NCBI GenBank assembly: GCA_000092065.1
Contig: CP000588.1
DNA: 64,000 bases
Strand: one strand, 5' to 3'
Origin: Ostreococcus lucimarinus
Taxonomy: Eukaryota
In this document: positions 1 to 64,000 of the stretch, piece by piece
Position numbering within the stretch: position 1 is the stretch's first letter
How the letters are laid out: every line of letters begins with the position of its first letter
Notes under the pieces: generated by a model
What the model was told of the DNA's origin: nothing
The model's input: the letters and a program-made list of their open reading frames with translations, nothing else
Databases searched by the model: none
Program-made: the position numbers and the translations under genes

Positions 1-481
1 GTTTCGCTCGCGCGCGACGCGCCTCGCGACGCGTCCGTCGCGCTCGCGCCCGCGAAACGAAGCAAATTTGCGTTTCGCAGTTTCAGCGCCGCGGCGAGCG
101 CGCTTCGACGCGCGTCGTCGTCTTCACCGGCGGTCGACATTGCACGCACCGCGCGCGCAAATTCACCGCGCGTCGCGCGCGCGAACGACGAAGGCGACGC
201 CCGGGACGCGGACGCGATGCGCGCGCAATCACGGAACGCTCTCGAGCGAACGCGCGCGCCGAACGACATGCGTCGGCGAGTGTCAGTCGGCGCGGCGACG
301 AGCGCTCGGTCGACGCGTCGCGAACGAGTCGAAGAGTTGATTTCGTCGCGTCGAAAGACCGAGCGTGAATGAATTAATACATCAAAGATAAAGTTCGCGC
401 GCTCGTCCGCGGCGCGCGATGACTCGCGAACGCGCGGGCGCGCGCGCGACCCGACGTCGCGTTCGCCTCGGCTCGGCCGCG

Positions 482-971
482 CTATCCGCCGAGCTGCTTA
501 TTCGCCAACAACACCAACAATCCTTGTTTCCCCAACAAAATCTCATTCATAAAACTAATCATCCCGACCCAGATGATCGGCGAGACGTCCACCCCCCCCA
601 CCGGCGGCACGAGCGCGCGCGTGGGCTTGAGCAAAGGCTCCGTCGGCGCGTACGCCAAGACCCACGGCAACTTCGTGTACGGCACGCTCGGATACCACGT
701 CATGACGATGCGCACGATGAACAAAATCGTGCTCAGCGCGAACAACGGTCCCAGCACCGCGCTCGCCGTCTTCGCGCCCTCCGGATCGAGCGCGAGTTCG
801 CTCACCAGCTGCGCCGCCGACGCCGCGCCCGCGTTCGTCGCCGCGAGCGCCGCCGCGCTCAGCGCCAGCGCGTCCGTCGCGCGCCGCGTCGTCCGTTCGC
901 TCCCTCGCGCCCGCGTCGTCGTCATCGTCTCTGTCACCGCCGCGTCGTCGTCCGTGCGGTTTCGTCGCGCC

Positions 972-1006
<35 letters not shown>

Positions 1007-1108
1007 GCGCGTCGTCACCATCCGCGTCGTCCCTCGTCGTCGTCGCGTCGCGCGCGCGACCGCGCCCGCGTCGCCGCCGACGCGCGCGCGCGCGCACCGA
1101 AGCATCAT
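482..1108 (-). CDS. YggT/Ycf19-family integral membrane protein (plastid-type) with transit-peptide-like N-terminus
   Basis: The C-terminal part of the 482..1729 minus ORF reads ...FIVRIVMTWYPSVPYTKLPWVLAYAPTEPLLKPTRALVPPVGGVDVSPIIWVGMISF..., the YggT signature (SW-P ... TEP-L-P-R ... PP-GG-D-SP). The start is placed at MML (ATG 1106-1108, 'catcat' on plus). The rest of the 415-aa ORF upstream is Arg-rich and antisense to the MAPK gene. It includes a poly-Thr tract from an (ACG)n repeat. Confidence 0.55.
975..1004. repeat. (GTC)10 trinucleotide microsatellite, lies inside YggT coding region (poly-Thr on minus strand)
   Basis: Direct reading: gtcgtcgtcgtcgtcgtcgtcgtcgtcgtc at 975-1004. Confidence 0.8.
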
Positions 1109-1228
1109 CGCTCGCCCCGTCGTCGCCCGCGCGTCGTCGCTTCCTCTCGCGCGGTGAAGTGCCGCGCGCGCGTCGGCCCGACGCCATTCGATCGCGCGAT
1201 CGCGCGCGCGCGACGACGCGACGACGCG

Positions 1229-2746
1229 ATGAGCGACGCGCGCGCGCGCGACGACGCCGCCGACGACGCGCGCGCGGCGTCGTCGTCGACGAAACCGACG
1301 AACGCGACGGAATTCTTCGCCAATCTGCGCGAATCGTCGAACGAGTCGGCGCGGTACGAGCTCGAGGAAGTCATCGGAAAGGGGAGCTACGGCGTCGTGT
1401 GCGCGGCGATCGATCGACAGACGGGGAACAGGGTCGCGATAAAGAAGGTCAAGAACGCGTTCGATCACGCGAGCGACGCGACGCGGATCCTGCGAGAGGT
1501 GACGCTGTTGCGACACCTGAAGCACCCCGACATTGTGGAGGTGTTGAACATCATGTTGCCGCCGAACCCGAGGGATTTTAACGATGTCTTCATCGTGTTC
1601 GAGCTCATGGAGACGGATTTGCATCAAGTCATCAAGGCGAACGATGACTTGACGGACGAACACTATCAGTTCTTCTTGTATCAACTGTTGCGCGGGTTGA
1701 AGTACATGCACAGCGCCAACGTCTTTCACAGAGACTTGAAGCCGAAGAATATTTTGGCCAACAGCGACTGTAAGCTCAAGATTTGTGATTTTGGCTTGGC
1801 GCGGGCGATGACCGCTAAAGCTGGACCGCAGATGATATTCTGGACCGACTACGTCGCGACGAGATGGTACCGCGCGCCAGAGTTGTGCGGGAGTTTCTTC
1901 ACCAAGTACACGCCGGCGATCGATATTTGGGGCGTCGGGTGCATTTTCGCCGAACTCTTGCGAGGGAAGCCGCTGTTTCCGGGTAAAAACGTTGTGAAGC
2001 AGTTAGAAATCATCACAGATCTACTCGGGACGCCGACGCCGCTGCAAATCGCCAAGGTTCGCAATGAAAAGGCGAGACGGTTTTTACAAAACATGCGTAT
2101 CAAACCCGCGGTGCCGCTATCGGAGAAATTCCCTGGCGTCGACCCCAAGGCGCTGAACTTGCTTAGTAAATTATTAGCATTTGATCCGGACGATCGCCCC
2201 ACCGCCGCGCAGGCGCTGGCAGATCCGTACTTTGACGGTTTAGCGGACGTCTCGCGAGAGCCGGCGCGACGACCGTTGCCGAAGGATGAATTTGATTGGG
2301 ACTCTCGGAAGCTGTCTCGCGAAGAAGTTCGCGAGCTTCTGTACAAGGAGATTCTACACTATCATCCGCAGGCCAAGCGCGAGTACGAGGGCAACGAAAA
2401 GAAGAGTGGGTTTGACTATCCGAGCGGCGTTTCGGACATGGCGCATAAGTTCAATTCGCTCGAGCAGGGCGGTCCCGAGACGCGTTTCCAAACTTCCAAG
2501 TCCCTTCCCAAGCACGCACTGGGCGCTTATCGCGAAGAAGCACAGCGATTCGCCGGCGGCGTCCACGCTCTGGCGCGCTCGGACAGCGCCAAACCGGGCG
2601 CGTCGCCAAGCGCCATGGACGCCGCGGACGACGACTTTGATTTGGCCGACGTCGTCCAAGCAATGTCGCTCGACGCCAAAGAAGCCGACGCCATCGCGAA
2701 GGAGGCGGAAGCTCTATTGGCCAGCGGACACGAGATCGCCATGTGA
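1229..2746 (+). CDS. Mitogen-activated protein kinase, TDY activation-loop type (plant group-D-like) with long C-terminal extension
   Basis: It reads YELEEVIGKGSYGVVCAA, VAIKK, HRDLKPKNIL, DFGLAR and the activation loop TDYVATRWYRAPE (TDY motif). ATG at 1229 is in frame with the 419..2746 ORF. The upstream 419-1228 part of that ORF is Arg-rich and antisense to YggT, so it was not taken as coding. N-terminus FFANL...RYELEEVIGKGSYG resembles plant group D MAPKs. Confidence 0.85.
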   Translation: MSDARARDDAADDARAASSSTKPTNATEFFANLRESSNESARYELEEVIGKGSYGVVCAAIDRQTGNRVAIKKVKNAFDHASDATRILREVTLLRHLKHPDIVEVLNIMLPPNPRDFNDVFIVFELMETDLHQVIKANDDLTDEHYQFFLYQLLRGLKYMHSANVFHRDLKPKNILANSDCKLKICDFGLARAMTAKAGPQMIFWTDYVATRWYRAPELCGSFFTKYTPAIDIWGVGCIFAELLRGKPLFPGKNVVKQLEIITDLLGTPTPLQIAKVRNEKARRFLQNMRIKPAVPLSEKFPGVDPKALNLLSKLLAFDPDDRPTAAQALADPYFDGLADVSREPARRPLPKDEFDWDSRKLSREEVRELLYKEILHYHPQAKREYEGNEKKSGFDYPSGVSDMAHKFNSLEQGGPETRFQTSKSLPKHALGAYREEAQRFAGGVHALARSDSAKPGASPSAMDAADDDFDLADVVQAMSLDAKEADAIAKEAEALLASGHEIAM

Positions 2747-2850
2747 GCGACGCTCACGGCGGCGACTACGTGGTAACTAACTTACTAAATCAGTCTTGTA
2801 CAAAAAAAAAAGCATTCCTTTTTGTCTCGACTTCATTCCGAGGCGCCGCC

Positions 2851-3387
2851 ATGGGAGCCTCCCACTCCGCCCCGACGCCCGACGTGGACGACGTGCAAAG
2901 CTTAGATCAACTCCCGAGCGCGCGCACGGCCACCGGCGAGGACTTCGACTTCAAATCGACGCGCAATAAGGTCACCCTAGTCGTCAACGTGGCGAGTGCT
3001 TGCGGGCTCACGACGAAAAACTATGCGGATTTCGCATCTCTGCAGGACCGATTCGGCGACGATCTAGTCATCCTGGCGTTCCCGTGCAATCAGTTCTTGT
3101 TCCAGGAGAGCGGGAGCTCGAAGTCGATCTGCGCGTTCGCGCAAAAGCGTGGCTTCAAGGGCACCGTTTTTGAGAAATGCAAGGTGAACGGCAAGGCGGC
3201 GTCGCACGTGTTTCGTTGGCTGAAGCGCGCGCAGCGCGTGAGGCGCGTGCAGTGGAATTTCGGGAAGTTTTTAGTGGATAGAAAAGGACGCGTGCGCGGG
3301 TATTTTTCTCCGCACACGCGGCCCATGGAGTTCGAGGACGCGATAAAGGCGCTGTTAGACGAGCCAGTCGACGCGGACGCGAGTTAG
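2851..3387 (+). CDS. GPX: Glutathione peroxidase (Cys-type, non-selenoprotein) with N-terminal MGxxxS N-myristoylation-like motif
   Basis: Reads VNVASACGLT (active-site Cys), LAFPCNQF, WNFGKFLVD, the GPX signatures. ATG at 2851 (MGASHSAP) is in frame with ORF 2743..3387. Confidence 0.8.
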   Translation: MGASHSAPTPDVDDVQSLDQLPSARTATGEDFDFKSTRNKVTLVVNVASACGLTTKNYADFASLQDRFGDDLVILAFPCNQFLFQESGSSKSICAFAQKRGFKGTVFEKCKVNGKAASHVFRWLKRAQRVRRVQWNFGKFLVDRKGRVRGYFSPHTRPMEFEDAIKALLDEPVDADAS

Positions 3388-3425
3388 GTGGTCGGACGGA
3401 TAGAAGATGGATGTCGGAGGTAATG

Positions 3426-3430
3426 TTACA
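3426..3430 (-). promoter_or_regulatory. TGTAA green-algal type poly(A) signal ~50 nt downstream of NOP56 stop
   Basis: Plus strand ttaca at 3426-3430 gives TGTAA on the minus strand. The NOP56 stop is at 3477-3479. Confidence 0.35.
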
Positions 3431-3476
3431 CACAAAATTCGTTAATTCGATCGATATCGGATCGATTATTCGCCTT

Positions 3477-4010
3477 CTAGGCCTTCGCCTTCTTGGCGGA
3501 CTTTTCTTTCTTGTCCTTCTTTTCCTTCTTGGACTTCTTCGGAGTCGCCGTCGCAGAGTCGGTCGCCTTTCGCTTGCCGCCGCCGCCCGCCTGCGGGCCG
3601 ATCTCGGCGATCACCTCTTGCATCATGGCGATATTCTTACGCGGTGCCGTGCCCTTGTCGTAAAATGCCAATCGCTCTTCGACTTGATCCTTCAACTTTT
3701 CGCCGAACAAGGTGGTTTGGAAGTCGCTAAAGCAGTCAATTCTGCTTGCGATGCTACACTTGTTGGCTAAGTATCGAGAAATTCTCCCCTTGTTTCGCGC
3801 GTTCGCCTTGCCGATGAACGTGCTGTGGAAAATCAAACCGTACTTGGGCGTGTTCCCCTTGGTCTTCAGCGCGCGGAAGAGCGCTTTTTCGGCGCCGAGA
3901 ATTTGCACCGTCGACGCCGGGTACTTGGCTAAGTTCGTGAGCGAACCGGCGTGCGAAATCAAACGCGCGGCGATAATGTCACCGATCAACGCGCCCAGGT
4001 TCGGGGCCAC
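3477..4010 (-). CDS. NOP56: Nucleolar protein NOP56 (box C/D snoRNP), exon 2 of 2
   Basis: Reads [90 protein letters not shown], near-identical to NOP56. C-terminal [10 protein letters not shown] tail. Acceptor ...tactggcag|GTGGCC at 4011/4010. Confidence 0.8.
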
Positions 4011-4252
4011 CTGCCAGTACGATAAAACGATAAAAATGGTCAGTGTCTTCGTTCGGGTTGTTTTGATGAAAAATTTCCGCGTCGACGTTGTTCCCCACAG
4101 ACGCGAGTCAGAGTGGTGCATGAATTGTTTCAACAAGGTAATTCAGATCAGGTCTGTGATTGGTGTATCATAATCATCAACCCCACGAACTGCGAGAGAA
4201 TCATTGGCGATTGATCGGTACGAGCGTTCGTCGCGCGCTTCGAAATACTTAC
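4011..4252 (-). other. NOP56: Spliceosomal intron of NOP56 (242 nt, GTAAGT...CAG)
   Basis: ORFs 4148..5122 and 3477..4136 are in different frames. Homology jumps from ...YLNNKMSV to VAPNLGA. Donor ATGAGTGTG|GTAAGT on minus strand at 4253/4252. Confidence 0.7.
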
Positions 4253-5122
4253 CACACTCATCTTGTTGTTCAAGTAGTTGTGAAGACTGGTTCGGTACTC
4301 GGCGAGGGAAATGACGCGCTTGGCGAAGGACTCAATGTTGATCATGTCCACCGGTGAGATGTCTTGACCCATCGACGCTTTGGCTGCCTCGATCACTTCT
4401 TTAGCCTTGTCCTCGTCCCCGGTGATTTCCTTCAACGCCGGCATCGCCTCATCGGTGAGCGTCGCCTTGTCCTTGATCACGAGCGCCAGTCTCGCGTACA
4501 TGTAGTTGTCGTTGACGACTTTGACGAGCTCGGGAAAGTGCCAACCGTACCATTCGCGCACGCGCATGATGAAGGTGTTGATGTCCTTATCGAGCGTGTC
4601 GATCAGCGCGATGGCCTGGATGATCATGTTATCCGATCGGTTCACGTTGAACTTGACCTTGGCGCGAGAGTACGAGTGCGCCAAGCCGAGTTGCGCCTTT
4701 TCGTAGTCGCCACCCTTGAAACCCTTGACAAACTTTGTGAAATACGCGCGAATGCCCCGAATAATCTCACCGACGTGATCGTTGCACACGCACGGAATCT
4801 TCGTCGTCTCCACGATCGAGTTCCCGAGCTTGGAGTCCGCGACGCCGAGCTGAAACTTGGCCTTTTTAGAATCCTTCAACTTTGGCAAGTTTTGCTCTAA
4901 AAAGTTTTGCAAATCCTCCGAGGCCACGCCCTCGGACACGCAATTAATCTGCTCCAGCGCGTTCGCCGCCGACGTAAACGGTTTAAACCCGTGCAATTTC
5001 ACAACCTTCCCGAACTTATCCGCGCTCTGCGTCGTCTCCTGCACCTTCTCCAGCGCCTGTCCCACGACGTCCAAATCCAGCGTCTCGAACAACCCGTACC
5101 CCGACGAGGACTCGAACAGCAC
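4253..5122 (-). CDS. NOP56: Nucleolar protein NOP56, exon 1 of 2
   Basis: Reads MLFESSSGYGLFE...LGLAHSYSRAKVKFNVNRSDNMIIQAIALIDTLDKDINTFIMRVREWYGWHFPELVKVVNDN..., matching the NOP56 (not NOP58) core. Confidence 0.8.
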
Positions 5123-5487
5123 GAACTGCGCCTGTTCGCGTCACCGATCGCGCGTCGCGCGTCTCCGTCAGTCTCCGCGCGTCTCCGATCGTCCCGCGCG
5201 CGTCGCGCGCGCTCGCATCGCGCGCTCCCGTCGCGTCTTCGTTCCGCGGAGGTTTACGCCGCGATCGTCCTCGCGCGCGTTTCACCGCCGTCTCGCGCGT
5301 CGCCGTCTCGCGCGCCGTCTCGCGCGCCGCGTCTCCCACCGCCGCGTCGCGCATCGCGTCTCGCGTCTCGCGTCGCGTCGCGTCGCACCATGATCGCCGT
5401 TCCGCGCCGTCGTCGCGCGCCGCGCAATGCGGCGGAATCGGCCCGGCGGCGCGCCGCGACGCGCGTCGCACTGTTTGCGCACACACG

Positions 5488-8148
5488 ATGAGTGATGACT
5501 CGAAGACGACGCACGGGGTACACGCGACGGATCGAGAGCGTCACTTTTACGCGTCGGCGACGCGCCGCGTCGGCGACGCGCCGACGCCGCGCTCGCGTCG
5601 TCGTCATTCCCGTCGCGCGGTCGCGCGGTCGGGACTCGTCGAACGATCGGTCGCGCGCCGAGGTGTCGCGACCCGCACTCGCCGCCGCGCGCGTTCGTTC
5701 CGCGCGCGCGCGATGCCGCTGCGACGCGACTACGCGAGCGCGGGCGCGAACCGCGGGACGCGATGCGCGACGTTCGCGCGCTGCGGACGCGCGACGGTGC
5801 ACTGCGGCGGCGACGGCGCGCACGCGCGCGCGATGGACGACGGAGGCGCGACGACGACGACGCGAGGCGCGGGCGCGCGCGCGACGTGCGTCGAAACGCT
5901 CGACGACGGACGAATCGTCGTCGGCGACGCGCTCGGGCGCGTGCGGGCGCGCGCGCCGGGCGAGGACGGGGGCGAGGGGGCGGTCGGGAGGCACGCGCGA
6001 GGACCGGTGCGGGACGTCGCGGCGGCGACGCGCGGGACCTTCGTCACGTGCGCGGACGACGGGGACGTCATCGCGTGGGCGACGCCGGAGAGGAACGAGA
6101 GCGGCGAAGAATTGAGAGAAATTGGGAGGTTGACGATGGCGAGCGCGAGCGCGCCGCTGTGCGCGGCGGTGACGCGCGCGCCGGGCGTCGAGGAGCGACG
6201 CGTGCTCGCCGTCGGGTGCGTCGACGGACGGACGCGGGTGTACGCGTGCGATTTCACGAACGAGGGCGCGGTGACGTTCGAGGCGTGCGGGGTTTTGGAC
6301 GGGCACGCGGATTGGGTGCGCGGCGTCGCCTTCGCGCCGACGAGGCGCGACGACGCCGTCTTCTTAGCGACGGCGAGTCAGGACCGCACCGCGAGGGTGT
6401 GGCGCGTGCAAACCGTGCCCGCGGACGGCGCGCGGGCGTCGAAGGACGCCGCGCCGTTCGCGCGTCTCGCCGCGCCGCCGGAGCCACCGAGCGCGGTGCT
6501 CGTCGGCCGGCGCGTGAAGACGTCGCTCGAGAGCTTGCTCATCGGACACGAGGATTGGGTCACGTCCGTGGCGTGGCACCCGGACGCGTCGAAGATGGTT
6601 TTGATGACGGCGAGCATGGATCGCTCGCTCGTGCTTTGGTCTCCGGCGGGCGCGCCGTGGACGAGCGAAGAGGCTGGCAGCGAGCTTTGGATGAGCTCGA
6701 CGTCCTTGGGCGAGGCGGCGGCGGTGTGCTTGGGGTACTACGGCGCGTCGTTTTCGCCCGACGGCGACGCGATAATGGCCAACAGTCACGGCGGCGCCCT
6801 ACACCAGTGGCTGCGCGACGACGATGGGTCGTGGCGTGCGATTCCGGGAACGTCTGGACACACGATGCGCGTGACGTGCTTGCGCTGGGACACCGCCGGT
6901 CGATGGCTCATGTCCGGCGGCGGAGATCAAACCGTCCGCGTGCACGCGCCGTGGCACGGCGACGGTCCGAAAGGTTGGCGCCAAATCGCTCGACCGCAAG
7001 TGCACGGCCACGACATCGTGTGTTTTGCTACGATGCACGACGACGCGGGGACGACGACGTACGTCAGCGGGGCGGATGAAAAGGTGTTGCGAGTTTTCGA
7101 AGCCCCCGGCACGTTCTTAGGAACCGTGATCAATAGTTTAGGAAACACGGACCCCGTCGCCGCGGCCGCGCTGACCAAGGCGAAGAACCTTTCTCTCGAG
7201 TCGCTCGGCGCCGAACTTCCCGCGCTCGGGTTGTCGAACAAGGCGCTTCGAGGCGCGGACGCGGAGGACTTGCCGAGCGACGTCGCGGGTCTTCGCGCGC
7301 AGGCGGCGCAGCAGGAAGGTTTAATCGAGGAATACAACGCGCGCGGCGTCGAAGCCATCACACCGCAGGCGCTCACGCACCCGCCACTCGAAGAAGTCCT
7401 CGCACAGGCGACGCTTTGGCCCGAAACGCGAAAATTGTACGGACATGGCAACGAAATTCGCGCCGTCGCCGCGCATCCGAGTGGCGATTTGATCGCTTCG
7501 GCGTCGAACGCGCTCACGGCGGCTTCGGCGGCTATTTGGGTCTGGTCGCGCGGACAGAACTGGAAGCCACTCGGAACTCTCAGCGGCGCGACACTCACGG
7601 TGACCGCGTTAGAGTTTACGCCGAGAAACGCCGCGCGAGATTACCTTCTCGCTGCGAGCCGCGACAGGCACGTCTGCCTGTTTGCGCCGTCGTCGCGCGA
7701 CGCGCCTCGAGGAGAATTCGGTGACGACGGGTGGCGCTTGCTGACGCGCTTCAAGGCGCACGATCGCGAGATATACGCCGCGTCTTGGGCGCCGTGCGGC
7801 GCTTTATTCGCCACAGCGGGGCGGGACAAAAAGGTGAAGATTTGGCGCGTCGTCGACGACGCGTGCGAGCCCGCGTGCGAGCTTCCCAAATTCACCGCCG
7901 CGCCGACGGCGATGGCGTTCGCGTCCGACCCCGACGCTCCACTCGCGATCGCAATCGGCTTCGACGACGGTGGGATCGAAGTCCACGTCGCATCCGCCGA
8001 CGCCGCGTCTTGGACGTTGTCGTCTCGCGCGTCCGCGAACGATCGTCACGGCGCCGCCGTGCGCGCCGTCGCGTGGCGTCCCGGCTCCTCCGCCGTCTTC
8101 GCCTCCGCCGGCGACGACCACGCCGTGCACGTGTACGAACACGAGTAA
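5488..8148 (+). CDS. ELP2: Elongator complex protein 2 (ELP2), WD40 repeat protein
   Basis: Multiple WD repeats. The C-terminal block LYGHGNEIRAVAAHPSGDLIASAS...AAIWVWS...LTVTALEFTP...LLAASRDRHVCLF aligns to the ELP2-specific region (LYGHGYEIFCV...AAIILWNT...SRDRTWSLW). The ORF begins at ATG 5488. The first ~110 codons are Arg-rich and the real start may be ATG 5713 or 5833 (both in frame). Confidence 0.7.
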   Translation: MSDDSKTTHGVHATDRERHFYASATRRVGDAPTPRSRRRHSRRAVARSGLVERSVARRGVATRTRRRARSFRARAMPLRRDYASAGANRGTRCATFARCGRATVHCGGDGAHARAMDDGGATTTTRGAGARATCVETLDDGRIVVGDALGRVRARAPGEDGGEGAVGRHARGPVRDVAAATRGTFVTCADDGDVIAWATPERNESGEELREIGRLTMASASAPLCAAVTRAPGVEERRVLAVGCVDGRTRVYACDFTNEGAVTFEACGVLDGHADWVRGVAFAPTRRDDAVFLATASQDRTARVWRVQTVPADGARASKDAAPFARLAAPPEPPSAVLVGRRVKTSLESLLIGHEDWVTSVAWHPDASKMVLMTASMDRSLVLWSPAGAPWTSEEAGSELWMSSTSLGEAAAVCLGYYGASFSPDGDAIMANSHGGALHQWLRDDDGSWRAIPGTSGHTMRVTCLRWDTAGRWLMSGGGDQTVRVHAPWHGDGPKGWRQIARPQVHGHDIVCFATMHDDAGTTTYVSGADEKVLRVFEAPGTFLGTVINSLGNTDPVAAAALTKAKNLSLESLGAELPALGLSNKALRGADAEDLPSDVAGLRAQAAQQEGLIEEYNARGVEAITPQALTHPPLEEVLAQATLWPETRKLYGHGNEIRAVAAHPSGDLIASASNALTAASAAIWVWSRGQNWKPLGTLSGATLTVTALEFTPRNAARDYLLAASRDRHVCLFAPSSRDAPRGEFGDDGWRLLTRFKAHDREIYAASWAPCGALFATAGRDKKVKIWRVVDDACEPACELPKFTAAPTAMAFASDPDAPLAIAIGFDDGGIEVHVASADAASWTLSSRASANDRHGAAVRAVAWRPGSSAVFASAGDDHAVHVYEHE

Positions 8149-8286
8149 CCCTAGCATTTTAGTCCATCGGAAACGTCGTAGCCACGTCGCCGCCTTCGCC
8201 TTCGCGCGTCGTCGCTCGTCGCCACTTCGCGCCTCGCGTCGAAGCCCGCGACGTCGTCCGCGCTCGACCGAGCGATTTCGCGCCCC

Positions 8287-8886
8287 ATGCGACCCGACGC
8301 GTGCGTTCGCGTCGCCGCGCGCGCGCTCTCGACTCGAGCGAGCGCCGGCGCGCCGTCGACGTCGTCGCCCCGCGCCGGTCCCGTCACCATCGCCCTGCGC
8401 GCGTTCGTCGCCGGCTGCACGCTCTACGCCTGCGACGCCGCGCTGGACGATTACGTGTTACTCGGCGTCGCGAAATCGCTCGCGCGCGAGCGCTCGACGA
8501 TCGACGACGACGCGCGGCTTCGCGAGGCGCTCGGCGACGACTACGCCGACGACGGCGCGTGGTGGAAATCGACGGTGTCGCGAGGCGGACGAAGCGACGT
8601 CGCGCGGGTGGTTTGGACGATCGAGGGCGCGAAAGCGGCGTGCGACGTCACGCTGACGATGCTGAACCGACGCGCGGAGCGGGAATCGGGATTGGGATGG
8701 ACGCGGTTCGCGCCGCCGAGTTTGGCGCACGCCGCGCTCGGGACGTCGATGTGGACGGCGTTCGCGGTGGATTGTTCGCTCCCGACGACGCGCGGGGGCG
8801 GGAGAAGCGCGCTCGTCAGTTTAATGCGCGACGTCGACGCCGCCGCCGACGGCGCGTCGGCCGCGAAAGTCGAAAAGAAATCGTAG
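8287..8886 (+). CDS. Hypothetical protein (199 aa) with transit-peptide-like N-terminus; family not recognised
   Basis: ATG-initiated ORF with balanced composition (W, Y, F, C present) in the 830-bp gap between ELP2 and the thioredoxin-like gene. An overlapping frame 7970..8656 is Pro/Arg-rich junk. Confidence 0.35.
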   Translation: MRPDACVRVAARALSTRASAGAPSTSSPRAGPVTIALRAFVAGCTLYACDAALDDYVLLGVAKSLARERSTIDDDARLREALGDDYADDGAWWKSTVSRGGRSDVARVVWTIEGAKAACDVTLTMLNRRAERESGLGWTRFAPPSLAHAALGTSMWTAFAVDCSLPTTRGGGRSALVSLMRDVDAAADGASAAKVEKKS

Positions 8887-8978
8887 CCGCGTTGCATTGC
8901 CCTATCGTCGCTCGCGCTCGTCGCCCGACGTCGCGAATCGTCGCCTCGCGCGTTCGCCGACCGCGCGTTCGCCCTCGA

Positions 8979-9404
8979 TCAATCGCGCGCCCTCTCCAAA
9001 TAATGCTCCACGAACGTCGCCAGCGCGTCGTACGTCGCCGCGCGGCTCGTCCCGTACTCGCGTCCCAGCTCGTCGCCGTCGCCCGGGACGTAATACTTGA
9101 TCGTCGGAAACCGCGTCGCGCGCTGCCACGCGCACACCTCCCGCGCCTCGCCGCAGTCGATCTCCAGGACGTCCACCGTTCGCTTTCGCACCGCGAACTC
9201 GTCGCGCAGCGCTTCCCAGTGCGGCTTCAGCGCCGCGCAGTGCGGACACCGCGCCATCGTGAACGCGACGACGACGGCGTCGCGCGTCTCCTGCTGCAGC
9301 ACGCGCTCGGCGAACGCGTCCACCGCGGTGACGTCGCCCGCCGCGACCGCGCGCGCGACGCACAGCGCGACGCACAGCGCGACGACGCCGACGCGTCGCG
9401 CCAT
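8979..9404 (-). CDS. Thioredoxin-fold / PDI-like secreted protein (signal peptide, CPHC active site)
   Basis: Reads MARRVGVVALCVALCVARAVAAG (signal peptide) ... VVAFTMARCPHCAALKPHWEAL ... FPTIKYYVPGDG. ATG at 9402-9404. Confidence 0.6.
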   Translation of the reverse strand: MARRVGVVALCVALCVARAVAAGDVTAVDAFAERVLQQETRDAVVVAFTMARCPHCAALKPHWEALRDEFAVRKRTVDVLEIDCGEAREVCAWQRATRFPTIKYYVPGDGDELGREYGTSRAATYDALATFVEHYLERARD

Positions 9405-9521
9405 TGTGACGTCCCGGCGCGACCGTTACGTCCCGTCCTCCATCGCGCCGCGCAGCGCGACGCGCGCGCGCTTCGGCGTCGCGCCGCGCGCGGCGACGCG
9501 CGCGACGACCGCCGCGACGCG

Positions 9522-11321
9522 ATGGACGACGCCGGCGCGCTTCGGCGCCGCGCTTCGGCGCTCGGCGCGACGCTCGGCGCGGACGACGACGCGCGCGCGT
9601 TCGGCGAACGCGTCGCGCGCGGCGACGTCGCCGGGACGCTGCGCGACGCCGAAGCGCGACCTGAACTCTTGCGCGCTTGCGTCGACGACGAGGGACGGCG
9701 CGCGACGCACGCGGCGGCGGCGCGCGGACGCGCGGGGGCGCTCGAGGCGCTGCTCGCGAGCGGCGCGGCGGCGGACGCGCGAGACGGCCGAGGACGGACG
9801 GCGCTGCACGAAGCGGCGAAGAGAGGCGACGGGGCGTGCGCGCGGGCGATACTGGACGCGCGGCGGAATTACGGGGCGCGGCATCCGAGCGCGCTGGGGG
9901 CGAGGGTGGACGCGAACGCGCGGGACGCGGCGGGATCGACGCCGCTGCTGGAGGCGACGTCGAGGGAGATGATCGCGACGCTGCTGCGAGAGGGCGCGGA
10001 TGGATCGATGCGACGGGGCGATGGATCGAACGCGGTGCACCTGGCGTGCGATCGCGCGGATGGGTGGGCGGTGGAGGCGTTGTTGGGGTGCGGCGTCGAT
10101 TGCGACGCGAGAGACGGGTCGAAGCGGACGGCGCTGCACCGAGCGAGGGACGCGCGATCCGTGGTCGCGCTGTGCGCGTCGGGCGCGGACGTCGAGTGCG
10201 TGGACGCGCGGGGACACACGCCGCTTCACGCGGCGGCGATCGAGGGTAAGCCGGAGGTCGTCGTGCCTCTCGCGAACGCGGGCGCGCGGTTGCGCGCGAG
10301 GACGCGAGGCGGGTTCTTGCCGGGCGCCACCGCGGCGGACTTGGCGGCCAAGTACGGGCACGACGACGTCGCGCGATTGCTGGCCGACGCGAGACAGGTG
10401 TCGCGCGTCGCGTATTTATCGATGTGTGCCGTCAATCACGAGGAAGAGCGAATTAAAAAGCAAATGAGGCGCTCGAGCGAGAAGCGCGCGGCGCTCCTGT
10501 GGGGCGCGCTCGTCGCGGTCGGCGTCGTGTTGTTCGCGCTCGTCGTCGGTCACTTTTGGTTCGCGGGGGCGAAGAGAGAGTTGCGCGAGTGGCGAGAAAT
10601 CCGACAGTCCAGAGAAAAGGCGAAGATTCTAAAGGCGAAACAGCAGGAAGCGGCGGCGAAGGCGGAGCTGAAACGCAAAATGAAGGCGGAGGCGGCGGCC
10701 GAGGCGTGGCGAGAGAACGCTCGCCAAAACGTTGAACGCGTGTTGAGATGCGGCGTGCACGGGACCTTGAAAGATGGCGTCAAGAAGGGCGGTGTTCACC
10801 GCTGCATTCTTTTCGGTCAAGATGGTAAAGGCCTGTCCAAAGAAGCTAACGCCGCGTGCGGCGTATGTGCAGATTTCCTCGCGGCGTTGCGCGAACGCCT
10901 CGACGCGTCGAACAAAGGAAAGACTGAAGCCGAAGTGGACGCTCACCTGACGGCGGCGTGTAAGAAGGCCGAAGGTCGTACTTCCAAGGTGTGTGATTCT
11001 CTTTTGGCCGCGCGAAAAGATTTGAACAGGCAAATGTCGTTCGGGGCGCCGCCGGCGAAAATTTGCGCGCGCCTCGGATCAAAAGATCCCGAATTATGCG
11101 CGGTGAAACCCGCGAGGGAAGGTGACCTCTCGAGCGATGGTAAAGGCGATGCGGCGGCGAGAGATGCGTTCAGAAAGTTGTCCGTGTTCGTGCATCCAGA
11201 CAAGCACGATAATTCCCCTCAAGCGACGGAAGCGTTCAAGATGCTCAACACGGCGAGGGCGTACTTCGATTCGCGCGCCAAGTTGAATGCCAAACGAGCG
11301 GCGTCTCAAGCGAAAACCTAG
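9522..11321 (+). CDS. Ankyrin-repeat protein with single TM helix, coiled coil and C-terminal J-domain (HPD motif)
   Basis: Reads RTALHEAAKRGD, GSTPLLEA, GSNAVHLAC, GHTPLHAAAIEG (ANK repeats). TM ALLWGALVAVGVVLFALVVGHFWF. K/E/A coiled coil. C-terminus FRKLSVFVHPDKH...AFKMLNTARAYF is J-domain-like. ATG 9522 (MDDAGAL) is in frame. Upstream of that the 8301.. ORF is Arg-rich and overlaps the thioredoxin-like gene. Confidence 0.6.
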   Translation: MDDAGALRRRASALGATLGADDDARAFGERVARGDVAGTLRDAEARPELLRACVDDEGRRATHAAAARGRAGALEALLASGAAADARDGRGRTALHEAAKRGDGACARAILDARRNYGARHPSALGARVDANARDAAGSTPLLEATSREMIATLLREGADGSMRRGDGSNAVHLACDRADGWAVEALLGCGVDCDARDGSKRTALHRARDARSVVALCASGADVECVDARGHTPLHAAAIEGKPEVVVPLANAGARLRARTRGGFLPGATAADLAAKYGHDDVARLLADARQVSRVAYLSMCAVNHEEERIKKQMRRSSEKRAALLWGALVAVGVVLFALVVGHFWFAGAKRELREWREIRQSREKAKILKAKQQEAAAKAELKRKMKAEAAAEAWRENARQNVERVLRCGVHGTLKDGVKKGGVHRCILFGQDGKGLSKEANAACGVCADFLAALRERLDASNKGKTEAEVDAHLTAACKKAEGRTSKVCDSLLAARKDLNRQMSFGAPPAKICARLGSKDPELCAVKPAREGDLSSDGKGDAAARDAFRKLSVFVHPDKHDNSPQATEAFKMLNTARAYFDSRAKLNAKRAASQAKT

Positions 11322-11357
11322 ATTTGACTAGTGTGAATGTTACAAAAGTTACAATCC

Positions 11358-14300
11358 TTACCTTTTCACCCGTTGGATGCCGACGCCAATCGCGGCTCTT
11401 TCGTTTCGAGCTTGCCACATCTTCTCAATCGCCGACGACTCACGACTTTGCTTAAACCTCGAAACGTGCGCCAACGTAATTTGACTCTGTTCGCGCATCT
11501 GAATTTGCTTCTTCACTTGACCCTTTTCAGCATCGTCTGGTGCATCCTTTTGCGCTAACACTTTCTTCCACGTCGCCTTGTTTACGGTGGCTGTTACTTT
11601 TGAAGAATCCTTCACCTTACGCACACCGACTCTGCGTTTCTCACTCTCAATCACTTCGTTCTCAATCTTCGTCAGCATACGCCGCGCGCGCGTGCGACGG
11701 AGGAGCGTGTACGCCACAAACGCAGCGAACATGGCACAGATGCAAGATACGACGATGAGAGCGACGTTGACATCACCGAAGACGTTTGGCACTCCGCGCG
11801 GCGGCGTCGGCTCTTTTTCGACGATAAGCGACCCGCTAGGATCTTCGTACAATTGTCCCTGCACCACGCCACCAATTCCCGCCGTGGTCGTCGAAAAGAA
11901 TGCCACTGGATCGCTGCGAAGCGTGAGCAATATGGCCGCCGCTTGCGCACGCGTCGCGTCGATAGCCGCCTTTGTAGTTTCGTAATCGCGCACGACGCCG
12001 AATCGCAACATCTCCGTGGCTTGCATCGTCACCGTGACTACGACGGCGCGAATGCAATTTTGAGAAGCCGAGCACGTCACTGAAACAGACGAGCCACTTT
12101 GCAAGAGCCTTCTTCGGCCCGCTGGCGTCGACGCGGTCGCGCCGGGTTGAGCGACATCCAGACGAATCGAACCGCGGGTGACGTTGAACTTTGTCGCGAC
12201 GTCGATTTCCATCGCGCGAACGAATGCAGAGTTTGCATCTGCATCAACGCCGATGTTCGCCGCCATGTTTGCCAAAGAACCTCCGGCTTGATGGAATGAA
12301 ACACCAAAAACGACATCGACGTAAAAGACATCGGGATGCGCGCGATCCACCGGCGCGGTGGATACGTTGCACATCGTCGATCCGGCTGTCGACGTCGTCG
12401 CCTGACGCGGGCAAGGCGTGCACAAGCGCGCGCCCGTCACATTGGCGAACGCGTCGCGTGGGCACTGCAAACACTGCGTCGCACCAGATTCGGCCATGTA
12501 CATACCTTGTGGGCATTGTACGCACGCCTTAGTCAACACGCTCGGCGATGCAGAACCAGGCGGACACAGCTGGCACTGTAGCGAGTTCATGTCGGAGGCG
12601 AAGGATCCCGCGGAGCAGTACGTGCACGTGGCGTTATCTCGCGGTTCCGTCGGCCGTGGTGTCGGTGCCGGTGGTGCCGGTGGCGCTGGTGGAGCCTGTA
12701 AAGCACCTTCGGGTGGTGGTGGCGACGGATGGGTCCAAGGTGGCGGCGGAGGAGGAGAAGGCGGCGTGGGTGGTGGCGGCGGCGGTGAGGGAGGATTCGC
12801 CACCATCGCCAGCCTTTCTATAGTCAATCGATATGTCTCACTGGATTGCCCGTTCGGTGACGTGGTGATCAATCGAATCACGTTGTCGCCTTGGTTCAAC
12901 GTGAAATACTTCATATTCACGAGGCTCGCCGCGAGCAATCGCCGTCGAGCGCTCAGAGTCGTCGTGATGGACGTCGTCGACTGTCGAAACTGATAGAACA
13001 CTTGCACACCGGTGACGCCATGAGGGACTGTCGCAGTGTACGTGTGTCTTGTCGGATCAAACGCGGGCTGAATGGCGATGCCATCCGGAACGTAAGGAAA
13101 CACGCTCGACATCGCCACGGTGGTGTTGGCGACGACTGACAAGGACAAAATAGCCGAATCCACGCTCACTGAGGGCGGTGGTGGCGATGGCGGAGGAGGG
13201 CTGAGTGCCTGAGGAACGGGTGGCGGCGCCACGTACGTAGTTGGATCCGTTCGTCGCGTACCAGGCGGACAAGATCCGGGCGGAACGCCAAATATGAACA
13301 ACGCCGCATCTTCAGATTCGACAAAACTCGACGGGATAGCGGCCACCCGTGACTCGCTGACGGCGGTGAGGTTGACGTGTAATCGTAAGCTTGCCTCAGA
13401 AGGGATATTGCTCCAATCGAGTACGACTTCAGCGTGCTGCGTCTTACCGTAATCACCAGGCATCCACGTCAGCCGTCCCGTGGCGGCGGCGTAGTGCACA
13501 CCCGCCACCGCCGATGAAGCCGCGCCGCTCGTCACAATTTCGTAATCGATGACCGCGGGCAGGGCGAAATTACCGCCGCCAATTATATCGATGGGTATTT
13601 TCACGGTTTCCTGTGAATAACGATATAACGGCGGAAATGCGACATTGCGGGCTCGAACGCCGAACAACGGCGCCGGGTCGTCGTCGGCGATGGTCACCAC
13701 AGCTGATTTATTCTTGAAATCAGTCTCGATATCGGCGTTCATAGCGTCGACGAGCGTCAGCGTGAGCGCCTCCAATGCGTTTTCGTGCACGCGATCGTTC
13801 CTGATTCGAACGTACACGAAGTTTTCTCCCGATTCTCCCGCCATCCAGTGAAGCGTCGTCGGGCTGACGCTAAAGTCGTAATCGCCGCGCGCGTCCGTGG
13901 CGTTGTCCCTCGCGCTCGCGTGCGTTACTTGAACCAACGCTTGATCACCGCTCGTTCCGGGCATCTGAGATATGCCCCCGTACGTCACATTCACCCCAAC
14001 GCTCACTAATCTTCTATTGACGCCTTCTAGCTCCACGGGCACCGCGATCACGCGCGCGTCTTCGTTACCGTTTTGAGCGGTGGAGTAATAATGCTTCGTC
14101 CGAAGCACCGGACCACGGGCGACGATCGACACCTTCGACGGATCCGTGAGCACCAAATTCGGTAGCATGTACTGCTGACCGTTATAGGATACGCGAACGT
14201 CGTGCGTTCCCATAGGAATCGTGATGTCGGGAACCATGCACGTGATGGCTTGCCCCGACGCCGACACCACTCCCGGAACCACGGCGATGGCCGATGCCGT

Positions 14301-15359
14301 TTGATTCGAAGACGTCCCCATTCCGAGCGCGCACGTCACGTTCACTTTACCCGCGTGCGTCGCGTCGCTCCCGCCCGGTCCGTACTGCGAGGCGTAATAC
14401 GTATTCGTCGCGTACGCGCTAAAGTTGTTCCGCCCGAAACGCGGCGCGTGTCGCGGAATCACCAACAGCACCTCTGGATTCTGATAGTACAGAAACTGCG
14501 CCGTTTCGTAGCACGAGTCGGGGTACACTAACTTCACGTCGATGACCCCGGACTGCGCGGGCATCTCGCACGTCACCGTCCCGTCCGGCAGATGCGTCGC
14601 CCGCTGCACGACGACGGAGTTGCCGTCGCTAATCGAGCAATTCATCGTCGACCCCGCGACGTCGTTGAAACCGTCGCCGCTAAACGTCACCACCGTCCCC
14701 CCCGTCGACGGCCCCGATTTCGGCGAATAATCGCGCAGACTCGTCCTTCGAATCGTCTTCGAACTGTCGGGCTTGGTGACGTCCGTCACGCCTCCCGCGG
14801 GATCCGCCGCCGCCACCACCGCGTACACCCCCCCCGCGCCCGCCGGTATCGAGCACCCGTACGTCGCCTCGCTCCCGCTCGCGCTCACCTGCGTCGCCGT
14901 CCCACTATCCGCGATCGCCAGCGCCGCCTCCACCGCCGCGTGCGCGCTCGCGTTCACCGCCTTCGCGCGTTCGTAATCCGCGCTCGCGCTCGCGTTCGCC
15001 GCCAGCGCCGCCGCCACCCCGTCGTCGTCGATTCCAACCATGTTCTGCGCGAATATCTCCGCGTTCGCGTCGCGTTCGACGAATATCGCCTTCATCGCCG
15101 TCGCGTTCGCGCTCGCGCGCTCCGCCTCGCGCACGACGTCGTACGGCGCGAAGACGCACCGCGTCGTCGCGCCGCCGTCCCGCCGCGTAAACTCAAAGCT
15201 CGCGCTCTCGCTCGTCGCGCACGCCCGCGTCAGCGTCTCCAGCGTCCCTCGAACGCGCATCGTCATCGCCGTCGCCGCGTCGAGCAGCGCGAGCGTCAGC
15301 GTCAGCGTCAGCGCCGTCGTCGCGCCGTCGCGCCGTCGCCGACGGTTCGCCCGACGCAT
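11358..15359 (-). CDS. Giant type-I transmembrane receptor-like surface protein: signal peptide, IPT/TIG-like domains, Calx-beta, cadherin-like beta-sandwich, ephrin-receptor/TNFR-type Cys-rich repeats, SPPPP extensin-like spacers, TM, K-rich cytoplasmic tail
   Basis: Continuous 1413-codon ORF. Signal-like TALTLTLTLALLDAATA after MRRAN (ATG 15357-15359; alternative upstream ATG 15599). TFSGDGF (IPT-like). GDYDFSV...VYVRIRNDRVHENALEALTLTLVD...AVVTIADDD (Calx-beta). AILSLSV...PAFDPTRHTYTATVPHGVTGVQV (cadherin-like). CTYCSAGSFAS..CQLCPPGSAS..CVQCPQGMY..CLQCP..CTPCP (Cys-rich). PPSPPPPPPTPPSPPPPPPW. TM VALIVVSCICAMFAAFVAYTLL. Confidence 0.7.
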   Translation of the reverse strand: MRRANRRRRRDGATTALTLTLTLALLDAATAMTMRVRGTLETLTRACATSESASFEFTRRDGGATTRCVFAPYDVVREAERASANATAMKAIFVERDANAEIFAQNMVGIDDDGVAAALAANASASADYERAKAVNASAHAAVEAALAIADSGTATQVSASGSEATYGCSIPAGAGGVYAVVAAADPAGGVTDVTKPDSSKTIRRTSLRDYSPKSGPSTGGTVVTFSGDGFNDVAGSTMNCSISDGNSVVVQRATHLPDGTVTCEMPAQSGVIDVKLVYPDSCYETAQFLYYQNPEVLLVIPRHAPRFGRNNFSAYATNTYYASQYGPGGSDATHAGKVNVTCALGMGTSSNQTASAIAVVPGVVSASGQAITCMVPDITIPMGTHDVRVSYNGQQYMLPNLVLTDPSKVSIVARGPVLRTKHYYSTAQNGNEDARVIAVPVELEGVNRRLVSVGVNVTYGGISQMPGTSGDQALVQVTHASARDNATDARGDYDFSVSPTTLHWMAGESGENFVYVRIRNDRVHENALEALTLTLVDAMNADIETDFKNKSAVVTIADDDPAPLFGVRARNVAFPPLYRYSQETVKIPIDIIGGGNFALPAVIDYEIVTSGAASSAVAGVHYAAATGRLTWMPGDYGKTQHAEVVLDWSNIPSEASLRLHVNLTAVSESRVAAIPSSFVESEDAALFIFGVPPGSCPPGTRRTDPTTYVAPPPVPQALSPPPPSPPPPSVSVDSAILSLSVVANTTVAMSSVFPYVPDGIAIQPAFDPTRHTYTATVPHGVTGVQVFYQFRQSTTSITTTLSARRRLLAASLVNMKYFTLNQGDNVIRLITTSPNGQSSETYRLTIERLAMVANPPSPPPPPPTPPSPPPPPPWTHPSPPPPEGALQAPPAPPAPPAPTPRPTEPRDNATCTYCSAGSFASDMNSLQCQLCPPGSASPSVLTKACVQCPQGMYMAESGATQCLQCPRDAFANVTGARLCTPCPRQATTSTAGSTMCNVSTAPVDRAHPDVFYVDVVFGVSFHQAGGSLANMAANIGVDADANSAFVRAMEIDVATKFNVTRGSIRLDVAQPGATASTPAGRRRLLQSGSSVSVTCSASQNCIRAVVVTVTMQATEMLRFGVVRDYETTKAAIDATRAQAAAILLTLRSDPVAFFSTTTAGIGGVVQGQLYEDPSGSLIVEKEPTPPRGVPNVFGDVNVALIVVSCICAMFAAFVAYTLLRRTRARRMLTKIENEVIESEKRRVGVRKVKDSSKVTATVNKATWKKVLAQKDAPDDAEKGQVKKQIQMREQSQITLAHVSRFKQSRESSAIEKMWQARNERAAIGVGIQRVKR

Positions 15360-15603
15360 CGTCGGCGATGATTCCGCCGCTTCGGCGCGCGTCGCGCGGC
15401 GGTTCCGCGTCGCCGCGTCGCCGACGACGCGCGCGCGCATCGTCGCCGTCGCGCGCGCGTCCGGGCTCGCGCGCGCGCGCGCTCGCGCGTCGACGAGTGG
15501 CGACGACGCGCCCGCGGCCGCGCGGTCGTTCATTCCCCTCGACACTCCGAGTCGCGCCCATCGCGACCGCGTCCATCGCGACGCGCGCGCGCGCGCCACC
15601 GCG

Positions 15604-15789
15604 ATGGACGCGCGCGCGGTGCGCGACGCCGTGGCGCGCGCGGTGCGACGCGGACGCGCGGCGGGGACGATGACGACGGAGACGCGCGAGGACGCGACGG
15701 ATGGATACCGCGCGCGCGTGGACGTCGTGTACGCGCGGCTGAGCGGCGCGGACGCGAGGGAGGACGGCGATAAATTGCGCGTGCTGCTG
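15604..15789 (+). CDS. M14 zinc carboxypeptidase, putative exon 1 (N-terminal beta-strand region)
   Basis: Reads ATG 15604 MDARAV...DGYRARVDVVYARLSGADAREDGDKLRVLL. The frame then hits a stop unless spliced at CTG|GTGCGT (15790). This exon supplies the region preceding the HxxE zinc motif. Confidence 0.4.
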
Positions 15790-15898
15790 GTGCGTCGCGC
15801 GAGGGCGAGATCGAGCGCGCGGAGGGGAAGGGGAGAGGCGCGCGCGAGCGGGCGGGACTGACGAGACGACGACGCGCGCGGCGACGACTCGAACGAAG
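15790..15898 (+). other. Putative intron of carboxypeptidase gene (109 nt, GTGCGT...AAG)
   Basis: Joins frame 1 (..KLRVLL) to frame 2 (NYGEHGRELV...). Both are phase 0. This restores the HGRE zinc-binding motif upstream of NRNW. Confidence 0.4.
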
Positions 15899-16849
15899 AA
15901 TTACGGAGAACACGGACGGGAATTGGTGCCCGTGGACGCGGCGGTGCGATTGCTGGAGACGATGGCGGAGGGTGAGGACGCGGTGGTGGCGCTGGCGCGC
16001 GGGAGGGGTGTGGACGAGACGCGGTTGCGAGCGATGCTTCGAGCGACGACGTTCGCGGTGGTGCCGATGGAGAACGAGCGAGGACGGGAGCTGGTGGAGA
16101 GGGGGGATCCGTGCGAGCGGAAGAATGGGCGAGGGGTGGACCCGAATAGGAATTGGGGGGTGAATTGGGGGGTGAAGGCGCCGGATTACGATCCCAAGGA
16201 GGAGTTTCCGGGGACGGCGCCGTTTAGCGAGCCGGAGAGTCGGATATTTCGGGATCTCGTCGCGTCGTTCGAGCCGCACGCGGTGGTGAATTGGCACAGT
16301 GGGATGTCGGCGATATTCACGCCGTATGATCACGTCGCGCGCGAGCCCACTGGGGCGGGGGCGGAGGCGATGATGCGTTTCGCGCGCGTCATCGACGCCG
16401 AGCACTGCGCGAAAAAGTGCACGCTCGGTTCGGGCGGGAAGGGCGTGGGGTACCTCGCGCACGGTACGGCGACTGATTACATATACGAAAAGATGAAGGT
16501 GCCCGTGGTGTACACGTGGGAAATATACGGCGATCTCGATGCGCCTTTCGAGGATTGTCATCGCGCGTTCAACCCGACGACGAAGGAGACGCGCGACGCC
16601 GTCGTCGAAGCGTGGTTCGGAGCGCCCATCACGCTCGTATCCATGCTCGACCAGCACCCCGACATAAATTTCAAACATCAAAGCGTCGTGCCGGCTGTCG
16701 CGTCATCTTCATCGTTCGCAGTTGGTGATGAACAGCGCCGTTTCCCTTGGACAATTTCGTTGGCCTTCGCGTTCTTCACCTTGGTGGCGCTGCGTCGACT
16801 TCGGCGATCCAAGCGCGGCGGTGGTGCGGCGATCGGTACATCGCTTTGA
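15899..16849 (+). CDS. M14 zinc carboxypeptidase, main exon, with C-terminal TM anchor
   Basis: Reads YGEHGRE (HxxE), GVDPNRNW, PFSEPE, WHSG, GTATDYIY, YTWEIYG (catalytic Glu). C-terminus WTISLAFAFFTLVALRRLRR (TM). The ORF track starts at TTG 15923, but the frame is open back to 15899. Confidence 0.7.
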   Translation, partial: NYGEHGRELVPVDAAVRLLETMAEGEDAVVALARGRGVDETRLRAMLRATTFAVVPMENERGRELVERGDPCERKNGRGVDPNRNWGVNWGVKAPDYDPKEEFPGTAPFSEPESRIFRDLVASFEPHAVVNWHSGMSAIFTPYDHVAREPTGAGAEAMMRFARVIDAEHCAKKCTLGSGGKGVGYLAHGTATDYIYEKMKVPVVYTWEIYGDLDAPFEDCHRAFNPTTKETRDAVVEAWFGAPITLVSMLDQHPDINFKHQSVVPAVASSSSFAVGDEQRRFPWTISLAFAFFTLVALRRLRRSKRGGGAAIGTSL

Positions 16850-17191
16850 GCGAAATATTCACGACTCCTCGCGCGCGTTCAAGTAGCACAAAGTAGGACA
16901 TAGCGTTAGCACGACATGTAGTGGCGCACGCGTAGACGAGTCGCGATGAAAAGACTCTTTTATTGATGTTTCGTCATTTTCATTAAAACACGTCGCGTCG
17001 TTTCTCGTAAATCGTGAACGACCGACCTCGAACCCGCCCATTCGAGTGGCTATAAGATACTCCCCTCTACCGGTTGATACATGTGATGTGAATATATACC
17101 GTCGCGTCGTCGTGACGTCGCTGATAACTCATACACTCTTGCCTCGCTCTCGCTAAAATCATAGAATAACTTCCTCATATGCCCGTTACGC

Positions 17192-17847
17192 TTAGAAGTC
17201 TTCGTCGAGGGAGAACGCGTTCGCGTTGCCACCCCCGATAGAGTTCATGACACCCGCCTTCTGGTATTCGCCGACGCGCTTCTCGAAGAAGTTCGTCTTA
17301 CCTTGAAGAGAGATGAGTTCCATCCAATCAAACGGATTCGTCGTGTTGTACTCCTTGGCCAAGCCCAAAGAGCAGAACAAGTGATCGGCGACGTATTCAA
17401 TGTAGTCGCTCATCATGCCGGCGTTCATGCCCACGAGCGCGCACGGAAGAGAGTCGCACACGAACTCCTTCTCGATTTCAACAGCCTCGGTGACAATCTT
17501 GCGAATGGTTTCTTCGCTCGGCTTGTTGTTCAACATGCTGAACAACAAGCACGCGAAATCGCGGTGCAAACCTTCGTCACGAGAAATGAGCTCGTTGGAG
17601 AAGGTCAAGCCCGGCATCAAGCCACGCTTCTTGAGCCAGTAGATGGAGCAGAAAGAACCAGAGAAGAAGATGCCTTCAATGCACGCGAACGCCAAGAGAC
17701 GCTCGGCAAACGAGTCGCTCGAGTCGATCCACTTCAACGCCCAGTCAGCCTTCTTCTTCACGCACGGGATGGTATCGATGGCACGGAACAGGTGGTCCTT
17801 TTCCACCGGATCCTTGATGTACTGATCGATCAACAAAGAATACATTT
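17192..17847 (-). CDS. RNR2: Ribonucleotide reductase small subunit (R2), exon 4 of 4
   Basis: Reads (E)[13 protein letters not shown]...[38 protein letters not shown]...[17 protein letters not shown]. Acceptor ttcgcag|AAATG at 17848/17847. Confidence 0.85.
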
Positions 17848-17954
17848 CTGCGAACGATGAAGAAAGCGTTTTGAGTCAGTCGGTTTGAATTCGAGAGCGT
17901 TTGCGCGCGCGAGGTGGAAATTCCTTCTCCAATCGCAAGAATCGAGCGCATCTC
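17848..17954 (-). other. RNR2: RNR2 intron 3 (107 nt, GTACGT...CAG, phase 1)
   Basis: IAIENIHS|G-GTACGT donor. The split codon G/AA gives Glu as in R2 (IHSEMYS). Confidence 0.75.
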
Positions 17955-18173
17955 TCGACGTACCGGAGTGAATGTTCTCGATGGCGATTTGGAAGCCATA
18001 GAACGCGCGGGCTTCCGGAATCTGAACCTCGCCCATGAAACGAACGCCGAGGTTTTCGAGCACGATGCCGTCCGAGGCGGCGAAGAACGCAAGCACGTGC
18101 GAGACAAAGTGCTTCTCATCCTTCGTGAGCGTCTCCCAGTGCTTCATGTCGTCCGACAGATCGACTTCCTCCG
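17955..18173 (-). CDS. RNR2: RNR2, exon 3 of 4
   Basis: Reads (A)[69 protein letters not shown]. Confidence 0.8.
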
Positions 18174-18322
18174 CTGTTTGCGCACAAAAGCACGCGCGAT
18201 CGCGTCGATGTACCGTTAGTCACGCGTCCCGTTCGCCCTTCGCTCTCTCGCGCGCCGCGCGATTTCAAACTTTGCGCAGCGTTCGACGTGACGTCACCCC
18301 ACGCGCTCGTTCGCGCACGCAC
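18174..18322 (-). other. RNR2: RNR2 intron 2 (149 nt, GTGCGT...ACAG, phase 1)
   Basis: Reads FWT-G|GTGCGT ... gcttttgtgcgcaaacag|CG GAG. The split codon GCG (Ala) restores the plant R2 sequence FWTAEEVDL. Confidence 0.7.
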
Positions 18323-18396
18323 CGGTCCAGAAAGACGCCTCAGCCTTCTTATACATCTCCCACACCTGCGGGTACTGAATCGGGAACATCGTGAAC
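18323..18396 (-). CDS. RNR2: RNR2, exon 2 of 4
   Basis: Reads (R)[24 protein letters not shown], essentially identical to plant R2 ([25 protein letters not shown]). Confidence 0.75.
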
Positions 18397-18748
18397 CTGC
18401 GAGCGACCGCGAAACGCGCGCGAAACCTCCGTCAGTGTCTTTTTCAACTAAACGACTCGAAAATCATCCACGACGTCATCTTCCCCAACCTCCCACACCA
18501 CCCGCGCCTCGCGCGCGCCGTCGCCCGCGCCGACGCGCGCGTCGAAATCCCTCACGCAGTCTTCGCCCCCCGAACCGCGCCATCGCGCGTCGCGCGCGCG
18601 TCCAGCCCCGCGAAACGATTCCCGGCACCGGCGCGATTTCAAATTCGAACGTTGCGCCCCATCGTTCGCGCGTCCCTCACCGCGCGCGCGCGCGTCCATC
18701 GACGCCGTCGCGCGCGCGCACGCGTCGCGAATATTTTTCTTCACGCAC
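18397..18748 (-). other. RNR2: RNR2 intron 1 (352 nt, GTGCGT...CGCAG, phase 2)
   Basis: Exon 1 ...GAC CAA CG|GTGCGTGAAG. Acceptor gctcgcag|G TTC ACG ATG. The split codon CG/G gives Arg. Confidence 0.6.
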
Positions 18749-18798
18749 CGTTGGTCGTTTTCATCGAGCAAAGGCTCGGCGAGCGGGAGAGGCGACAT
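18749..18798 (-). CDS. RNR2: RNR2, exon 1 of 4 (MSPLPLAEPLLDENDQ + 2 nt)
   Basis: ATG 18796-18798 reads MSPLPLAEPLLDENDQ(R), aligning to Arabidopsis TSO2 N-terminus (..EEPLLTPTPDR|FCMFPI). Total spliced length is 332 aa. Confidence 0.6.
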
Positions 18799-19065
18799 GT
18801 TTTGCGTCGGCGGGCGTGGAGTAATGACGCGCGTGCCGGCCTGACGCGCGTGCCGGCCTCGTGGTCGCGCTCTCGGCGGACGCGCGGAAAATCACCCGCG
18901 CGTCCGCCGAGACGCATTTAAGATACTTTGAGCGCCATCATCGCTACTTATGAGTCACGAACGGTGCTTTCGAGACTCGGTCAAAAATCACACGCGTGCG
19001 GCGCTTCAAACGTTTTTCGGCCTCGACGCGCCAACGCCGCGCGCGTCACACATCGTCTCGAAGCC

Positions 19066-19104
19066 ATGGGAAAGGTCCACGGTTCGCTCGCTCGCGCTGG
19101 TAAA
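19066..19104 (+). CDS. RPS30: 40S ribosomal protein eS30, exon 1 (MGKVHGSLARAGK)
   Basis: Reads ATG GGA AAG GTC CAC GGT TCG CTC GCT CGC GCT GGT AAA|GTACGT. Confidence 0.8.
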
Positions 19105-19455
19105 GTACGTACACGATATTCTTCTCGATCGATGCGGCGCGCGCGGCGCGCGTTCGGCGCGGCGCGGCGCGCGCGGCGTGGGATCGTCGCGTTAGGGCTT
19201 CGCACGGCGGCGATCGACGACGCGCGCGGCGATCGACGCGCGGCGTCGCTTCGAACGCGCGAACGCGGGGAGTCGCGATGAGATGGCGCGATGGATGGGG
19301 TCGGACATCGCGCGCGGGCGGGAACGGGGCGCGAGATGCGTCGGCGTGGGGGCGCGGGGCGACGGGGCGATCCATGGATGATGGCGGGCGAGGGACTAGG
19401 GCTGAGACGCGCGCGAACGCGAGACTGACGAAGCGATTTCTTACGCGTTGATCAG
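19105..19455 (+). other. RPS30: RPS30 intron (351 nt, GTACGT...GATCAG)
   Basis: Unspliced reading continues as junk (..VRTRYSSRS). Splicing joins ..AGK to [15 protein letters not shown]. Confidence 0.8.
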
Positions 19456-19605
19456 GTTCGTGGTCAAACCCCGAAGGTCGCGAAACAAGAAAAGAAGAAG
19501 CAGCCCAAGGGCCGCGCGTTCCAACGCATCAAGTACAACCGTCGTTTCGTGAACGTCGTCGTGGGCATTGGCAAGAAGCGCTCGCCGAACTCTAACCAAG
19601 CGTAA
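19456..19605 (+). CDS. RPS30: 40S ribosomal protein eS30, exon 2
   Basis: Reads [49 protein letters not shown], matching animal eS30/FAU C-terminus ([35 protein letters not shown]). Total 62 aa. Confidence 0.85.
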
Positions 19606-19616
19606 ACGACGAGAAG

Positions 19617-20198
19617 ATGATTAGTGTTTTCGGAAATCGTTTGAAAGGTGCGACGGCGGTGCGGTCGTTCGCTGTTAATAGTTTGGAGAGTATGAGAGGA
19701 TGTTTGATGAGTAGTGAGTTAGGCAGCCAGTGGGCGCCGGCGACGCGCTGGGCGAAGTCGATTGTTTCGACGACATCCGTCGCCGCCGGAGACGCCGCTG
19801 AGGGTCGATCGAGCCGACGTTCGCTGGACTTGAATCAAAAGTCTGGTGAAATCAAACCCGAATTAGTGAAAAAGTATCTGAGTGAGACCAACATGTCGAG
19901 GGGAGACGTGAACAAGCGCGCGCTCGCCGAAGAGCGAGCCGCGTTTGCGCGCGACGAACACGACACGGGGTCGAGCGAAGTACAAATCGCCAACTTGACC
20001 ATGCGCATTAAGCTCATGACGGAACATTTGCGTGAACATGGAAAGGACACGCACAGCCGTCACGGGCTCATGGCCATGCTCGAGCGCCGGAAGAAGCTTT
20101 TAAAGTACCTCCGACGCACCGACGGCGATAGGTACGCGGATGTCATTTTACGACTCGGTTTGAAGGATCGATCTTTCGTAGACGACAAGTACGCTTAA
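19617..20198 (+). CDS. Organellar (bacterial-type) ribosomal protein uS15 with ~90-aa N-terminal presequence
   Basis: C-terminal reads GSSEVQIANLTMRIKLMTEHLREHGKDTHSRHGLMAMLERRKKLLKYLRRTDGDRYADVILRLGL, the rpsO/S15 signature. ATG 19617 lies only 11 nt after the RPS30 stop. The N-terminal 90 aa are AT-richer, so the start could be an internal Met (e.g. MSRGDVNK). Confidence 0.65.
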   Translation: MISVFGNRLKGATAVRSFAVNSLESMRGCLMSSELGSQWAPATRWAKSIVSTTSVAAGDAAEGRSSRRSLDLNQKSGEIKPELVKKYLSETNMSRGDVNKRALAEERAAFARDEHDTGSSEVQIANLTMRIKLMTEHLREHGKDTHSRHGLMAMLERRKKLLKYLRRTDGDRYADVILRLGLKDRSFVDDKYA

Positions 20199-20345
20199 TA
20201 TTTTGTGATACGAGTCTTCAACTGCGTTTACACCGCGTGCCCGTCTCCGCCTCCCGAACGACGCGACGACGTAGTCGCATTTTTTTCGTCCGGGCTCGAG
20301 CGCCAAAAAGCCGTTTGCCGTTCCTCACACGCCACCGCGCGCACC

Positions 20346-21302
20346 ATGCTCGCATCGCGTCTCGCCAACGCCGCGCGACGCGCCACCGCGAGAACCGCGC
20401 GCGCGTCTTCATCCGCGCCCGCGTCCGCACCGCTGCGCCGCGCGCACGCGCTCGCGACGCGTCGTCGGTCGTCCCGCTCGAGCGCTTCGCGAAGCGCGTC
20501 TTCATCGAACGATGCCGACGCCGAAGCGCGCTCGCGCGACGATTGGATCGTCGTCGGGTGCGATTCCGACGCCCACGGCGCGCTGTGCGTGATCTCGGGC
20601 GCGTCCGTGGGCTCGGTGCGAAGCGTGAACGTTCGGGACAATCCCACGAGCACGGTGACGGTGAACGGACGCGCGCGACTGCGACTGGACCCGGACGCCA
20701 TGCGCGGCGCGGTGCGCGCGCTGGGCGTGCCCAAAGGCACGAGGGTGTATTTGGAAGAGGGCGGGGTCGAGTTCGGGTTCAGCGCGCAGACGGCGTTCGT
20801 GCAAGGGTATAATTTCGGGCTGTGGCGAGGCGTGCTCGCGGCGGAGGAATTCGAAGTGCGCGTGGTGAAGCCGCAGGCGTGGAAAGCGGCGATGGGGTTG
20901 AAGTTCAAGGGAAGCACGAAGGATGATTCGATCGCGATGGCGAAGATGCTTTTTCCCGAGATCGCCGGCGAGCTGAAGCGGAAGAAGGATCACGGGAGAG
21001 CCGAGTCGTTGCTCATCGCCGCGTACGGGCACGTCGCAGACGGGGGCGCGGCGGCGAAAGAGGAAGACGAACTGTGTTCTCGCGTACGCGCCGCGCTCGC
21101 CGACCGAGGCGTCGTCGACCGCGAAGAGGGCGCGGCGATGCCGTACTTTGGGCCGTATTTCGGCATGACTGGGGAAGAATTGAGGAAAGAACTCAAAGCG
21201 CGCGGGTGCAAAGTCGGCGGCAACAAAGCCGACTTGATTTTACGTCTCGAGTCGAGCGACGCGGAGATCAACGAGCGCGAATCCAAGAGCGCCGCGGCGT
21301 AG
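20346..21302 (+). CDS. RuvC/YqgF-like RNase-H-fold nuclease (Holliday-junction-resolvase-like) with C-terminal SAP domain and organellar transit peptide
   Basis: Reads MLASRLANAARRATARTARASSS... (transit-like). WIVVGCDSDAHGALCVISGA (RuvC motif I-like). RVYLEEGGVEFG (Glu). ESLLIAAYGH. C-terminus GMTGEELRKELKARGCKVGGNKADLILRLES is a SAP motif. ATG 20346 is in frame with ORF 20205. Confidence 0.5.
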   Translation: MLASRLANAARRATARTARASSSAPASAPLRRAHALATRRRSSRSSASRSASSSNDADAEARSRDDWIVVGCDSDAHGALCVISGASVGSVRSVNVRDNPTSTVTVNGRARLRLDPDAMRGAVRALGVPKGTRVYLEEGGVEFGFSAQTAFVQGYNFGLWRGVLAAEEFEVRVVKPQAWKAAMGLKFKGSTKDDSIAMAKMLFPEIAGELKRKKDHGRAESLLIAAYGHVADGGAAAKEEDELCSRVRAALADRGVVDREEGAAMPYFGPYFGMTGEELRKELKARGCKVGGNKADLILRLESSDAEINERESKSAAA

Positions 21303-21380
21303 GGTAGTATTCGAGTTGGCTTAATCATAAATCAATGTACAACACACTTCGCGCCGGCGGCGCGCGTTCGTCTCCGAAAG

Positions 21381-21716
21381 CTACGTCTCGTCGTCGGTCT
21401 CGCCCAGGCGTTCTCTCAACTTAAAAATCTCCACATCTCTCGCGCGCACCTCCTTCACCGCCCACACCAGCGGCGCGAACAGCACTAACGATCCCACGAT
21501 GCTCGGCAGCGCGATCGGGACGTAGTGCGTGCCGTACACCACGCACACGTTCCCCCACGGCGCGCACCGCAGCAGCAAGTCATCCTTCGTCAGCACCTCT
21601 CCGAGCATTTCCGCCGCCCTCGCGCGCGCGATGCGCGTCCGCGCGCGCGGCGCGCGCCCCGCGCGACGTCCGCGCGCGCCCACGCGGTGCTGAAGCGCGC
21701 GCGACGCGGTCGCCAT
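21381..21716 (-). CDS. Small hypothetical membrane protein (~111 aa) with basic presequence
   Basis: MATASRALQHRVGARGRR... then LLLRCAPWGNVCVVYGTHYVPIALPSIVGSLVLFAPLVWAVKEVRARDVEIFKLRERLGETDDET. ATG 21714-21716. The start is uncertain. Confidence 0.3.
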   Translation of the reverse strand: MATASRALQHRVGARGRRAGRAPRARTRIARARAAEMLGEVLTKDDLLLRCAPWGNVCVVYGTHYVPIALPSIVGSLVLFAPLVWAVKEVRARDVEIFKLRERLGETDDET

Positions 21717-22194
21717 GACGCCCGGCGCGCACTGCCGCCGCACACCCGGACGCATGAACGCCTGGTGCATCGGCGCGCGCCGGCGACCGACGCACGGCGG
21801 CGGCGGCGACGCCGACGGCGGCGGTGATGGCACCGCGACCGCGTCGGGCGAGCGCGAGAGCGGCGCGGGGACGACGGGCGCGGGACAGCGGGTGAATCAC
21901 CTACACCAAGGACATCCGCCGTCTGAACGCGACCACAAGCGCGAATTAGAGCTCAAGCGCGGCACGCGACGAGCGAGGGTGTGCATCGGAGCGTTGTTCG
22001 TCGGTTCGCTCGCGCTCGCGAGCGGAAGGCCGTTTTATGCGCCTTATATAGATGTGTTCGGGGACGCGAACGCGAACGCGACGGCGACCTCGGGCGGCGC
22101 CGTCCTCGCGGCGCCGCCGCCGCCGCCGTCCGCGGCGTCGGGGAGACGGAAGAAACGAACAGGCGCGCGAAAGTTTGGATTCCTGTTCGGGTAG
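21715..22194 (+). CDS. Questionable ORF; C-terminal part has a TM helix (CIGALFVGSLALASGRPFYAPYIDVF) and is followed by an AT-rich UTR-like tract
   Basis: ATG 21715 overlaps the minus-strand ATG in a CATG palindrome. The N-terminal half is Gly/Arg-rich. Reported only as a candidate. Confidence 0.15.
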   Translation: MTPGAHCRRTPGRMNAWCIGARRRPTHGGGGDADGGGDGTATASGERESGAGTTGAGQRVNHLHQGHPPSERDHKRELELKRGTRRARVCIGALFVGSLALASGRPFYAPYIDVFGDANANATATSGGAVLAAPPPPPSAASGRRKKRTGARKFGFLFG

Positions 22195-22206
22195 CGCGCG
22201 CGCGGA

Positions 22207-22230
22207 TTGATTGATTGATTGATTGATTAT
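22207..22230. repeat. (GATT)6 microsatellite in intergenic/UTR region
   Basis: Direct reading: gattgattgattgattgattgatt. Confidence 0.8.
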
Positions 22231-22342
22231 ATTTGGACGAGCGGCGGCGCGTCGAGGCGTCGCCGACGAGCCACACTAGAGTTAGACCACGCATGTATTA
22301 GGCACCACAGCGAAATATTCGTACGCACCGCATGCGCTTCAA

Positions 22343-22347
22343 TTACA
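22343..22347 (-). promoter_or_regulatory. TGTAA poly(A) signal ~70 nt downstream of QCR6 stop
   Basis: Plus ttaca at 22343-22347. QCR6 stop at 22417-22419. Confidence 0.3.
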
Positions 22348-22416
22348 ACGTGATCCCTTAAAATTTACGCCCGCCCACGCGCGCGCGAACCGTCGCGCGC
22401 GCGCCGCGACCGCGCC

Positions 22417-22488
22417 CTACGCCGTGCGTCGCATCACTTCGTCCTTCGCGCATTCATCCACGCACTTGTACATGTCAAAATATTGCCC
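22417..22488 (-). CDS. QCR6: Ubiquinol-cytochrome c reductase hinge protein (QCR6/UQCRH), last exon
   Basis: Reads GQYFDMYKCVDECAKDEVMRRTA*, matching plant QCR6 (HCTGQYFDYWQCVDKCVAPKLF). Acceptor gcgcgcag|GGG. Confidence 0.75.
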   Translation of the reverse strand, partial: GQYFDMYKCVDECAKDEVMRRTA

Positions 22489-22591
22489 CTGCGCGCGCCA
22501 TCGTCTTTCCGAGTCAGTCTCCGCGCGTCGTCGCCGTCCTCGTTCGCTCGTTCGCGTCTCTCGCGTCTCTCGGTCGCCTCGCCTCGCGCAC
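22489..22591 (-). other. QCR6: QCR6 intron 2 (103 nt, GTGCGC...GCAG)
   Basis: Reads CAC TGC ACG|GTGCGC. The two exons lie in different ORF-track frames. Confidence 0.7.
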
Positions 22592-22742
22592 CGTGCAGTG
22601 CGCCTCCCCCGTCTCGTCTCCCTTGATCCTCTCCGCGCACGCCTCGTACAGCTTGACGAACTTTTCGCACTTCGGCATGCACTTCTCCTCCACCTCGGGC
22701 TTGTGATCGACCGGTTCGTCGTCGTCGTCCTCCACGTCCGTC
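22592..22742 (-). CDS. QCR6: QCR6 middle exon: (M)TDVEDDDDEPVDHKPEVEEKCMPKCEKFVKLYEACAERIKGDETGEAHCT
   Basis: Acidic N-terminus and CxxxC...C pattern of the complex III hinge protein. It aligns with Arabidopsis QCR6 (DEEVVDPKKYLEESCKPKCVKPLLEYQACVKRIQGDDSGHKHCT). The in-frame upstream codon is TGA, and the only in-frame ATG is internal (MPKC). Confidence 0.7.
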
Positions 22743-22890
22743 CTGTCGTCGCGTCGTCGTCGTCGCGATCGTCGTCAGTCGTCGCGATCGACGTCGTCGC
22801 GTCGTTCGGCGCGTCGTTCGCCCGCGCCCGCGCGCGTCGTTCGCCCGCGCGCGTCGTTCGCCCGCGCGGCGCGCCCGCGGTCGCACGCAC
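22743..22890 (-). other. QCR6: Putative QCR6 intron 1 splitting the start codon (AT|GTGCGT ... cgacgacag|G)
   Basis: Minus strand ...GGAGAACGAT|GTGCGTGCGACC at 22891-22892/22890. Acceptor ACAG|G ACG GAC GTG at 22743/22742. This gives M-T-D-V-E-D-D... with phase 2. Confidence 0.45.
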
Positions 22891-23125
22891 ATCGTTCTCC
22901 CGCGCGTCCGCGTCGCCGTGTGCCGACGCGACCGCTCGAGCGATCGTCCAGGGGCGCGCGCGCGATCGTCGCCGCACACCGCGACGCGCGTCGCGCGCCC
23001 GCGACCAGTTCCGCGCGCGTTCGCTCGCGCGCGTTTCGCGTCACCGTTTCGCGCGGTTTCGTCGCTCGAACGCGCTCGACGGCGACGCCGCGCGCGGATT
23101 CGTCGCGCGCGCCGGCGCGCGCGCG

Positions 23126-23191
23126 ATGACGGAGGTCACGACGCGCGGGACGCCGGGCCTGCGCTCGGTGCGCGATCTACCGATCGTGCAG
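23126..23191 (+). CDS. NDUFA13: NADH dehydrogenase [ubiquinone] 1 alpha subcomplex subunit 13 (GRIM-19/B16.6), exon 1
   Basis: MTEVTTRGTPGLRSVRDLPIVQ|GTGCGG, aligning with Arabidopsis [22 protein letters not shown]. Confidence 0.75.
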
Positions 23192-23383
23192 GTGCGGCGA
23201 TCGATGCGAAAAGTTTTCGCGCGTCGCGGACGGCGCGCGGTGGCGGACGCGCGCGGTCGCGAAGGGCGCGCGCGCGCGCGAACGATGGCGCGCGAAGGCG
23301 GTGGGTTGGGTGGAGGACGCGGCGCGCGAGACGCGCGCGAAGCCGGAGACTGACGAACGCGCGATGCGCGCGCTCGGAAACAG
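23192..23383 (+). other. NDUFA13: NDUFA13 intron (192 nt, GTGCGG...AAACAG)
   Basis: The frame-2 exon 2 has an upstream in-frame TGA. Splicing restores ..PIVQ|DGPPPGGY. Confidence 0.7.
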
Positions 23384-23749
23384 GATGGACCGCCGCCGGG
23401 AGGATACTCCGCGATTCGATACGGACGGCGAATTCCGAGCACGGGACCGACGGGCGCGGCGCTGCTCGCGGTGTACGCCGGGATGTTTACGTACGGGTTT
23501 TATCAAATCGGCGTCGGAAACCGCGAGAGGCGAGAGGCCAAGGAGGAGAAGATCTTAGCGCGAGCGGTGATCGTGCCGTATTTACAAGCGGAGGAAGATA
23601 GACGGTTCGTGCGCGCGTGGACGGCGAAGAAAGAGAACGACAAGGCGATCATGGCTGAGGTGCGAGGATGGGACGCGGACGCGCGTCCGACGACGTCGAG
23701 GTGGATGCCGCCGGGCGCCTCGACGCGACCGAGCATGGCGAAGTCGTGA
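23384..23749 (+). CDS. NDUFA13: NDUFA13 (GRIM-19), exon 2
   Basis: Reads DGPPPGGYSAIRYGRRIPSTGPTGAALLAVYAGMFTYGFYQIGVGNRERREAKEEKILARAVIVPYLQAEEDRRFV...RWMPPG. Strong match to plant and animal GRIM-19. The ORF track began at GTG 23471. Confidence 0.85.
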   Translation, partial: DGPPPGGYSAIRYGRRIPSTGPTGAALLAVYAGMFTYGFYQIGVGNRERREAKEEKILARAVIVPYLQAEEDRRFVRAWTAKKENDKAIMAEVRGWDADARPTTSRWMPPGASTRPSMAKS

Positions 23750-23911
23750 TGGACGCGCGGTCGGTGTGGCGGTGTGTTCTCTAGCGTGTGTAAAACAATC
23801 AAACAAACGAATGAACGACCGATGAGAAGATCGAAGCGAAGCGAAGCGCGTCCCGCTCGCCTCGCGCGCGTCGCCGCACTCGTCGCCGCGCGCGCCGCCT
23901 CGACGCTCGCG

Positions 23912-24709
23912 ATGCGTCGTCGCGCGGGCGTGAGCGCGATTAAGCACGCGAACGAGCTCGACGACAAATTTCGTCGTTTGGGCGTCGAGCGCGCGCGATT
24001 CCGCGAGGAAGAGACGCAAAAACAGTTGCAAAAGTTCACCTCGCAACTCGAACGGTTCGCCGCGTCGCACCGCGACGGCATTCGAGCCGACCCCGAGCTC
24101 CGCGCCGCGTTCCACGCCATGTGCGCGTCCGTGGGCGTGGACCCGCTGGCGTCGAGGAAGAGCGCGTGGGGACAGATTTTGGGCTTGGGCGACTTTTACG
24201 TCGAGCTCGCGGTGGGCGTCGCCGACTGTTGTTTGGCCTCGCGCGCGCACGACGGCGGATTGTGCGAATTGAGCGCCCTCGTCGATCGCGTGAATCGTCG
24301 ACGGTCGAGCGCGGTGGGACAGGTGAGCGCGGACGACGTCGAACGCGCCATCGGCGCGCTCGCGACGCTCGGCGGCGGTTGGCGCGTGGAATCGACGGGG
24401 ACGGCGTCGAAATCAAACGGTGACTCGGCGCGACGCCCAAACGGCGCGGTTAAGATGGTTCGGAGCGTGCCCATGGAGCTTAGCGATGACGTCAACGCCG
24501 CGCTCGCGTTTGCGAAGGACACGCCCGAGGGACGCGCGACGACGGCGGAGCTCGAGGAATCGCTCGCGTGGTCGCGCGCTCGCGCCGAGGACGCGCTCGA
24601 AGCCGCCGTGAAGCTCGGCGTCGCGCTCGTGGACGATCAGAACAACGATCCAGGTCACGCGCGTTTATACTGGTTTCCAGCGTTCCGCGCGGATTTGTAC
24701 GCGGGATGA
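23912..24709 (+). CDS. VPS22: ESCRT-II subunit VPS22/SNF8 (EAP30)
   Basis: Reads MRRRAGVSAIKH...FHAMCASVGVDPLASRKSAWGQILGLGDFYVELAVGVADCCLASRAHDGGL...MVRSVPMELSDD...LYWFPAF. Collinear with SNF8 ([40 protein letters not shown]). Confidence 0.8.
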   Translation: MRRRAGVSAIKHANELDDKFRRLGVERARFREEETQKQLQKFTSQLERFAASHRDGIRADPELRAAFHAMCASVGVDPLASRKSAWGQILGLGDFYVELAVGVADCCLASRAHDGGLCELSALVDRVNRRRSSAVGQVSADDVERAIGALATLGGGWRVESTGTASKSNGDSARRPNGAVKMVRSVPMELSDDVNAALAFAKDTPEGRATTAELEESLAWSRARAEDALEAAVKLGVALVDDQNNDPGHARLYWFPAFRADLYAG

Positions 24710-24805
24710 TGATCCGTCGCGAGCCGTCGCGTCGATTCGTCGCGTTGACCGACGTCGCGTTGACCGCACGCGCACAGCCATTTCTCGACGCTTCGGTCGG
24801 TCGGC

Positions 24806-25888
24806 ATGGGCGACCCGCCGCCGCGAACGGGTCCTTCGGCAAAGTCACAGCGACGCTTGTCCGATGATTTTCGAGGCGGCGCGCACGCGTTTCGCCGTAG
24901 AGTTCAAGAGGTCTACGGCGACGACGAACCGGCGCTCAACGAGTGGCACGACTTGTGCGGGAGATTGGTGGACAACGGTTTGCTCCCCACGCGGTTGTGC
25001 GAGCTGAGCCTCACGGAGAGCTCATCTCGCGACGTAGAGCTGCGCGCGTTGATTGGCATGCAAATCGTCGGGCGGTACGTGTTGGAGGAAATGTTTACAA
25101 ACAAACTCGTGGCGACTACCGGAGAGGCTCAACGATTCTTCTCGGACATCGCGAGCGCGCAGACGTTCACGGATCTGTGCCCGAAGTTGTTTCCGTATCG
25201 CGATCCGAACTCGGCCAAGCGGCGAGGGGCGTGGACGCAAGAGAAGGAACGCGCGAACGCGGCGAGCACGATCATAGCGGCGGCGGCGTACGACGTGAGT
25301 CGACTGCGCGGCGGCGAATCGGCGTTGAAGCAGCTCGCAAAGTTTCTTTGTTTTAGCGCGCTGGCGCAGCGTCGAATGACAGCGCAACAGATCGCGAACC
25401 CAAAAGGCTTACTCTTAGAGCTCAACGGTGAAACGATCACCGAGCGCGTGCCGGGAACGGCGGATCACGAACCCGTGTTCGCCGCCGAAGCAATCTGGCC
25501 GGCGAAGACGAGCGGCGAGCCCAAGTTCCAAAGGCAAGCCTTGGGAAAGTCGAAAAAAGCCGCCGAGGCACAGGCCTCGCTGCTGTTGCTCACCGATTAC
25601 GGTCACATCATCAAATCCGTCGACGCCGGCGACGAGGACGAAAGCGCGCGCGCGGAAAAAAAGCGCGCGCGTTTAGAAAACGCCTTCGGCGAAGCCAAAA
25701 CCTTCGGCGCTCACCTCGTGTCTTGCGAAAACGTCCGTGGCTCGGGTCAGCCGCCTCTATTCGTCGCGATGATGCGACTCGCCTCCCACGCATGCACGTT
25801 AGAGTTCGTCGCCGAGGCCGACACCAAAAAACAAGCCGTGCGCGCGGCGTCGCAACAACTCTTAGCCGCCATCGGCAAGTACGCGTGA
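24806..25888 (+). CDS. dsRNA-binding-domain protein with degenerate RNase III-like N-terminal region (mL44/RNC1-like architecture)
   Basis: Reads ..LRALIGMQIVGRYVLEEMF (RNase III signature position but lacking catalytic acidic residues). HEPVFAAEAI...GEPKFQRQALGKSKKAAEAQASLLLL (dsRBM). A second dsRBM-like stretch LFVAMMRLASHACTLEFVAEADTKKQAVRAASQQLLAAI. Confidence 0.45.
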   Translation: MGDPPPRTGPSAKSQRRLSDDFRGGAHAFRRRVQEVYGDDEPALNEWHDLCGRLVDNGLLPTRLCELSLTESSSRDVELRALIGMQIVGRYVLEEMFTNKLVATTGEAQRFFSDIASAQTFTDLCPKLFPYRDPNSAKRRGAWTQEKERANAASTIIAAAAYDVSRLRGGESALKQLAKFLCFSALAQRRMTAQQIANPKGLLLELNGETITERVPGTADHEPVFAAEAIWPAKTSGEPKFQRQALGKSKKAAEAQASLLLLTDYGHIIKSVDAGDEDESARAEKKRARLENAFGEAKTFGAHLVSCENVRGSGQPPLFVAMMRLASHACTLEFVAEADTKKQAVRAASQQLLAAIGKYA

Positions 25889-25974
25889 GTCGACGCCTTC
25901 CCGCGTTCGCCCCTCCGCGCGCGCCGACGACCGCCTCTCGGCCTCGTTCGTTCGCTCGCCTCTCGGCCTCGTTT

Positions 25975-26340
25975 TCACAGATACTTCTCGCACAAGTGCA
26001 ACAAATCGTCCACCTCGTCCTCCGTCAGCCTCCGCGCGCACTTCTCCACCACCGCGTGCACCGTCACCCGCTCCGTCGGTTTCAGATTGATCAGCTGCAC
26101 CACCTCCGCCTGCGTCAGCTCGATCGCCGCGATGTGTTCGATGAACAATCGCACGTTCTCGCGGTCCTGCGCCCCCGCCGGCGCCGCGCGCAGCGCGTCG
26201 TAGCACTCCATCTCCGTCGGGAACGGGTCGTGCGGCTGCGGGTACGTCGCCAGCCGTCCCGGCTCCCCCGCGCGCTCGCGCAGCAGGTCCAGGACCTCGA
26301 CGTTCGTCAGCAGGCCCTCGGCGACGCCGAGCACGCGCAT
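25975..26340 (-). CDS. RPC9: RNA polymerase III subunit RPC9 (Rpb4/C17/CGRP-RCP family)
   Basis: Reads LTNVEVLDLL...LTQAEVVQLINLKPTERVTVHAVVEKCARRLTEDEVDDLLHL, matching RPC9 (LTKPEKLQLVNIRPSSVVELHAIVEECDQRFSAEQLEEIL). Confidence 0.6.
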   Translation of the reverse strand: MRVLGVAEGLLTNVEVLDLLRERAGEPGRLATYPQPHDPFPTEMECYDALRAAPAGAQDRENVRLFIEHIAAIELTQAEVVQLINLKPTERVTVHAVVEKCARRLTEDEVDDLLHLCEKYL

Positions 26341-26502
26341 GTCGGCGCGTCAGCGTCGCTCGCGCGCCGAAATGACGCCGGCGGTCGGGACATCCGGCGG
26401 CGCGACATTCGCGCGCGCGCGACGCGTCGCCGACGCGCCCTCGGCTCGGCGCGCGCGCGACGCGACGCGACGCGCACGAGCGCGTCGATATTCGCGCGCG
26501 CG

Positions 26503-28602
26503 ATGGCGAGCGACGACGACGTCGATCCGCTGGACGCGTTCATGGCGACGCTCGACGTGCCGGCGAGCGGGACGCGCGACGACGCGCGCGCGACGACGAC
26601 GCGCGACGACGACGACGACGACGACGCGTTCGGACTGTCGATGGCGATGCTGGGCGCGCGCGCGGCGACGCGGCGCGCGACGGACGCGGACGCGGACGAG
26701 GAGGAGGAGGACGACGCGCGGGCGACGACGGCGAGCGACGACGACGACGACGCGGGCGACGCGCGAGGACGACGCGGACGACGAGACAGCCTGCGCGAGG
26801 TCGATCACGCGCGCGAGGAGTACGAAAAGTTTGAGCGCGTGACGTACGTCGCGCCGAAGGAGCTCGCGGACGTGGACGTCGGCGCGGCGCGGGCGGCGGC
26901 GGACGCGCGCGCGAGCGGCGGCGCGGAGGACGTCGCGCCGATCTCGCGGTTCGGTCAAGGCGGCGCGTTGGACGTCGATTGCCTGCGGGCGCTGCGGCGG
27001 ATGGGATACGAATCGCCGACCGCGGTTCAGGCGCAGTGCTTGCCGGTGATCTGGAGCGGGCACGATGCGTTGGTGATGGCGAAGACGGGGTCGGGGAAGA
27101 CGCTGGCGTTTTTGCTGCCGGCGTACGCGCAAATTTCCAGGCAAAGGCCGTTGACGAAGCGCGAGGGCCCGATCGCGCTCGTGCTCGCGCCCACGCGCGA
27201 ACTCGCGTCGCAGATCGCGAACGAGGCGCACAAGTTTACGAAATTTGGCGTATCGGGGGCGCGATGTTGCGCAATCTTCGGCGGCGTCTCCAAGCGCGAC
27301 CAATTCAAAAAGCTTCGCGCGGGAGCGGAGATCGTCGTCGCGACGCCCGGGCGTTTGGTGGACGTGCTGTGCATGAAGAATTCGACAAATTTACGTCGCG
27401 TCACGTACTTGGCGCTGGACGAAGCCGACCGAATGCTTGACATGGGTTTCGAAAAAATCGTACGCTCGATTTGTCAGGCGGTTCGTCCCGACAGGCAGTG
27501 CGTGATGTTTAGCGCCACGATGCCCGCGGCCATGCAGCGATTGGCTCGCGACGTTCTCGCGCGAGACGCTGTCACTGTCTCCATCGGTAACGTCGGAGGC
27601 GCGAATGAGGACGTGCGACAAGTCGTGTACGTCTTCGAAGACGACGCTCGCCGCGCGGCTTGGTTGTTTGAAAATCTCGGCGACGCCGTCGACGAAGGAC
27701 AAGCCATCGTCTTCGTCAATCACAAGTCGTCCGTGGAAGAGCTCGTGAACGAGCTCGCGACGCGCGGAATAAAAGCCGTCGCCTTGCACGGCGACTTGGA
27801 TCAAGCGCAAAGACAATTCGCGATGAAGGCTTTTAAGAGTGAGCACGCGCACGTGCTCGTGGCGACGGATGTCGCCGCTCGCGGACTCGACGTTGAGGCG
27901 ATTAAAACCGTCGTAAACTTCCACCCCGCGCGCGATATGTCGACGCACGTGCATAGAATCGGTCGCACCGGTCGCGCAGGTGCGCTCGATGGCCGTGCGT
28001 ACACCTTGTTCACCGCGCGTGATTCTGCAAAGTTCGCGCAGCAGTTGGAACAAAATTTGGAAGCCGCGGGCCAACCGGTGCCGCTCGATTTGAAGGCGCT
28101 CGCGCGCGGCACGTACAACAAACGCCCTAGAAGTGATCACGGCGGCGACGCACCTCGGCACGGCAAGGTCGGCGGTAGGGGACTTGGTTTCACATCGCAC
28201 CATCGGCCGAGCGCAGGCGGCGGCGCGTTCGGCGGTGGCCGCGGCGGCGCGGCGAGACCCGCGCCGAGCGCCGACTTTACCGCGGTACCGCCGCCATCAC
28301 AAACGCAGCAACCACAAGCGCCGAACGCCGCTGCGATCATCGCTCAGGCGCGCGCGAAAGCCGAGGCCATCGCGAAGCAGCTACAGGCGCCCGCGATGGT
28401 ATCCGTGCCGAACGCCGCTGCGATCATCGCTCAGGCGCGCGCGAAAGCCGAGGCCATCGCGAAGCAGCTACAGGCGCCCGCGATGGTATCCGTGCCTCCA
28501 CCGCCGCCGCCGGCGCCCGTCGGACCCGCTGCTGCTGCGGCGGCGGCGGCCGCCGCCATCGCGGCGCGCCTCGCGGCGCAAGCGCCTCCACCGAATCCGT
28601 GA
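26503..28602 (+). CDS. DDX42: DEAD-box ATP-dependent RNA helicase DDX42-like (SF3b-associated)
   Basis: Reads AKTGSGKT, PTRELA, DEADRMLDMGF, SAT, HRIGRTGRAG. Long collinear identity to DDX42 (GPIAxxxxPTREL..GAEIVVxTPGRL..NLxRVxYLxxDEADRMxDMGFE..VRPDRQ..FSAT..GxANEDVxQxV..VLVATDVAARGLD..IKTVxN..ARDxxTHxHRIGRTGRAG). ATG 26503 (MASDDDVDPL). The upstream 25723-26502 part of the ORF is antisense to RPC9. Confidence 0.8.
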   Translation: MASDDDVDPLDAFMATLDVPASGTRDDARATTTRDDDDDDDAFGLSMAMLGARAATRRATDADADEEEEDDARATTASDDDDDAGDARGRRGRRDSLREVDHAREEYEKFERVTYVAPKELADVDVGAARAAADARASGGAEDVAPISRFGQGGALDVDCLRALRRMGYESPTAVQAQCLPVIWSGHDALVMAKTGSGKTLAFLLPAYAQISRQRPLTKREGPIALVLAPTRELASQIANEAHKFTKFGVSGARCCAIFGGVSKRDQFKKLRAGAEIVVATPGRLVDVLCMKNSTNLRRVTYLALDEADRMLDMGFEKIVRSICQAVRPDRQCVMFSATMPAAMQRLARDVLARDAVTVSIGNVGGANEDVRQVVYVFEDDARRAAWLFENLGDAVDEGQAIVFVNHKSSVEELVNELATRGIKAVALHGDLDQAQRQFAMKAFKSEHAHVLVATDVAARGLDVEAIKTVVNFHPARDMSTHVHRIGRTGRAGALDGRAYTLFTARDSAKFAQQLEQNLEAAGQPVPLDLKALARGTYNKRPRSDHGGDAPRHGKVGGRGLGFTSHHRPSAGGGAFGGGRGGAARPAPSADFTAVPPPSQTQQPQAPNAAAIIAQARAKAEAIAKQLQAPAMVSVPNAAAIIAQARAKAEAIAKQLQAPAMVSVPPPPPPAPVGPAAAAAAAAAAIAARLAAQAPPPNP
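28321..28494. repeat. Perfect 87-bp tandem duplication (2 copies) inside DDX42 C-terminal coding region (29-aa repeat PNAAAIIAQARAKAEAIAKQLQAPAMVSV)
   Basis: 28321-28407 and 28408-28494 are identical base-for-base and in frame. Confidence 0.9.
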
Positions 28603-28644
28603 ATGTACAGTAGTAGCTAACGTTAGAATACAAGTCCTAGATAT

Positions 28645-29307
28645 CTAGTCTCGAAACATCGCAGCGATGCGTTCCTTTCTGTCTTCCTCGGCGCGTTTCT
28701 TCGCCTTGACGTACGCGTCGACGGATCGAAAACGAACGCCGACGTTCGTCGCTTCGATGTGCGTCTTTCCCGGCTCGGTGCCTCTAAAAAAGTGATACTT
28801 GGGATTGGACGACGTCGTCTCTCGTACAATAGCCCCAGTGTGCGAATTCTCGCTCGTATCCACTCGAGAGTACTTGGACAGCAAGCTCTGCAACATCTTG
28901 GCGCGTCGCGCCTCGACGCTCGCCGCCGCGCCCTTGGTACGCTCCACCCTCTCTTGAATCTTCCCCGCGATGACGCGCTCGGATTCGTTTTGCATGGCTA
29001 ATATTTCTCGCATCACGAATTCAGCATCCTTTTCGACGTCGCGAATCTCCGCGCCTTCCACTCGAACGAACGCCGTCTCGCCGTCTTCGTCCTCGTCCTC
29101 GTCGCTCCCCGCGTCCGCCGCCGCGCGCCGTTCCGCCGCGTCGTCGCCCTCGTTCGCGCCATCCCGCGCGTCGCCGCCGTCTGAATCGCGCCGTCCCGCC
29201 GAAAACTCGGACGACGCCTCCGACGTTTCGCGCTCGCGAGACAACCAACCGCGCACCGTCGCCGTCGCCGCGTCGATCGCGTCGTCGTCGCCCCGTTCGT
29301 TGTCCAT
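28645..29307 (-). CDS. Hypothetical acidic (nucleolar-type) protein; C-terminus weakly Fcf2/rRNA-processing-like
   Basis: MDNERGDDD... acidic/Ser-rich then ..KMLQSLLSKYSRVDTSENSHTGAIVRETTSSNPKYHFFRGTEPGKTHIEATNVGVRFRSVDAYVKAKKRAEEDRKERIAAMFRD. ATG 29305-29307. The rest of the ORF upstream runs into the tandem repeat. Confidence 0.4.
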   Translation of the reverse strand: MDNERGDDDAIDAATATVRGWLSRERETSEASSEFSAGRRDSDGGDARDGANEGDDAAERRAAADAGSDEDEDEDGETAFVRVEGAEIRDVEKDAEFVMREILAMQNESERVIAGKIQERVERTKGAAASVEARRAKMLQSLLSKYSRVDTSENSHTGAIVRETTSSNPKYHFFRGTEPGKTHIEATNVGVRFRSVDAYVKAKKRAEEDRKERIAAMFRD

Positions 29308-29457
29308 CGCCTCGCGCGCGCTCGACCCGTCGTCGCCGTCGAGCGCGCGCCTCCGAGACGTCGTCGCGAATCGCCGTCGATCCGCGTCCTCGCGCGCGCG
29401 TCGTCGTCGCGCGCGTCGTCGCGCGTCGCGCGCGCCGTCTCGGAGGCGCGTCGAGGC

Positions 29458-29707
29458 GTGCCGCGGCCGTTGGCGCTGTCGTGTAATGATGGGTATATAT
29501 ACACGCACAGTACATGACTTGGTGTCGTATACAGTACACACACGAGACGATCAGTGCGCGATCGTCGTCGCGTCGGTTCGCGGTGCCGCGGCCGTTGGCG
29601 CTGTCGTGTAATGATGGGTATATATACATGCACAGTACATGACTTGGTGTCGTATACAGTATACACACGAGACCATCAGTGCGCGATCGTCGTCGCGTCG
29701 GTTCGCG
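29458..29707. repeat. ~125-bp tandem duplication (2 copies, ~97% identical) carrying a TATA-box-like motif (gggtatatatac) in the divergent promoter between the 28645..29307(-) and 29864..31402(+) genes
   Basis: Copy 1 29458-29582, copy 2 29583-29707. Differences: cacgcac/catgcac, gtacacacacgagacg/gtatacacacgagacc. AT-richer than the surroundings. Confidence 0.8.
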
Positions 29708-29863
29708 CCGTCGATCGCCGCGGCGCCGCATCTCGACGCGCGCGCGCCGCGACGATCGATCGTCGGCGCGCGCGCGCGCTCGCATCGCGCGCGCGCGTCG
29801 CATCGCTCGCGCGTCGACGCCTCCGCGGCCGCGACGACGCGACGACGCGACGACGACGACGCG

Positions 29864-31402
29864 ATGACGGTTGACGTCGACGTCACGACGGCGCGCGCGA
29901 CGCGCGACGCGTGCGACCCGCGACGGCGGCGGTGGGGCGCGGCGCCGGCGATCGGGCGCGCCGTCGTGACGACGCCGGCCGACGGCGCGCACGACGACGA
30001 TCGACGGGCGTTTCGGAACGGGGCGAGCGCGGTGGAGGATCCGGGGGAGTGCGAGCGCGCGGCGTCGACGCTCTGGGGATCGTCGTCGTGGTTCTCGGGA
30101 GACGTGGACGCGAGCGCGCGCGAGGCGAACGCGGCGAGCGTGGGATACGGCGAGAGGGAGGCGGACGGCGGGGCGGGGGGCGCGCCGGGAGGGGCGACGT
30201 GTCAGAATAGATTTATCGAGGGACGAGGCGCGCGGGATCCGTTCGCGCCGGCGAGCGGCGCGGGGACGAGGTTGGACGAATCGCGGGGGGGGAGGGAAAG
30301 CGACGGCGACGGGTGGAAAATCACGCGATGGGACACGACGATGGTGCCCGCGGGCGAGGGACGCGGCGTGGACGCGGTGGGGAGGAAGCCGGGGTATCGC
30401 GCGTTCGCGGGCGGCGAGGCGAGACGGTTGGCCGAGCGCCCGACGGGGGCGACGTTTGAGTTCGACAGCGCGCGTCAGTGTTGGTTGTTGATTCGAGATG
30501 GGGAGTCGAGGGAGCTGGAGCGGCCGTCCCGCGCGATGGACTCGCCGTCGGCGGTGTCTTCGGGCGACGACGAGTGCTCGACGGACGCCATGGACGCGAC
30601 GACGGTGGACGTCGACGCGTTCGCGGAGGGCGGCGATAACGAAGCCTTCGACGTCGACGACGACGACGAAGGTCGCGAGATGCGCGAAAAGACTCGAGAG
30701 GAGCGCATCAGGCGGTATCAACCCTCGTACGACGAGTGCGCCGCGCGTTTCGTCGACCGCGAGCGCGAACGCCGAGATCGATTCGAGGCGTCGCGCAGGA
30801 CGCTCGCCGAACGGAGAGCTGCGCCGCGAACGACGCCGACGAAGCGTCGTTCGGAAGATGTCGGAGTTGACGCGTCGCAGCAATCGACGTGGATTCCGCT
30901 GACGTGCGACTGCGGCGTCAAGGTGTGGATCGAAGCGTCGCCGACGATCGATCCGAGCGCGCAACTCGCGTCCTGGGTCAACGGCGACGTTCCGTGGCCC
31001 GTCGTCCGCACGCTCGACCTCGGGCGCGACCGCGCGTCTCGAGGAATTCCGCGAAACGCGCCCGGGCCGGTGTGCGTGGACGCCGCCGCGCTCGCGGCGG
31101 TCGAAGCCGAGCTGCGCCGCCGTCACGACGAAAACGTCGAGCACGCCGCGCGATCGAAACGACCGAACGCTCGAGCCGTCGATCCAACCGATCCCGACGC
31201 CGTCAAGCACGCCAGCATCATCGACACCCTCGTTCGGGAGACCACCAAGTCCTCACCGAACGACGTCGACGCTTCTTTATCCATCCACGAGCAGCGCGCT
31301 TTGCGCTCGAAGCTCGAATCGACGATTCGCGAAAAGCACGCCGCGTTGGCCGAGTGCGAGCGCCTTCGCGAGTTACTCCGCAGCGCCGGCGTCGAGCCCT
31401 GA
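29864..31402 (+). CDS. Hypothetical protein (~512 aa), Asp/Glu-rich middle, conserved-looking Cys/Trp-containing C-terminal region
   Basis: ATG 29864 (MTVDVDV...). C-terminus STWIPLTCDCGVKVWIEASPTIDPSAQLASWVNGDVPWPVVRTLDLG. The opposite-strand 729-aa ORF is pure Arg-rich junk. Confidence 0.4.
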   Translation: MTVDVDVTTARATRDACDPRRRRWGAAPAIGRAVVTTPADGAHDDDRRAFRNGASAVEDPGECERAASTLWGSSSWFSGDVDASAREANAASVGYGEREADGGAGGAPGGATCQNRFIEGRGARDPFAPASGAGTRLDESRGGRESDGDGWKITRWDTTMVPAGEGRGVDAVGRKPGYRAFAGGEARRLAERPTGATFEFDSARQCWLLIRDGESRELERPSRAMDSPSAVSSGDDECSTDAMDATTVDVDAFAEGGDNEAFDVDDDDEGREMREKTREERIRRYQPSYDECAARFVDRERERRDRFEASRRTLAERRAAPRTTPTKRRSEDVGVDASQQSTWIPLTCDCGVKVWIEASPTIDPSAQLASWVNGDVPWPVVRTLDLGRDRASRGIPRNAPGPVCVDAAALAAVEAELRRRHDENVEHAARSKRPNARAVDPTDPDAVKHASIIDTLVRETTKSSPNDVDASLSIHEQRALRSKLESTIREKHAALAECERLRELLRSAGVEP

Positions 31403-31663
31403 TCGCGCGCTTTCGCGCGATCGTCGTTTACGCGTCGTTTACATTCATTATTACGGTGTCGCATTAGTGCGAGTCGTCGTCGCGCGCCGCTACTCGGCGC
31501 GTCGTCCCGTCCCGTCCCGTCCCGAGAGTTAGTTGAAATGAAAATATCTTTTCCTCACAATCGCCCGCGCGCGACGTCTCCGCGCGCCATCATACGCGCC
31601 CACGCCGCGCGCTCGATCACCCGCCGCGCCTTGGTCGGCTCGTCGTCGCTGTCGTCGCTCCGA

Positions 31664-32398
31664 ATGGCGTGGCGTTCGCACGGCGTGGACAACGACTCGC
31701 TCGTTCGCGCGCTGGAAAAGAATGCGATAATCAAGTCGCCGCGCGTCGCGAACGCGATGCGCGCGGTCGATCGCGGGAACTACGCGCGACACAAGGAAAA
31801 AGAAGAAGCGTACTACGATCACCCGCTGCCGATCGGGTACCACGCGACGATATCCGCGCCGCACATGCACGCGGCGTGCTTGGAACTCTTCGAGCAAGCC
31901 GACGCGACGCGACGAGGCGCGAAAGTGTTGGACGTCGGCTCGGGCTCTGGGTATCTCGCCGCGTGCTTCGCGGAGTTGGTGACGAGCGAGGCGTTTCGAA
32001 ACGGGGAGAAGGATGAAACGGGCGAGGGAATCGTCGTCGGGATCGAGCACATCGAGGAATTGGTGGTCGACAGTCTGAAAAACGTCGAGCGGGACGGTAA
32101 AGGTCGATTGTTGGAGACGAAACGGTTGATGCTTTTCGCGGGAGACGGGCGAAATGGGTACAAACCCGAGGCTCCGTATGACGCAATTCACGTTGGAGCG
32201 TCGACGCCGAGTGTTCCGGATGCGCTTCTTGAGCAACTCGCCGTCGGAGGTCGTCTCGTGATTCCAGTCGGCGATTCGAGCGGGCAGGCGTTGAAGGTGA
32301 TCGATCGACTCGAAGATGGCACCTTTAAGCGGCGAACGGAGATGGGGGTGATTTACGTGCCCTTGACCGATCGCGCGTCGCAGCTCTCTCTTTTCTGA
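31664..32398 (+). CDS. PCMT: Protein-L-isoaspartate(D-aspartate) O-methyltransferase (PIMT/PCMT)
   Basis: Reads MAWRSHG..LVRALEKNAIIKSPRV...HATISAPHMHAACLELF...KVLDVGSGSGYLAACFA...GDGRNGYKPEAPYDAIHVGAS...GGRLVIPVG...GVIYVPLTD. Near-collinear with human PCMT1. Confidence 0.85.
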   Translation: MAWRSHGVDNDSLVRALEKNAIIKSPRVANAMRAVDRGNYARHKEKEEAYYDHPLPIGYHATISAPHMHAACLELFEQADATRRGAKVLDVGSGSGYLAACFAELVTSEAFRNGEKDETGEGIVVGIEHIEELVVDSLKNVERDGKGRLLETKRLMLFAGDGRNGYKPEAPYDAIHVGASTPSVPDALLEQLAVGGRLVIPVGDSSGQALKVIDRLEDGTFKRRTEMGVIYVPLTDRASQLSLF

Positions 32399-32546
32399 CC
32401 GATCGGCGTACCGTTTGATTAGACGCGCGCTTGAGAGTTTTACCCATTACAGCATCGCTCTCGAGAGTTTTGTCCTATGCGGCATCGCTCGCCTAGAAAC
32501 GTTGAAAACGCGATTGATTACATTTCTTCTTCTAAGTACCACAACT

Positions 32547-35500
32547 CTACGCCTTTGCGACGCTAAACAAGTCGGCGAGCGAAATCCACATGTACGAACT
32601 CTTGTTCATAATCTTTTCGAGCTTTTCGTGCGCCCCGTCTAATGCAATTTCCAACCCAGGCGCCTCGGAAATCTTTTTACGGAACTCGGCGCGTTCATCC
32701 TTGCTCTTATTACTGCGCTCAGCTTCCTTGATGGACAGCAATCGCTTGTAATATAAAAGTTGGTTGTACAATTCGTCCTCTGGGATGCTCTTCTCCATCG
32801 TGCCCTTGGACATCGGGTCAGCGCTCAAAGTGCCTGTCAATTCCGCGTTGGTGTGATGGCAACGAAGCGTGATGTTGCGCGTCTCCGTCGCATCGACGTC
32901 GTCGTCCGATCGAAGCGGGGCTGCGTAGAACTCCTTGATGCGTTCGCGAACGGCGAGACTGACCTGGTTTGCCAATGAGGCGGCATCGATCGTTTCCGTC
33001 CTCAACGCCGTCTTGCCTTGAGCCGGCGCGTTTTCCTTGCCCGCGCCGGGCGTCGGCGGCGCCAACACCTCGGTCGCGGACATCTTGTCATCCATGACTT
33101 CACGAATTCCACGGAAATCAAACTCGACGCCTGTGCGCGTGCGAAGCTTCAGAGGCTTACACTTGGCAAAGCGCTCTTCGTCATCCAACGCGAATCTACC
33201 ACCGCCAAACGTGTCGTCGTACTCGTCCTCATCGCGTGTTTGCGTTTTAAACTTGTTCGAGTCCAACCCGAGGCATTCCGCCATCGCGGCGCCGTCGGTT
33301 TCCTCAATCGGGGCGCACAAACGAGTTATCACGGGATGGACTTGCTGAGACAAGTAGTAGTGCAAATCAACCTTCAAACCCTTCTCGAGGATTTCGTCGG
33401 GATGATAGGCCCGCTCGGCCAAGCCCTTTCCACCAGAGGCGCCGGCTTTTCCCGCGGCGATGTCCTCGAGCGGCAGCTCGCTTTCCAGCGCGATGATGTA
33501 CGGCACAGTCTCTCCCGCCTTGACGCCATCTTGTTTACCAGCCTCCAATCGACGTTTGGCTACCATGACGTGCGGCTGATGCTTTGCGTCGGGGTACTCT
33601 TCAACCGCCTTCGTGAGTTGCTTCGTGATGATGTACTTGGACAACTGCACGCGGTTTTCAACCATGTCCTTTCGGATCGTACGTAAACCGTCGTGAATCG
33701 CGTTCACGCGCTCTTCGCGTTCACCATCCACATCAAGAAGTTCTTCGAGAGTTTGTTTACCAACGTCCTTCACCAGCGGCGCCCAATCACGACGAACGAT
33801 ATCGAGACCCTTCATCTCGAGCTTCGTCGCCTTGGTTCCATTCGGTCCGTTGACAACCTTCATGGCGGCGTACTTCTTCTTCTTCAACAGCAACATCGAT
33901 CGGAAGATGTAATCTTCCTCCAAAACCAATTTCCGATATTCTTTGTTGACGAAACGAATGAGTTTGTTTCCGAGCGCCCTAGAATGATTCAAATCGTGAG
34001 ACTTGGTGTTCACCATAATGGAATCCGTATCGCCGTAAATGACGTCCAGCTCGCACTTCGCTTTCGCGAGATCCTCCGTGCGCTGAAGAATCTTACGACC
34101 TTGCGCCGTGATCAACGCCGCAATGGGCTCGGCAAAAAAGCGCGACTGACTAAAACCCAAGCAACCGTACATGGAGTTTGCGGTGAGCTTGAGAGCCAGC
34201 TGGCGAAGATCATACTGCTTTGCGCGCGCCGGATCTTTTTCGCGAGCCATCAATCCTTTCACTTCTCTACGGCTTTGCACAATGTTCGCGATGACTTTCG
34301 GCAGGACGGCGAAGTCCTTGTCGCTTAAGATCGGCGCGGGTAGTTCAATTTCGGTGTTTTCTTCGCCCGCGTCGAAATGTCGCCGCACCGTGGTGTAGCA
34401 AATGTTGTACTCTTGAATAATCGACGGGTACAACGACTGGTAATCGAGGACGAGGACAAAGGTGTCGTACAGGCCCTTCTTCGGCTCAAGCACCCGGCCA
34501 CCCGCGTAAGACGGACCCTTCTTACCGCCATCATCCTCTTCTTCACCGCTCGCCGCGGCGACGCGGCGACGTTCCTTGGCACTTAAACGATCGGGGACGA
34601 TGTGCTTGCGACTGTGGAATTCGTGAAGCAAGAGGTACTCGACGCGCTGAGCGCGCGTGTGCCCGAGCGTCTTACTCCAAAGGTTACCGGCGATGTTCGA
34701 CAGCTGCTTCGTCAACGGGACGACTTCCATCTTAAACATCAGATGCAAACTCAACTTTGCGTCGATTTCCGTGCACTTGATCAAATGCATGAGAGCGTTC
34801 GTGTCTTGATAACGGTTGGGGATTTCGGCGCTCGGCACTTCTTCTCGTCGTACGCCAAGTTGCGTTTCAGAGAGCGACGTAAGCGTGTAAGACACCTCCT
34901 TGCCCAACAAATCTTTCGCACTCAAGTACGTATCCGCTAAAAGTCTTCCAGCGAGACACTGCAACGCGCCCATGGACGCACCTCCTCCGTAAGCACCTCC
35001 AGAGCCGTTGATGTTTGGCATGCGCGTACGTTTCATGCGACCGATGCGGCTCCAATGGCCAATCTTGTTCGCCTGAAATCGGCGAAGCAACACTTCGAGA
35101 TTGAAACCGCCGATGTTGTGACCGACGATGACATCCGGGTCGAGTTGGTGCAACTTTGCCAAAAGAAAGTTGAGCAAACCGAGTTCGTTGTTCTGCGCGG
35201 CGAGGACGACGGAGCCTGTACGCTTGGCGATGACATTGGTGTTGTTCTCGTGCGCGACTGCATTTTGCCATCCCGGAGGCATCTCCAGTCCATCGAGCTT
35301 GCGCACGACGGTAAAATGACGTAAACCGGTCTTCAGTTGCGCCGCCGTTGTGGATCCTTCGCAGTTTACGTCGCGAATGTACTGCACCGAGGCGACTGCG
35401 ATTTCGTTCACGTTGGTTTGCTGATTGACGATCGTCTGCAGGTTCAACGAAGCAACGGTGAGACGCGGCGCTGGGCGCGATGCGATGGCTTCGAGACAAG

Positions 35501-37199
35501 GGCGCACACTCTTGTGTGCGTTCGGCAGTGTGAGCTCGAGTTTGCACCAAGACTTTTGCTTCTCCGTCGGAACGATGGCGGCGCCGTGAAGCGCGATCCA
35601 ACTCGGGCCCTTGAGCTTAGACTTGAGCGTGAGAAGTTCCAACATGGGAGCCTGCGTGCCCAAAGCGGCGACGAAGTGCTTACCCTTGATATCGCTCGGA
35701 AACGCTGCGTAAGTCGCCGGGATCTTCACTTTGAGCACGAACAACGGACCTTGCGGAATGTCCTTGCGCTCAAAGCAATAGCGTCGGCGGACGATGGTGA
35801 TCTTCGAGTTCTCAATCTTTCGCGCCTTCAAGACTTCTTTGACTTCGGCGCGAAGGTCACCGGACAAAGGCACGAGTTTTTTCATGAGATCAGATTTCGC
35901 CTTTTGAGCCGCAATTCTCTTTTCCTCCTTCTTGTCGTCCGAATCCGCGCACGACTTGAATTCGCGCCGCGTTTCCTCCATCATTTGCCCCAGCGCTTCC
36001 AACTCTCCATCAGGATCAGCGAACGTAGACGCGGTCGGAACGATGTACATGCATCTTTGCATGTTCTGCACCACCGCACACGCACTGATGGTCTCCGACT
36101 GCGGATCGCTCGACACCGGCACACGACCGAAGAGGAACACTGTGCCGGGGGATTCGCGCTCTTCTTGCGCATCCATGAAGAAGAAGGGCGTCGAACCGTC
36201 CGAATCTCTAGGGAGCTCCGCACCATTGAACGTCACAGGGCCGGCATCTTGCGTCACGGGACCGACATCCTCTGGCTCTTCGTCTTCGTCGAGCGTTTTG
36301 AGAATTGATTCGGGTTCCGGCGGCCGTTGCCCGGCGTCGGTTTTGACAATTTTCACCGACTTCTTCGTTTCAGCGCTCAACGGCTCGGCTTCGGGCATGG
36401 CGACATCTATATCGACGTCATCATTTTCAATCGCACCGTCGTCTTCGTCGTCGAATGCGCCGACATCTCCCGTGGGCAAATCTTCGTCCTCTTCCTCGAT
36501 TTCAAATCGAACTGATTTCTTCGCGCTGCTCCCGGGCGTCTTAGCCGGCGAACGCGCGATCGTCGCCGCGGTAGACGCCGCGACAGCCTTACGCGGTGAA
36601 CGTCGCGGTGCAACAGGCGGAACATACGGCTTTGTCTTCGGCTTGGGCGCCGACACTACCATCGGCGCCGTCGACCCGACGTCCATGTCCACGCCGGCGA
36701 GAATATCTTCCAACATCGCGTCCGTATCCGCTTCTGCCGCCAAATCATCCAACTTCTTCTTCTTCGGCACTCCACCGACGAGCATCCCAGCCTTACTCTT
36801 CGCGTTCGCGTTCGCCTTCTTCGCCTTCTCCTTCGCGCTCAGCTTCTTTTTCGGTTCCGGCGCCGCCTTTTGCGCCTTTCTCCCGTCGGCGTCGTACTCT
36901 TCGTCGTCTGAATAATTCTCATTCGCCGCCGTCCAATCTTCCTCCTCCCCCAGATCCTCGTATCCCTCGCCATCATCGTTCACCACGAATCCCGCTCCCT
37001 CCTCGCGTCGTTTCGCCACTAACGCTCGATATTGTTCCTCGTCCAACTCCTCGTACACGTCCTCGATCGCGTCCGCCTCGGCGTCCACCTCATCGATTCT
37101 CGATCGCTTCCCGCCGCCCTCGCGCAGCTCGCGAAGCTTCGCCGTCGCCGCGAGCGCTTTCGCCGCCTTGGACGAGCCCGCGCGTCGGCTCCCGCTCAT
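32547..37199 (-). CDS. POLA1: DNA polymerase alpha catalytic subunit (family B)
   Basis: 1550-aa uninterrupted ORF. Reads DYQSLYPSII, KLTANSMYGCLGF, YGDTDSIMV. Acidic N-terminal region. C-terminal Cys-rich zinc modules. Confidence 0.9.
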   Translation of the reverse strand: MSGSRRAGSSKAAKALAATAKLRELREGGGKRSRIDEVDAEADAIEDVYEELDEEQYRALVAKRREEGAGFVVNDDGEGYEDLGEEEDWTAANENYSDDEEYDADGRKAQKAAPEPKKKLSAKEKAKKANANAKSKAGMLVGGVPKKKKLDDLAAEADTDAMLEDILAGVDMDVGSTAPMVVSAPKPKTKPYVPPVAPRRSPRKAVAASTAATIARSPAKTPGSSAKKSVRFEIEEEDEDLPTGDVGAFDDEDDGAIENDDVDIDVAMPEAEPLSAETKKSVKIVKTDAGQRPPEPESILKTLDEDEEPEDVGPVTQDAGPVTFNGAELPRDSDGSTPFFFMDAQEERESPGTVFLFGRVPVSSDPQSETISACAVVQNMQRCMYIVPTASTFADPDGELEALGQMMEETRREFKSCADSDDKKEEKRIAAQKAKSDLMKKLVPLSGDLRAEVKEVLKARKIENSKITIVRRRYCFERKDIPQGPLFVLKVKIPATYAAFPSDIKGKHFVAALGTQAPMLELLTLKSKLKGPSWIALHGAAIVPTEKQKSWCKLELTLPNAHKSVRPCLEAIASRPAPRLTVASLNLQTIVNQQTNVNEIAVASVQYIRDVNCEGSTTAAQLKTGLRHFTVVRKLDGLEMPPGWQNAVAHENNTNVIAKRTGSVVLAAQNNELGLLNFLLAKLHQLDPDVIVGHNIGGFNLEVLLRRFQANKIGHWSRIGRMKRTRMPNINGSGGAYGGGASMGALQCLAGRLLADTYLSAKDLLGKEVSYTLTSLSETQLGVRREEVPSAEIPNRYQDTNALMHLIKCTEIDAKLSLHLMFKMEVVPLTKQLSNIAGNLWSKTLGHTRAQRVEYLLLHEFHSRKHIVPDRLSAKERRRVAAASGEEEDDGGKKGPSYAGGRVLEPKKGLYDTFVLVLDYQSLYPSIIQEYNICYTTVRRHFDAGEENTEIELPAPILSDKDFAVLPKVIANIVQSRREVKGLMAREKDPARAKQYDLRQLALKLTANSMYGCLGFSQSRFFAEPIAALITAQGRKILQRTEDLAKAKCELDVIYGDTDSIMVNTKSHDLNHSRALGNKLIRFVNKEYRKLVLEEDYIFRSMLLLKKKKYAAMKVVNGPNGTKATKLEMKGLDIVRRDWAPLVKDVGKQTLEELLDVDGEREERVNAIHDGLRTIRKDMVENRVQLSKYIITKQLTKAVEEYPDAKHQPHVMVAKRRLEAGKQDGVKAGETVPYIIALESELPLEDIAAGKAGASGGKGLAERAYHPDEILEKGLKVDLHYYLSQQVHPVITRLCAPIEETDGAAMAECLGLDSNKFKTQTRDEDEYDDTFGGGRFALDDEERFAKCKPLKLRTRTGVEFDFRGIREVMDDKMSATEVLAPPTPGAGKENAPAQGKTALRTETIDAASLANQVSLAVRERIKEFYAAPLRSDDDVDATETRNITLRCHHTNAELTGTLSADPMSKGTMEKSIPEDELYNQLLYYKRLLSIKEAERSNKSKDERAEFRKKISEAPGLEIALDGAHEKLEKIMNKSSYMWISLADLFSVAKA

Positions 37200-37574
37200 C
37201 GCGCACGGCGCGCGCGCGTCGATGACGTGCGGCTGATTTTGAATTCAAAATCAGTCGACGATTGGCGACGTTTCGCGCGCGTCGCGTCGGCGCGCGGCGC
37301 GTTCGAGCGACGAGCGCGCGACGAGCGCGCGCGCGCGCTCGAGTCCGGTCGATGCGACGCGGCGCGGGCGTCGAGACGCGGTGTGCGCGTCGCGGTTTGA
37401 CGAAACCGTAGCGACAGCTGGAGAGGGTTAAGGCGGATTTTTTGAATTGTCCGCGCCGGTCGCTCCGAAGCGCGAACGCGGGCAATCGAGGTAGGATTTC
37501 GCGCGCGTTGAGCGCGGACGCGCGCGTTGAGGTGAAAACTAAATTACACCGACGACGTCCCGCGGCGCGCGCGA

Positions 37575-38420
37575 TCACAAACCGCGCTCGAGGGCGCGAT
37601 CGAGCTTTTGCGCGACGACGTCGAACCAGCGTTGGTCGCTCGGCGTCAAACCGCGCTGCGTTCGTGAGCCGATGACGAGCACGGCGCCGTCGCCGATCGG
37701 ACGCACGCACACGGCTTGCGTGTTCACGGGAAAGAATCGCTCGAACTCGACGCGACCCGGGAAGAGGATGAGATTGGCTAGATAGTTGGGCGCGGCGTCT
37801 CGCGCGGCGGCGGCGCAAATCGGACCGAGCTCGACGTCTCGCGTCAACGCCTCGGGATCGCGCAGCGCGTTCGCCGCGATCCCCGCTTGCATGACGCGTC
37901 GTCCATCCTTCGTGAAAACCGCCATGACGTCACAATTCGTCGACTCGCGCGCGGCGTCCCACGCCCACGCTAACTCGTCCCGGAGCGCCTTCGTCGCCGT
38001 CGCCGCGTAATACGGCGTCTCCAATCGCGTCCCCACCAACTCCACCACGTTCGGTGGTTTCGTCTTCAGCGCGATCCACGTCAATCCGGTGAGCACTAAG
38101 CACGCGGACATCGCGAGACAGATGACGTCGGCGCGAGACTGCGCGCTCGACGCGTCCGCCACCGGCGCGACGCCGCTCAGCGCGCGGTTCGCCAGCAGCG
38201 CCACCGCGCTCACCGCGCCGAACGCCGCGGGCGACGCGCGCGCGACGTCGGCGTAACGCTGCAACGGTTCCGCGGGGTCGTCGTCGCCCGCGGCGCGCGG
38301 TCGAGGCGCCGCGCGCCGTCGCGAGAGGCGCAGCGGTCGGCGCGACGTCGACGTCGACGCGCGCGCGCACGACGCGACGCGCGACGCGACGGCGGCGGCG
38401 CGCGGCGCCGTCGTCGTCAT
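37575..38420 (-). CDS. Conserved hypothetical protein with transit-peptide-like N-terminus and one TM segment (plastid-type), family not recognised
   Basis: MTTTAPRAAAVASRV... (Ala/Arg/Ser-rich). TM ADVICLAMSACLVLTGLTWIALK. Then a globular domain ..MAVFTKDGRRVMQAGI...GSRTQRGLTPSDQRWFDVVAQKL. ATG 38418-38420. The upstream 190 codons of the ORF are Arg-rich junk. Confidence 0.4.
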   Translation of the reverse strand: MTTTAPRAAAVASRVASCARASTSTSRRPLRLSRRRAAPRPRAAGDDDPAEPLQRYADVARASPAAFGAVSAVALLANRALSGVAPVADASSAQSRADVICLAMSACLVLTGLTWIALKTKPPNVVELVGTRLETPYYAATATKALRDELAWAWDAARESTNCDVMAVFTKDGRRVMQAGIAANALRDPEALTRDVELGPICAAAARDAAPNYLANLILFPGRVEFERFFPVNTQAVCVRPIGDGAVLVIGSRTQRGLTPSDQRWFDVVAQKLDRALERGL

Positions 38421-38587
38421 TCGCGCCGTTCGACGCCGGCGCGCGGCGGTCGCGCGCGCGGGTGTGTGAACGGCGCGCGGACGCGCGGGACGGCGACGCC
38501 GCGACGCGTCGGCGACGCGGCTTCGGCGACGCTCGAGCGATCGATCGGGCGGAAATAATGTACAGTGCACGTTGAAGAAATCTAAAG

Positions 38588-40006
38588 CTACGTCGGTAAG
38601 AGCCTGTCGTCGACGTCGCGCGAGTCGTCGTCGTCGTCGTCGTCTAAGACGCGTTGTCGGCGCGCGTCGCCGCCGGCTCGCCGCGCCGCCGTCGCGAAGA
38701 CGCCCGCGGCGACGACGAATAAGAGCGTGAACGTCGAACACATGGTTCGCCAGCGCTCGGGCGTGGGGGCGCCATCGCGCTCGAGGAAGTGCCCGAAGAG
38801 CGGCGGCGATGGGACGTCGCCGAAGAGGTGAATGGTGACGGTGGTCATCGAACACGCGAGCGGGCGCAGACGCGCGGGGACGCTCCAGAGCACGACGGCG
38901 TTGATCGGCGCCTGTAACGCGAAAGCGAACATTTGTCCGATGAGCAAGCACACCGCGAACGATGCGAACGTTTGACACCTGAAAGCGAGCTCGAGGCACA
39001 CGAATCCCCCGACGGCGGCGATGGCGGACGTGCGCAACGCCGTCGCCGTCGAGCTCCCCAACTTGTCCACGACGCCGCCGCCGAGAAGCGTGCCCGCGAT
39101 CCCGCTCACGACGGTGATCGCACCGAGGAGCATGTCCGCGTTCGTCGACGTGTGTAACTCATCTCGAAATATCGCGAACCCGGCTTTCGGTCCCCACGCC
39201 GCGTACACGCCGATGACGGCGGTGTACGCGGCGTACCCGAGCACGACGACGACGTACGTCTCGCGCACGAACAACTCTTTACAATCTCGCGCGAACGCGC
39301 GCGTCAACGACGCCACCGTCGACGTCGCCGCCGCCTCGCGCGCATTCGCATCGCCTCCGACGCCTCGCATGCGCACCGCCGGACGCCAGAAGCAGTACGC
39401 CGCCGCGGGCGCCATCGCGCACGCGTTCAACCCGAACGCCCATCGCCACCCCATCGCCGGCGTCACCGCCCCCCCGAACGCGATCCCGAACGCCACCCCG
39501 AACGGCACGCACGCGTAGAACATCGCCAACCACATCGTCTTCGCGCCTTTCGGCGCTTTATCATCGATGAACGGCGCCGCGAGCGCGATAAAACTCGCCT
39601 CTCCCGCGCCCACCAGCGCGCGCGCCGCGAACGCCCACCCGCACGTCGGCGCCAGCGCGCATCCGAGCTCCCCCACCGCCGCCATCGCCAGCCCGATCGC
39701 GATCAATCTGAACGCGCACGCTTTATTCGCCATCGCGCTGAACGCGGGCGCGCCCGAGAGCAGTCCGATCATGAACGCCGCGTTCAGCGCTCCGTACGCC
39801 GCGTACGAGCACCCGAGCGCGCCCTGCAAGCCTCGCCCCGCGGGCTCGCGCGCGCTCCTCGGCGCCCCGCTCACCGCGGCCGAGCTCGCGATCCCTCGAT
39901 CGACGTACACCAGCGCGCTGACGAGCATGAAGAGTCCCAGCAGCGCCTCGGCGCTCGCGGCGTCGTCGACGTCGTCGTCGGACGGCGATTCCCCGCGCGG
40001 CGTCAT
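38588..40006 (-). CDS. MFS transporter, Spinster-like (SPNS family)
   Basis: 12-TM pattern. LFMLVSALVYVDRGIASSA resembles the Spinster N-terminal motif (NYMDR). Gly/Ala-rich helices. Acidic C-terminus. Confidence 0.6.
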   Translation of the reverse strand: MTPRGESPSDDDVDDAASAEALLGLFMLVSALVYVDRGIASSAAVSGAPRSAREPAGRGLQGALGCSYAAYGALNAAFMIGLLSGAPAFSAMANKACAFRLIAIGLAMAAVGELGCALAPTCGWAFAARALVGAGEASFIALAAPFIDDKAPKGAKTMWLAMFYACVPFGVAFGIAFGGAVTPAMGWRWAFGLNACAMAPAAAYCFWRPAVRMRGVGGDANAREAAATSTVASLTRAFARDCKELFVRETYVVVVLGYAAYTAVIGVYAAWGPKAGFAIFRDELHTSTNADMLLGAITVVSGIAGTLLGGGVVDKLGSSTATALRTSAIAAVGGFVCLELAFRCQTFASFAVCLLIGQMFAFALQAPINAVVLWSVPARLRPLACSMTTVTIHLFGDVPSPPLFGHFLERDGAPTPERWRTMCSTFTLLFVVAAGVFATAARRAGGDARRQRVLDDDDDDDSRDVDDRLLPT

Positions 40007-40180
40007 CGCGTCGTCGTCGCGCGCGCGCCGTACCGGGGAATCGTCAGGTCGGGCGACGCGACGCGGTGCACGCAGCTCGCGCCCGCGAGCAGGCTGGCGA
40101 GGCTCACGACGTACGCGCGCGCGGGGAGCATGCGCGGCGATGTGATGCGCCGCGCCGCACTTTTCCGCGCGTCGCGCGTC

Positions 40181-41368
40181 ATGGCGTACGCGACGCTCGA
40201 CGCGCGCGCGCTGGGCGATTGGAACGCGAACACCGCGCGCGCCGCGACGACGGCGTACGCGCGCCGCGACGCGCTCGACGCGACGGAGTCGTTTTTCGAT
40301 GGATTTTCGTGGCAGCGCGAGGGACGGTTCGGAATGTCGTACGACGTCGCGCGACGCGCGTTCGCCGTGTTTCGCGAGCGCGACGACGAGAGCGTCGGCG
40401 TGACGCGCGCGCGGACGGGCGAGCGCGCGTACGACGCGGCGATATCGCCGAACGAGGACGTGTTCGCGGCGACGGCGCGGGACGCGCCGACGACGACGCG
40501 GCGCGCCGACGGCGACGGGGAAATCGTCGCGTCGTACGTCAGCGTCGATCGACGGAGCGATGAACCGCGATCGGCGTGCGGCGTGGGATACGTGTGCGGG
40601 GGGACGATGCTGGCGTGCGGCGTGGATGGGGCGGTGGATGTGTTCGACGTGACGAGGCCCGGGCGAACGCCGGCGACGCGCGCGGAGACTCGAAGTAGGG
40701 ACGATTTAGATGGGGGAGGGCAACGGGGATTGGTGTCGTGCGTCGACGCGTGTCCGACGGAGAATCATTTGTTTTGCGCGGGGTCGTACGCGGGAGGGCG
40801 AGACGCGATCGATTGTGGGGTGTACGACGCGCGCGCGGAGGGCGGTCGCGCGTGCAGTTGGTCCGCGCGCGGCGGCGGCGTCACGCAAGTTCGATGGAGC
40901 GTCGATGGAAATTTTATTTACACCGCGAGTCGCAGAAGTGATGACATTTTGTGCGTGGACGTGAGAAATACGCTCGGTGTGGTGTACGCGCTGAAACGCG
41001 CGGCGCACGGGACGAATCAAAGGATTCGGTTTGATTTAGAGCCGTGCGGCGCGCACTTAGTCACCGGCGGCGTCGACGGATTCGTGCGCGCGTTCGATTT
41101 GCGCACGGGCGAAGAGGTCGGCCGCACGCAAGTATCCCCGAACGGTGCGTGCGTGAACGCGGTTTCGTTTCATCCGTATTCGTGCGCCGTCGCGGGCTCG
41201 AGCGAGAAATTTCGCCGACTCGCGTGCGTCGTCGGCGAGCGCGTCTTCGTCGACGTTTCCGGTGATGACTCCGACTCCGACGACTCCGACGACTCCGACG
41301 CCGTTAAACGGAACGATTTCGGCGTGTCTTTTTGGGATTACCCGACGATCGAAGCGTCGTGGGCGTGA
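40181..41368 (+). CDS. WD40 protein resembling telomerase Cajal body protein 1 (TCAB1/WRAP53)
   Basis: Reads QRGLVSCVDACPTENHLFCAGSYAGG (cf. QSGIISCIAFSP..LYACGSYGRS). GTNQRIRFDLEPCGAHLVTGGVDGFVRAFDLRTG (cf. [30 protein letters not shown]). CVNAVSFHPYSCAVAGSS (cf. CTNGVSLHPSLPLLATAS). ATG 40181. Alternative in-frame ATG 40130. Confidence 0.5.
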   Translation: MAYATLDARALGDWNANTARAATTAYARRDALDATESFFDGFSWQREGRFGMSYDVARRAFAVFRERDDESVGVTRARTGERAYDAAISPNEDVFAATARDAPTTTRRADGDGEIVASYVSVDRRSDEPRSACGVGYVCGGTMLACGVDGAVDVFDVTRPGRTPATRAETRSRDDLDGGGQRGLVSCVDACPTENHLFCAGSYAGGRDAIDCGVYDARAEGGRACSWSARGGGVTQVRWSVDGNFIYTASRRSDDILCVDVRNTLGVVYALKRAAHGTNQRIRFDLEPCGAHLVTGGVDGFVRAFDLRTGEEVGRTQVSPNGACVNAVSFHPYSCAVAGSSEKFRRLACVVGERVFVDVSGDDSDSDDSDDSDAVKRNDFGVSFWDYPTIEASWA

Positions 41369-41452
41369 CGACTCCGAAAGTAGCCTTCGCCTTGAAATCC
41401 AAAGTAGCCTTAGCCTCAGAATCACGCTCGCCCGCGTCGATTTTCGTCAGCC

Positions 41453-42475
41453 ATGGACGCCTCAACGTCGCTCGTGGACGAGTACGCGCGACTTCCTCTC
41501 TGCGCGCGCGCGCTCGTCCCTTATGCGCTCGTCATTGGCTTCGTTTTGAACCCGTTGTTCAGCTTGGATGATTTCGTCGCGTTTTGTCCGGGCGACATCT
41601 TACGCCGCGCGCAGTTCCATCGCGTGTTCGCGTCGTTGCTGTACATCGAGGGCGCGTTCTCCACGCTGCTCGTCGCGTGGGCGGCGTTTCGCGTCGTCGC
41701 GCCCTGGGAGCGTTCGCGAGGGACGTTGAGGACGCTCAGCGACGCCGTCGCCGCGTCGGTTCTCGCGAACGCCACGACGACGTGCTTCGCGACGATCGTG
41801 GGCGCGTTCGTGCCCGCGGTGTTTGAAGTTAACTTTTTAGGAGGCACGGGGGTGTTTACGAGTTGCTTCGTGTTGTTTACGCGCGAAATTGCGCGCGCGC
41901 CGGCGAACACGGATTTGGCGACGCCGTTCGGCGTCGCGATGCCGGCGAAACGCGCGCCGTACGTTACCGCGGTGATTTTGGTGTTTCTGGGAGGGTGTAA
42001 TCCACTCGAAGTGCTGGCGTGCTTGTACGTTGGCAACGCGTGGGCGGCGAATGGGATTGTTTGGGCGACGGCGAGCGACGGTACGCTGGCGCAGCTCGAG
42101 AACGGCGCGCTGCGATTCGCGAGCCGACAGCCCGGATACGTCGCGGTGAACGGGCAGATGTTGCCCGTCGACTCGCGCGATAGTAGCAGCGATAATTCTA
42201 GCTCAACGGCGAGCTCGTTCGTCGAAGGTGTGGCGGCGATGGTGTCCAACGCGGCGCGCGAGGCGAGACGCCGATTCACCGAAACGGCCAATCGAAGCGC
42301 GGCGCCCGCGGCGGCGACCACGCCCGCGGCACCCGCGACGGCAGATGAAGCCCCGTCGGCATCTCGTGGAGTAGATACGAGACCAAAGCCGCAGACGCGA
42401 GAAGAGCGCGCGGCGGCGTTTGCGGCGGCATTCGAGCGGCGAAACTCAGACGACGCAGACGACGACGCGACTTGA
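41453..42475 (+). CDS. Multi-pass membrane protein (possibly rhomboid-like/derlin-like superfamily), family uncertain
   Basis: ATG 41453. Several hydrophobic helices (PYALVIGFVLNPLF, FASLLYIEGAFSTLLVAWAAF, TAVILVFLGGCNPLEVLACLYVGNAWAANGIVWA). Ser/Ala/Pro-rich acidic tail. Confidence 0.45.
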   Translation: MDASTSLVDEYARLPLCARALVPYALVIGFVLNPLFSLDDFVAFCPGDILRRAQFHRVFASLLYIEGAFSTLLVAWAAFRVVAPWERSRGTLRTLSDAVAASVLANATTTCFATIVGAFVPAVFEVNFLGGTGVFTSCFVLFTREIARAPANTDLATPFGVAMPAKRAPYVTAVILVFLGGCNPLEVLACLYVGNAWAANGIVWATASDGTLAQLENGALRFASRQPGYVAVNGQMLPVDSRDSSSDNSSSTASSFVEGVAAMVSNAAREARRRFTETANRSAAPAAATTPAAPATADEAPSASRGVDTRPKPQTREERAAAFAAAFERRNSDDADDDAT

Positions 42476-42555
42476 GTGTCCATAGTCACGACGTCGTGCG
42501 ACGAAGACGACGAAGATTCGATTCGCCACGTCACTCACGCGCGGCGGTCCGGAGA

Positions 42556-43395
42556 ATGAGCAGTGCTCGAGAATCGTTGGTGTTCTCCGCGAAGCTATCA
42601 CAGCAATGCGGCAGAGACGAGGATATGCTCGGAAGCATGCGTACGCTCGCGGCGACGTGCGACGAAGAGCTCACTGACGAAGAACGAAATCTTTTTTCGG
42701 TGGCGTTGAAGAACGTGCTTCAATCCCTGAGATCGAGCATCGCCGTCGCGAAAGCGATGGAACTGCGGGAACGACAGCTTGCGAACGACGACGGGGCGGC
42801 GCTCGCGAAGGGTTATGCGCAGAAGCTGTCCGCAGAGCTCTCGCGTTTTTGCTCTTCGACGATTGAGGCGATAGAGCGACGGTTGTCCACGCCGACGGAA
42901 TCTTCCGCGCACGCGCGCGTGTTTTACCTCAAGCTTCTGGGAGATTACTGGCGATACACGTGTGAAGTTGACATCGACGCCGACAAGCGGGACGAAGCCA
43001 TCGCGCATTGTACCGACGCGTACGAAGTCGGCGTGGAACTCGCCGCGACATCTGGGCTCACCATGTGCGATCCGATACGCTTGGGATTGTACCTGAACCA
43101 AACAGTCTTTCTTTACGAGATCGTCGGGAAACACAGTGGCGCAATCGCCATCTCCAACGCCTGCGTATGCGCATTCGAATCCGCTCGAGAAGCCATCGGC
43201 GTCGCCGACGTCGCCGACGTCGGCGAGGCGATGGCCGACGCGGAAGCGATCGTCCAACTCATGCGAAACAACTGCGTACTGTGGCAGCGTGAACTCGAAC
43301 ACGAGCGCGAGCGCGCGTCCGCTGGTGCGCGCGGCGCGACGGACGACGACGAGATCGATCAACTCCTACAAAAATTACATTTAGCGGCGCGTTAG
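42556..43395 (+). CDS. 14-3-3-like protein (divergent)
   Basis: Reads MSSARESLVFSAKLSQQCGRDEDM..ELTDEERNLFSVALKNVLQSLRSS..VFYLKLLGDYWRYTCEV..IVQLMRNNCVLWQ. Collinear with 14-3-3 helices (ELSNEERNLLSVAYKNV, VFYLKMKGDYYRYLAEV, LIMQLLRDNLTLW). Confidence 0.65.
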   Translation: MSSARESLVFSAKLSQQCGRDEDMLGSMRTLAATCDEELTDEERNLFSVALKNVLQSLRSSIAVAKAMELRERQLANDDGAALAKGYAQKLSAELSRFCSSTIEAIERRLSTPTESSAHARVFYLKLLGDYWRYTCEVDIDADKRDEAIAHCTDAYEVGVELAATSGLTMCDPIRLGLYLNQTVFLYEIVGKHSGAIAISNACVCAFESAREAIGVADVADVGEAMADAEAIVQLMRNNCVLWQRELEHERERASAGARGATDDDEIDQLLQKLHLAAR

Positions 43396-43403
43396 ACGCC
43401 GAG

Positions 43404-43976
43404 CTACTCGCGTTGAAATCGAACGAGCGCCTCCGCCAACGCGTCGTATCCAATCTCGCGCAAATTCCGCGCGTTTCTCGCCGGCGTCTCGCGCGCGTCG
43501 ACGGCGAAATCATCCACGGCATCGCTCACGTCGATCTCGCGCAAGATGTGCCACGACGGCCAAGGCGACCGATTCGTAAAATTCCCCGCGGCGTCCGGCG
43601 ATTCGCCCGCGAAAACGAACGACGGGTGAAACGCGACGCACTGCACCTCGCCCTCCAACCCCGACACGACGAGCGCCTCATCGATCACTTCCTGCGCGTC
43701 CAACATCGCGCCGAAATCCCCCGCGAACGCGTCGACGCGCGGCGCGACGACGACGATCGTCGTCCACGCGCCGCCGCCGCCTTCGTCGTCGCTCGCCGTC
43801 GCCGCGAGCGCCGCCGCCTCGCGCACCACCGCCTCGCACGCCCCCGCTTCGCTCGCGTCCTCGCACACGCGCACTCGAAGCTTCGCGCGGCTCGCGAACG
43901 GGCACACGCGCGCGCCGTCGACGACGAACGCGTCGACCCACTCGCGCGTCCGTCGCTCGATGAATTCCGCCGACAT
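43404..43976 (-). CDS. Conserved hypothetical protein (~190 aa), family not recognised
   Basis: Reads MSAEFIERRTREWVDAFVVDG...VQCVAFHPSFVFAGESPDAAGNFTNRSPWPSWHILREIDVSD. ATG 43974-43976. Its stop lies only 8 bp from the 14-3-3 stop on the other strand. Confidence 0.4.
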   Translation of the reverse strand: MSAEFIERRTREWVDAFVVDGARVCPFASRAKLRVRVCEDASEAGACEAVVREAAALAATASDDEGGGGAWTTIVVVAPRVDAFAGDFGAMLDAQEVIDEALVVSGLEGEVQCVAFHPSFVFAGESPDAAGNFTNRSPWPSWHILREIDVSDAVDDFAVDARETPARNARNLREIGYDALAEALVRFQRE

Positions 43977-44227
43977 CGCCTTCGTTCGCGCGCCTCGCGC
44001 GCTCGACCGCGCGCGAACGCGCGCGCGCGCGGCGCGCGGTGACGCGCGCGCGTTCGCGCGCGGTCGAGCGCGCATGCGCGCGCGCGACGCGCGGCGGTGT
44101 GTCGCCTCGTCGAGTGCCGGCGGCCGAGGCGGCGCGGGCGGCACTCATGCGCGCGTCTCTCGCGACCGCGCGCCCGCTCGTCGCGTCCTGGACGCGCGCG
44201 ACGCGCGAACGCGCGCCGACGACGCGC

Positions 44228-44677
44228 ATGCGACGCGTCGACGCGAGCGCGAGCGCGCCCGCGTCGACGAAGACGACGGATGATGAATTGTACCAGTTCA
44301 TCGTTCTGCGGAAAGATTTGGGACGCGCGCTGCGCTGGCCGCTCGGCGCGCTCGCGGCGCAGTGCGCGCACGCGGCGGTGAGCGCGGTGTGGACGTACGC
44401 CGATCGCGAGGACACGCGAGAGTATTGTTCGAAGGAAAACATGGCGAACATGCGCAAGGTGGTGCTGGAGATAAAGAATGAGAGTCAGTTGACGGCGCTG
44501 AGCGAAAAATTGAAAGGAGACGGAATCGAACACGCGCTGTGGAGAGAACAGCCGGAAGACGTGGTGACGTGCCTGGCGACGCGACCGTATCGGCGCAGTG
44601 TGGTGGGGGGGTACTTTAAAAAGTGTAATTTGGCCAAGGACGTGTTCGGCGCGGCGAAAGAGGGCGACTCGTCGTGA
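44228..44677 (+). CDS. PTRHD1: Peptidyl-tRNA hydrolase domain protein PTRHD1 (PTH2 family)
   Basis: Reads LYQFIVLRKDLGRALRWPLGALAAQCAHAAVSAVWTY...NMRKVVLEIKNESQLTALSEKLKGDGIEHALWREQPEDVVTCLATRPY. Nearly collinear with human PTRHD1 (LVQYVVVRSDL..SWPLGAVIAQACHAA...[34 protein letters not shown]). Confidence 0.75.
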   Translation: MRRVDASASAPASTKTTDDELYQFIVLRKDLGRALRWPLGALAAQCAHAAVSAVWTYADREDTREYCSKENMANMRKVVLEIKNESQLTALSEKLKGDGIEHALWREQPEDVVTCLATRPYRRSVVGGYFKKCNLAKDVFGAAKEGDSS

Positions 44678-44719
44678 GGTCGTCGTGTATCACATCGCTA
44701 GTAGAAAGTGTAAGCATCG

Positions 44720-46747
44720 CTAGAACAGACTCGAACTGCTCGGCCAAAGACTTCTTCCATTCGGCGCGCCGTCTTCTTCGTCCTCTTTGTTTGACATGTA
44801 GTCCTCGACCGCGTTCAAGCGGCTTCCCGCGCCGACGTTTAGCCTGCGCTGCAAGCCAAGCAAAGAGCGGTTCACGAGCAGTTTCGTCTTCAACCTAAAT
44901 CGACTGGGCGGGACTTCACCGTTGAGTACGAGCGCGTTGCGCGCGATGGCTTCCCACGCCTCGACCATGGACATGCGCAAGCCGCACGTGCTGAGCATAC
45001 CGCGCAAGAGAAAGACGCTTCGTATCGCGAAGAAGCCCTCTTGCGTGTTTTGTACAATTTTATTCTGCACGAATGGAGAGTTCTTTAGATCCATGACGTT
45101 CATTTCCGCCAAAGGCGACGGCCGCGTATCAAAGTATGCGTACGCGAGCGCGCTCAACGCTTCCGTGGTCGGGCGCTGGAGTCGCACGGTGCCGTGTTCG
45201 CTAATTTCCCGCGCGATGGACACGTGGTCTTCGTTCGCCATGTACAGCGACAACCGACACATGTGCATGCGCTCTACCTCGCTCACGCGCTTGGTTTGTC
45301 CCCAGTCGAGCAAGACTAGCTTTCCATCGTTAGCGACCATGAAATTTCCTGGATGCGGATCGGTGTGGAAGTGACCGTGCTTCAACATCATCACCCCCCA
45401 CGCGGTGAACATTGAGTGAAACACGCCTTGCCAGCCGAACCCACCCGCGCCGTGACACTTGGACACGGGCGTGGGGCAGCGTGGAATTTTGTTCTGCGCC
45501 CGCGCGCGATTGAAAAGCGTCAGCAGTTTCATCCCGCGAACGCGTCGCATGATCAACACGCGACGCGTCGACATTATGACTTGCGGCACGGATATGCGAT
45601 CCGCCAAACCCGCCGCGTCGAGCAACTTTCCAAACTCTTCCGTCTTCGCGCCTTCGATGGTGAAATCGAACTCTTCGTCGACGACGTCCAAGTAAGCGCG
45701 AAAAATGGTCGGGAAATCTAGCCCTTCGTCGAGACCGAGCCAACGCATGGCTTTGGTGGTTTGCAACATGCTCTCGATGTCGCCGATCATCATCGCCGCG
45801 TCCGTCGCTTGCACTTTCACCGCCACTTCACGGCCGTCGAGTAAACGCCCGAAGTGCACCTGCGCGATCGACGCCGTCGCCACAGGCTTACGACTGAGCT
45901 CGGCAAAGTGCTCTCCGAGGTGTCCACCGAGAGATTCCTCCAACGTCTTTCGCACCTCGCGAAACGAAACCGGCGGATTGTTGTCCATGGTTTTCGAAAA
46001 GCACTCAATGTACGGCGCCGGCATCATCTGTTTCGCCGTGCCCGCGATTTGTCCAACCTTTCTATAAAATCCACCGAAATCTTCTATGACGTCTCGCATG
46101 CGCTCGGCCCCCCATTGATGCTGTCGCTCCCACGCCTCGTCGCGCTTTTCGGCGTCGCGAATCCTCGCGATGCGCCTCTTCGCGATCAAATACGACCCAA
46201 TCACCGGCGCCACGCGCATAGAGTAGTCAATCTTCCTCTGTTGTTTCCTCGCCGTGACGCGCATGACGAGCCGCATGCCTTGCCACGTCGCCCACCGCCT
46301 CAAAGTCCCCCTCGCCTTGGCCGGCGCCGCCGCGAGCGCGCGCGCGCACGCCCGCCCTCCCGGTCCCGGAATCTTCCGCTCCACGAATCGCACGATCGGC
46401 GACGCGTCTCCAGTGCGTCGCGTCGACGCCGCCGCGACGATCACCGCCGTCACCACTCCGTGCACCTTCGGCGCCCAGCACCGCAGCGTCGCGCTCGCCG
46501 CCGCGCATCCGAACGCCTTCGCCGCGCCGCCGAGCGCGCGCAACCCGAATCCAACCTTCCCGAGCGCGCTCGCGCGCTTAAACTCCCCCACCGCTCCCAA
46601 CGTCGCCCTTCCCACCACCGCACCGACGCCCGCGAGCCACTCCGCGCCTCGATCGCGCTCTCTCGCCAACCTCTTCGCGCCCCGCTCGAACGCTCGCGGC
46701 CGCTTCATCCGCCGCGGCCGCAGCCGCGCCAACCCGAACCGTTTCAT
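44720..46747 (-). CDS. ABC1/ADCK (UbiB-family) atypical kinase
   Basis: Reads ..SRKPVATASIAQVHFGRLLDGREVAVKVQ.., ..LLDWGQTKRVS.. and the ABC1 domain. Start placed at MKRFGLARL (ATG 46745-46747). The full ORF to 47026 overlaps the start of the divergent GCP gene. Confidence 0.65.
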   Translation of the reverse strand: MKRFGLARLRPRRMKRPRAFERGAKRLARERDRGAEWLAGVGAVVGRATLGAVGEFKRASALGKVGFGLRALGGAAKAFGCAAASATLRCWAPKVHGVVTAVIVAAASTRRTGDASPIVRFVERKIPGPGGRACARALAAAPAKARGTLRRWATWQGMRLVMRVTARKQQRKIDYSMRVAPVIGSYLIAKRRIARIRDAEKRDEAWERQHQWGAERMRDVIEDFGGFYRKVGQIAGTAKQMMPAPYIECFSKTMDNNPPVSFREVRKTLEESLGGHLGEHFAELSRKPVATASIAQVHFGRLLDGREVAVKVQATDAAMMIGDIESMLQTTKAMRWLGLDEGLDFPTIFRAYLDVVDEEFDFTIEGAKTEEFGKLLDAAGLADRISVPQVIMSTRRVLIMRRVRGMKLLTLFNRARAQNKIPRCPTPVSKCHGAGGFGWQGVFHSMFTAWGVMMLKHGHFHTDPHPGNFMVANDGKLVLLDWGQTKRVSEVERMHMCRLSLYMANEDHVSIAREISEHGTVRLQRPTTEALSALAYAYFDTRPSPLAEMNVMDLKNSPFVQNKIVQNTQEGFFAIRSVFLLRGMLSTCGLRMSMVEAWEAIARNALVLNGEVPPSRFRLKTKLLVNRSLLGLQRRLNVGAGSRLNAVEDYMSNKEDEEDGAPNGRSLWPSSSSLF

Positions 46748-47115
46748 CCGCGTCCTCGCCGGCGTTCGCGCGCTCCGCTGCGACCGTCTCGCGCGACGGT
46801 GCACCGTCAGCGTCGGTCGCGCCGTCGTCGCGTCGTCGCTCGCGCGCGTCGTCGCGTCGTCGTCGCGCCCGTTCGCCTCCCGATGCGGCGCCGTCGCGAA
46901 TCCTTCCCCGCGCGCGCCGTGGAGCCCGTACGCGGGCAGCGGCAGCGCGGGCAGCGGCGGCGGCGGTGCGCGCGCCGCGCGCGCCTCGCCCGCGCCGCCG
47001 TCGTCGCCCGCGCCGTCGCTCGACATGGCGCGCGTCGCGCAGTGCCGGTCGTTGCGTCAATCATCGCCTCGCGCGTCGCCGACGTCGCGCGCGCGACGTC
47101 GGCGCGCCGCGAACG

Positions 47116-47267
47116 ATGCGCGCGACGACGTCGTCGACGGCGCCGCGCGCGCGCGACGGCGATCGGCGCGACGGCGAGGCGTCGACGGCGCCGTCTTTGA
47201 CTGATTTGTTCAAACGCCTCGCGCGGACGCACGTCGAGCGACGACGACGCGACGGCGCGGCGGCGCG

Positions 47268-47299
<32 letters not shown>

Positions 47300-50200
47300 T
47301 GGTGCGAGCGATGACGGCGCGGGCGTGGGCGCGCGCGCTGGGCGCGGAGCGACGGACGCTTTCGGGACGCGCGGCGTCGGCGCTCGCGAGACGCGAGACG
47401 CGACGAAGGCGCGACGACGACGAACGAACGAACGACGACGAGGCGCGCGCGATCGGCGCGGATGAGATGTACGTGCGATTGTGCGAGCGGGACGGGGACG
47501 ACGGACGAGCGCGAGCGATGGATGAGATGTTGGCGGCGTTGGAGGCGAGCGCGGGCGAAGACGCGGCGGCGATTCAGAGGTTGGCGTTCGCGCTCGAGGG
47601 AAGCGGTGGTGGTGGGAACGAGCGCGCGAGCGGGGCGGGGGGGCTCGAGAGGATCGATGTCGTCGCGAGCGCGGGGCGGGATTGGAGCGCGGTGCCGGAT
47701 GTCGGTCGGTTGCGAATCGCCGCGGCGACGACGCGAGAGTTCGCGATGGAGGACGACGGCGCGGAGGCGGCGAGACGCGTGCCGGGATTGCGGCACGGTG
47801 CGGTGTTCGGACTCGACCGGGCGGTCGTGGACGAGGGCGACGGCGACGACGACGACGACGACGGCGACGACGATGACCGTGTTGTGAGTGGTGAAATAGA
47901 TAGCGCGAAAGATGACGACGCCGGCGGACGCGACGCCGGCGTCGCGGACAAGGCGCTCGCGTTAGACAGAGGGTCAGGCGACTCTGCGTCGCTTTGGCTC
48001 GCCGCCGCGGCGGATATCGAGACTACGACGTTGCGTTCGTGTTGGGATACGCGAAACGCCGGTGCGCGTGCGACTTCGAGTGCGCTCGACGCGGAAACGT
48101 TTGATCTTGCGTATCGACGCGCGTTTCGGCCGGTGAAGGGGATTGATACCGAGCCCGTCATCGCGAGCGAGCGTGATTGCGCGCACGTCGTCGCAATGGC
48201 GCTCAGTGGGTGTCAAACGAGCGCAGACATACTCGTCGCGGCGGCAGCAAGCACAGGTAGTGGTGTACGCATGCGTTTCGCGTCGAGCTCGACGCTGGCG
48301 TTTAGGAACGCTTTGAAAACTATGGCGTCGGCGGCGGAGCGCCGATGCGAGCTCGACTACGCCGTCAGCCGCATGACGACGCCATACATGCGACCGATGG
48401 CGAGCGCGATACGCGATATTCTTCGCGCCCACGCCGCAGCGTTGCAAGCCATGCCAGAGGCGACGGCGGAACGGCGTCTCGCCGAGCGCGATACTGTTGA
48501 CGACCTGACCGAAACGCAATCGGACGTAGGCGACGTCACGTTACTCGAGGTCACCGTGCACACGAAACGTTTGCGTCGTCAAGTGGATATTATTTTCAAC
48601 CTCATCACCGACGAGCGGTCGTTAGATACTTCTTTGGTGCCGCATCCGGTGTTGATCCGTCGTCTGGAGACGTCGCTGTCGCACGTGGAGGATGAAGAAA
48701 CACCGATGATTCAGTACTTGTATGCGCGAGCGGCAAAACCTATCATCGACGACACCTTGTCTTGGATATACGCTGCGGCGCCGCCGTTTTCGAAGTCAGA
48801 GTTTTTCATAGAGTGCTCGCCAACGTGGTCAAATCTTTCTACATTTCATGAAAGTCCCGTGCGAGGAGGCGCGCCGCCGTGCTGGCTCGGCGGCCGCGCG
48901 CACGATGGCGAAGACGAATTCGCGGAGACCGATACGCTCACCATCGCGCGTGTTCGGTCGAGTGTGAACCCCGCTCTGGCGGTCGATCGAGCGAAAGAAG
49001 TCCTCCGCATTGGTTTGCAGCTTCGCATTTTACAGCGATTGCCGCACACGCGCGGGTTTGCACGCGCTGTGAAAGATGCATTCGTCAAAATTTCGGCGTT
49101 TCAAGCGCACACAGAGCGCGATGCCAGGCAGTGGCTCAATCGAGTGCGCTTGCTCGAATCGCGCGTCGTCGCGCTGGCTCGAGAAAGCACGAACAGCATG
49201 CACGAGATGCGCGCCGCACGAGCGCGAGAGTTGGACTCGGCGAGAGCAGCATTCGTCGCCAAGACGCGCGCCGAAATACTGGCGCGCGAAAAAACGCGAC
49301 TAAGACGTCTTGAGGAGATCGACGAATCGAAGCGAGTGGAGCGTAAAGGGCAGCTCGAAGAGTTGGACGAACGTGAAAAGCAACGTCGCGACGCGCGCGC
49401 GCAAAAGATTGCCGACGAGCGCGCATGGCTTGAAGATCGAGAGGAAAAGCAGCGCGCCTTTGAGCAACAAAAAGTGGAAAAGAAGATGGAAGAAACGCGC
49501 TTACGCCTTGAACAAGAGGATGCGAAATTAGCGTGGTTTCGATGGCACGAAAGCCGTCTGGTGCTTAATGATAAGCGAAGAGCCTTCGTGCGCGCAATGG
49601 AATCAGTGCAAGAAGAAGAAGCAGTGACCGCGCTCGCAAACGCGATGAGCTTAGGTTTCGCGACGTCGCCATCACCGTCGAACGACCTCTTCATCGAGCC
49701 CTTCGAGAGTGTCACGCCAACAGTGATGATTGAAGAAGCCGAAGAGGTGAATGTTATCGAAGAAGACGACATCGCATCAGACGATTTTGCCGACGCTTCC
49801 GAAATGTTCATCGACGAATCCGCGACGTCGTCGCCGTCGACAGTCTTATCCTTACATTCCGCAGATGACGATGAGCGCAGCGTGGATATAAAAGAGAAAG
49901 ACATCGTGGAAACTGTTTCGGCGCCGGACAACATGGACGAGATGCGTGACGGCGCAAAAGATCTTGAAACGCACGACCACACATCTCGAGCGTATTTGGG
50001 TGAAGCTTTCGGCACGCCTTTGCCACTTTTGTTGGAACAAGAAATGCGCGAAATCATCACACGCCAATCCGATGTTTTGGGACGGTACACCACGACAGTG
50101 CTTATGGATCATCTCGCGCTCGAACTTCATCTTGACGCCATCGTTCGGTTCACCATGGGAGGTGAACTCGGCTTCGCGGACGCGCTGCTGAACAATCTAC

Positions 50201-51087
50201 AATCAAAATGCGTCGCCGCACGAGAACGAATGACACAAGGCTCCGCGCGTGTCATGCAAACTGTATTGGAGGGCGCCATCGACGATACAGGTTTGCGAGA
50301 TGACCACATGAGTAAGCGTTTACGTTTATGCGAGAATGCCGATGCGCTGGTGTCTGTTGACCCGTACAATTTGAATTTATCCGCCGCCGTCGAGTGTTCG
50401 TACGCTGCTCCCTGGCCCTTGAACCTTATTTTTGCGGATGCGGGAGACGACCACCCGCTCGCGCACACGAAAATTGCGCTATTGCAAATACGGCACGCGG
50501 CGAGTGCTGTCAAAGATGTTTCGGCGTTGGTACACGCGAGCTCAAGAACGCGAGCTTTACTGGATTCGACGCAAACAAATTTGGATTTGCGTGCGAGGCG
50601 ATTGCGCAAACTATCCTTGCTCGCGTCATCTTTTCAGCATTTCGTCGATGCTCTTCACGGGCATGTGTTCGAAGCCGTACACGTCGGCGCGCGAGGACGC
50701 TTGTTTGCAAGTCTTCGCGACGACGGCGGGAACATCCTCCCACGCAACATCGACGCCCTTCGCGACGTGTTTGATGAATTCTGCGCTCGCACGTACGCTG
50801 CGTGTTTCTTGCGCCCCATCGACACGGCGCTCAAGGCCCTGGTGGACGATGGTTTACAGCTCGCCCTAGAGTTGAAGTCTCTTCTCGCGTCGAGCGACGC
50901 CGAATCGTTACTCGAAGATGGTCTCGCGTGCGCCGCAGCGCAGCAAATCCACTCGAAATTTCACGCGTTGATGACGCAACTGTGCTTCCGCGCGCGCATC
51001 ACTTCCTCCGACACCGCGGTTGGCTTCATCCAACGCGTCGATTTCAACGAATTCTATCTCGGCGCGACCATCGACATGGAATTTTAA
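47116..51087 (+). CDS. Gamma-tubulin complex component (GCP/Spc97-Spc98 family, large GCP5/6-like) with a long K/E/R coiled-coil insert
   Basis: C-terminal GRIP2-like region ..VECSYAAPWPLNLIFADAGDDHPLAHTKIALLQIRHAASAVKDV.. (cf. WPLSLIIt..KYq.IFrfLf.lKhVE). Coiled coil 49150-49560. ATG 47116. The upstream part of the ORF is Arg-rich. Confidence 0.5.
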
Positions 51088-51195
51088 CCACGGCGAGCGC
51101 ATTCGTCGTACAGTAGCGTTCATAGGTAATTACAACAGTAGCGGTCTTAGGTACACGGCGCGACGAGCCCGCATCGCTCGTCGCGCATTATTCAT

Positions 51196-51636
51196 TCACG
51201 CGTCTTCAAACCGTTCGATCGCGCGTTCTTGCTCCGCCGCGATCGCCAGTTGAATTCTATCAATCTCATCCTCGGCGCGTTCGATTTCCCGCGAAATTTC
51301 GCGCGCCTCGCTGAACCGCTCGAGCAACAGTCGCGCGTTCAGGTCGGATTTGAGCCGTCGCACGCGCGCCTCGGCCTCGAACTTTCGCCCGCGCATCTGC
51401 GTGACGTCGTCGTTGACGTAATCGCCGCCGCGCACGCGATTCCGCGCGAGATTTAACGCGCGCTGCTTGATGCAAAGCGCGCGCTCGTGCAAGTCGCCAG
51501 CGTTGTCACCCGCGTGCGTCGCGCGCGCGGGGACGCGGCGCGCGCGTCGGGACGCGCGCGCGCGCGGCGGGGCGGGCGACGCGCGAGTGCGGTCAAACCG
51601 CAAAGCGTTCTCGTGCGCGCGCGCGACGCGCGCCAT
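51196..51636 (-). CDS. Small UVR-domain-containing protein with transit-peptide-like N-terminus
   Basis: C-terminus ..KFEAEARVRRLKSDLNARLLLERFSEAREISREIERAEDEIDRIQ resembles the UvrB/UvrC-type UVR motif. Confidence 0.35.
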   Translation of the reverse strand: MARVARAHENALRFDRTRASPAPPRARASRRARRVPARATHAGDNAGDLHERALCIKQRALNLARNRVRGGDYVNDDVTQMRGRKFEAEARVRRLKSDLNARLLLERFSEAREISREIERAEDEIDRIQLAIAAEQERAIERFEDA

Positions 51637-51793
51637 CGCGCGATGGCGTCGCGGTCGGCGTAATGCCGCGAACTAACTTTAGACATCGTTAACGGTTTTT
51701 CAAAAAGGCGCCTCGAGTCGCGGCGAATTCGCGCGGTTGTTTGTTCGATCGCTTACATCGCCGCGGAAGCTAGGAGGTGAGAGAATCGGTGGT

Positions 51794-53902
51794 CTAGTCC
51801 GAGTCGTGTTCGTCGTCGGCGATTTCGTCGGCGTTCTTCTTCGCTTTCGGGGTGAAACCATCCGTCATGAGCGTCTTCAAGTCTTCGCCGCTGAGTTTCG
51901 AGAGCTTCTTCGTCAACGCCCTGGAGAGGTTTTCGATTTCGGGCTCCATATCTTCGCAGAGCTCGCCCAAGAACGGAATGGCCTCCGGTAAGAGCTGCAA
52001 GTATTCCTCTTGGAGCTTGTCGACGATTTGTTCGATCGTCATGATGCTCAAGACGCGAGTACGGATCTTCGAGTCGCGCGAACACATGAGCACTGCGCGG
52101 TGCAACGGTTTCCAGTGAGCGTCATCGGGCGCCGCGGCGAGGAGCGACGCGCACGCACCGACTGCTTCAACACCGAAAGAACCTTCGCGCATGAACGTGT
52201 CGTAGTCGTCTTCGTCGGAATCCGACGGTGGCGCCGCCTTGAGCTGCTCGACCACCATCGGATAGAGCGAGTTGAAACGGTTCGACTCGATGAATCCGAC
52301 GTTGTCGTACTGGAAGCAACGTCTCAGAGCGGCGAGCGTCCACTTTCGCATGCGCCAGATATCGTGTTCTGACAAACTCTCGGCGTTCACGCTCTTGCGC
52401 TTCTTTTTCCCCGAGCTCGTTGGATCGGCGGCGACGTCCAGCGCCGCAGCCGCAAGATCGAGCAAGTGTCGGAAGAAGGGCACGAAGACGGCGCGAAGCT
52501 CGTCCGCGAGCGCGGCGGCGAGCCTGAAGAGCGCGGCGAGACGTGTGCGGGTGACATCGGCTTCGCCAGAACGCGCGCGCGCCCACTCGACGCACTGCAG
52601 GAAAAACGGCAAGAATTCACTTTCGGTGCACTTGAGCGCCAAGGCGACACAAGCGTCGACGGCTTTACCTTCGATGACGTCAAGAGCCTTCTCGGGGGCG
52701 CCCACCGGCGCATCACGCCTGATATCGAGCGCGCGTAGTACTATGCTGAATAATTGCTGTCTGTGTGCGTTCGTCGCCTTTGCAGAATCGCCGGCGGCGG
52801 CGATGATTTCGAGGAGCGCCGCGCACGACGCCGCGCCGTCTTCGCCGCCGTAAGTTAAGCACGAGTCCCAAGATTCCACCAGTGGCCGAATGAGCAATCG
52901 GAGCTCGACGACGTCTGGTAATTCTCCGCGAAGCTCCAACGCTAAATCATGTAAAGCCTTCGTCTCACCCGCTTCTGTGCCGGCTTCGCCATCGCACTGT
53001 GGCACCATTGCTGGGTGCAACGCGACCTTGATGATGTCTCCGAGAAAGGGTGAAATAAATCCGGCTACGTGCTTGACGAACATGCGCAGCGCAGCTAGGC
53101 ACGAGTGCGCAACGAGCACGAGCTCTCCCACATCGCTGTTGCCATGAAGCGCGTCTGCGCTCGCCAATGTAGTCTTAAGAAGTGCTGGTATCGCAGTGTT
53201 GACGACAGCGACCATACGAACACCCAAGATCTTTGAAAGCGTCGCCAACGACAGCGCCGCGGACGCTTTAAGCGTAGCTGACGCCCCTTCCAGCTGCGAG
53301 ATGACGGCGGGAACCACAGACAACAAGGGCTTCGTCGCCGCTTGTGCGACGCTGAAACGCACAGCAGCAGCTTCTAGAGCCATGAGCGCTGCCTGTGACG
53401 TCGTCACGCTCTTGGACTGAATCAACGCTGAAAGCTCTTCGATCAACGCGATACCCGCTTGCGTCTCCACATCATCTTCTTCCGTACTTTCGGTACTCGC
53501 GTTTTGTAGACGTTCGGTGACGAGTGTCAGCGCCTTTCGACGGACGCGCCCTTCCTTATGATCGAGTAATGGTGTCAACGCGCTCAAGAATGGACCCGAA
53601 GCCAGCAAGCCGTTGAGCGCGCTCAACAGACTTTGTCCGCTCGCCTCCGCCTTTGCCGCAAGTTTCGCTGGAGATTTACCTGGAGATTTTGATTTCTCTG
53701 ACGGCGTGCCATCATTAACTCCCACCGATTGCAAGAGCACAATAGCGGACTCAGCTAACGCGGCGTAACCCCTTTGAAGGCCTGCTTTCTCATCCTGATC
53801 CATCGGACGTTGTTGCGCACGAACGAATCGAGGCGAAGAGAGATGCTTGGCGGCGGACTCGGCGCACATGCGCACAATACGCCCTCCCTCGGAAGCAGAT
53901 TC
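51794..53902 (-). CDS. HEATR1: HEAT repeat-containing protein 1 (HEATR1/UTP10/BAP28), exon 3 of 3 (C-terminal BP28CT region)
   Basis: Reads ...EAIPFLGELCEDMEPEIENLSRALTKKLSKLSGEDL (cf. HEATR1 ESIPFLAELMEDECEEVEHQCQK). Acceptor ttgtcag|GAA TCT at 53903/53902. Confidence 0.75.
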   Translation of the reverse strand, partial: ESASEGGRIVRMCAESAAKHLSSPRFVRAQQRPMDQDEKAGLQRGYAALAESAIVLLQSVGVNDGTPSEKSKSPGKSPAKLAAKAEASGQSLLSALNGLLASGPFLSALTPLLDHKEGRVRRKALTLVTERLQNASTESTEEDDVETQAGIALIEELSALIQSKSVTTSQAALMALEAAAVRFSVAQAATKPLLSVVPAVISQLEGASATLKASAALSLATLSKILGVRMVAVVNTAIPALLKTTLASADALHGNSDVGELVLVAHSCLAALRMFVKHVAGFISPFLGDIIKVALHPAMVPQCDGEAGTEAGETKALHDLALELRGELPDVVELRLLIRPLVESWDSCLTYGGEDGAASCAALLEIIAAAGDSAKATNAHRQQLFSIVLRALDIRRDAPVGAPEKALDVIEGKAVDACVALALKCTESEFLPFFLQCVEWARARSGEADVTRTRLAALFRLAAALADELRAVFVPFFRHLLDLAAAALDVAADPTSSGKKKRKSVNAESLSEHDIWRMRKWTLAALRRCFQYDNVGFIESNRFNSLYPMVVEQLKAAPPSDSDEDDYDTFMREGSFGVEAVGACASLLAAAPDDAHWKPLHRAVLMCSRDSKIRTRVLSIMTIEQIVDKLQEEYLQLLPEAIPFLGELCEDMEPEIENLSRALTKKLSKLSGEDLKTLMTDGFTPKAKKNADEIADDEHDSD

Positions 53903-54111
53903 CTGACAAGTCGAAAAAGTAGGTTAGTCGCGGCTTCATGGTGTCACGCTCGTGGCAAATCGCGTACGAGCGATTTCTCAGAAGGAAAGCAGCAGATTCG
54001 TATGTCTCATCAATGGAATCAGAATCCTGACACAATGAATCTTTCATCATCGAAAATCAAACACGACACGAGCGGCGCTGAAAACTGTTTTGCGAGTCGA
54101 GTCATACGTAC
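53903..54111 (-). other. HEATR1: HEATR1 intron 2 (209 nt, GTACGT...GTCAG)
   Basis: GCG CTC AAG|GTACGT donor at 54112/54111. The two large ORFs are in different frames. Confidence 0.7.
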
Positions 54112-57100
54112 CTTGAGCGCGTCCACGAGTGCATTCACCGCAGAAATCGGGGTTTCGCGAACGAGTAGCGCGTCGAGTAATTCCGCGACCCATGCATCGT
54201 CATCGGCAACAGGTAGGTCAGAGGTATCCACTGCGGCGGCGTATGGAGCTCGCGCTTCTCGAGCAGACGATTCCAAAGACTTTGAACGGCGTATCAAATT
54301 CAAGATAATCGCCGGAAGCGCCTCGCCAGGGGGTGCCGCACGAACAAGCGCCGCACAAATGGGAGCACGTCGACGTGTGGGCGCATGAGGCAGCGAATCT
54401 ATGAGCCTGCTGACGACGTTCATTAACGATTCACCACTTTGTAACCACACCGGAACGACGGCAACGAGCGCACTCTCTAAAGCGCGTTGAGACAGTACAT
54501 CGTCGTTCGCAGCGGCACGAGCGGATAAAGCAGATCCGATGTCAAACACATGACTCAGGACCGCTTCCGGTTTCGTGTGCGCAATTTGTGCCAAGCACGC
54601 AAGCGCTGCGCTTCGCGCAGCGCCTTCGTCTACCTCGCGAACGGCGCGAATGATAAGCGGAACGTTCCACTGTTTTCCACCGACTTTTGCGAGCGCGAGA
54701 GACTCCAATGTACGCAAAGCGAGCGCTTCGAGATAACCTCCTGCAGCAACACCTGCCTCGTCGTCGTCTGACTCCTCAAAGTCTGAGTCTTCGTCCATCG
54801 TCTCGCGAGCTTTAGCTCGCGCAGCCGCATCATTCATCATCGCCTCTAGAAAGTTTTGACACGGCTCGACAAGCGTGTCGAGATTATCAGTCTTGTCAAG
54901 CTTCCACGCCAGCACTTCGAGCGAAGTAGCCGCTGCTTGCGTAGTTTCGCTCGAGCCGAGCGAGAGACTCGAATGTGCGTCATCGTCCGCCTTTTTACCT
55001 TTCTTCTTTGACGGCGGCGCTGTCGGTGCGTCAGCTAACGCAGCGTTCAACGTCTTAACGACATCCTTGGCGTCAATCGTCAGCGCGTCGACGGCATTTT
55101 GCGCTTCACGTCTCGAAATGTCGTCAGTATCGGCATTCACGGCGCTGAACAAAATCTTGAGCAGCTGTGATTTCGGCCCGCTATTTAACGCGGCGACGAA
55201 TTCACCAGATATCAGGTTGAACGCCGCAGTACGAACGGCCGAAGGTGAAGGCGCCACCATGCACCTAGACAAAATTGCCCATCCCTCGCCACCATCTTTG
55301 CCGAACGACTTGGCGAGCTCGGGTGTGTACACGTTCATAATCTCAACCATCAACGCCGCTTTTGCCGTTTTAGAGTCGTCTTCGAGCGTTTGTAAGCACC
55401 ATGAAAGCACCGGTAACAGTATTGAAGCCTTCGTCGTCGCATCGCCCAATCCGCGAGTCGTCGCAACTAAACATCTCGCACCGTACGCATCCATCGCCGG
55501 CCTTGTCTCGCTCGTCATTTCCTGTACCGGCTCCAAATACGCGGCCAATTCATCCGATGGCGACTTGGCGGCGTTCACACCGTCTTCGATAGCGCGGCAC
55601 AAAGCTGTGGCACCCTTCAGCGCGATCTCTTCGGCGGCCTTTGTTACGGATTTGACTATGTTGCTCGCTTTCTTGTCGCGCGCATATGCCGAAAGAAGTG
55701 CCGCGGCCGCCGCACGCACCGGCGACGCGGATGATGCGGCGGCAACGATTACTGGTGCGATTGGCGGCAACTTAGAACACGCGGTGCAGAGCTCCAAAGC
55801 GGCGACTTGCACTCGCGCGTCTTCAATCGATGGATCAGAGGCGAATTTGGACGCAAGGAAAGCGCTAGACCCCGCGGCACCGTAGCAACGATCGCACGCA
55901 TTCAGTACTTCACGCAGAAGCTCGCCGATTCGGGCGTCAAAAGCATCGTCCATACGACCAGTCTTCGTATCCTTCGCTTCGGTGGTGGCGAGAAGCTCAA
56001 AAGACTCGCTCAAGTACTCGTCGGCGTCAACACTCGACTTCTTTGAAGTACTCGCAAGAACTGCGCGCAAGACAGATCGATGGCACGACGGTAAAAACTT
56101 CCGAGCAGCTGAATCGCTCGACACGAGTTTGCACAAAGTCTCCGAATCCGGCAACGCGTCGGCAGGAAATATTTCGTCGTTTTGAACGCCTCGCACCTGT
56201 CCCACGCCACCTTCATTCCACGAGTCGCGAATGATGGCCCACGAAGCCGCGCGAAGCGCTGAAGCCGCGGCGGTCGACTTCCCGGACGTCTTCTCTATGG
56301 CAAGCTTACATGCAATGAAGAACGTCATTCTACCGATCCCAGTTGCGTCTCTGTACACTTCACGAAGCCACAGCACGCGTGACGTGTGTTCGTCGCCGCC
56401 CGTACCCCAATCGCTCGCTAAAGATTCCGCGAGCGCTGATAAAACAGCCTGATTGCACTTTTCCTCAAACATGCGTCGCTCGTCGCCGTCTTTGCTCGAT
56501 TTACTGTCCTCGGCGACGGATTTAAGAGAATCAGAGCGAATTCCGTCGAGTGCGGGATGTGGGCAACTTCTGGCGGCATTTAACGCCGACTTGGTGACGT
56601 TTCGAAGCGCCGGCGTCGTGGAGAAGAGAACATACTCATAAGCCAGCGCAGCAGCTCGACCTGCGAGCGCTGACGGCGCAGTGTGGTCTAGCGATTTCGA
56701 AAGCACGCCAATCGTCAGACGAAGCGCCCTCTTTGCTAAGCGGCGCTCGCCGTCGCTGTTCGGACTGCCCGCTACGATCGCCGTCATCGCCGCGCTCAAT
56801 CGCGCCTTGGCGGCGGCGAACAAGGCTACGTCATCGGAAACCATTCGACGCAACGAATCGAGGTCCATCGCCGCCGCAGCTACGCGCGGATCGTCATCTG
56901 ACACCCGTCGAAGCATAGCTGGACCGAGCGCAGACCCATTCTTAAGTGATGACGGGACGTCCTCCCCACCGTCGCCTTTATCTTTGCTCAACTGCGCCAG
57001 CTGCGCAATCGCGTTTTCTCGCAAACTAGCGTTGGGGTGATCAAGCGCAGCGTGAATTGACATCGCGTGTCCAATCATGGGCCCAGCAGCCGAACCGAGC

Positions 57101-57855
57101 AAAGCATCACGCAGGAAAGCCGCATCTTCTTCGCTAGCAACCATCTTCTCCTTCTTCTTCGTCACTTTCTCAGATGTCTTGTCTTTTCCGCTCTTTGCCG
57201 CAGCACCGCGGAAAATAAAATCTACCGCCTCGCTCGTGGCGACAGGTCGGCACTGATCGGCCAGTTTCAACACCGATTTGGCCATATCTGCCGCGGCTGT
57301 ACTTTTCTTTGCAGTTTGCAACAGTACAGGCAACGCCGCGATGAAATGCTTCCCCGTCAGCGGAACCTTTTCAATCACTCCTCGCAAGACGCGTTCATAA
57401 TTCGAGTGCACGTCGGCAAACTCGGCGAGTGAACGCATGAGCGGGATTGAAAACGCATCCGCACGATAGCTGTGTTCCAAATCCGCGACTAATTCTTCCA
57501 ACTCGGGAATTTTCACCAAATGCTTGAACGCGCGCTCGGGCAAAGCCTTGACGCGCTGCGTTTGGCACAGAGCCAGCATCGCCTGCAAAGCCTGCGAGTG
57601 CAAAGGTACTCGCGTACCCTTGGCGATTCCTTCGAGTAGCGCCTCCACGAGCGGCTCACCCATTTTCGTGCGAGCCGCGAGCTGGGTCGCAACCATGAGC
57701 GCGCCCGCAAATTGCTCCGAATTCGCAGTCGACGCCAAGCCGGCTTCGAGATACGGCAAAAGGCGCGTCGTCACCGTTGGATCGACTTCCTTCATCAGGC
57801 CTATCGCCTCCGTGATGAGCACGGCGTAGAACGCCGACGTCGTTCCAACGTTTCC
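54112..57855 (-). CDS. HEATR1: HEATR1/UTP10, exon 2 of 3 (HEAT repeats)
   Basis: 1248 codons of HEAT-like helical repeats. Together with the flanking exons it gives ~2177 aa (human HEATR1 2144 aa). Confidence 0.75.
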
Positions 57856-57911
57856 CTGTGAAATGAAAAATATATTGTTAGTTTCACGAGTACTCGTGCG
57901 CGTGATTAAAC
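57856..57911 (-). other. HEATR1: HEATR1 intron 1 (56 nt, AT-rich, ATC|GTTTAA ... aaCTAACaa ... tttcacag|GGA)
   Basis: Exon 1 frame ends TAA at 57906 unless spliced. The only GT before it is at 57910-57911. CTAAC is a branch-point-like motif. The acceptor is in phase with exon 2. Confidence 0.5.
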
Positions 57912-58592
57912 GATCCAATCGCCGTGGAAAACAAACAAAAAAGTCGTCGCCGGCGCCTCGAAGTCACGCACCTTTGCCGTCGCCATCTCCGTCGCACTCT
58001 GCGCACAAAACGTAAAAAATGCCTTATCCTTCGAACATCGCACCGCCAACGCATCTCTCGGCGGCGCCGCGCCCGTCTCTTTCACCCCACCCAACCACTT
58101 AAAATGCCTACTATTCTCCAACTGACACGTCTGCGTCGCTTTGACGAACGCCGCCGTCCCGTGCCACGGCAATCCACACGCGATGAGCGCGTCCACGTCG
58201 TACACGTGTATCTTAAACCGCCGAATCAAGTATTCAAGCGTCTCACTCGCGCACCGTTCGTTAAAGTACCCGCTCAGCAACCGCAAATATCCCTCCACGC
58301 GCGCGCTCGTCGCCGCGAGTTCCTCCGCCGTCTCCAACTCCCTGTGTTTCCCCTCCGCCACGCTTCGCGCGAACAGCGTCTTCGCGTGTAGTTCGAACCG
58401 CCCGTCCCTTCGGCACAGCTCTTCGAATCCTCGCGCGCCGATCGCGTGCGCGGTCTCGCGATCGACGTCCGCGGCGTCTTTGACGTCGTACAGCAGCGAC
58501 GCCTTCGCGTTCTTTCCGATGCGTCGCTCGTGCGCGCCGGCGCGCTCCTGGAGCCCGCGCAGGGCGTCCGCGAGGGCGGTGGACGGCGCCAT
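57912..58592 (-). CDS. HEATR1: HEATR1/UTP10, exon 1 of 3 (U3 snoRNP10 N-terminal domain)
   Basis: Reads MAPSTALADALRGLQ...ASLLYDVKDAADVDRETAHAIGARGFEEL...LEYLIRRFKIHVYDVDALIACGLPWHGTAAFVK. Collinear with the HEATR1 N-terminus (ASLLFDPKEAATIDRDTAFAIGCTGLEEL..LEWLIHRFHIHLYNQDSLIACVLPYHETRIFVR). ATG 58590-58592. Confidence 0.75.
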
Positions 58593-58836
58593 CGCGCGTC
58601 GGTCGCTCGACGTCCTCGCGGCGCGCGCGACGCGAGCGACGCGCGCGACGTCGAGTGCCGCCGCCGCCGCCGGCGTCGCGCCGACGTCGCGCGCGCGTTA
58701 CATGGCGATCCATCGCGCTCGTGTACGCGAAAATGCTCGTATCGTGGACCCATGTAAGCCGATGTGGTGACGCGACGCCCACGCGACCGCGCGGCACACG
58801 CCGACGCGCGATCGCGGGCTCGACGTCGCGCGCGCG

Positions 58837-58899
58837 ATGGAGGCGTACAGGAACAAGTTCATCGCCACGGGGAAGTTCGCGCCGCTGAAACACTTCATG
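58837..58899 (+). CDS. Small His-rich membrane protein, exon 1 (MEAYRNKFIATGKFAPLKHFM)
   Basis: ATG 58837. Donor CAC TTC ATG|GTGCGC at 58900. Confidence 0.45.
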
Positions 58900-59033
58900 G
58901 TGCGCGCGCGAGAGACGCGCGCGAGGGATCGTTCGCGACGCGAACGTTCGAATGAATGCGCGCGCGGAACGACGACGACGCGACGACGGCGCGCGAGGGC
59001 GCGAGGACTGACGGAAGAACGCGCGCGCGATAG
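58900..59033 (+). other. Intron of His-rich protein gene (134 nt, GTGCGC...GATAG)
   Basis: Exon 2 (ORF 59034..59267) begins with GTG immediately after tag and lacks an upstream ATG. The phase-0 join to the exon-1 ATG ORF gives a continuous 98-aa protein. Confidence 0.45.
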
Positions 59034-59267
59034 GTGGGCGTGTTCGTGCTGGCGTTCGGGTTGGAGACGTATCATCATCACAAGTACCACGGGGAGCATG
59101 ACCACGGCGACGAGGGCCACGGGGACGGCGCGGAGGCGGCGAACGGGGCGGCGGCGAACAGCGCGAGGGAACGGGCGGCGCTGGGAAGCTTGGACGGGGC
59201 GCAGATGGAGGTGGAGGAATTGCGGGAGAAGGTGAAGGCGATGCGGGAGACTATGATGGGGCGGTGA
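59034..59267 (+). CDS. Small His-rich membrane protein, exon 2 (VGVFVLAFGLETYHHHKYHGEHDHGDEGHGDG...coiled-coil tail)
   Basis: Hydrophobic helix followed by H-x-H-x-H-rich acidic stretch and EVEELREKVKAMRETMMGR*. Confidence 0.45.
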   Translation: MGVFVLAFGLETYHHHKYHGEHDHGDEGHGDGAEAANGAAANSARERAALGSLDGAQMEVEELREKVKAMRETMMGR

Positions 59268-59469
59268 GGAGGACTTCGGCGAGGCGAGGCGAGGCGATAC
59301 CCTCGCGTAGTCGGTTTTTGTTTTGGTAATACTCAGTTAAATGTACAAAAGCGCCGCGGCTTATTCGATCGACAATGCGCGTCGGTCGTCGTGTGATGCG
59401 TCTGATGCGCGCGGGCGTCGCTTTCGCGAGCGCTAGCTATCGCGGACGCGGGCAAAAAAACAAGTCTCG

Positions 59470-60195
59470 TCACTTGACGCCGTTGGCGTTGAGACGTACG
59501 GCTTCCAACTCGCCGCGAACGTGCAGGTCCGTGGACGTCGAGTTCACGCGTTTAGCTGAGTTTATCGGAGGTGCACTCACCGGCGTGTCGCTTCCTTCGC
59601 GTTCATCGCGTTTCGTTCCGCGCTGCGCGTCCACGGATCGATTGTTGTGCGCGAACTCGTCGCCGTCGACGACGATGCGTTCGCTCGGCGAAAGCGGTTC
59701 GTCTTCGCTGTCGGAATCGCTCGGTGACTTTGAAGGCTCGGCGTCGTGCTTCCACGTGCCCCCGTCCATGGGATCGTGCACCCAATACTTCTCTCTGAAC
59801 GTGTCACGCCCGGGGTAGATGTCTGGGGTGATGACGTCGTCGCCGCCGCGCAACCAACTCATGCACATCACGAGGCACTGTCGCGCCGTCGGGCGCTTGG
59901 CTGGATTCGTCTGCGTCGCTAATCGACCTAATTCACGAATAAACTCAACCTCGTCGGCGTTCGTTTTCCTCGTTCGTCGTCGCAACTGTTCGACGAGCTG
60001 AAAACACATCACTCCGTACCCGTATATGTCGCTCGAACAGTCGTACGGCGCCCCGCTCTCGACTTCGGGCGCGCGATACTTTGGCGGTCCAATTTTGGGC
60101 GTCAACCGCGGGTTCACGTCCTCTCGCGCGGACGTCGTCCCACCCGGAAGCACGCGCGCGAGTCCAAAATCCGTCAGCTTGGCCGTTTGATAATC
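59470..60195 (-). CDS. Ser/Thr protein kinase, exon 2 (C-lobe and acidic Ser-rich tail)
   Basis: Reads DYQTAKLTDFGLARVLPGGTTSAREDV...PKYRAPEV...SDIYGYGVMCFQL. Acceptor ggtag|GAT TAT at 60196/60195. Confidence 0.7.
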   Translation of the reverse strand, partial: DYQTAKLTDFGLARVLPGGTTSAREDVNPRLTPKIGPPKYRAPEVESGAPYDCSSDIYGYGVMCFQLVEQLRRRTRKTNADEVEFIRELGRLATQTNPAKRPTARQCLVMCMSWLRGGDDVITPDIYPGRDTFREKYWVHDPMDGGTWKHDAEPSKSPSDSDSEDEPLSPSERIVVDGDEFAHNNRSVDAQRGTKRDEREGSDTPVSAPPINSAKRVNSTSTDLHVRGELEAVRLNANGVK

Positions 60196-60306
60196 CTACC
60201 GCCGCGCGAAATCGCCGAAACCGTCAGTCGAGATATTTTCTCTCCCCCTCGCGTCGCCTCGCGTCTCGCGTCGCGTCTCTTCGTCTCGTCCCCATCCCAC
60301 GCGTAC
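60196..60306 (-). other. Kinase intron (111 nt, GTACGC...GGTAG)
   Basis: ATA TCC GAG|GTACGC donor. Without splicing the frame reads VRVGWGRDEETRRE... and loses the DFG motif. Confidence 0.7.
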
Positions 60307-60753
60307 CTCGGATATCAGCACATTCCTCGCCTTCACATCCCTATGCACGTGTCCCGCCGCGTGCACGCGCGTCAGCGCTCTCGCCACGTCCGCCAGCGCC
60401 TTCACTCGATTCGTCTCGTTCACCACTCGCTTGCTCCGCAGCGAGTGCGGCACGAACTCCATCACCATGTGACAATCGCCCCTCTCGATGAACGCCCCGT
60501 ACACGCGCGTGATGTTCGGGTGCGCGAACGCGTTCAGGTACCACAGATCGCGCTTCAGGCCGGCGATTCGGTCCGGTCGCGCGTTCGCCGTGACTTTTAT
60601 CGCCACGGGTTCGCCGAGGAGTTCGCCGCGGTAAACCTTGCCGAACGAGCCGTCGCCGACTTGGCGCCACGCGTCGCGGTGCGTGAGGTCGTCCGGGTCG
60701 AAGCCGAGGGGGGCGTTGGCGCACGGGATGAGCGTCGCGTCGGGGTGCGGCAT
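60307..60753 (-). CDS. Ser/Thr protein kinase, exon 1 (N-lobe to catalytic loop)
   Basis: Reads VGDGSFGKVYRGELLGEPVAIKV...HPNITRVYGAF...HRDVKARNVLISE. ATG 60751-60753. Confidence 0.7.
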
Positions 60754-60948
60754 CGCGCGACGCCGCGGGCGCGCGCGCGGCGGCGAGTGGCGGCGATCCC
60801 ACCGATTCGGTTACGGAATTGCGCTTTTTCATCAGTCGCCGGGGGCGCGCGAGGGAGGCGAGAGGGGAGGCGAGCGCGGAGGCGAGATCGCGGACGAGGG
60901 GGGAGAGCATCGAGACGGGGACGGCGCGAGGCGATGAAATACAGGAGG

Positions 60949-63900
60949 CTAGACCTGCGGACGGGTTTGGACGACGAAGACGCGGCCGTCGCGGACGACG
61001 CCCTCGACGTCTTGGGGAGCGCCGAGCGCGCGCTCGATGGCGGCGCCGGCGCGGGCGACGGCGGCGAGCGTGGCCTGGCTCGCGTCGTGGTCCCATATCA
61101 TCGGATCAGACGCGTAATCGGCGTGGTGTTCCACGGTGGCGTGCATGGGGACGGATTCGTACAGGCCAGCGCCGGCGTAGCCTTCGAGGTCTTCGCCGTT
61201 GGAGTCGGAGCGGAAGATGAGCGTCTCGCGGGGGACGCGAAGGACGGTGTTCTTGGATGGGAATCCAGCGATTTCCGGCGGTGAGACGTCGCCGTCGGGC
61301 GTCTTCTTCACCGTAAAACTCAGCGCGCGCCCAGGATAGTTCCCGACGAGCGTTTCGCCCATGCCTTGGACGACTTCGGCGTAGAGCTCGTCGGCGGCGT
61401 TCGTGCTCGGATTCACGGTGTGAATCACGAAGGCGTGATCGGCGTTGATGACGGGTTGCACGAGCACAGACATGCGCAGATTATTGTGATCGAGACCGCG
61501 ATTACGCATGCTGACAAACGCGCGCTCGTTCCACTTTGATGCCCACACGTCACAGATGGCTTTCCACGCGAGCTCCCACGCGTCGTCGTCCTCCGGAGGG
61601 GTTAACCCGCCGCTTCGCATGACGGCGGCGAGTTTTTCGAGCATCCCAGCGGGGGGTACGATGGTGCGAACGCAACGACGGCACGATCGTAGTGACGCGG
61701 AGAGCGTCACACCAGTAGTGTCATCGATTTCACTCAAAAGCTTGTTGAGTGTCTCGGCTTGCTTTTCATTCTCCGGTCTCGCGAGGACGTGCTCAAACGT
61801 GCCGAACGGAATCGCCACGGACACCGGGAGGTTGATCCAATCGGGAATCCCGCCATTCTTCAAGGCGTCGCGCAGCGCCTTCGTATTGCGCGCTTTCGCG
61901 CCAACGAGATCCTCGCGGAAGTCTTCCATTGAAACGGCGAAATCGCCCGCGAAATCGATGGCTTTAATGTTGATTCGCTGCGCGTCACCGTTGTGCGAGG
62001 CGCCGTCTGCCGAGTTTTCCTTGCCAATGTTCTCAAATGCAATCTCATCGAACGCCACGCACTCGTCCGCGGTGACGTGTAACTTGACTGCCTTTTTGTT
62101 CATCCCAGAAAACTTGTCCAAGAGAGTCGGATCGTAGCAAGTGGCGAACAGAACGCCGCCGTTGCGCGCTCGAACGGCGCTGTGCGACAGCACGTCGACA
62201 GAGGATCCCGTGAGCACGGCGATTGCGCCGGAAGGTATCTCCTCGCCTCCGCCTACGTGATCGCAAACCAACACGGTTGGGGTTTTGAATGTTTCGTTCA
62301 TCACCTCTGCGAGGGTTTTCACGTGCGCAACAACTCCGGCGCACGTCGCGGGAGAGATAATTTGCCAATCGCCCATGTTCGCCTCGCGGCGCAAGTACGG
62401 GTCGAGTCTTGTAAGCATCAGCGAAAGCGCGAACGCCGGACCGCCGCGAATGACTTCTTCTGAAAAGAGATCGACCACCCATTTATCGCAATCGCATCGA
62501 GTGCCGATGGTATGCGCCGCCGGTTGCATGCTATCCGAAATCGCCACGGCGTGTTCGGTGACGGCGAGACGAACGCGGTCGACCGTCGCCTTTGCTCGAA
62601 GCGCCCAGGCGGCGTCGCCAGCGCGCTGTAAGTCGCGGATGCGTCGCCAGTTCATCAAACTATACAGCAAGTCATCGTTTGTAGATGGTAGAGACAGACA
62701 CAAATCTTCGAGGACCATGTCCGTCAGCTCTAACAAACCCTCCGTATCCGTCACGCCGTCCGAGCCGCGCTGAATCGCGCGATTGCTGATGTCGGCGATG
62801 GACAAGTCGAGATACAGCAACTCGCGACACCATGGCGCATCCGAAGGATCGCCCAAACCAGCATCACGTAAACCGTGTCGAGCCTCCAAGCACGCGTTCA
62901 CGACGGGAAAGATATCACCGCTCGATTGTTGCGCGATGACGTACTCGACTGCGCCTCGCGTGACGTCGGATAAACGACTGCGGCACGCGTCGTAACTCTC
63001 CGCCAAGTCTGCACCGCTATGCACGGATTTGAGAATCTTTAAATAGTTTTCGAAGTCTCGAATGAGATTATCCTTAATATTTGGTCGCCAGATCGGTTCA
63101 CTTCTCACGGGACGCTCGAAAGATTCCAACCGTTCCTTGGTGACGCCGCCTTCGGAGAGAGTATGCCAGTACGCCCCCAAATTACCGTCGGATCGTAAAA
63201 AGTCCAAGTAGGCTTGACAGATAATGATATCGTCTGGAGTAGTATTATTGTGTAGCTTTTGATGCCACTCCTCCATCCAAATGCCCTTAACCTCCTTAAT
63301 GTTGTTTCGGTGCATAATGTTCAAGATTTCGTCGCGAATTTGTTGGCCTTGTCCACCCTCGCCGCCCTTGCCCACGGTGCCGAGCATGAGACGCGCCATA
63401 TCGCGTAAATGCGGCTTTGTGACGTAAATTTCTGCGAGCATGTGCGTCAGACGAGATTGCGCGCTCGACAGTTCTCGTGGTTTGACGTTGTAGTTCCGTT
63501 GCCAGGTCAACTGTCGAATGGAGCTGTATCGAAGCCATACAAAAATTTTAGCCGCCGCGCTTTGCGCCTTGGCCGAGTCTTCGCCCTGGACGCAATATTT
63601 TTCCAAAAGCGATCGCGCGAGATTAAAACGATGCATGAGCGACCACCACGATCCTCCAGCTTCGGCGCGCGTGATGGTATCCACGAGCTCATCCGCGACG
63701 CGATCTTCTTCCTTGACTCGTATGCACGACGCGTGATAATTGGCGTTGCCGTTGGACGTGTCCTTGTACCACGCGGTCCCGTCAACGTTGCGAAAGACGA
63801 AATGCAACCCCATGAGCTCGTTTGGGCCATCACCCGGAAGATTGAACTCGAGTCTTTGCATGTAAGCGCACTCGTCGAACAGATCTGCGTCATCCATGGA

Positions 63901-64000
63901 CGGTGTCGACGATACGCGATCCGCCGGAAAGCAACCGGTGAATTCCTCGAGCGGCGTCTCGCAGCTCATGTGTGACACCGCCTCCGTACCGGCGGGATGC
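60949..64000 (-). CDS. GWD: Alpha-glucan water dikinase (GWD/PWD family), 5'-truncated by window edge
   Basis: C-terminus reads ..VLSHSAVRARNGGVLFATCYD (phosphohistidine domain) and ..GAPQDVEGVVRDGRVFVVQTRPQV* (PEP/pyruvate-binding). N-terminal region ..WMEEWHQKLHNNTTPDDIIICQAYLDFLRSD..AYWHTLSEGGVTKERL matches GWD. The reading frame is open from 63978 to the window end, so the true start and CBM45 domains probably lie beyond 64000. Confidence 0.8.
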   Translation of the reverse strand, partial: HPAGTEAVSHMSCETPLEEFTGCFPADRVSSTPSMDDADLFDECAYMQRLEFNLPGDGPNELMGLHFVFRNVDGTAWYKDTSNGNANYHASCIRVKEEDRVADELVDTITRAEAGGSWWSLMHRFNLARSLLEKYCVQGEDSAKAQSAAAKIFVWLRYSSIRQLTWQRNYNVKPRELSSAQSRLTHMLAEIYVTKPHLRDMARLMLGTVGKGGEGGQGQQIRDEILNIMHRNNIKEVKGIWMEEWHQKLHNNTTPDDIIICQAYLDFLRSDGNLGAYWHTLSEGGVTKERLESFERPVRSEPIWRPNIKDNLIRDFENYLKILKSVHSGADLAESYDACRSRLSDVTRGAVEYVIAQQSSGDIFPVVNACLEARHGLRDAGLGDPSDAPWCRELLYLDLSIADISNRAIQRGSDGVTDTEGLLELTDMVLEDLCLSLPSTNDDLLYSLMNWRRIRDLQRAGDAAWALRAKATVDRVRLAVTEHAVAISDSMQPAAHTIGTRCDCDKWVVDLFSEEVIRGGPAFALSLMLTRLDPYLRREANMGDWQIISPATCAGVVAHVKTLAEVMNETFKTPTVLVCDHVGGGEEIPSGAIAVLTGSSVDVLSHSAVRARNGGVLFATCYDPTLLDKFSGMNKKAVKLHVTADECVAFDEIAFENIGKENSADGASHNGDAQRINIKAIDFAGDFAVSMEDFREDLVGAKARNTKALRDALKNGGIPDWINLPVSVAIPFGTFEHVLARPENEKQAETLNKLLSEIDDTTGVTLSASLRSCRRCVRTIVPPAGMLEKLAAVMRSGGLTPPEDDDAWELAWKAICDVWASKWNERAFVSMRNRGLDHNNLRMSVLVQPVINADHAFVIHTVNPSTNAADELYAEVVQGMGETLVGNYPGRALSFTVKKTPDGDVSPPEIAGFPSKNTVLRVPRETLIFRSDSNGEDLEGYAGAGLYESVPMHATVEHHADYASDPMIWDHDASQATLAAVARAGAAIERALGAPQDVEGVVRDGRVFVVQTRPQV

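What the first reader, a model, noticed from the sequence alone, without database searches (positions are those of the whole stretch)
22417..22892. QCR6 (complex III hinge protein) start codon apparently split by an intron after AT
The QCR6 coding exon aligns residue-for-residue with plant QCR6, but its frame is closed by TGA just upstream and has no ATG before the acidic N-terminus. 148 nt upstream, ...gaacgAT|GTGCGT provides a donor with the same GTGCGT consensus used by other introns in this window. The acceptor ..cgacgacag|G restores ATG-ACG-GAC-GTG (M-T-D-V-E-D-D-D-D...). A 2-nt coding first exon would be unusual.
Basis: inference. Interest (0 to 1): 0.6.

Follow-up and report, generated by a model that had tools for sequence, protein, structure and literature searches.

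The report
QCR6 start codon split by intron
The small respiratory-chain gene QCR6 in this Ostreococcus window almost certainly has its ATG start codon split after "AT" by a 148-base intron; the same arrangement is inherited and already annotated in other green algae and a liverwort, so it is a real but ordinary rarity that mainly corrects a truncated public gene model.

Summary
AT (22892-22891) | 148-nt intron (22890-22743) | G (22742) restores ATG-ACG-GAC-GTG. With a second intron (22591-22489), this gives a 74-aa UCR_hinge protein (Pfam E=2e-16).

The intron matches the published O. lucimarinus splice consensus exactly (GTGCGTG donor, GACTGACG branch site, CAG acceptor). That combination occurs once in the 64-kb window against 0.03 expected. 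No other ATG lies in the 248 nt upstream of AT.

The same AT|GT...AG|G split is present at orthologous loci in five other Ostreococcus lineages, one unidentified green-algal contig, Bryopsis and Marchantia. The annotated O. tauri, Bryopsis and Marchantia proteins are reproduced only with a 2-nt first coding segment. RNA-derived contigs from three samples of a sister Ostreococcus show the spliced ...CGAT|GACC junction directly.

The rival internal-Met start is the public O. lucimarinus model XP_001419278.1 (52 aa). It would delete a conserved cysteine and 10 domain positions, and O. tauri has Ala at that position.

No transcript covering intron 1 was found for the window's own species.

Verdict: interpretation supported (about 0.93). 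This is an ancient, conserved start-codon intron of a known kind. The novelty is limited to a gene-model correction and the depth of conservation.

The parts
22893..23125 (-). Intergenic region / 5'UTR of QCR6, shared divergently with GRIM-19 (NDUFA13), whose ATG is at 23126-23128 on the + strand. The transcription start site is unknown. The stretch contains no ATG on the minus strand.
   Evidence: RNA-derived contig L001 of the sister lineage runs through the equivalent region.
22891..22892 (-). Last two bases of exon 1: the A and T of the start codon, in the context gagAACGAT|GT with A at -3.
22743..22890 (-). Intron 1, 148 nt, phase 2 within codon 1. Donor GTGCGTG at 22890-22884. Branch motif GACTGACG at 22780-22773, which contains the in-frame TGA at 22777-22775. 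CTGAC ends 32 nt from the 3' splice site. Acceptor CAG at 22745-22743.
   Evidence: Consensus from PMC2483917.
22592..22742 (-). Exon 2. Its first base, G at 22742, completes the ATG. It then encodes TDVEDDDDEPVDHKPEVEEKCMPKC...GEAHCT. The internal Met codon (codon 23), used by the public 52-aa model, is at 22678-22676.
22489..22591 (-). Intron 2, 103 nt, phase 0 between HCT and GQY (GTGCGCG...GACTGAC...GCAG).
   Evidence: Its removal is seen in the window species in the chimeric RNA-like contig L008. It is absent from the genome of lineage L010.
22417..22488 (-). Exon 3 coding part: GQYFDMYKCVDECAKDEVMRRTA plus the stop TAG (22419-22417).

Best explanation
The window carries the nuclear QCR6 gene (cytochrome bc1 complex subunit 6, the 'hinge' protein). 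The organism is Ostreococcus lucimarinus or a very close relative.

The gene is transcribed from a 233-bp ATG-free spacer shared head-to-head with GRIM-19/NDUFA13. Exon 1 is the 5'UTR plus the first two bases of the start codon. A canonical U2-type GT-AG intron of 148 nt is removed, joining AT to the G that opens exon 2. The first AUG of the mature mRNA is then followed in frame by the acidic N-terminus (MTDVEDDDDEPV...). A second 103-nt intron is removed further down. The product is a 74-aa hinge protein.

The G of the donor GT also completes an ATG in the unspliced RNA. The AUG therefore exists before splicing but opens a different frame (the arginine-rich ORF), so a functional protein depends on splicing.

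What is shown: the signals, their uniqueness in the window, orthologous conservation, and the spliced junction in a sister lineage.

What is inferred: that splicing occurs in this species, and that the intron is ancestral to green plants. The ancestry follows from its presence at the same position and phase in Mamiellophyceae, Bryopsis (Ulvophyceae) and Marchantia (a land plant). Ostreococcus lacks the two other intron positions those two taxa share.
For: - Geometry and translation.
- Pfam UCR_hinge, E=2.1e-16, covering residues 13-70.
- Solved bc1 subunit 6 chains align from residue 8-13.
- Exact match to the published O. lucimarinus 5' splice site and branch consensus. The combination is unique in the window (1 observed against 0.03 expected).
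- No upstream ATG.
- Conserved AT|GTRCG, CTGAC 30-43 nt from the 3' splice site, YAG|G, and a purine at -3 in all six Ostreococcus loci.
- The region upstream of the internal Met is 70-86% identical between lineages. Intron and UTR are 56-68%.
- RNA-derived contigs L001-L003 against genomic L004 lack three introns and show ...GAACGCGAT|GACC.
- The O. tauri annotated CDS equals AT + 2100-2241 + 2378-2449.
- The Bryopsis and Marchantia annotated proteins are reproduced only by GT-AG exon chains that begin with a 2-nt AT segment at the annotated gene start.
Against: - No transcript spanning intron 1 was found for the window's own species. Two exact junction scans of JGI metagenome/metatranscriptome contigs returned nothing. 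The exact 74-aa protein is not in the 15-billion-protein collection.
- The public O. lucimarinus model (XP_001419278.1) starts at the internal Met.
- The mRNA-to-genome alignment is ambiguous by one base (AT|G or ATG|). Only the canonical GT-AG rule fixes the boundary.
- The transcription start site is unknown.
Confidence: 0.93

Rival explanations
1. Translation starts at the internal Met (ATG 22678-22676), giving the 52-aa protein MPKCEKF... of the public O. lucimarinus annotation. On this reading the upstream acidic ORF segment is untranslated leader.
For: XP_001419278.1 (P0042) is exactly this 52-aa sequence. It is a real ATG in frame.
Against: - The Pfam domain and solved homologues begin 10-15 residues upstream of that Met.
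- The conserved Cys22 in ...EEKC-MPKC aligns with a Cys in the plant and algal structures and would be lost.
- O. tauri has Ala in place of this Met, so the start is not available there.
- The upstream 21 codons are conserved at protein level across lineages while the intron and UTR are not.
- In the sister-lineage mRNA an AUG precedes it in frame. A scanning ribosome (established model of eukaryotic initiation) would use that AUG first.
Confidence: 0.03
2. The start codon comes from a different upstream exon or donor, for example a transcription start beyond the GRIM-19 start with another ATG-containing exon spliced to 22742 or to another acceptor.
For: The transcription start site is not mapped. 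Two relatives have more than one AT|GT candidate upstream (L009, L010).
Against: - In the window there is no other ATG in the 248 nt upstream, and only one ATGTGCGTG in 64 kb.
- The acceptor phase requires a donor that contributes exactly two bases of a codon.
- The sister-lineage RNA and the O. tauri annotation both use the orthologous proximal AT|GT.
Confidence: 0.02
3. There is no intron 1, and initiation is at a non-AUG codon within exon 2 (for example GTG at 22735, which prokaryote-style gene callers chose) or by read-through of an unspliced leader.
For: Prokaryote-style calls on public contigs start at that GTG (P0004, P0032).
Against: - These are mechanical ORF calls that also read through intron 2.
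- The in-frame TGA sits 12 codons upstream.
- In unspliced RNA the first AUG opens a different, arginine-rich frame.
- Splicing is observed in the sister lineage.
Confidence: 0.02

Closest known systems
Ostreococcus tauri QCR6 gene model (CEG01357.1 / XP_022840908.1, assembly GCA_000214015.2)
   Same: It is the orthologous gene in the same synteny (EAP30, GRIM-19, QCR6..., SAP). The annotated CDS starts with a 2-nt segment AT, followed by a GT-AG intron (97 nt) with a CTGAC branch 34 nt from the acceptor CAG|G. The second intron is at the same HCT|GQY position.
   Different: The donor is GTACGCG rather than GTGCGTG, and the intron is shorter. The N-terminus is MEDEEED rather than MTDVEDDDD. 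O. tauri has Ala where the window has the internal Met.
QCR6 gene models of Marchantia polymorpha (P0059) and Bryopsis sp. KO-2023 (P0026)
   Same: The first coding segment is AT, the intron is GT...CAG|G, and the second residue follows directly. Position and phase are the same.
   Different: The introns are longer (538 and 128 nt) with GTAAG/GTGAG donors. Both have further introns (YQ|AC, KC|AA) that Ostreococcus lacks. Both lack the Ostreococcus HCT|GQY intron.
Start-codon-disrupting introns elsewhere: Yarrowia lipolytica (42 introns with the 5' splice site after A, T or G of the ATG), and RPL19 of the microsporidia Nosema and Encephalitozoon
   Same: A spliceosomal intron interrupts or abuts the initiation codon of a short, highly expressed housekeeping gene in an intron-poor genome (PMC13309789; PMC2685015). 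[quoted passage not shown]
   Different: These are unrelated genes and lineages, so the resemblance is analogy and not homology.
Public O. lucimarinus CCE9901 model XP_001419278.1 (52 aa)
   Same: It is identical to the C-terminal 52 residues of the protein reconstructed here, and it includes removal of intron 2.
   Different: It starts at the internal Met. It omits exon 1, intron 1 and the first 22 codons.

Membership tests
UCR_hinge / cytochrome bc1 complex subunit 6 (QCR6, UQCRH; Pfam PF02320) | Sequence match to the family profile above the curated threshold | tested here: met
   60.2 bits against a cut-off of 27.2, E=2.1e-16. Residues 13-70 match profile positions 1-61 of 65.
UCR_hinge / cytochrome bc1 complex subunit 6 (QCR6, UQCRH; Pfam PF02320) | Conserved cysteine pattern of the helical hairpin, aligned with subunit 6 chains of solved bc1 complexes | tested here: met
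   phmmer against PDB gives E=1e-20 to 1e-19 for algal and plant subunit 6 chains (9f5x, 8zno, 7jrg, 8bel). Every query Cys falls on a Cys in the three alignments printed (9f5x, 8zno, 7jrg), including Cys22 upstream of the internal Met.
UCR_hinge / cytochrome bc1 complex subunit 6 (QCR6, UQCRH; Pfam PF02320) | Acidic N-terminal segment | tested here: met
   Residues 3-10 are D-V-E-D-D-D-D-E. It is short, as in the plant proteins.
UCR_hinge / cytochrome bc1 complex subunit 6 (QCR6, UQCRH; Pfam PF02320) | Physical presence in mitochondrial complex III | not testable with these tools
   Needs proteomics or a structure of the Ostreococcus complex.
Canonical (U2-type, GT-AG) Ostreococcus spliceosomal intron | 5' splice site consensus GTGCGTG | tested here: met
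   The match is exact at 22890-22884. The consensus is quoted from PMC2483917.
Canonical (U2-type, GT-AG) Ostreococcus spliceosomal intron | Branch-point consensus GACTGACG at a constrained distance from a YAG acceptor | tested here: met
   The match is exact at 22780-22773, 32 nt from CAG. The distance is 30-43 nt in the five orthologous introns.
Canonical (U2-type, GT-AG) Ostreococcus spliceosomal intron | Removal from RNA | tested here: inconclusive
   It is not observed for the window species. It is observed for the orthologous intron in a sister lineage, in RNA-derived contigs from three samples. Intron 2 removal in the window species is seen in L008.
Start-codon-splitting intron (phase 2 in codon 1) | The exon ends in AT, the next exon begins with G, the downstream frame is the protein frame, and no intact alternative ATG is available | tested here: met
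   The stop lies 12 codons upstream in the genomic frame, and there is no ATG in the 248 nt upstream.
Start-codon-splitting intron (phase 2 in codon 1) | Same position and phase in orthologues with curated or transcript-supported models | tested here: met
   O. tauri, Bryopsis and Marchantia, and the sister-lineage RNA.

The most novel reading that the evidence does not exclude
The AT|G intron of QCR6 is a single ancestral intron predating the chlorophyte-streptophyte split. Ostreococcus has kept it at that position while lacking the two other QCR6 intron positions shared by Bryopsis and Marchantia. Such retention in a genome that has shed most introns would suggest the intron is kept for function. 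Possible functions are intron-mediated enhancement of a tiny, highly expressed respiratory gene, or making a translatable reading frame strictly dependent on splicing. A corollary is that gene finders lose or truncate QCR6 because of it: the O. lucimarinus 52-aa model, the 'partial' O. tauri RCC1115 model and the old 101-aa Marchantia model.
Probability: 0.3. Interest if true: 0.4.

Novelty: new member of a known kind. Interest (0 to 1): 0.27.

Why it matters
It corrects a public gene model. O. lucimarinus QCR6 should be 74 aa, not 52 aa, which restores a conserved cysteine and the acidic N-terminus that defines the hinge protein.

It also gives a clean, well-supported example of a start codon assembled by splicing. 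This is a case that automatic annotators miss repeatedly in this very gene: the 'partial' O. tauri RCC1115 entry, the 101-aa old Marchantia model and the truncated O. lucimarinus model.

The finding that the same position and phase is shared by prasinophytes, an ulvophyte and a liverwort makes it a useful marker intron. It is a small test case for why 5'-most introns survive genome streamlining.

It does not reveal a new kind of mechanism.

Tried and rejected
- **Junction scans.** Exact scans of JGI metagenome contigs for the window species found nothing: GAGAACGATGACGGACGTGGAGGA, then ATGACGGACGTGGAGGACGACGA, 0 hits each. That collection therefore gives no direct RNA evidence.
- **Exact protein look-up.** The 74-aa protein is not present in the 15-billion-protein collection.
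- **Locus of the public model.** Look-up of the encoding contig of the 52-aa O. lucimarinus model found nothing on record. The window's species assignment therefore rests on 52/52 identity to XP_001419278.1, not on a locus match.
- **L008.** It looked like a window-species transcript with a different N-terminus (MNEVNTVGPCC...). The 5' part is unrelated lower-GC sequence joined inside exon 2, so it is a chimeric assembly. It is informative only for intron 2.
- **Introner or repeat element.** I considered whether intron 1 is a repeated element. The only repeats found are local: a perfect 17-nt unit in 2.6 copies and GAC-type triplets. The strict splice-signal pattern has no second copy in the window. 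I did not run a direct similarity search of the intron against the window or elsewhere.
- **Non-canonical boundary.** ATG|TGCGTG...CAGG|ACG is compatible with the mRNA but would need TG-GG splice sites. I rejected it in favour of GT-AG.
- **Literature.** Searches for a prior description of the QCR6 split start codon found none. Only general surveys and cases in other genes turned up.

Full report
**1. What is in the sequence**

The gene lies on the minus strand. Reading that strand:
- Exon 1 ends ...GGAGAACGAT at 22891.
- Intron 1 runs from 22890 to 22743 and is 148 nt long.
- It begins GTGCGTGCGA and contains GACTGACG at 22780-22773.
- It ends GACGACAG.
- Exon 2 begins with G at 22742.

Joining AT to that G gives ATG ACG GAC GTG GAG GAC GAC GAC GAC GAA CCG. 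A second intron (22591-22489, 103 nt, GTGCGCG...GACTGAC...GCAG) sits between HCT and GQY. Exon 3 ends with TAG at 22419-22417. The spliced CDS is 225 nt and encodes MTDVEDDDDEPVDHKPEVEEKCMPKCEKFVKLYEACAERIKGDETGEAHCTGQYFDMYKCVDECAKDEVMRRTA.

In the genomic frame a TGA (22777-22775) closes the frame 12 codons upstream of the first full codon. No ATG intervenes. That TGA is part of the branch-site motif.

**2. Identity of the gene and organism**

The protein matches Pfam UCR_hinge (PF02320) at 60 bits, E=2e-16, over residues 13-70. It aligns with bc1 subunit 6 chains of solved algal and plant complexes from query residue 8-13 onward, including every cysteine in the alignments printed.

The C-terminal 52 residues are identical to XP_001419278.1 of Ostreococcus lucimarinus CCE9901, which is annotated as starting at the internal Met. 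The window is therefore O. lucimarinus or a very close relative. The locus of that record could not be fetched.

The neighbour on the other strand is GRIM-19/NDUFA13. Its ATG is at 23126-23128 (+), only 233 bp from the QCR6 AT. The EAP30, GRIM-19, QCR6..., SAP order recurs in the related loci L004, L009, L011 and L014.

**3. Is it more than chance?**

[quoted passage not shown] Intron 1 matches both exactly.

The combined pattern GTGCGTG-N(30-400)-GACTGACG-N(15-50)-YAG occurs once on both strands of the whole window, and that occurrence is 22743-22890(-). Thirty first-order Markov simulations gave a mean of 0.03. A looser pattern picks up 13 matches, some overlapping at shared acceptors, including QCR6 intron 2.

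On the minus strand there is no ATG in the 248 nt upstream of AT, a stretch that runs past the GRIM-19 start. Wherever transcription starts in the spacer, the junction AUG is therefore the first AUG. It has A at -3.

**4. Comparative evidence within Ostreococcus**

Protein searches returned many prokaryote-style ORF calls on related contigs. Their read-through N-termini end in ...R-TDVEE, the signature of cAG|G read as AGG.

I fetched five orthologous genomic loci: L004, L009 (O. tauri), L010, L011 and L014. All have AT|GT(G/A)CG, a CTGAC 30-43 nt from the 3' splice site, and (C/T)AG|G in the correct phase. They restore MTDVEE.., MEDEEED.., MSSEDEDD.., MTDVEEDD.. and MSDVEDDE.. respectively. 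Intron lengths range from 97 to 202 nt.

Identity to the window differs by region:

| Region | Identity to window |
|---|---|
| Intron 1 and 5'UTR | 56-68% |
| 21 codons upstream of the internal Met | 70-86% |
| Rest of exon 2 | 81-94% |

O. tauri has Ala where the window has the internal Met, so the internal-Met start cannot be the ancestral or general solution.

**5. Transcript evidence**

Three contigs from three sequencing runs (L001-L003) encode MTDVEEDDEPV... L001 begins with 25 T, the poly(A) tail of the antisense GRIM-19 mRNA.

All three map to genomic L004 in four collinear blocks at 97-100% identity. The three missing segments coincide with the GRIM-19 intron, QCR6 intron 1 and QCR6 intron 2. 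At the junction the RNA reads ...GAACGCGAT-GAC(C/T)GACGTC, where the genome reads ...GAACGCGAT|GTGCGTGCGAGG...CCGCAG|GACCGACGTC. This shows the split start codon directly in a sister lineage. The boundary is ambiguous by one base in the alignment, and only AT|GT...AG|G is canonical.

For the window species itself I found only L008. It is a chimeric contig that shows intron 2 removed. Two junction scans and an exact protein look-up found nothing across intron 1.

**6. Existing annotations**

The O. tauri reference model CEG01357.1 (71 aa) starts at the AT. It is reproduced exactly by AT (L009 2001-2002) + 2100-2241 + 2378-2449.

An unidentified 59% GC green-algal contig (L016) shows GCGCGAT|GTGCGTG...GGCTGAC...TTGCAG|GGACGACGAA, giving MDDEEVIDPK.

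For Bryopsis sp. KO-2023 and Marchantia polymorpha I searched exhaustively for GT-AG exon chains that reproduce the annotated proteins. Each gave a single solution, and each begins with a 2-nt segment AT at the annotated gene start:
- Bryopsis: AT|GTGAGT...CGCAG|GTCTGAA.
- Marchantia: AT|GTAAGA...CTCAG|GTCGGAC.

An older Marchantia model of 101 aa reads ...VPR-SDDAED, which is through the acceptor.

Bryopsis and Marchantia also share introns at YQ/N|AC and KC|AA. Ostreococcus lacks both. The Ostreococcus HCT|GQY intron is absent from those two taxa and from lineage L010. The start-codon intron is thus the only QCR6 intron position common to all of these taxa.

**7. Mechanism**

The following is inference from the anatomy, the sister-lineage RNA and the established scanning model of initiation.

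The gene is transcribed from the short bidirectional spacer. Ordinary U2-type splicing removes 148 nt. The first AUG of the mRNA is assembled from AT of exon 1 and G of exon 2, and it is followed by the hinge-protein frame.

In unspliced RNA the G of the donor GT also completes an AUG, but it opens a different, arginine-rich frame. Productive translation therefore depends on splicing. Whether the intron is retained for a function such as intron-mediated enhancement is speculation.

**8. Comparison with what is known**

Start-codon-disrupting introns are documented:
- Nielsen and Wernersson call them 'relatively rare, especially in plants' (PMC1626468).
- Yarrowia has 42 introns whose 5' splice site follows the A, T or G of the start codon (PMC13309789).
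- Microsporidian RPL19 has its start codon interrupted (PMC2685015).

I found no paper describing the QCR6 case. It is nevertheless implicit in the public O. tauri, Bryopsis and Marchantia models.

**9. Verdict**

The residual doubt is that no transcript from this species covers intron 1.

It is a new member of a known kind. In practice it is a correction of the O. lucimarinus gene model from 52 aa to 74 aa. The added point is that this rare intron position is old and conserved across green plants. Interest is modest.

Noticed in passing
window 22893-23128 (both strands); L004, L009, L011, L014: QCR6 (complex III) and GRIM-19/NDUFA13 (complex I) are head-to-head neighbours. Their start codons are 233 bp apart with an ATG-free spacer. 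The arrangement is conserved in the related Ostreococcus loci L004, L009, L011 and L014. RNA-derived contigs merge the two mRNAs, which suggests overlapping 5' ends or a shared bidirectional promoter for two respiratory-chain subunits.
   Followed up: partly
window 22489-22591 (-); L010 about 730-745; L018; L019: The second QCR6 intron (HCT|GQY) is absent from the genome of one Ostreococcus-like lineage (L010; the intron-less ORF is also called on contigs of up to 19 kb, P0043). It is not present in Bryopsis or Marchantia. It is therefore either a lineage-specific gain or a recently lost intron.
   Followed up: partly
window 22825-22868 (within intron 1): A perfect 17-nt tandem repeat (CGCCCGCGCGCGTCGTT on the + strand, 2.6 copies) and GAC/TCG triplet runs make up much of intron 1. 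This looks like a recent local expansion and not a dispersed introner, but I ran no similarity search elsewhere.
   Followed up: partly
public records XP_001419278.1 (O. lucimarinus), OUS46817.1 (O. tauri, 'partial'), P0062 (old Marchantia model, 101 aa): Three public QCR6 models are truncated, flagged partial or wrongly extended at the N-terminus. The apparent cause is that the pipelines could not handle a 2-nt first coding segment.
   Followed up: partly
L008 1-1830 versus 1830-2239: This Logan contig is a chimera. Unrelated lower-GC sequence is joined inside QCR6 exon 2 of the window species. The QCR6 part is spliced at intron 2 and carries the 3'UTR with one base difference and one extra AATC repeat unit.
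   Followed up: yes
window about 22210-22240 (-): An (AATC)n microsatellite lies in or just after the QCR6 3'UTR. Its copy number differs between the window and contig L008.
   Followed up: no
P0001 (ENA contig, 106 aa): A strain variant of the window species has an intron 2 without an in-frame stop. A mechanical ORF call therefore reads straight through exon 2, intron 2 and exon 3. This is probably a coincidence of a length divisible by three.
   Followed up: no
window 22424-23353 (+) and 22434-22979 (-): Long arginine- and alanine-rich ORFs (309 and 181 aa) overlap the QCR6 locus on both strands. They look like products of the 63% GC composition and not genes. I did not test them against protein families.
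   Followed up: no

What the first reader, a model, noticed from the sequence alone, without database searches (positions are those of the whole stretch)
28321..28494. Perfect 87-bp in-frame tandem duplication inside the DDX42 C-terminal tail
Two base-identical 87-bp units encode a duplicated 29-aa Ala/Lys-rich helix (PNAAAIIAQARAKAEAIAKQLQAPAMVSV) just before a poly-Ala/Pro tail. Zero divergence suggests a very recent duplication, a copy-number-variable coding minisatellite, or an assembly artefact.
Basis: seen in the sequence. Interest (0 to 1): 0.5.

Follow-up and report, generated by a model that had tools for sequence, protein, structure and literature searches.

The report
Polymorphic 87-bp duplication in algal DDX42
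A spliceosome-associated RNA helicase gene (DDX42/RH24 type) of an Ostreococcus lucimarinus-type marine picoalga carries a real, in-frame 87-bp tandem duplication that adds a second copy of a conserved 19-residue helix to its floppy C-terminal tail; wild populations carry both one-copy and two-copy versions, so it is an ordinary length polymorphism and not an assembly error.

Summary
Window 28320-28496 is a perfect period-87 array: two 87-nt units plus a 3-nt GCC overlap. It lies in frame in an intronless 699-aa DEAD-box gene (26503-28602, + strand). The gene's best solved relative is human DDX42, and its best named relatives are plant RH24.

The adjacent gene is 100% identical to an O. lucimarinus CCE9901 protein.

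The duplication is not an artefact. The copy1-copy2 junction occurs in 19 other contigs from different samples and assemblers. Thirteen contigs of the same species (over 99.5% identical in this gene) carry a single unit. Eight of ten long contigs sampled through the neighbouring gene carry two units.

The sister species and every other Mamiellales orthologue have one unit, so the duplication arose within this species lineage.

Two-copy alleles sit on three gene haplotypes. On one of them, copy 2 has diverged by 3 nt (Gln to Asn). With within-species diversity of at most 0.47%, only about 0.4 differences are expected per 87 nt, so zero divergence does not show extreme recency.

No allele with three full units was seen. 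This is a biallelic in-frame duplication/deletion polymorphism, not a hypervariable minisatellite. AlphaFold2 models each unit as one helix in a disordered tail. The functional effect is unknown and probably mild.

The parts
26503..28602 (+). Intronless CDS (699 aa plus stop) of the DDX42/RH24-type DEAD-box helicase that contains the repeat
   Evidence: ORF and start codon. Pfam DEAD 3.7e-51 and Helicase_C 5.4e-29. Best PDB hit is human DDX42 8hk1_E, E = 3.4e-112. The exact protein is in the public collection as P0121.
26524..26544 (+). N-terminal DPLDAFM motif (aa 8-14), aligned to the region of human DDX42 that holds the SF3B1-anchoring helix alpha-3
   Evidence: Invariant in 28 orthologues. 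Aligns to human DDX42 residues 109-121. Helix alpha-3, residues 114-135, anchors DDX42 on SF3B1 (PMC9935549).
27019..27540 (+). DEAD domain (aa 173-346)
   Evidence: Pfam PF00270.
27682..27981 (+). Helicase_C domain (aa 394-493)
   Evidence: Pfam PF00271.
28320..28406 (+). Repeat unit 1 (87 nt; in codon phase 28321-28407 = aa 607-635, PNAAAIIAQARAKAEAIAKQLQAPAMVSV). AF2 helix at aa 609-627.
28407..28493 (+). Repeat unit 2, base-identical to unit 1 (aa 636-664). AF2 helix at aa 638-656. This unit is absent from one-copy alleles and from all other species.
28494..28496 (+). GCC: a 3-nt microhomology shared by the start of the unit and the sequence just after the array. It marks the duplication breakpoint.
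   Evidence: Period-87 identity extends 3 nt past two full units. The sister species has TCG in place of the upstream CCG.
28525..28581 (+). Terminal Ala-rich helix (aa 675-693) carrying the AIAARL motif, a second and older related motif shared with Chlorella and Nannochloris orthologues
   Evidence: AF2 helix 675-693. Tail alignment. Motif alignment A2.

Best explanation
This is a genuine in-frame 87-bp (29-codon) tandem duplication in the disordered C-terminal tail of the DDX42/RH24 orthologue of an Ostreococcus lucimarinus-type picoalga. It segregates in natural populations next to the ancestral one-copy allele. Inferred origin: replication slippage or unequal sister-chromatid exchange at a 3-nt GCC microhomology, after the split from the sister species. 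Once two perfect 87-nt units exist, the same processes can delete one unit again, which would explain why one gene haplotype carries both states. Inferred effect: the protein gains a second copy of a roughly 19-residue Ala-rich helix whose core (AQARA[KR]AEAIA[KA]Q[LF]) is conserved as a single copy in all other Mamiellales orthologues. The tail therefore goes from two to three related helical motifs. The helicase core and the N-terminal SF3B1-anchoring motif are untouched. The variant is most likely neutral or mildly modulatory.
For: The perfect array is in frame. Gene identity rests on Pfam, RH24 best named hits, JGI 'DDX42' names and the PDB ranking DDX42 ahead of DDX46. Organism: the adjacent 121-aa protein equals O. 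lucimarinus CCE9901 XP_001419279.1. The 90% cluster of the protein holds 670/671-aa one-copy members and 699-702-aa two-copy members. At DNA level, two units occur in L001, L014-L019, L032, L047, L048, L056, L057, L059-L063, L065 and L066. One unit occurs in L004-L013, L021, L029 and L058. Sampling through the neighbouring gene, which is blind to repeat state, gave 8 two-copy and 2 one-copy contigs. Both states occur in MEGAHIT k141/k127 contigs; at k above 90 the array shares no k-mers between its units, so neither state can be produced from the other by collapse (inference). The sister species (92.5% nt identity) and the O. tauri, O. mediterraneus and other Mamiellales orthologues have one unit. 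Haplotypes: H1 carries both states, H2 and H3 only two copies, and H3 has copy 2 diverged by 3 nt. AF2 gives helices at 609-627, 638-656 and 675-693 in an otherwise low-confidence tail. A further 39-bp duplication flanked by an 8-nt direct repeat in L056 shows that the spot is prone to slippage.
Against: No reads are available for the window itself, so its own copy number rests on agreement with other assemblies. Metagenome contigs can be consensus or chimeric sequences, so haplotype assignments are approximate. Alleles with three or more units would fragment short-read assemblies and could be missed. No functional data exist. The helix is not significantly amphipathic (hydrophobic moment 0.235 against a shuffle mean of 0.208, p = 0.38). 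The tail matches no Pfam family above its cut-off and no solved structure at a significant E-value.
Confidence: 0.9

Rival explanations
1. Assembly artefact: the window's assembler traversed a graph loop once too often, or the one-copy contigs are collapses, so only one state really exists.
For: Perfect tandem copies shorter than a read or k-mer are a classic source of assembly error. The contigs with exactly the window's protein (L014, L015) are SPAdes contigs, whose k-mers are usually shorter than 87.
Against: The junction sequence cannot exist without a duplication, and it is present in 19 independent contigs from different samples and assemblers, including MEGAHIT k141 and k127. In L001, L016, L017 and L032 the two units differ at 3 positions, which a loop artefact cannot create. 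One-copy contigs also come from k141 assemblies, where the array has no repeated k-mers (inference).
Confidence: 0.03
2. Hypervariable coding minisatellite: the locus has many alleles (1, 2, 3, 4 or more units) with a high mutation rate, and assemblies show only the shortest ones.
For: Copy number varies. The same haplotype H1 carries both states, which suggests recurrent gain or loss. A neighbouring 39-bp duplication and a variable 125-bp intergenic array 1 kb downstream show local instability. Alleles with three or more units would break short-read assemblies (inference).
Against: Among 33 sequences examined (32 contigs plus the window) and 15 listed cluster members, only 1 or 2 full units occur. 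Contigs named 'contig_' and 'scaffold' (assembly method unknown) also show exactly two units.
Confidence: 0.1
3. Selected valency polymorphism: the extra helix changes how the tail binds a partner, and both alleles are maintained by selection.
For: The duplicated core is conserved across Mamiellales. Both alleles are common, and the two-copy state lies on three haplotypes. Copy 2 on haplotype H3 carries 3 substitutions against about 0.4 expected, one codon changed at two positions.
Against: There are no allele-frequency, geographic or functional data. The pattern fits neutral drift plus recurrent unequal exchange equally well. The CAG to AAT change may be a single multinucleotide event. The binding partner is unknown, and the human DDX42 tail is absent from the cryo-EM model (PMC9935549).
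Confidence: 0.08

Closest known systems
Human DDX42 (SF3b125) and plant DEAD-box RNA helicase 24 (RH24)
   Same: The DEAD and Helicase_C core is shared. The N-terminal DPLDAFM motif aligns to the region of human DDX42 that holds the SF3B1-anchoring helix. Human DDX42 is the best PDB hit (379 bits, against 345 for DDX46), and the best named hits are RH24.
   Different: The C-terminal tail is unrelated. The alignment to human DDX42 ends at about residue 580. Land-plant and fungal tails lack the AQARAKAEAIAKQL helix and end in basic ...S(G/R)W(D/N) sequences. The duplicated motif is confined to Mamiellales.
In-frame internal tandem duplications and coding minisatellites (for example FLT3-ITD, yeast FLO/adhesin repeats, mucin VNTRs; from my own knowledge)
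   Same: Head-to-tail arrangement, in-frame, short microhomology at the breakpoint, located in a disordered low-complexity region, copy number differing between individuals.
   Different: Only two full-unit states (1 and 2) were seen. The unit is a single conserved helix rather than a long array. The host gene is a housekeeping spliceosomal helicase, not a surface protein or a receptor.
FBP/FUBP1 N-terminal 'Nbox' helix that binds FIR/PUF60 RRM1-RRM2 (existence confirmed in PMC4843008; the sequence is recalled from memory)
   Same: From memory, the Nbox (…ALQRARQIAAKIGG…) resembles the algal terminal motif A.(K/R)AIAARL and, more loosely, the duplicated AEAIAKQL. Both sit in proteins linked to splicing factors.
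   Different: No tool supports the resemblance. A profile of the motif against all PDB chains found nothing below E = 1.8 and no FBP chain. It should be treated as a lead only.

Membership tests
DDX42/RH24 subfamily of DEAD-box helicases | DEAD (RecA1) and Helicase_C (RecA2) domains | tested here: met
   PF00270 at 3.7e-51 and PF00271 at 5.4e-29.
DDX42/RH24 subfamily of DEAD-box helicases | Closer to DDX42/RH24 than to DDX46/PRP5 or DDX5/17 | tested here: met
   PDB: DDX42 379 bits, DDX46 345, DBP2 311. All top named hits are RH24. JGI names cluster members DDX42. No reciprocal whole-genome test was possible.
DDX42/RH24 subfamily of DEAD-box helicases | N-terminal SF3B1-anchoring helix (DPL[DE]AFM) | tested here: met
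   Residues 8-14 are invariant in 28 orthologues and align to human residues 109-121. The helix's role comes from PMC9935549. DDX46 aligns from the same point, so this feature alone does not separate the two subfamilies.
DDX42/RH24 subfamily of DEAD-box helicases | Association with SF3b / U2 snRNP | not testable with these tools
   Needs biochemistry.
Copy-number-variable coding minisatellite (VNTR) | Head-to-tail tandem units of 10-100 bp inside a CDS, in frame | tested here: met
   87-nt unit, 2.03 copies, 29 codons.
Copy-number-variable coding minisatellite (VNTR) | Different copy numbers in different individuals of one species | tested here: met
   One-copy and two-copy contigs that are over 99.5% identical in the gene.
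Copy-number-variable coding minisatellite (VNTR) | Multi-allelic array (three or more units, many length classes) | tested here: not met
   No sequence with three full units among 33 sequences (32 contigs plus the window) and 15 cluster members. The only extra length class is a 39-bp partial duplication. Short-read assembly bias against long arrays remains a caveat.
Assembly artefact | Junction absent from independent data | tested here: not met
   The junction is present in 19 independent contigs. On one haplotype the units have diverged.
FBP Nbox-like RRM-binding helix | Detectable sequence similarity to the FBP Nbox | tested here: not met
   The profile search against PDB gave no FBP chain; best E = 1.8 to Npl4.

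The most novel reading that the evidence does not exclude
The 29-residue duplication is a selectively maintained polymorphism. It doubles a Mamiellales-specific helical docking motif in the tail of a U2-snRNP assembly helicase, and so tunes partner binding or condensate behaviour, and with it splicing, in different ocean populations of Ostreococcus. The excess divergence of copy 2 on one haplotype would then reflect adaptive subfunctionalisation.
Probability: 0.07. Interest if true: 0.5.

Novelty: new member of a known kind. Interest (0 to 1): 0.22.

Why it matters
The finding mainly serves as a quality-control and population-genetic marker. It shows that the perfect repeat in this assembly is biological. 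It also provides an easily typed length marker (plus or minus 87 bp) for O. lucimarinus-type populations in cultures and metagenomes. It points to a conserved but uncharacterised helical motif in the C-terminal tail of green-algal DDX42/RH24; the corresponding region of the human protein is absent from the cryo-EM model. It does not change current understanding of DDX42 or of tandem-repeat biology.

Tried and rejected
1. Amphipathic-helix reading. The hydrophobic moment of the unit is 0.235, against a shuffle mean of 0.208 (p = 0.38), so this is not supported.

2. Known domain in the tail. All Pfam matches fall below their cut-offs (best E = 0.049, 14 bits against a cut-off of 23.5). Searching PDB sequences with the tail gave only E of 0.8 or higher.

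3. FBP-Nbox or other solved helix-peptide analogue. The profile of the terminal motif against PDB gave best E = 1.8 to Npl4 and no FBP chain. The idea rests on memory only.

4. JGI metagenome scan with an 18-nt core of the unit. It returned 36 loci, but only 6 are the algal gene; the other 30 are chance matches in GC-rich contigs.

5. Reference strain CCE9901. I tried to reach its chromosome through the neighbouring gene. The 10 places returned were all ENA metagenome contigs, so the copy number in the reference strain remains unknown.

6. 'Very recent' dating from zero divergence. This was rejected because only about 0.4 differences are expected even at the deepest within-species split.

Full report
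**Observation**

Tandem Repeats Finder reports a period-87 array at window 28320-28496 with 2.0 copies, 100% matches, no indels and score 354. The repeat finder gives the two units as 28320-28406 and 28407-28493 at 100% identity. Extending the self-identity base by base shows that it covers exactly 177 nt: two units plus 3 nt (GCC).

Ninety consecutive matches at one offset cannot be chance. Among the four TRF arrays scoring at least 120 in the 64-kb window, this is the only perfect one.

**The gene**

- The array lies in a continuous + strand ORF. Taking the ATG at 26503, it encodes 699 aa ending at the stop codon 28600-28602.
- Pfam finds DEAD (aa 173-346, 3.7e-51) and Helicase_C (aa 394-493, 5.4e-29).
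- The best solved relative is human DDX42 (8hk1_E, 3.4e-112, 379 bits), ahead of DDX46 (345 bits) and DBP2 (311 bits).
- That alignment starts at residue 3, where SDDDVDPLDAFMA aligns to human SDSDDDPLEAFMA. This region includes the helix that anchors human DDX42 on SF3B1 (PMC9935549).
- DPLDAFM is invariant in 28 orthologues.
- All top named database hits are plant 'DEAD-box ATP-dependent RNA helicase 24', and JGI names cluster members 'DDX42'.
The repeat occupies residues 607-664, in the tail beyond the helicase core.

**The organism**

The adjacent 121-aa RPC9/Rpb4-like protein (window 25978-26340, - strand) is identical to O. lucimarinus CCE9901 XP_001419279.1. The O. tauri and O. mediterraneus orthologues of the helicase are 65% and 58% identical. 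The window is therefore from an O. lucimarinus-type Ostreococcus.

**Real or artefact**

The 90%-identity cluster of the protein has 91 members. The listed members fall into two length classes:

- 670/671 aa with one unit: P0122 on at least 53 contigs, plus P0129 and P0134.
- 699-702 aa with two units: P0121 (the exact window protein), P0001, P0128, P0130, P0131 and P0132.

I fetched the DNA for these and counted units directly.

| State | Loci | Count |
|---|---|---|
| Two units | L001, L014-L019, L032, L047, L048, L056, L057, L059-L063, L065, L066 | 19 contigs |
| One unit | L004-L013, L021, L029, L058 | 13 contigs |

The contigs come from many samples and from several assemblers: MEGAHIT k141 and k127, SPAdes, and others.

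I also sampled the locus through the neighbouring gene, which is blind to repeat state. Eight of the ten long contigs returned had two perfect units, and two had one.

A junction between units cannot be assembled unless reads contain it. At k above 90 the 177-nt array shares no k-mers between its units, so k127/k141 contigs of either state should reflect real molecules; this step is inference. In L001, L016, L017 and L032 the two units differ at three positions (CAG to AAT, giving Gln to Asn, plus GTG to GTA). A loop artefact cannot produce that. The artefact reading is rejected.

**Age and history**

- The sister species has one unit (P0002/P0003, L002/L003/L041; 92.5% nt identity over aligned codons).
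- Every more distant Mamiellales orthologue also has one unit. One unit is therefore ancestral, and the duplication arose within this species lineage.
- Within the species, gene SNPs define three haplotypes. H1 carries both states: 13 one-copy contigs, plus the window, L014, L015 and L048 with two copies. H2 (L018, L019, L047, L056) and H3 (L001, L016, L017, L032) carry only two copies.
- Either the duplication predates these haplotypes and was later lost on part of H1, or it moved between haplotypes by recombination. The data do not decide between these.
- Mean pairwise diversity in the gene is 0.17% and the maximum is 0.47%. Even a duplication as old as the deepest split would be expected to show only about 0.4 differences between two 87-nt units.
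- Zero divergence is therefore uninformative about extreme recency. The three differences on H3 are, if anything, an excess.

**Mechanism of origin (inferred)**

The unit starts with GCC, and the sequence just after the array also starts with GCC. This 3-nt microhomology is typical of slippage or unequal exchange. In the sister species the upstream triplet is TCG instead of CCG, so the GCC microhomology appears only in this species.

A further variant (L056, P0124, 713 aa) adds a 39-bp duplication of APAMVSVPPPPPP, flanked by an 8-nt direct repeat GGCGCCCG. This shows that the spot is prone to slippage. No sequence had three full units, although such alleles would be hard to assemble from short reads.

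**What is duplicated**

A tail alignment shows that the unit's core, [MI][VIL]AQARA[KR]AEAIA[KA]Q[LF], is conserved as a single copy in all Mamiellales orthologues. A second, related motif, A.(K/R/Q)AIAARL, lies near the C-terminus and is shared with Chlorella and Nannochloris RH24.

AlphaFold2 with a 28-sequence alignment gives the following for the tail:

- a confident helicase core;
- a disordered stretch at 544-607 (pLDDT below 50);
- three helices at 609-627 (unit 1), 638-656 (unit 2) and 675-693 (terminal motif), with block-mean pLDDT of 56-85.

The two-copy allele thus has three helical motifs where the ancestral form has two. The helix is not significantly amphipathic. The tail matches no Pfam family above its cut-off and no solved structure at a significant E-value.

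The C-terminal tail of human DDX42 is absent from the cryo-EM model, in which the helicase domain ends at residue 643 (PMC9935549). No partner can therefore be inferred by homology. From memory, the motif resembles the FBP 'Nbox' helix that binds FIR/PUF60; the existence of that interaction is confirmed in PMC4843008. The profile search did not support the resemblance.

**Verdict**

This is a real, in-frame, biallelic tandem duplication/deletion polymorphism in the disordered tail of a conserved spliceosome-associated helicase. It probably has little or mild functional consequence. It is a new instance of a very familiar kind of variation. It is useful as a strain marker and as a pointer to an uncharacterised conserved tail motif, but it would not surprise a specialist.

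Noticed in passing
window 29458-29707: A second tandem duplication: 125-bp unit, 2 copies, 97-98% identical. It lies in the AT-richer intergenic region between the divergently transcribed 220-aa gene (- strand) and the 512/587-aa gene (+ strand), about 0.9 kb downstream of the DDX42 stop codon. Its copy number varies from 1 to 3 between contigs of the same species, with units differing by 4-20 mismatches.
   Followed up: partly
L056 (JGI Ga0453792_0014676), corresponding to window ~28470-28520: The allele P0124 (713 aa) has two 87-bp units plus an extra 39-bp tandem duplication (APAMVSVPPPPPP twice). The duplication is flanked by the 8-nt direct repeat GGCGCCCG, and its two copies differ by one base. 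It was seen on a single 3.3-kb contig.
   Followed up: partly
L001, L016, L017, L032 (equivalent to window 28471, 28473, 28494): On haplotype H3 the second unit differs from the first by CAG to AAT (Gln to Asn, two changes in one codon) and by a synonymous GTG to GTA. That is three differences where about 0.4 are expected. P0128 has Lys to Thr in copy 2.
   Followed up: partly
window 26603-26780 (N-terminal acidic region of the same gene): There are further length polymorphisms in the acidic N-terminal region: poly-Asp of 7 or 8 residues, poly-Glu of 4 or 5, and an allele (P0133, 614 aa) that lacks 57 residues between TRDDA and GDARG. TRF also reports an imperfect 58-bp repeat at 26657-26776.
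   Followed up: no
L002 and L065 (ENA ERZ10646630 contig_16119, 278 kb): The same metagenome contig holds the sister-species version of this locus at 46-58 kb (one unit, 653-aa protein) and the lucimarinus-type version at 221-230 kb (two units, 700 aa), in the same orientation. It is probably a chimeric contig that joins two species.
   Followed up: no
C-termini of orthologues P0020, P0072, P0110, P0111 versus P0098, P0119 and the window: Land-plant, Chlorokybus and Rhizopus DDX42/RH24 proteins carry basic ...RKRPSGWD / RRSRWD / RKPSRWN sequences in the tail (at the very C-terminus in P0020 and P0110). From memory these resemble U2AF-ligand motifs. Chlorophyte orthologues, including this one, instead end in an A.(K/R)AIAARL helix.
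   Followed up: no
N-termini of P0004, P0009, P0016 versus the window protein: Several Mamiellales orthologues, including O. mediterraneus, have an N-terminal extension of about 60 residues (…LR.EF.RW….L..FL…) that is absent from the window protein and from O. tauri.
   Followed up: no

What the first reader, a model, noticed from the sequence alone, without database searches (positions are those of the whole stretch)
29458..29707. Tandemly duplicated 125-bp TATA-containing element in a bidirectional promoter
Between two divergently oriented genes lies a 2x125-bp direct repeat (~97% identity). Each copy carries gtgtaatgatGGGTATATATACa(c/t)gcacagtacatgac. This is an AT-rich island with a TATA-box-like core in otherwise >65% GC DNA. 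It could be a duplicated core promoter or a short dispersed element.
Basis: seen in the sequence. Interest (0 to 1): 0.5.

Follow-up and report, generated by a model that had tools for sequence, protein, structure and literature searches.

The report
Copy-number-variable duplicated promoter segment in picoalga
The 2 x 125-bp repeat is a real, recent tandem duplication of the stretch between two back-to-back genes of an Ostreococcus-like marine picoalga; related environmental sequences carry one to three copies joined in at least five different ways, so it is a variable promoter repeat, not a mobile element or an RNA gene.

Summary
Window 29458-29707 is a head-to-tail duplication of 125 bp with 3 mismatches. 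It lies between a leftward gene (ATG 29307) and a rightward gene (ATG 29864) of an Ostreococcus-like green picoalga.

It is not dispersed. The window holds no other copy, and every metagenome match is this same locus. It matches no Rfam family and folds no better than shuffled sequence.

The unexpected result is at population level. Of 25 independent contigs of the same species, 13 have one copy and 12 have two or three. There are five full-unit junction types, with periods 125, 135, 130, 127 and 107 bp, plus one array that starts with a 31-bp partial copy. The 107-bp type sits on a different haplotype background from the 125-bp type. Over about 8 kb, all but one of the indels of 4 bp or more, and nearly all the SNP diversity, fall in this intergenic region.

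Only the 3' half of the unit is conserved in a sister lineage, where it aligns with a canonical TATAAAG. That half holds GTATACAGTATAC and AGACCATCAGT. The TATATATA half is lineage-specific and abuts a deletion of the left gene's N-terminal half.

Best reading: a copy-number-variable tandem duplication of a core promoter segment. Promoter function is inferred, because no TSS data were available. This is a new member of a known kind and of modest interest.

The parts
29458..29582 (.). Copy 1 (distal to the right gene) of the 125-bp unit. At all three variable sites it carries the state not found in single-copy alleles, including G in AGACGATCAGT.
   Evidence: Single-copy contigs and the sister lineage match copy 2 at these sites.
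29583..29707 (.). Copy 2 (proximal to the right gene) of the 125-bp unit. It has the ancestral-like sequence.
29493..29502 (.). Perfect 10-bp palindrome GTATATATAC (TATA-like) in copy 1. It is lineage-specific and is a possible TATA element for the leftward gene (inferred).
   Evidence: It is not alignable to L004. It reads TATACATAC in L003 and L014.
29618..29627 (.). The same palindrome GTATATATAC in copy 2.
29652..29681 (+). Conserved module in copy 2: GTATACAGTATAC, then ACACG, then AGACCATCAGTG. It aligns with GTATAAAGCATAC...AGACCATCAGT of the sister lineage. It is the putative TATA element plus initiator of the rightward gene (inferred).
29527..29556 (+). The same module in copy 1, with two of the three copy-specific changes (GTATACAGTACAC and AGACGATCAGTG).
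29448..29457 (.). Left flank GCGTCGAGGC. Its CGTCGA is repeated in the right flank and forms the crossover point of the 135-bp junction type seen in other contigs.
29708..29719 (.). Right flank CCGTCGATCGCC. The right-hand breakpoints of the 135-, 130-, 127- and 107-bp junction types all fall within these first 10 bases.
28645..29307 (-). Leftward gene (220 aa, no known family). It lacks about 216 N-terminal codons that are present in three related lineages.
29864..31402 (+). Rightward gene (512 aa, restricted to Ostreococcus-like algae, no known family). Its start MTVDVD is conserved. The 587-aa ORF that starts at ATG 29639 inside copy 2 is most likely a gene-caller artefact.

Best explanation
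The repeat is one allele of a copy-number-variable tandem duplication (a minisatellite-like VNTR) of about 107-135 bp. It covers the low-GC core of the promoter region shared by two divergent genes of an Ostreococcus-like picoalga.

Shown: the unit is single-locus. Its 3' half is ancestral and conserved in a sister lineage. Conspecific genomes carry one, two or three copies, with five full-unit junction types whose breakpoints cluster in the CG-rich, microhomology-rich flanks.

Inferred: (1) The duplications arose repeatedly, by replication slippage, microhomology-mediated template switching or unequal exchange between the short similar CG-rich flanks, for example CGTCGA on both sides. (2) The conserved GTATA(C/A)AG...AGACCATCAGT module is the TATA-plus-initiator core promoter of the rightward gene. 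(3) The lineage-specific palindrome GTATATATAC may serve the truncated leftward gene. (4) Extra copies add a second or third core promoter. Transcripts from a distal copy would carry a longer leader with four upstream ATGs, so copy number probably changes the amount or the translatability of the right gene's mRNA.
For: Repeat and mismatches.

Real in reads.

Single locus.

Not an RNA family or a stable fold: (z-scores -0.09 to -1.35).

Divergent genes, with gene order conserved in related lineages L004-L006 (in O. tauri only on the right-gene side).

Alleles:
- Single copy in L003, L008, L011, L017, L018, L021, L022 and L029-L034. These include contigs built at k=127 or 141 and contigs whose naming and frameshifted ORFs suggest long-read assemblies, neither of which should collapse a 125-bp repeat.
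- 125-type junction in the window, L015, L023, L025 and L026.
- 135-type in L010, L012, L014 and L015, and probably in L019, whose array is interrupted by Ns just after CCGTCGA.
- 130-type in L023 and L024.
- 127-type in L016.
- 107-type in L009.
- Three copies in L015 and L023.

The 107-type carries markers of a different haplotype group (CACATGAG, GAAAACGACG) from the 125-type, so its origin is independent.

Local hypervariability: among 8 haplotypes over about 8 kb, every indel of 4 bp or more except one lies in 29381-29845. Nucleotide diversity (pi) is 0.015-0.07 there against 0-0.003 elsewhere.

Conservation of the 3' half, aligned with TATAAAG in L004.
Against: No transcription start data could be obtained, so promoter function and any expression effect are untested.

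The TATATATA motif is not conserved: it is absent in L004 and variable within the species. AGACCATCAGTG is not enriched in the window (3 matches at up to 2 mismatches against 1.86 expected), so it is not a demonstrable general initiator motif.

More distant lineages (L005, L006) have no recognisable island.

Some junction types could derive from one another by small deletions (135 to 130, 130 to 107) rather than by separate duplications. The number of independent events is therefore at least two or three, not necessarily five.

Metagenome contigs are population consensus sequences. Scaffolds built at low k may collapse repeats, so the 13:12 tally is not an allele frequency.
Confidence: 0.72

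Rival explanations
1. A neutral hypermutable minisatellite. The island and its CG-rich flanks are merely a slippage-prone stretch of non-coding DNA, the copies have no regulatory role, and the variation is drift.
For: The flanks are low-complexity CG repeats with abundant microhomology. SNP diversity is also raised across the whole intergenic region, as expected for unconstrained or error-prone DNA. The copies differ freely at several sites, and TATATATA itself varies. A similar 128-bp x 3.1 array of unrelated sequence lies upstream of the O. tauri orthologue, which fits a generic tendency.
Against: The 3' half of the unit is conserved in a lineage that differs at 5-9% of bases in the aligned flanks and is otherwise unalignable across the left part of this intergenic region. 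That argues for constraint. The island is the only candidate promoter sequence between two divergent, conserved genes. All five full-unit junction types retain the same complete 107-bp core.
Confidence: 0.18
2. A short dispersed or mobile element (MITE-like or introner-like) that inserted twice in tandem.
For: It has a discrete 125-bp unit whose composition differs from its surroundings. Short repeated elements are known in related algae (introner elements of Micromonas; my own knowledge).
Against: There is no other copy in 64 kb, even at 3 mismatches. The metagenome scan found only this locus. No terminal inverted repeats bound the unit and no target-site duplication is present. The 3' half is orthologous single-copy sequence in the sister lineage. 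Junction positions differ among alleles, which is unlike insertion.
Confidence: 0.02
3. A small non-coding RNA gene (snoRNA, snRNA or Pol III type-3 gene with an upstream TATA) duplicated in tandem.
For: It has a TATA-like motif, a UGAUGG that resembles a C box, and conserved blocks in a sister lineage.
Against: No Rfam family scores at E below 0.01 anywhere in 29200-29950, and none reaches gathering score in the window. Folding energy is no better than for shuffles on either strand. There is no D box (CUGA) in register and no run of four or more T to terminate Pol III on either strand (read directly).
Confidence: 0.03
4. An assembly artefact or collapsed heterogeneity in the reference.
For: Short-read scaffolds break or carry N gaps here: L010, L019, L027 and the ends of L001/L002.
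Against: The novel junction sequence is found in five assemblies from different samples, including contigs of 681 kb. The Logan break point is exactly the one predicted.
Confidence: 0.02

Closest known systems
Tandem repeats in the cyp51A promoter of Aspergillus fumigatus (TR34, TR46, TR120)
   Same: Several tandem duplications of different length (34 to 120 bp) cover the same promoter element just upstream of one gene. Alleles with different repeat length and copy number coexist in natural populations (PMC6390761, PMC7711461, PMC9241776).
   Different: In Aspergillus the duplicated element is an upstream activator-binding platform (SrbA, AtrR, CBC/HapX). The selective agent (azoles) and the expression effect are demonstrated. 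Here the duplicated piece appears to include the core promoter itself, it lies between two divergent genes of unknown function, and neither an expression effect nor selection has been shown.
Promoter minisatellites / VNTRs (for example human INS-VNTR and MAOA-uVNTR; tandem repeats in yeast promoters linked to expression divergence, Vinces et al. 2009; all cited from memory)
   Same: Head-to-tail copies in a promoter, copy number polymorphic within the species, generated by slippage or unequal exchange.
   Different: The unit is long (107-135 bp) and copy number is low (1-3). The alleles differ in junction position, not only in copy number, so there were several founding duplications rather than expansion of a single array.
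TATA-box / initiator core promoter in a bidirectional gene pair
   Same: The position between divergent genes, a TATA-like sequence about 22-25 bp upstream of a conserved CA-containing motif, and a palindromic TATA that could act in both orientations.
   Different: The TSS is unknown. The conspicuous TATATATA is not conserved. The distance from the unit to either ATG (about 150 bp leftward, about 160-240 bp rightward) implies fairly long CG-rich leaders.
Dispersed short repeats of Mamiellophyceae (introner elements of Micromonas; from memory)
   Same: A short, discrete, repeated sequence in a compact, high-GC prasinophyte genome.
   Different: It is single-locus, intergenic, tandem and partly orthologous to single-copy sequence in a sister lineage. 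It is not a member of this group.

Membership tests
Minisatellite / VNTR | Head-to-tail direct copies of a unit of roughly 10 to a few hundred bp | tested here: met
   TRF gives period 125, 2.0 copies, 97% matches and no indels.
Minisatellite / VNTR | Copy number varies among individuals of the species | tested here: met
   One copy in 13 contigs and two or three copies in 12 contigs of the same species (99-100% identical flanks).
Core promoter with TATA box | TATA consensus located about 25-35 bp upstream of a mapped transcription start | not testable with these tools
   No transcript or TSS data are available. The only support is the spacing of GTATACAG/TATAAAG about 22-25 bp upstream of the conserved ACCATCAGT.
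Core promoter with TATA box | Conservation of the element in orthologous promoters | tested here: inconclusive
   The 3' half of the unit, including the second TATA-like motif, is conserved in L004 (score 48 against shuffles 15.6 +/- 2.3). The TATATATA half is not. L005, L006 and O. tauri show no recognisable island.
Dispersed repeat / MITE | Copies at several unrelated loci | tested here: not met
   None in the window. The metagenome scan returned only this locus. Viral hits were chance 18-mers. The rest of the source genome could not be searched directly.
Dispersed repeat / MITE | Terminal inverted repeats and target-site duplication | tested here: not met
   No inverted repeat bounds the unit, and the base before copy 1 and the base after copy 2 give no duplicated target.
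Known non-coding RNA family | Match to a covariance model, or a stable conserved fold | tested here: not met
   There are no Rfam hits at gathering score, and the weak hits lie in CG-rich flanks or sit far below their gathering scores, not on the low-GC core. Fold z-scores are -0.09 to -1.35.
Adaptive promoter duplication (cyp51A-TR type) | Several independent duplications nested over one regulatory core | tested here: met
   Five full-unit junction types all include the same 107-bp core. The 107-type is on a different haplotype background. Some types may be secondary derivatives.
Adaptive promoter duplication (cyp51A-TR type) | Duplication raises expression and is favoured by a known selective agent | not testable with these tools
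   There are no expression data. Both flanking genes lack any family assignment, and the AF2 model of the right gene was poor (pLDDT 54).

The most novel reading that the evidence does not exclude
The island is a selection-maintained, contingency-like promoter. Copy number (1-3) tunes expression of one or both of two lineage-restricted genes of unknown function and is kept polymorphic in the ocean population, with duplications arising again and again. The unrelated 128-bp x 3.1 tandem array directly upstream of the O. tauri orthologue would then be a convergent amplification at the same gene.
Probability: 0.15. Interest if true: 0.55.

Novelty: new member of a known kind. Interest (0 to 1): 0.3.

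Why it matters
By itself a 2 x 125-bp promoter duplication is ordinary. What deserves a note is that the same roughly 107-bp core has been duplicated in several different ways. About half of the recovered environmental haplotypes of a very abundant marine picoalga carry extra copies, while the surrounding 8 kb is almost invariant. If copy number changes expression, this would be a natural, easily genotyped example of cis-regulatory copy-number variation in a wild phytoplankton population. It would also be a handle on two conserved genes of unknown function. There is a practical point too: the locus breaks short-read assemblies and misleads prokaryote-style gene callers, which start the right gene inside the repeat.

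Tried and rejected
- **Rfam.** Permissive scan of 29200-29950 and gathering-threshold scan of the whole window. Only weak hits, most of them in the CG-rich flank.
- **Folding.** RNA folding of each copy on both strands. No better than shuffles.
- **Bacterial signals.** Promoter and terminator scan. Nothing found, and not relevant to a eukaryote.
- **Phage collection.** blastn. No match.
- **Viral contigs.** Scan with an 18-mer. It gave 16 hits in phage genomes of about 30% GC, with no similarity outside the 18-mer, so they are chance.
- **Species identification.** Protein search with pol alpha and cluster look-ups. All close relatives are unnamed metagenome proteins. The nearest named relative is O. 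tauri (37% for the right gene; 78.6% over the C-terminal 960 residues of pol alpha).
- **Function of the flanking genes.** Pfam at E up to 1, plus PDB sequence and profile searches. Nothing found. The AlphaFold model of the right gene had mean pLDDT 54 and pTM 0.26, too poor for a fold search, so none was run.
- **Motif enrichment.** AGACCATCAGTG is not enriched in the window.
- **Pol III type-3 / telomerase-RNA idea**, prompted by PMC8287931. Rejected because there is no T-run terminator and no template-like sequence.
- **Transcript-derived contigs to map the TSS.** Not attempted, because the look-up returns the longest contigs first.

Full report
**1. The observation**

Window 29458-29707 is a perfect-register tandem duplication of 125 bp: 2.0 copies, 97% matches, no indels, TRF score 479. 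The copies differ at three sites: 29504/29629 C/T, 29537/29662 C/T and 29549/29674 G/C. The quoted 23-mer occurs exactly twice, against 0 expected. TATATATA occurs nowhere else in the 64 kb.

The low-GC character is real, at about 40% GC in a 70% GC kilobase. It is not special, though: 71 stretches of the window fall at or below 37.5% GC.

**2. Context**

The window is eukaryotic. It encodes DNA polymerase alpha, a gamma-tubulin complex protein, U3 snoRNP10 and a DEAD-box helicase as long single-exon ORFs.

The right-hand gene's only named homologue is from Ostreococcus tauri, at 37% identity. The gene order helicase(+) / left gene(-) / right gene(+) / PCMT(+) / pol alpha(-) is kept in three related unnamed lineages, L004, L005 and L006. 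In O. tauri chromosome 8 only the right-gene/PCMT/pol-alpha part is kept, and the helicase and the left gene are not detectable upstream. I could not name the species. It is abundant in marine metagenomes: its PCMT protein is on more than 300 contigs.

The left gene starts at ATG 29307 on the minus strand (220 aa). The right gene starts at the conserved MTVDVD at 29864 (512 aa). The repeat therefore occupies 250 bp of a 556-bp divergent intergenic region.

**3. The duplication is real in reads**

Two Logan contigs from separate sequencing runs are identical to the window over 8.6-9.0 kb, and both end at 29678. With k=31 (my own knowledge of how Logan contigs are built), 29678-29708 is the last 31-mer that is unique. 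The next one, 29677-29707, lies wholly in the 3' end shared by both copies and has two continuations, C into the flank and G into the next copy. That break point is specific to the junction TTCGCG|GTGCC. The same junction is assembled through in L015, L023, L025 and L026.

**4. What it is not**

- **Not dispersed.** There is no other copy in the window at up to 3 mismatches or by seed-and-extend. The viral-contig hits are chance 18-mers in phage genomes of about 30% GC.
- **Not a known RNA.** Nothing reaches Rfam gathering scores. In the permissive scan no hit has E below 0.01, and most lie in the CG-rich flank. Neither strand of either copy folds better than shuffles (z -0.09 to -1.35).
- **Not a MITE or a Pol III gene.** No terminal inverted repeats or target duplication bound the unit, and neither strand has a run of four T.

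**5. Comparison with relatives**

L004 is a sister lineage: 91-95% DNA identity in the flanks and 99.4% identity for pol alpha. It has a single island. blastn homology resumes at window 29646, inside copy 2.

A local alignment shows that unit positions 64-125 are homologous to L004, from GGTGTCGTATACAGTATAC through AGACCATCAGT to GGTTCGCG. The score is 48 against 15.6 +/- 2.3 for shuffles, with a maximum of 24. In this stretch the window's GTATACAG aligns with a canonical TATAAAG, about 22 bp upstream of the shared ACCATCAGT.

The 5' half of the unit, which holds GGGTATATATAC, has no significant counterpart in L004. It reads TATACATAC in the conspecific contigs L003 and L014. More distant lineages show no recognisable island.

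The left gene is 447-464 aa in L004-L006. BLASTP aligns the window's ORF only from L004 residue 217 onward, with similarity continuing 16 codons upstream of the present ATG. So the window's lineage lost about 216 N-terminal codons. The lineage-specific half of the unit sits at that breakpoint.

**6. The population picture**

This is the main new result. Through the 90% clusters of the right gene and of PCMT I retrieved further contigs of the same species. Counting independent contigs:

| Allele | Contigs |
|---|---|
| One copy, both boundaries present | L003, L008, L011, L017, L018 (same contig as L028), L021, L022, L029-L034 |
| 125-bp junction GGTTCGCG\|GTGCCGCGG | window, L025, L026; also the proximal junction of the three-copy alleles L015 and L023 |
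| 135-bp junction ...CCGTCGA\|GGCGTGCC (crossover in the CGTCGA present in both flanks) | L010 (same scaffold as L020), L012, L014, L015; probably L019, whose array is broken by Ns just after CCGTCGA |
| 130-bp junction ...CCGTCG\|TGCCGCGG | L023, L024 |
| 127-bp junction ...CCGTCGATCG\|GCCGTTGG | L016 |
| 107-bp junction ...CCGTCG\|TGTAATG | L009 |

The single-copy set has 13 contigs. It includes contigs built at k=127 or 141 and contigs whose naming and frameshifted ORFs suggest long-read assemblies, neither of which should collapse a 125-bp repeat.

L024 also has a 31-bp partial copy at its left end. L013 and L027 are uninformative.

The left breakpoints fall between 3 bp before and 24 bp after the unit start. 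The right breakpoints fall within 0 to 10 bp after the unit end. Every full-unit type therefore retains the same 107-bp core.

The 107-bp allele carries markers of the haplotype group that is otherwise single-copy (CACATGAG, GAAAACGACG). The 125-bp alleles carry the other group's markers. At least these two arose separately. Some types could be secondary deletions of others (135 to 130, 130 to 107). I therefore claim at least two or three independent events, not five.

In an alignment of eight haplotypes over about 8 kb, every indel of 4 bp or more lies in 29381-29845, except one of 5 bp at 31503. Nucleotide diversity (pi) is 0.015-0.07 in 29103-29881 against 0-0.003 elsewhere.

**7. Mechanism**

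Shown: this is a single-locus, copy-number-variable tandem duplication whose 3' half is constrained.

Inferred:
- The conserved TATA-like motif plus ACCATCAGT is the right gene's core promoter.
- The palindromic GTATATATAC may drive the truncated left gene.
- The CG-rich, mutually similar flanks favour slippage, microhomology-mediated template switching or unequal exchange (GCGTCGAGGCGTGCCG against GCGTCGGTTCGCGCCG, and CGTCGA on both sides).
- Additional copies add promoters. Transcripts starting in a distal copy would carry four upstream ATGs (29611, 29614, 29629, 29639). One of these opens a frame that overlaps the main start out of frame, and one opens the in-frame 587-aa extension (read).

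All three differences in the window's copy 1 are states not found in single-copy alleles, including G in the conserved ACCATCAGT. This fits relaxed constraint on the distal copy, but it rests on only three sites.

**8. Comparison with known things**

The closest analogue I can document is the set of nested tandem repeats TR34, TR46 and TR120 in the Aspergillus fumigatus cyp51A promoter (PMC6390761, PMC7711461, PMC9241776). There too, different duplications cover one regulatory core. The differences are that the duplicated piece there is an activator platform, and that the expression effect and the selection are proven. More generally this is a promoter VNTR. It is not a member of any dispersed-repeat or RNA family.

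**9. Verdict**

The reading 'duplicated core promoter' is plausible but untested. The reading 'dispersed element' is rejected. The locus is more variable than a single neutral duplication would suggest, but both flanking genes are of unknown function and there are no expression data. It is a new member of a known kind, and I score interest at about 0.3.

Noticed in passing
window 28320-28496: A perfect 87-bp x 2.0 tandem duplication (100% identity, TRF score 354) lies inside the C-terminal coding region of the DEAD-box helicase and adds 29 in-frame residues. It is also present in metagenome contig L008. The ENA scaffold L003 ends next to it, at a position corresponding to about window 28514, so it too breaks assemblies.
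   Followed up: partly
window 28645-29541 (-): The left gene is 220 aa here and in conspecific contigs, but 447-464 aa in three related lineages. BLASTP similarity to the L004 protein starts at its residue 217 and continues 16 codons upstream of the present ATG. An N-terminal half of about 216 codons has therefore been deleted in this lineage, with the breakpoint next to the repeat.
   Followed up: partly
L007 3525-3917 (O. tauri CAID01000008.2): A 128-bp x 3.1 tandem array (97% matches) of unrelated sequence lies directly upstream of the O. tauri orthologue of the right gene. The period is similar and the position is the same. By a rough estimate chance is not excluded (about 8%). L004-L006 have no such array.
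   Followed up: partly
window 29103-29881: Nucleotide diversity among 8 conspecific haplotypes is 0.015-0.07 here, against 0-0.003 in the adjacent 7 kb of mostly coding sequence. This seems higher than neutral diversity would predict, given how little variation the adjacent coding sequence shows. The region includes the CG-rich 5' ends of both genes.
   Followed up: partly
window 29639-29863: Prokaryote-style gene callers start the right gene at ATG 29639 inside copy 2, giving a 587-aa product in many database entries. The conserved start is 29864 (512 aa), so database proteins of this family carry a spurious 75-residue N-terminal extension derived from the repeat.
   Followed up: yes
window 29737-29778: An almost perfect 42-bp CG-rich palindrome (two 21-nt arms, 90% complementary, no spacer) lies in the presumed 5' leader of the right gene. 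Its function is unknown.
   Followed up: no
whole window: Composition is strongly heterogeneous. Conserved gene bodies are about 52-58% GC, whereas intergenic regions and gene 5' ends are 70-76% GC with CG/CGA/CGT low-complexity repeats (281 TRF rows at score 30 or more).
   Followed up: no

Follow-up and report, generated by a model that had tools for sequence, protein, structure and literature searches.

The open reading frame at positions 40181-41368 (+) of the window, the whole 64-kb stretch of DNA analyzed here, encodes a TCAB1/WRAP53 family member, very probably the orthologue, of Ostreococcus lucimarinus CCE9901. Based on its fold and on the conservation of individual residues, we propose that this TCAB1/WRAP53/WDR79 orthologue, a minimal protein consisting of the propeller only, very probably reads CAB-like loops on H/ACA RNPs. 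Single-sequence, profile and structural searches alike bear out the original prediction that this green alga has a WD40 protein resembling TCAB1/WRAP53.

The gene is an uninterrupted single exon (40181..41368, +) that codes for 395 amino acids plus stop, according to the ORF list, the translation and the best PDB match, which is TCAB1. The protein begins with MAYATLDARALG and ends with EASWA, followed by the stop codon at 41366-41368. A longer reading frame (40130..41368, +) corresponds to 412 amino acids, with position 40181 encoding Met18 of that form; the in-frame upstream ATG at 40130, present in the ORF list, would provide a 17-codon N-terminal extension (MRGDVMRRAALFRASRV; 40130..40180, +). 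Both starts are used in metagenomic gene calls, in which cluster members have either 412 or 395 amino acids. The orthologues of other species start at M-x-Y-x-R-L-D, a motif matching position 40181, and this conserved N-terminus supports the start at 40181; translation may instead begin at the upstream ATG (40130), yielding the 412-residue form. The GC content at the three codon positions of 40181..41368 amounts to 0.65/0.56/0.78. In addition, the dN/dS ratio of 0.29 in comparison with a 92%-identical orthologue indicates purifying selection on the gene. The proteins encoded by the flanking genes match XP_001419283.1 and XP_001419073.1 of CCE9901 exactly; the neighborhood comprises genes for an MFS transporter, a Derlin-like protein, 14-3-3, CCB2/CCB4 and DNA polymerase alpha. 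As expected in a eukaryote, this neighborhood gives no functional signal.

When the single sequence was compared with 177,635 PDB sequences by phmmer, TCAB1 was found with E = 8.8e-24 and the next WD40 match, ERB1, with 3.3e-5. A 7-sequence Mamiellales profile matched TCAB1 with E = 5e-40 over human residues 164-472, the next match being at 2.3e-10. TCAB1 is thus the best PDB match, 20-30 orders of magnitude ahead of other WD40 proteins (~20 with the single sequence, ~30 with the profile); generic WD40 proteins as best matches, named in the original prediction as the outcome that would tell against it, were not seen. In the reverse direction, a search confined to the 64-kb window by tblastn with human TCAB1 residues 164-478 (a 314-residue query) gave the region 40286-41176 as its sole match (E = 4.9e-27), making the gene the unique match of the human fragment; the second WD40 gene of the window, ELP2, scored 1e-3. 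An exhaustive profile search across 1.84 billion representatives yielded 296 proteins below 1e-30, among them a mammalian TCAB1 (P0128, 94% identical to the human fragment) and a Bryopsis protein (P0016, 47% identical to the human one over 321 amino acids). The algal profile retrieves both land-plant (Riccia) and chlorophyte (Bryopsis) members, while word-indexed homologue searches returned 12-13 Mamiellales proteins, all unnamed. The prokaryote-oriented NCBIfam library contained no relevant match. Orthology to human WRAP53 agrees with both the forward searches and the profile search of the large database. Judged by its sequence, the protein is a genuine TCAB1/WRAP53 relative over the whole WD40 domain.

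The predicted structure agrees with this assignment. AlphaFold2 with a 70-sequence alignment produced a model of seven blades with four strands each (pLDDT 88.4, pTM 0.90), which was used instead of the discarded model from a 7-sequence alignment (pLDDT 58). Foldseek places the TCAB1 chains of human telomerase at ranks 1-4 (E = 2.8e-24 to 6.7e-20), with 8oue_K as the best match (E = 2.8e-24, TM 0.75/0.84) and WDR5 (3.7e-16) as the next match after the TCAB1 chains. According to this model the protein has the WD40 propeller fold with seven blades, and its best superposition is with TCAB1. It opens with a conserved, predicted N-terminal beta-strand (residues 2-6, AYATL; 40184..40198, +), with Y3 the same in every aligned Mamiellales sequence; the mean pLDDT of residues 1-10 is 89. 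Blades 1-6 (residues 39-317; 40295..41131, +) are defined by the model and align to human TCAB1 164-472. Blade 3 carries the family signature RPGR (residues 159-162; 40655..40666, +), which is invariant from algae to mammals in a 12-sequence alignment, with P160 and G161 each present in at least 66 of 70 members. Blade 7 (residues 325-393; 41153..41359, +) is built from strands 325-330, 346-351, 381-386 and 389-393 and is split by an acidic loop.

All three regions of similarity to vertebrate TCAB1 on which the original prediction relied can be located in this framework. The FDLxPxGxxLVxGxxxGxVxxxD block corresponds to FDLEPCGAHLVTGGVDGFVRAFD in blade 6 (residues 284-306; 41030..41098, +), aligns residue for residue with human TCAB1 and includes G300, the equivalent of human G435, which is Gly in 68 of 70 family members. 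The CxxGSYxxxxxxxxxxD block is present as CAGSYAGGRDAIDCGVYD (residues 199-216; 40775-40828), and the final WD repeat is the last WD blade. In the residue-for-residue block alignment with the O. lucimarinus protein, the human TCAB1 sequence reads CGSYGRSLGLYAWD. The acidic SDDSDDSD stretch was described correctly as to its composition (SGDDSDSDDSDDSD, residues 360-373; 41258-41299), but not as a C-terminal tail, since 22 further residues follow, for which the last two beta-strands are predicted. In the model, the acidic run is a disordered loop inside blade 7 (VDVSGDDSDSDDSDDSDAVKRNDF, residues 357-380; 41249..41320, +), with a low mean pLDDT of 60-65 for residues 361-380. In all family members of the 12-sequence alignment, mammals included (PEPTDSEDEGEQ), this position is taken by an acidic loop of variable length.

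A clue to function comes from the pocket that recognizes the CAB box. In human TCAB1, R387 forms a hydrogen bond with G414 of the CAB box, while Q415, Q482 and R483 constitute the A413 pocket (PMC8648750). Three of these four contact residues (R387, Q415, R483) are identical in the algal protein and the fourth has undergone a conservative change (Q482 to E353). Conservation was counted in a 70-member alignment of the TCAB1 family. Arg251 (40931..40933, +), equivalent to human R387, is Arg in 70/70 members. The TNQR motif (residues 278-281; 41012..41023, +) contains Q280, the equivalent of human Q415, which is Gln in 70/70 members, next to T in 67/70, N in 68/70 and R in 64/70. The GERVF motif (residues 352-356; 41234..41248, +) corresponds to human G481-Q482-R483-V484-F485, with G in all 70 members and R354 (human R483) in 69; position 353 itself is Q in 46 and E in 16 of the 70. 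Together with D260 and Arg262 (human R398; 40964..40966, +; R in 70/70 members), the residues R251, Q280 and G352 are invariant across the family. Both human R398 and human G435 are kept in the algal protein; we take them to be mutation sites in dyskeratosis congenita (R398W in the former case). Outside the pocket, the human beta-hairpin contacts are not kept (K321 is G178, S325 is R182), and E487 and P488, which contact NHP2 in the human protein, are not maintained among the 70 family members. In human TCAB1 the GQRVF region is part of the A413 pocket and the start of the NHP2-interacting loop (PMC8648750, PMC10811338); the corresponding G-x-R-x-F element is conserved in the algal protein. 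The Arg and Gln residues that contact RNA in human TCAB1 (here R251, Q280 and R354) thus rank among the best-conserved positions of the family in an alignment that reaches from mammals to picoplanktonic green algae. This argues that loop-specific recognition of RNA on H/ACA RNPs, rather than telomerase or Cajal-body scaffolding, is the ancestral role.

We therefore model the function as follows. The propeller would dock on box H/ACA RNPs at their apical loop, adjoining NHP2, and would recognize there a short loop motif akin to the CAB box (ugAG). A subset of guide RNPs, of the scaRNA type for snRNA modification, would thereby be marked for a distinct nuclear fate. Potential partners have been described in O. 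tauri, where five of the guides among 35 H/ACA snoRNAs target only snRNAs and are potential scaRNAs (PMC7671301). Ostreococcus can be transformed, and its snoRNAs have been catalogued. In the 64-kb window itself, Rfam found no family at gathering thresholds, and its E-value mode gave four sub-threshold matches only (three snoRNA-like, one miRNA-like), none of them a scaRNA or a telomerase RNA. No feature of these 64 kb ties the gene to RNA partners. An H/ACA-like match at 23022-23092 was judged to be due to chance, as it is GC-rich, overlapped by long ORFs and devoid of an ACA box.

If the protein were a generic WD40 protein of the THOC3/Tex1, Prp19 or CDC20-like type, its likeness to TCAB1 would be ordinary WD-repeat similarity. 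Indeed, Beta-prop_THOC3 tops the Pfam matches (E = 7.5e-11), followed by other propeller families, yet its 42 bits fall well below the gathering threshold of 305. Moreover, the same sub-threshold match is common to all 70 TCAB1-family members, the mammalian one included, because Pfam lacks a TCAB1-specific model. We have rejected the THOC3/Tex1 identity and set aside the Prp19 and CDC20 readings along with it; with TCAB1 ~100 bits above any other PDB WD40 protein in the profile search and heading the structural search, a generic WD40 identity is extremely improbable. A different proposal accepts the family but regards the protein as mainly a protein-protein scaffold, for instance in splicing, in the assembly of snRNPs or in the response to DNA damage, whose sequence-specific binding of RNA would be slight or absent. 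Human WRAP53 is also a scaffold for SMN/coilin and for DNA-repair factors (PMC4371746, PMC10473218), and Arabidopsis wrap53 alleles suppress the splicing-reporter phenotype of a coilin mutant while Cajal bodies remain intact and WRAP53 is not found together with coilin (PMC10542627). The fast evolution of the Mamiellales orthologues points in the same direction. However, the most conserved positions are precisely the RNA-contacting R251, Q280 and R354, which is hard to square with a loss of RNA recognition, and we consider a mainly scaffolding role quite unlikely. By analogy with the Arabidopsis mutants that keep their Cajal bodies, what the animal mechanism involves in Cajal bodies may not apply to the alga.

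A role as a genuine subunit of the telomerase holoenzyme, like that of the human protein, with binding to a CAB-box-like loop of the Ostreococcus telomerase RNA (TR) for assembly or recruitment, is in line with the orthology to human TCAB1 and the retained CAB-pocket residues, but appears unlikely. To our knowledge Drosophila has no telomerase, and since it keeps WDR79, family membership does not imply a telomerase role. The Drosophila protein binds scaRNAs and has been used to immunoprecipitate new ones (PMC3884663). The Arabidopsis homologue is listed only as a structural homologue, with no telomerase link described (PMC6356271). Furthermore, the TRs of Viridiplantae are ciliate-like Pol III transcripts with type-3 promoters and no H/ACA scaRNA-like Pol II transcripts, and none of the six TR-like loci predicted in O. 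lucimarinus has TR homology (PMC8287931). Conversely, dyskerin (NAP57) is reported to associate with Arabidopsis telomerase RNA (PMC8450087, PMC13447467), so that H/ACA proteins are no strangers to plant telomerase. Taken together, in this lineage the protein more probably binds H/ACA sca/snoRNPs than acts in telomerase. A further and very unlikely prospect is that the intact CAB-type pocket signals an unrecognized class of RNAs with CAB-like loops in O. lucimarinus, possibly including its missing telomerase RNA, which escaped a promoter-plus-homology search that succeeded in other green algae (PMC8287931). If this were true, pull-down of a single protein would expose such RNAs and the link between TCAB1 and telomerase would be older than the split of opisthokonts and plants. 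The genome of O. lucimarinus is very small.

The preferred reading, an H/ACA RNP-binding TCAB1 orthologue, gives the O. lucimarinus gene a functional name, its 90%-identity cluster being labeled only 'WD40 repeat protein' or 'hypothetical protein' in the sources examined. As a 395-residue protein limited to the propeller, it could serve as a bait for scaRNA-type guides in Ostreococcus and for a link to telomerase RNA. The notion in the original prediction that homologues are poorly documented outside opisthokonts was overstated: TCAB1 homologues exist in plants and yeast according to reviews (PMC4371746), Arabidopsis WRAP53 has been the subject of genetic work (PMC10542627), and green-lineage members have already been named. 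The identification in O. lucimarinus is consequently correct but ordinary, as members of the family have been described and named before in both plants and green algae, and it reveals no new kind of system.

Compared with human TCAB1 (WRAP53-beta/WDR79; Q9BUR4; PDB 7bgb_K, 7trc_K, 7v9a_B, 8oue_K), the algal protein shares the seven-bladed WD40 propeller at ~28-30% identity, the alignment spanning human residues 164-472 and continuing into the G-Q-R-V-F motif. The human protein has 548 amino acids versus 395 in the algal one, which lacks the ~150-residue N-terminal region and the C-terminal extension and has Mamiellales-specific insertions in blades 4 and 7. Besides K321, S325, E487 and P488, the human residues H376, F164 and R298 are not kept either, and Q482 is replaced by Glu. 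The acidic loop lies at the position that matches the human acidic stretch after the NHP2-interacting loop. The label 'telomerase/Cajal-body scaffold' describes human TCAB1, whereas for the algal protein both roles are putative.

The closest named relative is found in Ostreococcus mediterraneus (A0A7S0PL39 and its cluster, P0014), with the same architecture and a similar acidic blade-7 loop, yet with only 45% identity to the O. lucimarinus protein within one genus. JGI names members of this cluster 'telomerase Cajal body protein 1', while the UniRef name is 'DUF2415 domain-containing protein'; in the O. lucimarinus protein, DUF2415 had no Pfam match at E <= 1. UniRef also applies the name 'telomerase Cajal body protein 1' to the member of Riccia fluitans. 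The Bryopsis protein shares 42% identity with its mammalian counterpart, compared with only 34% with the O. lucimarinus protein. The Mamiellales proteins are thus unusually divergent, and some change of function is therefore possible. Drosophila WDR79 belongs to the same family, and its published scaRNA binding exemplifies the telomerase-independent role that we propose for the algal protein. In the green lineage, Arabidopsis WRAP53 (At4g21520, NP_193883.2), with 425 amino acids essentially a WD40 domain alone (PMC10542627, PMC6356271), is a member of the same family and similar in size to the algal protein. Riccia, as its nearest land-plant proxy, is 33% identical to the O. lucimarinus protein.

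The gene at 40181-41368 (+) encodes a TCAB1/WRAP53-like WD40 protein in a green alga, as the original prediction had proposed, and TCAB1 leads both the sequence and the structure searches. Among all PDB sequences, human TCAB1 is the best match of the single protein (E = 8.8e-24), followed by ERB1 (3.3e-5), and a profile of seven Mamiellales orthologues finds TCAB1 with E = 5e-40 (140.7 bits, human residues 164-472), the next match having 43 bits. When residues 164-478 of the human protein were searched over the window by tblastn, the sole match was 40286-41176 (E = 4.9e-27); the second WD40 gene of the window, ELP2 (elongator complex protein 2; 5488-8148, +; 886-aa ORF), served as internal negative control and reached only 1e-3. 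When 1.84 billion representative proteins were searched exhaustively with a profile, 296 came out below 1e-30, and the best 150 profile matches include a mammalian TCAB1 (P0128) with 94% identity to the human TCAB1 fragment. The Bryopsis member (GMH37475.1) shares 47% identity with human TCAB1 over 321 residues. A generic WD40 family could have emerged as the best match, yet the sequence, profile, in-window control and large-database searches all point to TCAB1 instead. The blocks FDLEPCGAHLVTGGVDGFVRAFD (residues 284-306; 41030-41098) and CAGSYAGGRDAIDCGVYD (residues 199-216; 40775-40828), on which the identification had been built, are present and pair with human TCAB1 segments in the HMMER alignment, the partner of CAGSYAGGRDAIDCGVYD being CGSYGRSLGLYAWD. 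Pfam holds no TCAB1-specific model, and the best match there is Beta-prop_THOC3, with 42 bits far under the gathering threshold of 305. Since the same sub-threshold match is common to all 70 family members scanned, the mammalian one included, it is no evidence for THOC3, and this identity was rejected.

The single ORF extends from 40130 to 41368 (+; 412 codons). Because orthologues of other species open with a conserved M-x-Y-x-R-L-D motif corresponding to 40181, this position (Met18 of the longer frame) was taken as residue 1, giving a 395-aa product, MAYATLDARALG...EASWA, with its stop at 41366-41368; metagenomic gene calls include both starts, the ATG at 40130 and 40181. The ORF aligns unbroken along the entire TCAB1 WD40 domain, so no intron is required. 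It is a real gene on which purifying selection acts, with a GC content of 0.78 at third versus 0.56 at second codon positions and a dN/dS of 0.29 in comparison with an orthologue of another sample that shares 92% identity.

Both neighbours match O. lucimarinus CCE9901 proteins exactly: an MFS transporter (XP_001419283.1 / A4S113; 38588-40006, -) and, downstream, a protein of 340 aa (XP_001419073.1 / A4S115; 41453-42475, +). The short, very GC-rich spacer of ~125-175 bp (40007-40180) between the divergent transporter gene, starting at 40006, and the TCAB1-like gene indicates a compact bidirectional promoter. On a syntenic contig from a metagenome lie genes for DNA polymerase alpha, a CCB2/CCB4 cytochrome b6f assembly factor, MFS, the TCAB1-like protein, 14-3-3, PTH2 and ABC1 kinase. 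The downstream neighbour, 'Derlin' in UniRef or else a predicted protein, has no Pfam match recorded in that contig and ends in a Ser/Asp/Ala-rich tail.

AlphaFold2 performed poorly with the shallow seven-sequence alignment (pLDDT 58); with 70 family members it gave a model (pLDDT 88.4, pTM 0.90) of seven blades with four strands each, plus a short, confident N-terminal strand (residues 2-6). In a Foldseek search of the PDB, the four top ranks go to TCAB1 chains from structures of the human telomerase H/ACA lobe (8oue_K, 7trc_K, 7v9a_B, 7bgb_K; E = 2.8e-24 to 6.7e-20, TM up to 0.75/0.84), followed by WDR5 (3.7e-16). The acidic run noticed earlier exists (SGDDSDSDDSDDSD, residues 360-373; 41258-41299) but is not the tail it was thought to be, as two strands come after it. 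In the model, residues 357-380 form a low-confidence loop joining strands 2 and 3 of blade 7; the last strands span 381-386 and 389-393, and FGVSFWDY pairs with human LQLWW. The loop starts immediately after G352-E353-R354-V355-F356 (human G481-Q482-R483-V484-F485), and every family member has an acidic stretch of variable length at this position, e.g., PEPTDSEDEGEQ in mammals.

In human cryo-EM structures, CAB-box A413 enters a pocket of Q415, Q482 and R483 and G414 hydrogen-bonds R387 (PMC8648750), while the beta-hairpin 317-326 (K321, S325) contacts the P8 stem and 483-489 is the NHP2-interacting loop (PMC10811338). Mapped onto the 70-sequence family alignment, human R387 and Q415 correspond to R251 and Q280 here (each conserved in 70/70), R483 to R354 (R in 69/70) and Q482 to E353 (Q in 46/70, E in 16/70). 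The equivalents of the dyskeratosis congenita mutation sites R398 and G435 are R262 (R in 70/70) and G300 (G in 68/70); those of F164, R298, H376, K321, S325, E487 and P488 are not kept. Only five columns are invariant family-wide, R251, D260, R262, Q280 and G352, so the RNA-reading residues are under the tightest constraint in this protein.

The protein has been shown to belong to the family, to have its fold and to retain the RNA pocket; from this we infer a mechanism of docking and CAB reading. The protein would dock onto box H/ACA RNPs at their apical loop, next to NHP2, and read a short CAB-like motif in that loop, which may set some of the guide RNPs apart. Within the genus, the H/ACA guides of O. 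tauri offer plausible partners: 35 H/ACA snoRNAs are expressed there, and five guides with snRNA targets only are potential scaRNAs (PMC7671301). Human TCAB1 also binds the CAB box of telomerase RNA, and the O. lucimarinus protein might accordingly be a telomerase subunit; we consider this unlikely and rank it below a role in H/ACA guide RNPs on several grounds. Flies are not known to have telomerase. Drosophila WDR79 binds scaRNAs (PMC3884663), telomerase RNAs of Viridiplantae are transcribed by Pol III from type-3 promoters and are not H/ACA scaRNA-like, and telomerase RNA homology was found in 0/6 of the predicted TR-like loci of O. lucimarinus (PMC8287931). The wrap53 alleles of Arabidopsis are modifiers of a splicing reporter and leave Cajal bodies intact, and WRAP53 was not found with coilin (PMC10542627).

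The view that homologues are poorly documented outside opisthokonts is overstated: reviews place the family in plants and yeast (PMC4371746), WRAP53 of Arabidopsis (At4g21520) already has its name and a genetic characterisation (PMC10542627; PMC6356271), and database pipelines already label green-lineage members. Our literature search found no paper on a TCAB1/WRAP53 protein in green algae, and the O. lucimarinus cluster bears no label beyond 'WD40 repeat protein' or 'hypothetical protein'. The TCAB1 identity is thus a useful annotation of this gene, if unsurprising for a known family.

Elsewhere in the window lies a well-formed box C/D snoRNA candidate (53974-54055, -; C ATGATGA, D' CTGA, C' TGATGA, D CTGA) with a 6-bp terminal stem (GATTTC...GAAATC) and an Rfam snoU83 score of 36.2 bits, under the gathering score of 50. 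Beside it is the 3' end of one ORF (51794-53875, -), and 37 nt of it overlap another (54019-57918, -) at the upstream limit (TTG) of the latter. A possible second one (4102-4187, -; TGATGA ... CTGA ... CTGA; SNORD33, 32.9 bits against 44) has no obvious terminal stem. Two further matches were judged to be due to chance: a trypanosomatid H/ACA snoRNA at 23022-23092 (-; 28.7 bits against 40), which is GC-rich, overlapped by long ORFs and devoid of an ACA box, and mir-598 at 47845-47945 (-; 31.4 bits against 69).

Compared to human TCAB1 (548 aa), the O. lucimarinus protein (395 aa) has neither the long N-terminal region nor the C-terminal extension, and it carries lineage-specific Mamiellales insertions in blades 4 and 7. 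Its identity is only 28-30% to mammalian TCAB1 and only 45% to the O. mediterraneus cluster, and the chlorophyte Bryopsis member shares 42% identity with the mammalian protein P0128 and only 34% with that of O. lucimarinus. The Mamiellales orthologues are evolving unusually fast, and despite this divergence they keep the RNA-pocket residues constant.
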